NCBI GenBank assembly: GCA_050010515.1 | Contig: JBEKKX010000054.1 | Span: 1 to 11,748 of the forward strand | Direction of reading: 5' to 3' | Length of the DNA stretch: 11,748 nt | Source: Candidatus Bathyarchaeia archaeon | GTDB taxonomy: Archaea > Thermoproteota > Bathyarchaeia > Bathyarchaeales > Bathycorpusculaceae | Shown: positions 1-11,748 of the stretch, piece by piece | Layout of the letters: each line of letters starts with the position of its first letter | Position numbering within the stretch: the first letter of the stretch is position 1 | Position numbers and translations under genes: made by a program | Notes under the pieces: generated by a model | What the model was told of the DNA's origin: nothing | The model's input: the letters and a program-made list of their open reading frames with translations, nothing else | Database searches by the model: none

Positions 1-63
1 GAACTTTTATTTGATTCCTTTTAACGTTAGTTATCCGATTAAAGATAGATTTAGTGAAGTTAT

Positions 64-1335
64 TTGAGTACAGCGAAAAAATCGTCCCTTGAACTATTCA
101 GGCTAAGAAAAACACTTAACGCCCTAGCCAGCAAAGAGGGCAGCCACACGGAACTGATCACTGTTTATGTTCCGCCGGGCAAACAAATCAGCGATGCCTT
201 AAACCTTCTGCGTAACGAATATGGAACAGCCAGCAACATCAAATCCAACGTTACACGCAAAAACGTTCTAGACGCAATCACTAAAGCTCAGCAGAAACTC
301 AAGCTCTTCAAGGATCCAGGCGAAAAGGGCATAGTGATTTTTACTGGTGCTCTTCTGCAGGAAGGTGGTGCGCCAGGTACTGAACGCATGGAATCCTACG
401 TGATTGTTCCGCCTGAGTCTATCAGGATTTTTCTTTATCGTTGTGATTCACGGTTCCACACTGAGTATCTGCAGGAGATGCTGCGGGAGAAAGAAACCTA
501 CGGCATTCTGCTGGTGGACGCCAATAACGCTACCATTGCAACCCTGCAGGGCAAACGACTGGAAATTGTTAGGGAAATGCACTCTGGGGTTACAGGTAAA
601 ACTAAGGCAGGTGGGCAATCAGCTAGGCGATATGAACGCTTAAGGGACATGCAGCTAAACGAGTATTTTACCCGAGTAGGCGTGCACGCAAACGAAACTT
701 TCCTGCCTATTGACACGTTAAAAGGCATTATTCTAGGCGGACCTGGACCGACAAAATACGATTTCGAGAAAGGCGACTACCTCAACTACCAACTGAAAGA
801 TAAGATTCTTGATGTCGTTGACACTGCTTACGTGGAAGAGCAAGGCGTTAAAGAAGTGGTGGCTAAAGCGCCTGAAATCATGCGCAAAGTCCGCTATATC
901 GAAGAGAAAGAAATCATGCAGAAATTCCTCTACGAAGTTGGCCATGACACTGGAATGATAACTTACGGCGAAGCAGAAGTGAGGCGGCTTCTGCAGGCAG
1001 GAGCAGTCCGCTTGCTCCTCATGTCTGAGAGCCTGGATTTGGTTCGTGTCACGGTTAAATGCAGCGCCTGCGGCTACGAAGAACAACACACCCTCAAAAG
1101 CCAAGAAGTAACCAGTTTCGAGCAAAGCTTAGTCGGGAAACCCTGCCCAAAATGCAACGCGCCATCCATGACAGCTGTGGAGAAAAAAGATGCCATAGAT
1201 GATTTAGCTGAACTGGCGGAAATGTCAAACACGGATGTAGAGATAATTTCAACTGAGACGGAAGAGGGCCAAATGCTGAAAAACGCTTTCGGCGGCATCG
1301 CTGCAATGCTCAGATTCAAACAACAGCAAAACTAA
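64..1335 (+). CDS. prf1: Archaeal peptide chain release factor 1 (aRF1) with a C-domain zinc-ribbon insertion
   Basis: TASNIKS, YRCDSRF (YxCxxxF) and GGQSARR motifs; C-terminal FGGIAAMLRF; CSAC...CPKC insertion; TTG start with GTGA about 6 nt upstream. Confidence 0.97.
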   Translation: MSTAKKSSLELFRLRKTLNALASKEGSHTELITVYVPPGKQISDALNLLRNEYGTASNIKSNVTRKNVLDAITKAQQKLKLFKDPGEKGIVIFTGALLQEGGAPGTERMESYVIVPPESIRIFLYRCDSRFHTEYLQEMLREKETYGILLVDANNATIATLQGKRLEIVREMHSGVTGKTKAGGQSARRYERLRDMQLNEYFTRVGVHANETFLPIDTLKGIILGGPGPTKYDFEKGDYLNYQLKDKILDVVDTAYVEEQGVKEVVAKAPEIMRKVRYIEEKEIMQKFLYEVGHDTGMITYGEAEVRRLLQAGAVRLLLMSESLDLVRVTVKCSACGYEEQHTLKSQEVTSFEQSLVGKPCPKCNAPSMTAVEKKDAIDDLAELAEMSNTDVEIISTETEEGQMLKNAFGGIAAMLRFKQQQN

Positions 1336-1350
1336 ACCTCTGACGTAGCA

Positions 1351-1362
1351 GCTGGTTTTTTT
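1351..1362 (+). terminator. Putative archaeal oligo-T terminator after aRF1
   Basis: GCTGGTTTTTTT about 15 nt after the stop codon, followed by further T-rich tracts. Confidence 0.45.
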
Positions 1363-1441
1363 GCCTGTGAAATTGCTTGTAAAAATGATATCTCTTCCCT
1401 TTTCTGGTGTTTGTGTTTTAGGTTGCTTTTTTGGGGCAGGG

Positions 1442-1448
1442 TTTAAAT
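1442..1448 (+). promoter_or_regulatory. TATA box of the AbrB-like gene
   Basis: TTTAAAT about 70 nt upstream of ATG 1515, just before the decamer array. Confidence 0.5.
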
Positions 1449-1460
1449 CTTGGTTTTTCT

Positions 1461-1510
1461 ATGGGTATTTTTGGGAATTTAAGGGTAATTGAGGGTAAAA
1501 AAGGGTAAAG
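1461..1510 (+). repeat. Five tandem imperfect 10-bp repeats (nnGGGTAAww), candidate operator array
   Basis: atgggtattt / ttgggaattt / aagggtaatt / gagggtaaaa / aagggtaaag: GGG recurs at an exact 10-bp period, ending 4 nt before the ATG. Confidence 0.8.
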
Positions 1511-1514
1511 TAAC

Positions 1515-1895
1515 ATGCCTCTAACCGAGATTACATCGTTCAAGGCGAAATTGGAAAACCGAAACCGCATCCAAATTCCAAACCTTCTACGCTGGCGCTA
1601 CAAAATGGAGCAAGGCGAACTCCTAAAAGCAAACGTAAGAGTATTCGGCTCCGAAAACTACGAAGAAGAAATCTTCCTCACCAAAATGACCCGCGACGGC
1701 CGCCTAACAATCCCAAAACTAACCATGAATGTCTTCAAGCAAAGAGAAGAAAAAAACATGACAGGATGCATTCTTGAAGTGACAATTAGCCCTGCAGGAG
1801 GCTCCAATGACGCTTTGCCCCCTGAAAATGCTGAAACAAAAATGCTTGACAAAATTAAGGATATCAGGAGAAACTTGGGCAATACAAACACTTAA
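1515..1895 (+). CDS. Tandem AbrB/MazE/SpoVT-like swapped-hairpin DNA-binding protein
   Basis: Two AbrB-like motifs: FKAKLENRNRIQIPNLLRWRYKMEQGELL and FLTKMTRDGRLTIPKLTM. Confidence 0.8.
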   Translation: MPLTEITSFKAKLENRNRIQIPNLLRWRYKMEQGELLKANVRVFGSENYEEEIFLTKMTRDGRLTIPKLTMNVFKQREEKNMTGCILEVTISPAGGSNDALPPENAETKMLDKIKDIRRNLGNTNT

Positions 1896-1918
1896 TCTCT
1901 TCCTGAGTGTAGTCTAGC

Positions 1919-2593
1919 TTAATGTGCGCTGTAGGTGGAGGTTACGTCTTGGAATGAGCCGTCTTCAAACGCGTAAATTCTAACAGTTGACCCAATGTAT
2001 GGTCCCCAGTCCCAGCTCAGGTACCGTGACGGGTCGTTCCACACTTTATCTGAGGGATCCACGTGAACCCAGCTTCCGTTGTAGTAGTCTTCCGCCCAAA
2101 CATGTATGAACGTCCAGCTTGACATGTCAACAGCGACTACCAGCCTGCTCTGGTAGCCAAGCGCAAGGCACGCAGAAACATAAACTATGCTCCATTGCAG
2201 GCAAATGCCCTCGCCGCTTGCCAGAATTTGGAATGGATCCTCATACGAGCCTGATGGGTCACTGGCAAACGTTAACTTGCTTGATTCCCAAGCGAAAAGA
2301 TCAGTCTGGTTGTAGCTTGGGTTAAGAAGCGCTGCCATTTTGGCTTTGGTTTGGCTTGAATTCAAATTTTTCATTACTCCCAAGTAGTTAGCTGCAAGAG
2401 TTTGAAAACCTGCTGGCATGCTGTTCAGCTCGTTATTCAACTCGTTGTTCGCTTGCTTGCTGCTGCTTGCAGGATACCAAAAATACGCAACCGTACACAG
2501 CATCGCAATAAGAAGCGCAACCGAGGCAACCACTATCCACCTTGTGGTCTGCCTATGTCTCTTTGTCGGGCGAGCCTTCACGGCTGGATTCAT
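1919..2593 (-). CDS. Membrane-anchored transglutaminase-like protein with a PNGase (Png1/NGLY1)-like catalytic core
   Basis: Cys-His-Asp triad in GICLQW / HVWAE / HVDPS; N-terminal basic stretch then hydrophobic helix WIVVASVALLIAMLCTVAYFWY; start reassigned to ATG 2593 (MNPAVK) because the longer ORF overlaps DUF433. Confidence 0.85.
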   Translation of the reverse strand: MNPAVKARPTKRHRQTTRWIVVASVALLIAMLCTVAYFWYPASSSKQANNELNNELNSMPAGFQTLAANYLGVMKNLNSSQTKAKMAALLNPSYNQTDLFAWESSKLTFASDPSGSYEDPFQILASGEGICLQWSIVYVSACLALGYQSRLVVAVDMSSWTFIHVWAEDYYNGSWVHVDPSDKVWNDPSRYLSWDWGPYIGSTVRIYAFEDGSFQDVTSTYSAH

Positions 2594-2756
2594 GCGTCTT
2601 ATTATGCATTCATTTTGCGTAAAAACGTTATCCTTACTTAACTTTTTTTTGTTTTTCAAATGGAACTCAGAAAGCCAATAAATTTGTTTCTTTTTAGTAC
2701 GCTTTGCGGCAAGATGTTTATATTCCATCTTAGCCATGTTTTTGCAGGCGTTGTCA

Positions 2757-2990
2757 ATGGTTGAAGAGTGGAAAGAGCGAATAACAGTTGATCCGGGGAT
2801 TTTGGTGGGAAAACCCATCATAAAAGGCACAAGAATCGCTGTTGAATTCATCCTTGACTTACTTGCCAACGGCTGGACAACTGAGAATATACTGAAAAAT
2901 TATCCGCAGCTTAAGCAAGAAGATATCTTCGCCGTTCTGAAGTATGCAACCGAGATACTGACAGAAGAGAAGGTTTACCAGCTTCCTTGA
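2757..2990 (+). CDS. DUF433 family protein (putative antitoxin)
   Basis: RITVDPGILVGKPIIKGTRIAVEFILDLLANGWTTENILKNYPQLKQEDIFAVLKYA is the canonical DUF433 signature; ATG 2757 preferred over 2736. Confidence 0.93.
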   Translation: MVEEWKERITVDPGILVGKPIIKGTRIAVEFILDLLANGWTTENILKNYPQLKQEDIFAVLKYATEILTEEKVYQLP

Positions 2991-3015
2991 TGCAGTTTAC
3001 CTCTAGTCTGCTCGA

Positions 3016-3210
3016 TCCGACAGCTACCCAGAAGAGTTCCCCGCAAAAATGACCAGCGACGGCCGCCTAATAATCCCAAAACTAACCATGAAAGTCCTCG
3101 AGGAAAGAGAACCAAAAACTCACAGGCACCATCTAGAAGTCACAATAAGCCCAACAGAAACCCAAATGAAGCGCTTGTTTGGTTTAAAAGGGATATTTCG
3201 GTTCTCGTAA
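3016..3210 (+). pseudogene. 5'-truncated paralogous copy of the second half of the AbrB-like gene
   Basis: 3046-3092 matches 1683-1729 at 45/47 nt; translates SDSYPEEFPAKMTSDGRLIIPKLTMKVLEEREPK...LEVTISP versus SENYEEEIFLTKMTRDGRLTIPKLTMNVFKQREEK...LEVTISP; in-frame stop at 3004, small indels near 3115-3135. Confidence 0.85.
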
Positions 3211-3304
3211 TATATCCTGTTGTGTAAATCAACATTTGCAAAATCAGTTCATTTTATTTTGATTCTCTATTTTCCTTTTTTCAATGGAGCTAAAAGTTTT
3301 AACG

Positions 3305-3508
3305 TTACTTCAAAAAGTTGGGGCCAGCTACATAGGCTCGTTCAACCCATGCTTCTGCCTTGTCAGCTTTTACTCTAGCGGCGCCTTGTCTGCTGGTTTT
3401 TCCGCTTATTGCTACCGGGTTGCTGAACCGTCTAGCTTCGATTACTATACGCTCGCCTTTTATGGCATCGTTTTCTTTTGCATGATAATTCAAGAATGGC
3501 TTGGACAT
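3305..3508 (-). CDS. Small basic hypothetical protein
   Basis: ATG 6 nt after the stop of the upstream HTH gene on the same strand; no recognised motif. Confidence 0.5.
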   Translation of the reverse strand: MSKPFLNYHAKENDAIKGERIVIEARRFSNPVAISGKTSRQGAARVKADKAEAWVERAYVAGPNFLK

Positions 3509-3514
3509 AGCCTG

Positions 3515-3721
3515 TTATCGGCTCTCTTGGATTTTGCCTTCTCTTTCTAAGTCAACAAAAACTTGACGGACAGTTTCATACCTCAAACCTAATGCGTCCG
3601 CGACATCACTGGGGTACACTTGTTTTTTATTCTTGAAATACTTCTTTAGGTACGCCTCTATCAGGACTTTGGTTTCTTCCAATGGCGCTTCCTTTTCTTC
3701 GACGTGTTCTATGGTGACCAT
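3515..3721 (-). CDS. Small winged helix-turn-helix protein
   Basis: VYPSDVADALGLRYETVRQVFVDLEREGKI HTH pattern; GAGGGG Shine-Dalgarno upstream; TATA-like CTTTAATA at about 3768-3775. Confidence 0.8.
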   Translation of the reverse strand: MVTIEHVEEKEAPLEETKVLIEAYLKKYFKNKKQVYPSDVADALGLRYETVRQVFVDLEREGKIQESR

Positions 3722-3845
3722 TGCTTATGCCCCTCAAACTCTACAGCTAAATAATAAAAGATGCAAGTATTAAAGATTAATTACGTAAATTTTTCTTTTT
3801 TATGCTAGCTCTGTGAAGCAGTTTTACTATATTTAGCAGGCATGC

Positions 3846-4127
3846 CTAAGGGCTTTCCTTGTGGAGAAGGTGTTCAATTTCTTTTCTTTCCACGTTTTTT
3901 ATGAGTAGCTTTTTCTGTCTTGAGGTTGCTCCAAAGACTATTTCGACTTTTGTGTGCAAAAGCTTGGTGAATTCCTTTATTATTTCCGTGTTTACTTTGC
4001 CTTTAACTGGTTCCTCGGTGCAATGGACGATGATTTCGTCGCCATCACATTCTATTTGGCATTTAGGAGAGTTTGGTTTTACAAAAATTGAGATGATGAC
4101 GCCGTCTTTGGTTTGGATGATGCTCAT
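3846..4127 (-). CDS. DUF167 / UPF0235 (YggU-like) protein
   Basis: IFVKPNS...VHCTEEPVKGKVNTEIIKEF...VEIVFGATSRQKKLLI signature; ATG overlaps the topoisomerase stop (ATGA at 4127-4124). Confidence 0.92.
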   Translation of the reverse strand: MSIIQTKDGVIISIFVKPNSPKCQIECDGDEIIVHCTEEPVKGKVNTEIIKEFTKLLHTKVEIVFGATSRQKKLLIKNVERKEIEHLLHKESP

Positions 4128-5758
4128 GCGGTTATGCACTCGGCTGCTTGTGCTTTGCTGCTCTGCAGTGCCCAGCTAAACTTGTTTCTCAAGGTTTTGG
4201 GGTAGAATTTTTCTATGTCGAACTTGACTTTTTTTGCCCATTTCACGTAAGCCGTCGGGTCAATGTACGATTTCAGCGATGTGCCCAAGTTGTACTCTTT
4301 GGTTAGCTTTGTCAATTCAATATCAAGCTTAGCTTTCTCTATTCTGGTCTCGAGCGATTGGGTTTTTTTGCCTGCAGCCTTTTTTACTTCAAGCTGCTGC
4401 TCAAGTGCTTTGAGGTTGGCTTCTTTTTTGGCTAAGCGCTGGTCAAAGGTTGGCGGAATCTTTCTCTTGTGGTTTGCCACTTCAGCAACTTTATAATTAG
4501 CCATTTTTGCAGCGTAAGTCTTTTTGTAGTCTGGGTCATCCTTTACTATTCCGCTTTTTTCGAGTTCTTCTCTAACTGTTTTTGTGCATCTCCAAGTGCG
4601 GAAAACTTTAGCGGTTAATTTGGGCATTTTCTCGGAGAGGAAACGTGAAACCTTTTTGGAGTCGACGCCTTCGAAGAGGTATTCTTTGCTTGTTTCCATG
4701 TAGTGTTGGATGTTTCGGATGACTTCTGGTGGGGCTTTGACGTTTTTTATCCATCTGACGCTGTCTTTGCCGAGGAAGTCGAAGTGTATGGTGTCGCCTT
4801 CTATTTTGATGTGCTCTGCCCGAAGCGTTATGGCGCCTACTGTGTCGGCTTCACCTGGGTCTTTTTCGTCGCCAACCCTCATGTTCGGCTCTAAAATAAG
4901 CCACGACACAGTTGCAACCTTGCGTCTTGCATCATCTTCATCGTTGAGGTTTTTGAGGATGTGCTGTTCAATTGCCTTAATTTGTTTGCCTAAGGTTTCG
5001 GCTTTCTGGAACTTCTCTTTCTCACGGTTCTGTTTAAGGAAGGCTGTATCGGAGAACCAGACGTACTTGATTTTGCCTGTTAGCTTGTCTTCCCATTTAG
5101 CCACGTACATCTTGTCAGGTTCCCAAACCACACCTTTCCAATGTCCCGATGGAACAGGTGCATCAGGCGGAAGGTTTAGAATTATGTCTTCTTCATTTGG
5201 GCCGTCTTTCCATTTTCCACGCTGCGGATGGTCACCGCGACCGGCAAAAAGGCATGACGGCTCTGAAGTCCAGTTGGCAATCTCAAGTTTTTGTCCGTCA
5301 ACTTCGGCGTAACCATATTTTTCTTTGAATTCTAAGCGTTTAGCTTTGCGCTCTTCAGCTTGCTGCTTTTTCACTTCTTTGGTTAATGCTTCTTTTTTTG
5401 CTTTTTCCTGGTTAACGAAGTTAATAATTTGCGTAAAGTCAATTTCTTCACTGAGCGGGTGGTTTCCGTTGTTTAATGTTGCAAGGGCATCTAAGCTGGT
5501 TAAGTATTTTGAACAGAAAGCATCCAAGAAACTTGCTGAAGGGTTATCTTTTTTCAGTTGCCCAAGGAATTCCCGCATAAAATTCTTCTTAAAAACATTA
5601 TCTGGCGGAGACACGGTTGACAATGATTTTCTTATCCATGCAACCGCCATCTGCTCACTTTTAGGCGTCAGCTTTACCGTCTGACCGTTAAGCTTTATGC
5701 TGAAGCCTTTGTAATCGTAAACTGGAACGAATATGCCGTTATGCTTCAAACTTTTCAT
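4124..5758 (-). CDS. Eukaryote-like DNA topoisomerase IB
   Basis: LKHNG N-terminus, EPSCLFAGRGDHPQRGKWK, catalytic pentad in MRVGDEKD (R), FDFLGKDSVRW (K), LTAKVFRTW (R), ANHKR (H) and LGTSLKSYIDP (Y); short coiled-coil linker; alternative start at 5770. Confidence 0.97.
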   Translation of the reverse strand: MKSLKHNGIFVPVYDYKGFSIKLNGQTVKLTPKSEQMAVAWIRKSLSTVSPPDNVFKKNFMREFLGQLKKDNPSASFLDAFCSKYLTSLDALATLNNGNHPLSEEIDFTQIINFVNQEKAKKEALTKEVKKQQAEERKAKRLEFKEKYGYAEVDGQKLEIANWTSEPSCLFAGRGDHPQRGKWKDGPNEEDIILNLPPDAPVPSGHWKGVVWEPDKMYVAKWEDKLTGKIKYVWFSDTAFLKQNREKEKFQKAETLGKQIKAIEQHILKNLNDEDDARRKVATVSWLILEPNMRVGDEKDPGEADTVGAITLRAEHIKIEGDTIHFDFLGKDSVRWIKNVKAPPEVIRNIQHYMETSKEYLFEGVDSKKVSRFLSEKMPKLTAKVFRTWRCTKTVREELEKSGIVKDDPDYKKTYAAKMANYKVAEVANHKRKIPPTFDQRLAKKEANLKALEQQLEVKKAAGKKTQSLETRIEKAKLDIELTKLTKEYNLGTSLKSYIDPTAYVKWAKKVKFDIEKFYPKTLRNKFSWALQSSKAQAAECITA

Positions 5759-5927
5759 AACGTGTCTCATTCACTAAACCTCAATTACCAATGGCAAACG
5801 ACTTTTCACAGTTTAAGCCTTTGCCAAATATTTAACTATGCATGTTTTTTGCTTTTCGCTGTTAAGGCTGCAACTTTCTATTACCTCTTTCCGAGGCTTA
5901 AAAACATTAAGCAATAATTTCAGGTAA

Positions 5928-6338
5928 TTACTGGAAGAAAAGCGTCTTTTGCTTTTTCGCAGCCCGATCACTTTGAAGCTTCTTATAAACCGCCTCAACA
6001 TTTTTTCTCTCAACATACCCCTTATGCGGACGGAAACCGCCGGAAAACCCGCCTGGAATATGCATAAGTTCATGAATCAAAGTTCTTTCCTTGTCCTCAT
6101 TAGACATTTTATCATAGATCTCCGAAATAACTTCAATAGTGTATGAGGGCGGAAGGTTTAGGACACCTTGCCAAATCTTGCCTAAACCGTGAATTCGTGC
6201 GATTGTGCGTCTGGCTTTGGAGCCTTTGCTTCTTACGCAGAAAACGAATTGTGGAACAACATGGTAGAACTCGCATTCTTCTGCCAACTGGTCTACTTGC
6301 TTTTTGATTTCTGGGGCTTCAAAGTATTTTATAGGCAC
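5928..6338 (-). CDS. Small HExxH zinc metallopeptidase (archaeal putative/phage metallopeptidase-like, minigluzincin/SprT-like fold)
   Basis: ERTLIHELMHIP motif with a downstream His (FRPH); RSKGSKARRTIARIHGLGKIWQ; GTG start at 6338 after GTGAGGA. Confidence 0.85.
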   Translation of the reverse strand: MPIKYFEAPEIKKQVDQLAEECEFYHVVPQFVFCVRSKGSKARRTIARIHGLGKIWQGVLNLPPSYTIEVISEIYDKMSNEDKERTLIHELMHIPGGFSGGFRPHKGYVERKNVEAVYKKLQSDRAAKKQKTLFFQ

Positions 6339-6388
6339 GGTCCTCACTCTCTCCTAATGGCATGTATAGCAATGTTTGGGTTTAAAAG

Positions 6389-9010
6389 TTACGTGCCTCT
6401 TTGAAGTATTTTCTTGAGCTCCATCCAGAAAGTTGCTACAAACGCGGCAACGATAACTACTACCCAATCCGTTTCGGTTAAGCTTGTTATTCTAAGCGCG
6501 ACTGCTATACCAGGCACGTTTGTTGCAATCACCAGTGTACCTATGGCCATTAATGCCCAAAGCACCATGACCTTGTTTGAAAGAACACCAAGCTTTGAAA
6601 GTGGCTCTTTGTCGGACCGGAGGTTTAAGGCTAACAGTATGTGGCCTAGCATCCATGTGGCGAAAGCTACGGTCTGCGCATGCATCAGAGCGGATGGGAT
6701 TGGGTTTCCATACCATGTAAACAGGTAAGTTGCCGTCACCGCGGCGAACAAGCTTACTGCGCCTAAGGCTAGGCTTGTAAGCATGCTCTTGTTGATGAAT
6801 TTCTCGTTTGGGTTGTTCGGCGGCTTATTCATTATGCCTGCTTCTCCTGGTTCAGCGACGAAGGTGGCGGATGCAGCTAAATCCATGAATAATTCAAGCA
6901 CTATGATTTGTATGGGTGCCAAGGGAAGAGGAATGCCCAGTATGATTGGGACAAGGAAAATGGAGACTAAAGCTACTTTGCAGGCTAAATAGTAGCGAAC
7001 ACCTTTCCTTAAGTTGCTGTAGAGTTTCCGTCCTTCTTTAACTGCGGTTTGTATAGTGGCAAAATTGTCATCAGTTAAAATCATATCCGCCGTTTCTTTA
7101 GCAACATCGGTTCCGCGGATGCCCATTGCAATGCCTATATGTGCTTCTTTGAGGGCTGGAGCATCGTTTATTCCGTCACCCGTGACAGCTACGACTTCGC
7201 CGTTCTCCTTTAAGAGCCGAACCAACCGCAGTTTATCTTCAGGAGTAACTCGCGCGAAAACATCAGTGTTCCTTAACGCTTTCTTTAAGTCATCGTCACT
7301 CATCTTTGAGATTTCAATGCCAGTTAACACGTTAACGCTGTTTATTCCAACCTGAAAAGCGATGGCTTTGGCGGTTTCTGGGTGGTCTCCAGTAATCATT
7401 ATGACTCTTATGCCGGCTTGTTGGCATGTGCGGATGGCTCCTTTGACTTCTTTTCTTGGCGGATCAATGAAGCCTAAAATGCCGACAAAAACGATATCCC
7501 TTTCAAGATTTTGCTTGTCAAACGCTGAATCAGCATTTAACCTGCGGTAACCAAAACCGAGTAGGCGTTCACCCGAATGGGCCATTTGCGCCATGACTCT
7601 ACTTATTTCGTTTCTTATGGCATCATTGAGCGGGGTTTCTTCACCTTTAACTAAGATTTTTGTAGAGTTAGCCAAGACTCTTTCAGGGGCACCACTGGAT
7701 AAGACCACAAGGGAATTACCATATTGGTAGATGTAGGAAGCGAGTTTTCGTTTAACATCAAAGCTTAACTCGTCTTTTAGAACCCAATCTTTCGATATAT
7801 TCTGAGTATCAATACCATCCTGTTTAATGCGTTCCAGAATTGCCTGAGCCATAGGATTGCCCAGAACCGTGTTGCTTTCCATGTTTCCGATGGCGTCGCT
7901 TGCTAAAAACGCGGTTTTTAATGCTGCTTTCTCATTTTCCTTAAAATCTTGGCTCTTGCGGATTGCCCCGTCAAAGTAGAGATGTTCTAGTCGCATTTTG
8001 TTTTCTGTTAAAGTGCCGGTTTTATCTGTGGCTATGACTGTTACGTTTCCAAGGGTTTCGGCTGCTCGTAAACGTTTCACGATAGCGCCTTTTTTGGATA
8101 ACGCGTAGCCGCCAACGCCCAAAACCATGGTGATAATGATGGGCAGTTCCTCAGGGATAACAACAAAAGCCAACGATAACCCGTAAAGCACTGCTTCTGC
8201 TGGATTAGGCTGTATATGTCTAAGGTAACTTAAAACTGGAATAAGAATGCTGAAGAAAAGAGCAATCCACACTAGCGTTTTAGAAAGCTGCTTCATAGCC
8301 AGCTGAAGGCTTGTTTTGGGTTCCTTTGCAGCTTTAGTTATGCCTGCAACTCTTCCAAGCTCCGTGTTTATTCCGGTTGCAGTTACTAGAGCTTTGGCTC
8401 TTCCTCGAGTGGTTATTGTTCCAGCGAAAAGCATGTTTGTTTGCTCTGTGATTCTGGTTTCGCTTGGCAACGTCGCTGTGGCATCTTTCGCTACTGGGAA
8501 CGACTCACCCGTTAATGAGGACTCATCAACTTCTAGTCCAAAGGCTTCAAGTAATCTCGCATCTGCAGGGACTCTTTGACCAGTTTTTAAAAGTAAAATG
8601 TCGCCTGGAACAAGAAAATCCGTTTGGGTCTCTTTTGGTTGCCCATCTCTAAGTACTAGTGCAGTCGGTGGCGCCAGCTGCCTTAGCGAAGCGATTGAGC
8701 GTTTGGCTCTATATTCATTCCAAACTTCAGCTAAAACAAGGATTATTATTACAACAATTATTGTTAGGGCATCCTCTAAATTGCCCAACACGCTGTAGAG
8801 TACTCCTATAGCGATAAGCAGAAGAATCATGGGTTCAGTTACTTCTTCCCTGAAAATGCTCAAAAAACGAATTTCCCTTTGCTGAACAAAGGAGTTTTTT
8901 CCATACTTGTTTAGCCGCTGTGCTGCTTCTTGCTCGGTTAAGCCTTTATCAGGATCCACATCTAATTGATGGATTAATTCTTCTGTTTCTCGTGAATGCC
9001 ACTGGCTCAT
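6389..9010 (-). CDS. Cation-transporting P-type ATPase (P2-like) with atypical ion-binding residues
   Basis: DESSLTGES, DKTGTLT, MITGDHP, TGDGINDAPAL motifs; about ten TM segments; start assigned to MSQWH (9010) after an AGGTG Shine-Dalgarno-like motif. Confidence 0.96.
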   Translation of the reverse strand: MSQWHSRETEELIHQLDVDPDKGLTEQEAAQRLNKYGKNSFVQQREIRFLSIFREEVTEPMILLLIAIGVLYSVLGNLEDALTIIVVIIILVLAEVWNEYRAKRSIASLRQLAPPTALVLRDGQPKETQTDFLVPGDILLLKTGQRVPADARLLEAFGLEVDESSLTGESFPVAKDATATLPSETRITEQTNMLFAGTITTRGRAKALVTATGINTELGRVAGITKAAKEPKTSLQLAMKQLSKTLVWIALFFSILIPVLSYLRHIQPNPAEAVLYGLSLAFVVIPEELPIIITMVLGVGGYALSKKGAIVKRLRAAETLGNVTVIATDKTGTLTENKMRLEHLYFDGAIRKSQDFKENEKAALKTAFLASDAIGNMESNTVLGNPMAQAILERIKQDGIDTQNISKDWVLKDELSFDVKRKLASYIYQYGNSLVVLSSGAPERVLANSTKILVKGEETPLNDAIRNEISRVMAQMAHSGERLLGFGYRRLNADSAFDKQNLERDIVFVGILGFIDPPRKEVKGAIRTCQQAGIRVIMITGDHPETAKAIAFQVGINSVNVLTGIEISKMSDDDLKKALRNTDVFARVTPEDKLRLVRLLKENGEVVAVTGDGINDAPALKEAHIGIAMGIRGTDVAKETADMILTDDNFATIQTAVKEGRKLYSNLRKGVRYYLACKVALVSIFLVPIILGIPLPLAPIQIIVLELFMDLAASATFVAEPGEAGIMNKPPNNPNEKFINKSMLTSLALGAVSLFAAVTATYLFTWYGNPIPSALMHAQTVAFATWMLGHILLALNLRSDKEPLSKLGVLSNKVMVLWALMAIGTLVIATNVPGIAVALRITSLTETDWVVVIVAAFVATFWMELKKILQRGT

Positions 9011-9030
9011 CCGCGCAGCACCTTGAACCA

Positions 9031-9051
9031 ATTTAAATTTCGCATAATTGG
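9031..9051 (-). promoter_or_regulatory. BRE/TATA promoter of the P-type ATPase, containing the AATTATGC motif
   Basis: Minus strand reads CCAATTATGCGAAA-TTTAAAT, ending about 20 nt before ATG 9010. Confidence 0.65.
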
Positions 9052-9255
9052 GAACTTGCGATTAGAAGGGAATTAGCCCTAAAAAGATTGCGTAGATAAT
9101 CGCTAGAATTAATAGCGCTCGTTATTTCCATTTTTCACTGTTTATGTTACGGGTTAAGCTTTGCCTTAATCGAAAAACAACGCTTTAATATAAAAAACAT
9201 GGTTTAATACTTAATAAAAAACCAAAAATACGCAATGAATCCGCATAGCTATAGC

Positions 9256-9275
9256 AAAAATAGGAAACTATTTTT
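9256..9275 (-). terminator. AT-rich hairpin downstream of the predicted omegaRNA guide
   Basis: AAAAATAG-GAAA-CTATTTTT perfect 8-bp inverted repeat about 26 nt beyond the element end. Confidence 0.4.
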
Positions 9276-9281
9276 CACAAC

Positions 9282-9455
9282 CGATACTGCGCTAATTATG
9301 CGGTTCTATTAGCTCTTCAGGTGTTTTGTCAAAGGTTTTAACCTTCGGCTGCAAGAGCTACTGGTTCGCATCGACTCTTAGGATTAGGCATTTGTCGTTC
9401 CTTTACCATTGCTTCACTTGCGAACCCGTCAGGCTTGAACCTCAAGCCTCGCTGG
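9282..9455 (-). ncRNA. Predicted omegaRNA (reRNA) scaffold plus guide, overlapping the tnpB 3' end
   Basis: Adjacent and nested complementary segments: 9431-9438/9442-9449, 9363-9370/9419-9426, 9310-9317/9353-9360, 9332-9336/9341-9345; position typical of TnpB omegaRNAs; boundaries approximate. Confidence 0.7.
9294..9301. repeat. 8-bp direct repeat AATTATGC, copy 1 (candidate target-site duplication)
   Basis: Identical to 10587-10594; abuts the element end GGTTCT. Confidence 0.7.
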
Positions 9456-10495
9456 ACAATATTGTAGGCTGCGTTCTCATCTCTGTCCATAAGACGATTA
9501 CAGTGCGAACAGTAGACGTTCCTCTCTGCACATTCGGTTATAGGTGAACCACATGTCGAACAGACTGAGGAAGTCTTCTGAGGCTTAACGTAAATTACTG
9601 GGATTCCTTCCCAAGCTGCTTTATACTCAATTTGCCTTTGAAGCTCATAAAAGCTCCAACTGTTAAGCCTTGAACGGTACTCTTTGCCTTGCCCATTTCC
9701 TTTCCGATAAAGCTTGCGTATGCCCTTTAGGTCTTCCATAACTATGCCCTGTTTAGTGGCGACGGCTTGTTGTACAATTACTTTGCTGACAAGGTGAAGT
9801 CGTTGATTAACTCTGTTGCTCTGTTTCTCGCCATATTTGCCGAAAACCTTCTTTATAATTCTAGAATCATTCCGTTTAAAATGAGATTTCACCGTTCTAT
9901 AGACAGCTTTGATTCTTGAGGCTTCTGAAAGATCATAAACCTGTGTTTGCCCGTTTAGAGTAGCGGTTGTTACATTATCGAGGTTGCGATCTATTCCAAT
10001 TAGCCCCATGAAGGGCATCTTGTTCGCAGTTTCTTTCGAAAAAGCTATTGATAATGTGCAAGCATTCAAAGAAACGCTTCTAACGGCATAGCTCGAAATA
10101 ACAGTTTTCGTATGCTTATTCAAAGGAATGTATATGCCTTTGTTGCGTTTGCCGACTAATCTTAGGTTTTGCCCCATGATTCTGAAACCGTAGCAGTCTG
10201 TTAACATTCTTTTGGTTGCAAACGGTTTTTTCGCTTGTGGATGCTGTTTGAGGGTTTTTTTGTAGTTGCTGATTATTCCGACTGCTTTGCTGATAGCTGT
10301 TAAGCGATAGTATGTTGGAACATTGTATCTTGCAAGTTGATGATACGCTTTCTTGTTGAGTGATTGTTTAGAGGTGACGTTTTCTGCTATCCCTATGCGT
10401 ATGCAGTCGTTGAGCATTTTTCTAAAATCGTCTATTAAATGGAGGATTTCAGGCGTTGGAACATAGTTTTGTTTTACTGCCTTAATTGCTAGCAC
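9338..10495 (-). CDS. tnpB: RNA-guided endonuclease TnpB
   Basis: RuvC-I GIDRNL, RuvC-II IVMEDL, WSFYELQRQIEYKAAWEG, zinc finger TSSVCSTCG...YCSHC, RuvC-III DRDENAAYNI; GTG start at 10495 about 33 nt below the TATA box. Confidence 0.96.
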   Translation of the reverse strand: MLAIKAVKQNYVPTPEILHLIDDFRKMLNDCIRIGIAENVTSKQSLNKKAYHQLARYNVPTYYRLTAISKAVGIISNYKKTLKQHPQAKKPFATKRMLTDCYGFRIMGQNLRLVGKRNKGIYIPLNKHTKTVISSYAVRSVSLNACTLSIAFSKETANKMPFMGLIGIDRNLDNVTTATLNGQTQVYDLSEASRIKAVYRTVKSHFKRNDSRIIKKVFGKYGEKQSNRVNQRLHLVSKVIVQQAVATKQGIVMEDLKGIRKLYRKGNGQGKEYRSRLNSWSFYELQRQIEYKAAWEGIPVIYVKPQKTSSVCSTCGSPITECAERNVYCSHCNRLMDRDENAAYNIVQRGLRFKPDGFASEAMVKERQMPNPKSRCEPVALAAEG

Positions 10496-10528
10496 AGCTA
10501 TTACGCAAGCATTTTGTCTATTTAACAA

Positions 10529-10537
10529 TTATATAAG
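10529..10537 (-). promoter_or_regulatory. TATA box of tnpB, inside the element
   Basis: CTTATATAA on the minus strand upstream of GTG 10495. Confidence 0.6.
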
Positions 10538-10586
10538 AACCCGAACATTAACTAGTAAAAACAGCCACTCAAGCGTTAACGGTACC

Positions 10587-10594
10587 AATTATGC
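10587..10594. repeat. 8-bp direct repeat AATTATGC, copy 2 (candidate target-site duplication)
   Basis: Identical to 9294-9301; abuts GGTACC at the element end. Confidence 0.7.
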
Positions 10595-10606
10595 AAAACT
10601 TTATTA
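10593..10606 (+). promoter_or_regulatory. BRE/TATA promoter of the 10647 gene
   Basis: GCAAAA-CTTTATTA about 40 nt upstream of TTG 10647. Confidence 0.55.
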
Positions 10607-10646
10607 CAGCGCCAAACGTTTTGGATTCTAAAAAGGTAGAAGTAAA

Positions 10647-11570
10647 TTGAAATTCGGCACATACATGTTTGAAGCAAAGAAAGTTTCAGGCTTCGACTTT
10701 GACCTTTTCCGCGTGAAACCAGAAGTAGGCAGACGATTACCACCACAACCTGACATGCATAGCAACATTGCGATTTTCGGAGACAACGTTACTGCTCGTA
10801 ATCATCCAGATTGGATTTCACAATCAGACCTAGGTCCTGCATGGAGAACAAACGACAACTTCAATGTTCGCTGGGACATTCTCTGTGCAACCCAACCAGA
10901 ACACCGCGCAGAACAACTAGATTACATCGAAGACGTCGCTAGGAAAAGCCCAGGAATATGGCTAAACAGCATCCACTTCGCAGACCATGGACACTGCGTA
11001 TGCCCGCGTTGTAAGGAACTCCATGAAAAAAGCGGCTTAAGCTGGTATGAATGGCGAAGAAAAGAAATCACCGATTACATGGCGCAAGTAAGCGAACGAG
11101 TACGCGACCGAGCCAAGAAAAAATTTGTCATCGGTGTTCTTCCAGACCCAGTTACCAACTATGAACGTTTCGGAGTTAACTTTGATGATCTGGCCCCGCT
11201 CACAGACGAATTCCTCGTAGTCATGTTCAGCAAAAACTACGCTACACCGTGGTATTGGGAAATGCTCACCCGTAACTTCAAGAAACTCTTAAAAGACGTA
11301 CCTCTCAACATTGCATTGTACGTTATCGGTCCAGGCGACGACCCAAGAGAAACGCCAACCACAAGTGAACTCTTAACAGTATCAGTCCGCATGGCACGCG
11401 CAGGAGTAGACAATATTCTTTACTTAACCGACAAAGCAAAGCAAATGCAGGATTTCCAGAAAGCTGCAGTAGCTCAGACTGATGTTCGAGAGCGTTTGAA
11501 GAGCTATGGTGGCAAACAAGGCCAAGAAGTTCTTGACTTAGTTACAAGCTGGGAAAAGATCGTAGAATAA
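10647..11570 (+). CDS. Uncharacterised glycoside-hydrolase-like TIM-barrel protein with a CxCxxC motif
   Basis: ARNHPDW, LCATQPEHR, GIWLNSIHF, HCVCPRC, WYEWRRKEITDYM and FGVNFDDLA patterns resemble GHL10/GH42-like barrels; the family assignment is tentative. Confidence 0.6.
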   Translation: MKFGTYMFEAKKVSGFDFDLFRVKPEVGRRLPPQPDMHSNIAIFGDNVTARNHPDWISQSDLGPAWRTNDNFNVRWDILCATQPEHRAEQLDYIEDVARKSPGIWLNSIHFADHGHCVCPRCKELHEKSGLSWYEWRRKEITDYMAQVSERVRDRAKKKFVIGVLPDPVTNYERFGVNFDDLAPLTDEFLVVMFSKNYATPWYWEMLTRNFKKLLKDVPLNIALYVIGPGDDPRETPTTSELLTVSVRMARAGVDNILYLTDKAKQMQDFQKAAVAQTDVRERLKSYGGKQGQEVLDLVTSWEKIVE

Positions 11571-11652
11571 GCCTCATAAAAACCGTTACATTGCAGGCAT
11601 GAGTGGTGTAAAACCACCAGGCTGCCCTTTTTATTAAAACTTGACGAGAATA

Positions 11653-11672
11653 CTGCAACCGTTAGGTTGCAG
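11653..11672. repeat. Perfect 8-bp inverted repeat
   Basis: CTGCAACC-GTTA-GGTTGCAG. Confidence 0.75.
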
Positions 11673-11715
11673 ATGAATCGGCAGTAGGTTCTTTTGCTAA
11701 CTCGCTAAGTGTGTT

Positions 11716-11748
11716 TCCTAGACGGCAGGTTGCGTCTACCGTCTAGGA
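11716..11748. repeat. 10-bp perfect inverted repeat (13-bp stem with one G-U on the minus strand) at the window edge
   Basis: TCCTAGACGG...CCGTCTAGGA. Confidence 0.8.

What the first reader, a model, noticed from the sequence alone, without database searches (positions are those of the whole stretch)
9031..10606. Predicted TnpB guide seed matches the BRE region of both flanking divergent promoters
Seen: the sequence right after the omegaRNA scaffold is (C)GCATAATT-AGCGCAG. TTTC-GCATAATT occurs at 9038-9049 (+) and TTTT-GCATAATT at 10598-10587 (-). Both lie against the BRE/TATA of the neighbouring genes: CCAATTATGCGAAATTTAAAT for the ATPase and CCAATTATGCAAAACTTTATTA for the GH-like gene. I found no other copies in the window by eye. 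Established: seed-only pairing lets Cas12/TnpB bind without cleaving, and TnpB-derived TldRs repress promoters. Inference: a catalytically intact TnpB might act as an RNA-guided regulator of both neighbours through a TTTY TAM plus an 8-9-nt seed. Alternatively the motif is a host transcription-factor site or the element's preferred insertion target.
Basis: partly seen in the sequence, partly recalled or inferred. Interest (0 to 1): 0.75.

Follow-up and report, generated by a model that had tools for sequence, protein, structure and literature searches.

The report
TnpB insertion with 8-bp target duplication
One of the two "guide seed matches" is the duplicated target site left when a small TnpB mobile element inserted into a gene's promoter, and the other is most likely a chance match, so this is an ordinary insertion and not shown to be a regulator.

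Summary
GCATAATT occurs three times in the window: 9042 (+), 9294 (-) and 10587 (-). The two flanking copies carry TTTC and TTTT.

The interpretation mostly fails.
- **The element.** It is a 1,285-bp TnpB-only transposon (9302-10586, minus strand). It has imperfect terminal inverted repeats and an omegaRNA with covariation support that ends ...AGAACC at 9302.
- **The left-end copy.** A same-genus genome (G225) and a metagenome contig show the empty site with one copy of the 8-mer. TTTT-GCATAATT at 10598-10587 is therefore the original TAM plus the left copy of an 8-bp target-site duplication. Relatives of the element show the same pattern: 9 of 22 copies repeat the first 7-11 nt of their guide just 5' of the left end.
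- **The GH-like promoter core.** It predates the insertion: GCAAAACTTTAT is present in 19 of 21 relatives.
- **The ATPase-side copy.** The 8-mer is found in 0 of 12 relatives. It lies in an indel-rich stretch, probably the 5'UTR. Its TAM position -1 is C, seen in 0 of 11 family TAMs. Local recurrence is nominally unusual (P about 0.003-0.05), but the test was chosen post hoc.

Nothing supports a regulatory role for TnpB, and nothing tests it directly. This is a new member of a known kind.

The parts
9302..10586 (-). TnpB-only transposable element, 1,285 bp. The left end is at 10586 and the right end at 9302.
   Evidence: The empty site in G225 joins window 9301 to 10595 with a single 8-mer. 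A contig in run X17 skips 1,293 bp from 9293 to 10587 with 8 ambiguous letters. The element length is given.
9338..10495 (-). tnpB coding sequence, 385 aa from GTG at 10495; the stop codon is 9338-9340.
   Evidence: Pfam Cas12f1-like_TNB, 76.7 bits. NCBIfam NF040570 guided_TnpB, 121.6 bits against a cutoff of 100. PDB TnpB/Cas12f hits. D169, E254, D339 and the CxxC pairs are invariant in A1.
9302..9448 (-). omegaRNA scaffold. It overlaps the tnpB 3' end and ends ...GAGCTAATAGAACC. The 5' limit is approximate.
   Evidence: In the 23-sequence alignment A2, 16 of 17 predicted pairs have compensatory changes. No Rfam family matched.
9282..9301 (-). Predicted guide, GCATAATTAGCGCAGTATCG, taken from the DNA flanking the right end.
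   Evidence: Sequence conservation in the family stops at AGAACC. The guide is identical to the G225 empty site for at least 30 nt after TTTT.
9294..9301 (-). Right copy of the 8-bp target-site duplication, which is also the first 8 nt of the guide.
10587..10594 (-). Left copy of the 8-bp target-site duplication.
10595..10598 (-). TTTT in the TAM position of the original target. On the + strand it reads AAAA and forms part of the GH-like gene's BRE-like GCAAAA.
   Evidence: Empty site TTTT|GCATAATTAGCG. The 4 nt 5' of the direct repeat in 11 family copies have T at -2 in 11 of 11 and C at -1 in 0 of 11.
10563..10586 (-). Left-end terminal inverted repeat, GGTACCGTTAACGCTTGAGTGGCT.
   Evidence: 15 of 24 identical to the reverse complement of the right end in the window. 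The figure is 22/24, 22/24, 20/24, 18/24 and 17/24 in L045, L055, L047, L053 and L067.
9302..9325 (-). Right-end terminal inverted repeat, which is also the 3' stem half of the omegaRNA.
10593..10606 (+). Core promoter of the GH-like gene, GCAAAA + CTTTATTA. It predates the insertion.
   Evidence: GCAAAACTTTAT is in 19 of 21 and AAAACTTTAT in 21 of 21 genus relatives at this locus.
9038..9049 (+). ATPase-side TTTC-GCATAATT, an 8-nt match to the guide seed. Most likely chance.
   Evidence: 0 of 12 relatives have the 8-mer and 4 of 12 have ATAATT. It lies in an indel-rich stretch.
9077..9086 (-). Conserved CTTTTTAGGG, a TATA-like candidate for the true ATPase promoter.
   Evidence: CCCTAAAAAG is nearly invariant in 11 aligned genus sequences. 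Its role as a promoter is inferred.

Best explanation
A 1,285-bp non-autonomous TnpB element inserted a few bases upstream of the BRE/TATA of the GH-like gene. It has imperfect terminal inverted repeats and carries only tnpB and its omegaRNA. Insertion duplicated 8 bp of target (GCATAATT). The omegaRNA guide is read from the DNA beyond the right end, so it starts with the right copy of that duplication. The left copy, still next to the original TAM-position TTTT, therefore matches the first 8 nt of the guide automatically. The full-length target, TTTT + GCATAATTAGCGCAGT..., exists only at unoccupied alleles. TnpB is expected to cut such alleles in the usual homing or retention role (inferred). 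The occupied left junction matches for only 8 nt and is spared. The third copy, on the ATPase side, is an unrelated AT-rich host sequence in a poorly conserved part of the ATPase upstream region. It matches the seed by chance.
For: - **Empty site.** G225 carries window 9191-9301 joined directly to 10587 onward with a single AATTATGC; flank identities are 96-98%. Independently, a contig in metagenome run X17 joins 9293 to 10587, skipping 1,293 bp with 8 ambiguous letters.
- **Right end.** About 20 related loci end in ...TTAACAGAACC and then diverge. Of 17 predicted omegaRNA pairs, 16 show compensatory changes.
- **Family pattern.** 9 of 22 related copies, the window's own copy (L049) included, repeat the first 7-11 nt of their right flank exactly at the left-end junction; per-copy shuffle controls (copies scoring at least 8 of 10) ran from 0 to 346 of 2000. 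Two more copies show 6-nt repeats. Terminal inverted repeats reach 22/24.
- **TnpB.** It scores above the NCBIfam guided_TnpB cutoff, and its D/E/D residues and zinc-finger cysteines are conserved.
- **GH promoter core.** It is conserved where no tnpB sits at this locus: TTATGCAAAA in 15 of 21, GCAAAACTTTAT in 19 of 21, and the exact 12-mer in 2 of 21 (G225, G217). In the 40-genome genus sample, the close tnpB family was found only in G217, at another locus.
- **ATPase side.** The 8-mer is in 0 of 12 relatives and ATAATT in 4 of 12. The site lies between conserved blocks in a stretch with indels. The 8-mer is not enriched genome-wide (162 against about 120).
Against: - The ATPase-side copy is nominally improbable. 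A random 8-mer with 2 G/C has a second copy within 300 nt in 5% of trials, and one preceded by TTTN in 0.27%.
- Only 4 TTTN+GCATAATT sites exist in the genome, and 2 are here.
- Of 589 RAAAYTTWA sites genome-wide, only these two have AATTATGC upstream. General promoter consensus therefore does not explain the resemblance.
- Published work shows that a TnpB with a 10-nt guide binds DNA without cutting (PMC13507860, abstract and passages). TldRs use 9-11-nt guides with a seed of about 6 nt (PMC10705468, passages). Seed-only docking is therefore not excluded.
- 13 of 22 family copies show no clear direct repeat.
- No transposase that could have made the duplication was found. The element is single-copy in its genome.
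Confidence: 0.8

Rival explanations
1. The nuclease-competent TnpB-omegaRNA docks without cutting at both TTTY + 8-nt seed sites and represses or modulates the ATPase and the GH-like gene.
For: Both sites exist, and they are 2 of only 4 TTTN+8-mer sites in the genome. The local null gives P about 0.003 when TTTN is required. The GH-side TAM overlaps the conserved GCAAAA BRE-like element. Binding with a short guide and no cleavage is published for TnpB (10 nt) and for TldRs (9-11 nt) (PMC13507860 and PMC10705468, passages read).
Against: The GH-side site is a target-site duplication found at the left junction of many family copies wherever they inserted, so it carries no evidence of selection for regulation. 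The ATPase-side 8-mer is absent from 12 of 12 relatives. Its -1 base, C, is seen in 0 of 11 family TAM positions. The seed is 8 nt with 25% GC, and the engineered system worked better at higher GC (PMC13507860, passage). The RuvC triad is intact and the element has mobile-element ends, unlike TldRs. The insertion appears recent and is single-copy.
Confidence: 0.06
2. AATTATGC-RAAA-YTTWA is a binding site for a host factor that co-regulates the two divergent genes. The element happened to insert into one of the two sites.
For: The two promoter-proximal sequences share a 17-nt pattern found nowhere else among 589 RAAAYTTWA sites in the genome. The GH-side TTATGCAAAA is conserved in 15 of 21 relatives.
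Against: The ATPase-side half is not conserved: 0 of 12 relatives have the 8-mer, and the more distant relatives lack the whole segment. GH-side conservation persists in genomes with no adjacent ATPase (G225, G204, G230). It is explained by the BRE/TATA itself. In relatives the 5' part, AATT, varies (TATTATGC, GCTTATGC and others).
Confidence: 0.07
3. The ATPase-side site is a second preferred insertion target, or a trace of past activity of the same element family.
For: It resembles the occupied left junction for 15 of 18 nt: TTTCGCATAATTGGGAAC against TTTTGCATAATTGGTACC. The GH-side site seems to have been used or retained in several lineages, since G204 and G230 keep left-end remnants at the same junction.
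Against: The bases beyond the 8-mer (GG.A.C, then ACTTGCG) are host sequence shared with tnpB-free relatives (G221 GCAGACTTGCG, G223 GG-ACTTGCG). The duplicated target sequences of 9 family copies share no consensus. No element remnant adjoins the site.
Confidence: 0.05

Closest known systems
Solo TnpB elements with inverted terminal repeats, mobilised in trans (the DDE-transposase-associated TnpB branches of Altae-Tran et al. 2023, PMC10691335; passages read)
   Same: A TnpB gene lies within about 40 bp of a transposon end. The ends are symmetrical (inverted). There is no transposase gene inside the element. The guide is read from the flank.
   Different: No partner transposase was identified here. 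I could not place this TnpB in their named branches, because their supplementary files on transposon ends were not available. The passages I read do not describe an 8-11-bp variable duplication that becomes the start of the guide.
IS200/IS605-family IS1341-type TnpB elements such as ISDra2 (reviews PMC13565253 and PMC4810608; passages read)
   Same: TnpB protein family with an intact RuvC. The omegaRNA overlaps the gene's 3' end and stops at the right end. A TAM lies 5' of the target. The expected role is cleavage of the empty allele.
   Different: Those elements lack terminal inverted repeats and make no target duplication. This element has both. The IS200_TnpB and IS607_TnpB NCBIfam models score far below their cutoffs (59.5 of 425 and 47.2 of 350).
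Fanzor-carrying eukaryotic cut-and-paste transposons (10.1101/2023.08.09.552727 and PMC13565253; passages read)
   Same: A TnpB homologue rides on a non-autonomous element that has terminal inverted repeats and a target duplication. The inverted repeat forms part of the guide-RNA scaffold.
   Different: In those elements the duplication is short and fixed (TA, TTAN), and it is absorbed into the TAM or the scaffold. Here it is 7-11 bp, variable in sequence, and forms the start of the guide. The host here is an archaeon.
TldR, the TnpB-derived RNA-guided repressors (PMC10705468; passages read)
   Same: A TnpB-fold protein with a short-guide match next to a TAM over promoter elements.
   Different: TldRs have an inactivated RuvC, are domesticated, and have targets conserved across strains. 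Here the RuvC is intact, the element has transposon ends, and the ATPase-side target is not conserved.

Membership tests
RNA-guided endonuclease TnpB (protein family) | Family-model match, RuvC D-E-D triad and zinc-finger cysteines | tested here: met
   NF040570 scores 121.6 bits, above its cutoff of 100. PF07282 scores 76.7 bits. D169, E254, D339 and C312/C315/C329/C332 are invariant in A1. The RuvC-III region aligns with PDB 8hr5.
RNA-guided endonuclease TnpB (protein family) | Structured omegaRNA that overlaps the gene's 3' end, stops at the right end and is followed by a variable guide | tested here: met
   16 of 17 predicted pairs show compensatory changes across 23 sequences. Conservation ends at AGAACC.
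RNA-guided endonuclease TnpB (protein family) | RNA-guided, TAM-dependent DNA cleavage | not testable with these tools
   No RNA runs were listed for this organism. There is no biochemistry.
IS200/IS605 family (IS1341 group) | No target-site duplication on insertion | tested here: not met
   An 8-bp duplication is shown by the empty site in G225 and in the run X17 contig. Direct repeats occur in 9 of 22 family copies.
IS200/IS605 family (IS1341 group) | No terminal inverted repeats; subterminal hairpins instead | tested here: not met
   The left end matches the reverse complement of the right end at 15/24 in the window and up to 22/24 in relatives.
IS607 family | No inverted repeats, no duplication, serine recombinase TnpA | tested here: not met
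   Both a duplication and inverted repeats are present. No second ORF lies within the 1,285 bp. IS607_TnpB scores 47.2 bits against a cutoff of 350.
TnpB on cut-and-paste (TIR/TSD) transposons | Terminal inverted repeats plus a target-site duplication | tested here: met
TnpB on cut-and-paste (TIR/TSD) transposons | A partner transposase with matching ends | tested here: inconclusive
   The element is single-copy in its own genome. A search for the TIR sequence in G121 found only the two elements and solo end remnants. No wider search was made.
TldR-type RNA-guided transcription factor | Inactivated RuvC, loss of mobility, and a conserved promoter target matching the guide | tested here: not met
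   The RuvC residues are intact. Transposon ends and a fresh duplication are present. The ATPase-side target is absent in 12 of 12 relatives.

The most novel reading that the evidence does not exclude
In this TIR/TSD type of TnpB element, every fresh insertion creates a TAM plus a 7-11-nt match to the element's own guide at its left junction. The TnpB-omegaRNA complex might dock there without cutting. That could act as a built-in occupied-site mark or as a roadblock. In this window the docking site would sit on the BRE-like GCAAAA of the GH-like gene, and possibly also on the ATPase-side TTTC site in the 5'UTR. A nuclease-active TnpB would then influence its own and its neighbours' transcription.
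Probability: 0.07. Interest if true: 0.7.

Novelty: new member of a known kind. Interest (0 to 1): 0.28.

Why it matters
The case shows how a guide 'seed match' beside a TnpB element can arise purely from insertion mechanics. When the element makes a target duplication, TAM plus seed always reappears at the left junction. Such matches should be discounted before proposing regulation. It also documents an archaeal TnpB-only element with a clean empty site, an 8-bp duplication, inverted-repeat ends and a TAM-position consensus of (T)T-T-[G/A/T]. That could guide TAM and guide assays for this clade. If the low-probability docking idea were true, it would be a step between selfish TnpB nucleases and TldR-like regulators.

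Tried and rejected
- **Rfam.** A scan of the whole window at E<=1 gave no family, so the omegaRNA had to be defined by comparison.
- **Other copies in the same genome.** None was found by DNA or protein search, so the ends could not be defined from paralogues.
- **Family-wide protein search.** Among 200 other genomes of the family sample, only one (G121) has it at E<=1e-30.
- **First right-end regex.** It picked wrong anchors for 5 loci and was redone with anchors read.
- **First null script.** It timed out and was rewritten.
- **General promoter consensus as an explanation.** Rejected: no base bias upstream of 589 RAAAYTTWA sites.
- **A conserved RNA in the ATPase upstream block (9012-9211).** 3 pairs and no covariation.
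- **RNA evidence.** No RNA holder was listed, so expression and the omegaRNA 3' end remain untested.
- **A transposase partner.** The G121 search gave only remnants.
- **G217's related element (64% identity).** It shows no direct repeat.
- **Tools and papers.** Filee et al. 2007 is not held.
- **Supplements.** These were not available. The transposon-end files of PMC10691335 might show whether this clade is one of their DDE branches.
- **Not searched.** I made no search that could support a claim that variable 7-11-bp duplications in prokaryotic TnpB elements are unpublished. Searches only showed that reviews describe IS200/IS605 and IS607 as lacking them.
Full report
**Setting.** The window is a whole 11,748-bp contig of a 2.38-Mb archaeal genome. 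It encodes a eukaryote-type topoisomerase IB, eRF1, a PF18894 metallopeptidase (5928-6347, -), a P-type cation ATPase (6389-9031, -; ATG at 9010), tnpB (9338-10495, -) and a conserved gene with a weak GHL10 match (10647-11570, +). From my own knowledge, topoisomerase IB in an archaeon suggests Nitrososphaeria; no call names the organism.

**The observation.** GCATAATT occurs exactly three times: 9042 (+), 9294 (-) and 10587 (-). Shuffles average 0.52 copies, and 1 of 200 reaches 3. TTTC and TTTT precede the two outer copies.

**The element and its RNA.**
- The protein is a TnpB. NF040570 scores 121.6 bits against a cutoff of 100, PF07282 matches, and PDB TnpB/Cas12f structures are hit.
- D169, E254, D339 and two CxxC pairs are conserved in an alignment with two 66-68% identical homologues.
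- I collected relatives from one family genome (G121, two copies), GTDB contigs, metagenome contigs and one same-genus genome (G217).
- In about 20 loci, sequence conservation downstream of tnpB runs to ...TTAACAGAACC and then stops. The window reads ...GCTAATAGAACC | GCATAATTAGCGCAG.
- An RNAalifold consensus on 23 sequences gives 17 pairs, and 16 of them have compensatory changes.
Rfam has no matching family.

**What the left-end copy is.**
- Same-genus genomes mostly lack a close relative of this tnpB. In the 40-genome sample only G217 has a close homologue, at a different locus; G221 and G225 hold only distant TnpB homologues (25-37% identity).
- G225 matches window 9191-9301 at 96% and 10587-11396 at 96%, and the two matches overlap by 8 bp. 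Read out, the G225 sequence is ...CGATACTGCGCTAATTATGCAAAACTTTATTAC, with one copy of the 8-mer.
- A contig in peat-metagenome run X17 independently joins 9293 to 10587. It skips 1,293 bp with 8 ambiguous letters, and its depth is about 199 against about 5 for the tnpB-bearing form. The shorter side of that joint is only 22 letters, but its variants match G225.
- So 1,285 bp of element plus 8 bp of duplicated target were inserted. On the tnpB strand the empty site reads TTTT|GCATAATTAGCGCAGTATCGGTTGTG. It is identical to the guide region for over 30 nt.
- The left junction copy is therefore the original TAM-position TTTT plus the left half of the duplication. It is not an independent seed match.

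**Family pattern.**
- In 9 of 22 related copies (counting the window's own copy, L049), the first 7-11 nt of the right flank recur exactly at the left junction. Per-copy shuffle controls for the 10-nt match (copies scoring at least 8 of 10) ranged from 0 to 346 of 2000.
- Two further copies have 6-nt repeats. Eleven of the 22 copies show neither, and G217's element, examined separately, shows none either.
- The left end is an inverted copy of the right end: 22/24 in L045 and L055, 20/24 in L047, 18/24 in L053, 17/24 in L067 and 15/24 in the window. It is weak in L057, L062 and L069.
- Reviews describe IS200/IS605 and IS607 as having neither inverted repeats nor duplications (PMC13565253, PMC4810608, PMC6188088 abstract). 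This element therefore fails those membership tests.
- Prokaryotic TnpBs with inverted terminal repeats, including solo TnpBs thought to be mobilised in trans, are published (PMC10691335, passages).
- I found no partner transposase.
- The 4 nt 5' of the repeat in 11 copies are TTTG x4, TTTT, CTTG, GTTG, TGTT, GTTA, GCTA and AGTG. T is at -2 in 11 of 11, and C is at -1 in 0 of 11. These TnpBs are 41-100% identical, so their TAMs may differ.

**The GH-like promoter.** At this locus in 21 genus relatives, AAAACTTTAT is present in 21, GCAAAACTTTAT in 19, TTATGCAAAA in 15, and the exact AATTATGCAAAA in 2 (G225, G217). The core promoter is ancestral, and the element landed just upstream of it.

**The ATPase-side copy.**
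- Among 12 relatives with the ATPase, none has GCATAATT or TTTCGCATAATT, and 4 have ATAATT. The closest relatives read TTCTGTATAATTG (G221) and TTCTGTATACTTG (G203).
- In an 11-sequence alignment the motif lies in an indel-rich stretch. It sits between a conserved non-coding AGGTGCTGC just upstream of the ATG and a conserved CCCTAAAAAG block at 9077-9086.
- I infer that the real promoter is the upstream TATA-like block and that the motif sits in the 5'UTR, not at the BRE.
- The bases after the 8-mer that resemble the element's left tip (GG.A.C) are host sequence shared with relatives.

**Is the ATPase-side copy more than chance?**
- Genome-wide the 8-mer is not enriched: 162 copies against about 120 expected.
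- Locally it is unusual. A random 2-G/C 8-mer has another copy within 300 nt in 5.2% of trials, and one with TTTN in 0.27%. Within 1,400 nt the figures are 19% and 0.8%.
- Only 4 TTTN+8-mer sites exist in the genome.
- Only these two of 589 RAAAYTTWA sites carry AATTATGC upstream.
- The criteria (seed length, TAM, distance) were chosen after seeing the data. The family TAM positions never show the C found here. I read the signal as weak.

**Mechanism.**
- Shown: the insertion, the duplication, the ends, the RNA structure and the guide position.
- Inferred from the established TnpB model: the RNP cuts TTTT + full-match empty alleles, such as the one in the co-occurring G225-like population, and spares the occupied junction, which matches for only 8 nt.
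- Seed-only docking is physically plausible. A TnpB with a 10-nt guide engages DNA without cutting (PMC13507860). TldRs use 9-11-nt guides with a seed of about 6 nt (PMC10705468). Here the evidence for it is a single unconserved 8-nt, 25%-GC match. No expression data exist.

**Verdict.** This is an ordinary, apparently recent TnpB insertion of the inverted-repeat and duplication type. One 'seed match' is explained by insertion mechanics and the other is probably chance. The regulator hypothesis remains at a few percent.

Noticed in passing
L027 (G204) 1480-1580 and L031 (G230) about 2300-2340; corresponds to window 10521-10598: Two same-genus genomes keep 66 nt (G204) and 28 nt (G230) of this element's left end at the same TTTTGCATAAT junction by the GH-like promoter. 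The sequence then runs straight into the upstream region of the metallopeptidase gene, with no tnpB and no ATPase. This is either a roughly 4.1-kb deletion from an occupied ancestor or repeated use of the same site.
   Followed up: partly
window about 6416-9190 compared with L026 (G225): G225 lacks the whole ATPase block but keeps the last ~27 nt of the ATPase reading frame next to the metallopeptidase upstream region. Presence of the ATPase is therefore polymorphic within the genus. The left break lies within 2-3 nt of the break seen in G204.
   Followed up: partly
window 9055-9150: A strongly conserved non-coding block lies upstream of the ATPase in 11 genus sequences (ACTTGCGATTA..GCCCTAAAAAGATTGCGTAGATAATCGCTAGAATT..CACTGTTTATGT). 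It shows no conserved RNA fold. It may hold the promoter and operator sites with repeated TTGCG, perhaps for a metal-responsive regulator.
   Followed up: partly
L086 1340-1520 (G121:C24) and L088 1500-1700 (G121:C38): Solo omegaRNA/right-end remnants without a tnpB ORF lie near the two full elements of G121. They may be stand-alone guide RNAs or decay products.
   Followed up: no
window 10580-10586 compared with L027: The first 7 nt of the left end differ between the window (GGTACCG) and the G204 remnant (CCGTATC). The two are close to reverse complements of each other (5 of 7), as if a tiny palindromic tip had flipped.
   Followed up: no
run X17 laid on window 9132-9339 and 10588 onward: In one peat metagenome the tnpB-free, G225-like population is about 40 times deeper than the tnpB-bearing one. 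The guide's perfect target therefore exists in a co-occurring relative.
   Followed up: partly
L006 (G203) and L028 (G221), between the ATPase and the GH-like gene: These two relatives have about 1.28 kb between the two genes, against about 300 bp in other relatives, and no close relative of this tnpB was found there. About 1 kb is unaligned to the window and was not examined.
   Followed up: no

What the first reader, a model, noticed from the sequence alone, without database searches (positions are those of the whole stretch)
9294..10594. Solo TnpB enclosed by IS6-like terminal inverted repeats and an 8-bp target-site duplication
Seen: the tnpB unit is bounded by GGTTCTATTAGCTCTT and GGTACCGTTAACGCTT (inverted, 11/16 identical, both starting GGT). 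Each is directly abutted by AATTATGC, and there is no tnpA. Established: IS200/IS605 (Y1) and IS607 (serine recombinase) elements, the usual TnpB carriers, lack TIRs and do not make such duplications. IS6-family DDE elements have short TIRs such as GGTTCTGTT (IS257/ISS1) and make 8-bp duplications. Inference: this is a non-autonomous RNA-guided-nuclease element mobilised in trans by an IS6-type DDE transposase, a prokaryotic parallel to DDE-associated Fanzors. The reconstructed empty site (minus strand AAGTTTT-GCATAATT-AGCGCAG) would be a T-rich TAM plus a perfect guide match.
Basis: partly seen in the sequence, partly recalled or inferred. Interest (0 to 1): 0.9.

Follow-up and report, generated by a model that had tools for sequence, protein, structure and literature searches.

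The report
TnpB riding an IS6-type transposon
A gene for an RNA-guided DNA cutter (TnpB) sits in a small archaeal jumping element whose ends and 8-base footprint are those of IS6-type cut/copy transposons rather than of TnpB's usual carriers, so it is probably moved by a transposase encoded elsewhere.

Summary
A 1285-bp element (9302-10586) carries only tnpB. Its imperfect inverted ends both start GGT, and AATTATGC abuts each end. A relative with 95%-identical flanks has the exact empty site with one 8-mer, and a peat metagenome holds the same joint.

Of 103 homologous tnpB loci in the same archaeal class, 22 have GGTTCTGT-type inverted ends with a perfect, different 8-bp duplication, and 6 more match 7 of 8. 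Three MITEs share these ends. The same ends bound 2.2-3.6 kb elements that encode a SWIM + IS240-DDE transposase scoring above NCBIfam's IS6 cut-off. The genome has no Y1 or serine TnpA. It has one IS6-type element with similar ends and its own 8-bp duplication.

Two further points emerged. The right end doubles as the last ωRNA stem. A TT[D] motif lies 5' of the left duplication in 27 of 28 elements but is not mirrored on the right, as a TAM would be.

Caveats: DDE-associated TnpBs with inverted ends were published in 2023, though IS6 was not named where I could read. Mobilisation is not shown. The resident transposase is N-terminally truncated.

The parts
9282..9301 (-). Predicted ωRNA guide template. 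It is the right copy of the 8-bp duplication (9294-9301) plus the next 12 flank bases, read on the minus strand.
   Evidence: Position immediately 3' of the right end. It is identical to the empty site of G030. The guide role is inferred from how known TnpB systems work and was not tested.
9294..9301 (.). Target-site duplication, copy next to the right end (AATTATGC on the plus strand).
9302..9323 (-). Right-end terminal inverted repeat (plus strand GGTTCTATTAGCTCTTCAGGTG).
   Evidence: It aligns with the invariant ...AGAACC terminus of 27 homologous elements. Position 7 is A here and G in the other 27.
9310..9360 (-). Terminal ωRNA hairpin. Its 3' arm is made of inverted-repeat bases (UAGCUCUU...AAGAGCUA).
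   Evidence: Minimum-free-energy fold. In 22 of 27 family members the inverted-repeat bases -14 to -8 pair upstream, against 2-12 of 27 in 20 shuffles, and 11 different stem sequences are seen.
9432..9448 (-). Conserved ωRNA hairpin inside the 3' end of tnpB (GGCUU-GAGGUUC-AAGCC).
   Evidence: 6 pairs, 4 with compensatory changes (for example GC 14 / CG 12), and an invariant loop GAGGTTC.
9338..10528 (-). tnpB ORF, 396 aa from the TTG start. The likelier start is the GTG at 10495.
   Evidence: RuvC residues E265 and D350 align with solved TnpB/Cas12f chains. D180 and the CxxC...CxxC zinc finger were identified by motif only.
10529..10536 (-). TTATATAA, a TATA-box-like motif upstream of tnpB inside the element.
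   Evidence: Read. It is conserved in the G020 homolog. The promoter role is inferred.
10565..10586 (-). Left-end terminal inverted repeat (minus strand GGTACCGTTAACGCTTGAGTGG).
10587..10594 (.). Target-site duplication, copy next to the left end.
10595..10606 (-). Target or TAM-like motif (minus strand TAATAAAGTTTT) directly 5' of the left duplication.
   Evidence: Family-wide motif T(-9)A(-8)A(-7)...T(-3)T(-2)D(-1) on the left side only.

Best explanation
This is a non-autonomous derivative of an archaeal IS6-type DDE transposon. It has kept the two terminal inverted repeats and carries a tnpB/ωRNA (OMEGA) module in place of a transposase.

Insertion (shown): it inserted by a staggered 8-bp cut into the divergent promoter region between a P-type ATPase gene and the gene starting at 10647. 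This happened after the lineage split from its 95%-identical relative.

Mobilisation (inferred): it is moved in trans by a roughly 380-aa SWIM/Zn-ribbon + IS240-DDE transposase of the kind that bounds itself with the same ends.

ωRNA (shown): the ωRNA scaffold overlaps the 3' end of tnpB, and its last stem is built from the right inverted repeat.

Guide and target (inferred): read-through transcription would make a guide equal to the 8-bp duplication plus the right flank. The TT[D] motif that sits 5' of the left duplication in nearly all family members would serve as the TAM. TnpB would then be programmed against the element's own empty allele, and against neither junction of the occupied site.
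For: - Empty site: a single 8-mer in G030, and a metagenome joint that skips 1293 bases.
- Family-wide ends and duplications: 103 tnpB loci were scanned (at least 4 places were fetched twice). Of these, 22 have GGTTCTGT-type ends and a perfect 8-bp direct repeat, each repeat different. Six more match 7 of 8. L025 and L165 have 9-bp and 7-bp repeats.
- MITEs: 3 of 3 examined with these ends have 8/8 duplications.
- Autonomous elements with the same ends: L084 (a perfect 20/20 inverted repeat GGTTCTGTTAACTTGACGGG), L086 and L090 encode SWIM + PF13610 proteins. L080/L084 scores 136.2 bits and L086 131.5 bits on NF033587 (IS6), cut-off 125.
- IS6-type loci with GG-start ends and 8/8 duplications: 12 of 30 in family f33 and 9 of 30 in the window's genus.
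- The published bacterial IS6/IS26 end consensus GGTTCTGTTGCAAA, with GG and G7 conserved and an 8-bp duplication (PMC6807381, passages read), matches the family ends over the first 9 bases.
- The genome has no Y1 or serine recombinase but has one IS6-type element.
- ωRNA: a hairpin with compensatory changes and a terminal hairpin that uses inverted-repeat bases.
- Left-side motif: T at -2 in 27 of 28 elements, against the mirrored A at +2 in 7 of 28 (Fisher p = 3e-8).
Against: - No mobilisation was observed. The element is single-copy in its genome, and tnpB occurs in only 2 of 120 genomes of the genus.
- The window's two ends match each other at only 11 of 16 positions. Its right end has A at the otherwise invariant G7.
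- The resident IS6-type transposase is a 242-aa form that lacks the SWIM/Zn-ribbon N-terminus of its 372-aa relatives. It scores 112.2 bits, below the IS6 cut-off of 125.
- All 5 genomes examined of genus g94 carry tnpB elements with these ends and duplications, yet none has a PF13610 hit (G176; G305, G279, G170 and G373). These are 80-95% complete MAGs.
- About 60 of the 103 loci gave no convincing pair of ends in my scan. At least 6 have good ends but no duplication (L026, L028, L039, L148, L164, L168).
- Autonomous IS6-type elements also tend to have T at -2 (25 of 32 assessable sides, counted by eye). Part of the motif may therefore be the transposase's own target preference rather than a TAM.
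- IS6/IS26 elements are described as copy-in transposons that do not excise (PMC7986276). That leaves no excision scar for TnpB to repair.
Confidence: 0.85

Rival explanations
1. It is an ordinary IS200/IS605 (IS1341-group) or IS607 solo-tnpB element moved by a Y1 or serine TnpA. On this reading the inverted ends and the 8-mer are chance, or are cleavage-site mimicry.
For: TnpB is usually carried by these families (PMC10691335, section 9 read). NCBIfam gives weak sub-threshold hits to IS200_TnpB (59.4 bits, cut-off 425) and IS607_TnpB (47.1 bits, cut-off 350).
Against: Twenty-two independent insertions have different perfect 8-bp repeats abutting inverted ends. The empty site retains exactly one 8-mer. 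MITEs and DDE elements share the ends. No PF01797 or PF00239 hit exists in the genome.
Confidence: 0.02
2. The element is moved by a DDE transposase of another family that also gives GG ends and 8-bp duplications (for example IS1- or ISL3-like), not by the IS6-type enzyme.
For: The long transposases also give sub-threshold IS1 hits (66.1 and 45.1 bits, cut-off 100) and an IS1/IS1595 zinc-ribbon hit. Five g94 genomes with many tnpB elements have no PF13610 hit. Harmer and Hall argue that archaeal 'IS6' elements may not belong to the IS6/IS26 family (PMC6807381).
Against: The only transposase genes found inside elements bounded by these ends are the SWIM + IS240-DDE proteins, and their best and above-cut-off family is IS6. 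I did not search g94 genomes for other transposase families.
Confidence: 0.06
3. The window's copy is a stranded relic. It arrived once by the IS6-type route but can no longer move, and tnpB is either decaying or kept for a host function.
For: It is single-copy. The right end has A at invariant position 7. The two ends match at only 11 of 16 positions. The resident transposase is truncated. The only congener homolog (G020) has an internal TGA and a degenerate left end. No RNA contig lay on the element in the one RNA run laid.
Against: The ORF is open over 396 aa with the catalytic E and D aligned and the zinc finger present. The terminal ωRNA hairpin is intact, with compensated stem changes. 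The insertion is young, being absent at 95% flank identity.
Confidence: 0.4

Closest known systems
DDE-transposase-associated TnpB branches (DDE-1 to DDE-6) of Altae-Tran et al. 2023 (PMC10691335; section 9 and passages read)
   Same: TnpB sits inside transposons with inverted terminal repeats. The tnpB 3' end lies within 250 bp of a transposon end. Solo TnpBs with the same ends as transposase-bearing copies are inferred to be mobilised in trans.
   Different: The main text names only IS630. A 2026 review (PMC13565253, passages read) lists the DDE partners as ISL2, IS630 and IS1031, and IS6 is not named. In the present family no copy was found with tnpB and the transposase in one element.
IS6/IS26 family and the archaeal 'IS6' elements (Harmer and Hall 2019, PMC6807381; Varani et al. 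2021, PMC7986276; passages read)
   Same: The ends start GG with G at position 7. The first 9 bases equal the bacterial consensus GGTTCTGTT. The duplication is 8 bp. The partner transposase carries the IS240 DDE domain and passes NCBIfam's IS6 model.
   Different: Classical members are about 800 bp. Only one member with a passenger gene and two MITEs are recorded, and no TnpB is mentioned. The partners here are 2.2-3.6 kb, carry varied passenger ORFs, and have a SWIM + Zn-ribbon N-terminus. Whether archaeal forms belong to the family is disputed.
IS200/IS605 (IS1341 group) and IS607 solo-TnpB elements
   Same: An RNA-guided TnpB with an ωRNA that overlaps its 3' end, and a guide taken from the flank beyond the right end.
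   Different: Those families have no inverted ends and make no duplication (PMC13565253). Here both are present, and no TnpA of either type is in the genome.
Fanzor nucleases inside eukaryotic DDE transposons
   Same: A TnpB-family nuclease is a passenger of a transposon with inverted ends and duplications, and the transposon's target motif lies next to the nuclease's target.
   Different: This case is prokaryotic. Its 8-bp duplication is variable, so it would form the first 8 guide positions rather than part of the TAM.

Membership tests
TnpB (OMEGA effector) | Scores above the curated family cut-offs | tested here: met
   PF07282: 76.7 bits, cut-off 26.3. NF040570 guided_TnpB: 121.6 bits, cut-off 100.
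TnpB (OMEGA effector) | RuvC D-E-D triad and zinc finger | tested here: inconclusive
   E265 and D350 align with the E and D of solved TnpB/Cas12f chains. D180 (GIDRN) and the CxxC...CxxC finger were identified by motif only. No activity test was done.
TnpB (OMEGA effector) | Structured ωRNA at the 3' end that runs to the transposon end | tested here: met
   A hairpin in which 4 of 6 pairs are compensated. A terminal hairpin is predicted in 22 of 27 members, against 2-12 of 27 in shuffles. Transcription was not tested.
IS200/IS605 | No inverted ends, no duplication, Y1 TnpA in cis or in the genome | tested here: not met
   Inverted ends and an 8-bp duplication are present. There is no PF01797 hit in the genome.
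IS607 | Serine recombinase TnpA, no duplication | tested here: not met
   There is no PF00239 hit in the genome. An 8-bp duplication is present.
IS6-type element (non-autonomous derivative) | 8-bp target-site duplication | tested here: met
   Window. Family: 22 perfect and 6 near-perfect of 103 loci.
IS6-type element (non-autonomous derivative) | Ends start GG with G at position 7 (consensus GGTTCTGTT..., PMC6807381) | tested here: inconclusive
   The family's right ends are GGTTC(T/C)G in 27 of 28. The window's left end GGTACCG meets GG and G7. The window's right end GGTTCTA meets GG but not G7.
IS6-type element (non-autonomous derivative) | An IS6-family transposase bounded by the same ends | tested here: met
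   L084, L086 and L090 in related genomes. The own genome has an element whose end matches the window's right end at 13 of 18 positions, but its transposase is truncated.
IS6-type element (non-autonomous derivative) | Copy-in (cointegrate) transposition | not testable with these tools
   Described for IS26 (PMC7986276). Nothing here bears on the archaeal enzymes.

The most novel reading that the evidence does not exclude
A whole clade of archaeal TnpB/ωRNA modules (34-100% identical to this one) has become a dedicated passenger of IS6-type DDE transposons, with the parts fused. The right inverted repeat is also the last ωRNA stem. The variable 8-bp duplication becomes the first eight guide positions. 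The transposon's one-sided target motif (TAA-N3-4-TT[D], TATA-box-like) is also the TAM. Each insertion would therefore arm TnpB against its own empty allele. This would act as a homing drive for a transposon type thought not to excise, in populations where the empty allele is far commoner (about 40-fold in one peat metagenome).
Probability: 0.35. Interest if true: 0.82.

Novelty: new variant of a known kind. Interest (0 to 1): 0.68.

Why it matters
TnpB's accepted role is to restore IS605/IS607 elements after scarless excision. IS6-type partners would raise two problems for that role. They make 8-bp duplications, and at least in bacteria they copy in without excising. That poses the question of what an RNA-guided nuclease does for such a transposon.

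The family offers a natural test. It gives dozens of independent insertions with known empty sites, a guide that begins with the duplication, and a candidate TAM that can be read from the flanks.

It also shows that many archaeal 'IS200/IS605 TnpB' annotations may sit in DDE-type elements. The compact (about 385-396 aa) nucleases come with a defined ωRNA end and may be of practical interest.

Tried and rejected
- Rfam gathering scan of the window: 0 matches.
- Search for further copies of the element or of tnpB in the own genome: only the window's copy.
- First scans of PF13610 loci (L054-L072) for the GGYNCNGTTAAC motif or for GG-start ends within ±1500 bp found nothing. The elements turned out to be longer than the loci held. 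Loci with more flank gave the ends.
- All-against-all blastn of those loci gave no sharp shared boundaries.
- RNAalifold on the 220-nt alignment recovered only one hairpin, because the 3' part aligns poorly. I therefore folded the sequences one by one.
- RNA run X20 gave contigs only on 10631-10900, the neighbouring gene. There was none on the element, which says nothing either way.
- The roughly 1 kb of extra sequence at this site in G003, and by spacing also in G055 and G025, is not another mobile element. It is a small gene that looked Rieske-like to me by eye; I ran no family search on it.
- The idea that the TT motif is purely a TAM was weakened by seeing T at -2 beside autonomous elements too (counted by eye).
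- Literature searches for TnpB together with IS6-type ends found nothing relevant. I saw listings. I saw passages of PMC10691335, PMC13565253, PMC6807381, PMC7986276 and PMC6563490. The supplements of PMC10691335, which list the DDE branches, were closed.
- Tools not used: structure prediction, complex prediction, the search for homologous proteins, the search of protein representatives and the protein-atlas search.
Full report
**What is in the window**

- AATTATGC lies at 9294-9301.
- GGTTCTATTAGCTCTT lies at 9302-9317.
- AAGCGTTAACGGTACC lies at 10571-10586.
- AATTATGC lies again at 10587-10594.

The two ends are inverted and match at 11 of 16 positions. The chance of that at one fixed position pair is 2.9e-4.

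Between the ends lies one long ORF on the minus strand, 9338-10528, of 396 aa.
- It is a TnpB. PF07282 scores 76.7 bits against a cut-off of 26.3. NF040570 'guided_TnpB' scores 121.6 bits against a cut-off of 100.
- E265 and D350 align with the RuvC glutamate and aspartate of solved TnpB/Cas12f chains.
- D180 (GIDRN) and a CxxC...CxxC finger were identified by motif only.

The neighbouring genes are eRF1, a eukaryote-type topoisomerase IB and a P-type ATPase. These mark an archaeon. Related public records are labelled Thaumarchaeota/Nitrososphaerota.

**Is the 8-mer a real target-site duplication?**

Yes.
- The element is single-copy in its 2.38-Mb, 98.5%-complete assembly.
- In genome G030 the flanks are 95% identical to the window. 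Window 9191-9301 and window 10587-11599 match neighbouring stretches that overlap by 8 bp.
- The G030 sequence reads ...AAGTTTT GCATAATT AGCGCAG... with a single 8-mer.
- By spacing, other congeners are also empty (G046, G013, G059). In G003 an unrelated small gene fills the intergenic region, and the site still holds one copy of the core.
- In peat-metagenome run X16 a contig joins 9293 to 10587, skipping 1293 bases with 8 shared letters. Its depth is about 199, against about 5 over the element. Only 22 letters lie on the shorter side, and the flank SNPs show that it is a related strain.

**Do homologous elements end the same way?**

tnpB is rare in the genus: 2 of 120 genomes at E <= 1e-20. 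It is common elsewhere in the class: 75 of 401 genomes at E <= 1e-15.

I scanned 72 loci and 31 more from named MAGs. At least four places were fetched twice. The scan looked for the best inverted-end pair around the ORF and scored the 8 bases outside each end. It did not use the outer flanks.
- Twenty-two loci have GGTTCTGT-type ends with a perfect 8-bp direct repeat, and every repeat is different.
- Six more match 7 of 8 (listed).
- L025 and L165 have repeats of 9 and 7 bp.
- At least six have good ends but no repeat (L026, L028, L039, L148, L164, L168).
- About 60 gave no convincing ends. These are more distant subfamilies, degraded copies or contig ends.

These elements span TnpBs from 34% to 58% identity to the window's protein, so the association is old.

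Three MITEs of 351-364 bp with the same ends all have 8/8 repeats.

**Who is the transposase?**

The window's genome has no Y1 TnpA and no serine recombinase. It has one PF13610 (IS240 DDE) gene.
- That gene sits in a 2165-bp element with ends GGTTCTGTGAAGTCTTCG (17 of 18 inverted) and a perfect 8-bp repeat CTTTCACG.
- The window's right end matches this end at 13 of 18 positions, and the left end at 11 of 18.

In family f33, a pattern search for the tnpB ends found a 2272-bp element (L080/L084). Both of its ends are GGTTCTGTTAACTTGACGGG, and it holds a 394-aa ORF with a SWIM finger and PF13610.

I then scanned homologs of this protein, using loci with more flank.
- They lie in 2.2-3.6 kb elements with GG-start ends and perfect 8-bp repeats in 12 of 30 loci of f33.
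- The same holds for 9 of 30 loci in the window's own genus.
- L086 (GGTTCTGTTAAGTTGTCGGC) and L090 have ends that nearly match the tnpB elements.

On NCBIfam's IS6 model (cut-off 125) the transposases score 136.2 bits (L080), 131.5 bits (L086) and 112.2 bits (own genome).

The published bacterial IS6/IS26 consensus is GGTTCTGTTGCAAA, with GG and G7 conserved and an 8-bp duplication. The same authors doubt that archaeal members belong to the family (PMC6807381, passages).

**Caveats on the partner**
- The own-genome transposase (242 aa) begins at an internal methionine of its 372-aa relatives. It lacks the SWIM and Zn-ribbon part.
- The window's right end has A at position 7, where the other 27 right ends have G.
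- Five genomes of genus g94 have several tnpB elements with ends and duplications but no PF13610 hit: G176 and G305, G279, G170 and G373. They are 80-95% complete MAGs, in which repeats are often missing. The absence is still unexplained.
- I found no element that carries tnpB and the transposase together.

**The RNA part**

I aligned the last 220 nt of 27 duplication-verified elements. The terminus ...AGAACC, the motif GAGGTTC and other blocks are invariant.
- RNAalifold finds a hairpin around GAGGTTC, at window 9432-9448 inside the tnpB 3' end. Four of its six pairs are kept through changes on both sides.
- Single-sequence folds show a terminal hairpin whose 3' arm is made of inverted-repeat bases -14 to -8. 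This occurs in 22 of 27 sequences, with 11 different stem sequences. With the upstream part shuffled, the count is 2-12 of 27 over 20 shuffles.
- In the window the stem is UAGCUCUU/AAGAGCUA, where most relatives use GUUAAC/GUUAAC. The divergence of the window's right end is thus compensated upstream.

The right end therefore serves two purposes. This may explain why right ends are much better conserved than left ends.

**A one-sided flank motif**

In the 28 elements, the base at -2 before the left duplication is T in 27. The base at -3 is T in 20, and the base at -1 is not C in 27. The mirrored position after the right duplication is A in only 7 of 28 (Fisher p = 3e-8).

Further out there is a weak T(-9)A(-8)A(-7) signal. 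The window reads TAATAAAGTTTT. On the plus strand this is a TATA-box-like TTTATTA about 40 bp upstream of the gene that starts at 10647.

This is the position a TAM must occupy if the guide is the duplication plus the right flank.
- In the empty allele, TT[D] precedes a full guide match.
- At the left junction only 8 bases match.
- At the right junction the match is preceded by ...AACC.

Autonomous IS6-type elements also show ATAAAnnnTTG on one side, and T at -2 on 25 of 32 assessable sides (counted by eye). The motif may therefore be the transposase's own target preference, which TnpB shares, as in IS605 and IS607. I cannot separate the two.

**What is known**

Altae-Tran et al. 2023 report six DDE-associated TnpB branches, all with inverted terminal repeats. 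They also report solo TnpBs with the same ends that are inferred to move in trans. Only IS630 is named in the text (PMC10691335, section 9 read whole, passages).

A 2026 review lists the DDE partners as ISL2, IS630 and IS1031 (PMC13565253, passages).

The IS6 review records one passenger-carrying member and two MITEs, and does not mention TnpB (PMC7986276, passages).

A thaumarchaeal mobilome survey files the HUH-type elements under IS200/IS605 (PMC6563490, passages).

Whole-word searches for TnpB with IS6 gave 22 papers, none relevant by title or abstract. Searches gave nothing closer.

**Verdict**

The kind of system, TnpB as a passenger of DDE transposons, is already known. The following appear to be new:
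- the IS6-type partner;
- the 8-bp variable duplication that would seed the guide;
- the inverted repeat that doubles as an ωRNA stem;
- the one-sided target/TAM motif.

Whether this particular copy can still move is doubtful.

Noticed in passing
L023 1148-3312 (G000:C4:31607-33771): The genome's only IS6-type element is 2165 bp, with 17/18 inverted ends and an 8-bp duplication CTTTCACG. It holds an N-terminally truncated transposase (242 aa against 372 aa in relatives) and three opposite-strand ORFs of 94, 187 and 97 aa with no Pfam match.
   Followed up: partly
L086-L113 (family f33) and L223-L249 (own genus): IS6-type elements of these archaea are 2.2-3.6 kb and carry varied passenger ORFs beside the transposase. 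The IS6 review records only one passenger-carrying member. Many sit exactly 8 bp from the end of another such element, forming nested or tandem arrays.
   Followed up: partly
L151 2703-6068 (G176:C69): A 3'-truncated TnpB (the TNB domain is cut at 37 of 60 positions) runs in one open frame of 1121 aa into a full H+-pyrophosphatase (PF03030, 687.9 bits). It may be a deletion remnant, a fusion or an assembly artefact.
   Followed up: partly
L079 560-4805 (G331:C3): A 4246-bp stretch is bounded by the same GGTTCTGTTAACTT ends, without a flanking duplication. It holds several small ORFs and no transposase that I recognised.
   Followed up: no
window 10595-10606 and the left flanks of 28 family members: Insertions lie a fixed few bases from an A/T-rich, TATA-box-like motif. 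In the window this is 40 bp upstream of the gene starting at 10647. These transposons may target promoter regions.
   Followed up: partly
L008 2519-3517 (G003:C1), and by spacing G055:C3 and G025:C11: Relatives with about 90% identical flanks carry an extra small gene in this intergenic region that is absent from the window and from G030. It looked Rieske-like to me by eye; no family search was run.
   Followed up: partly
window 4124-5770 (minus strand): A eukaryote-type topoisomerase IB (PF01028, PF02919, PF14370) in an archaeon. From my own recall, this is usual for this lineage.
   Followed up: no
L024 (G020:C1), tnpB at 1501-2688: The only tnpB homolog in the same genus (64% aa identity) has one in-frame TGA. 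Its right end is intact (GGTTCTGTTAACTC), its left end is degenerate, and it has no duplication. It appears to be a decaying copy.
   Followed up: partly
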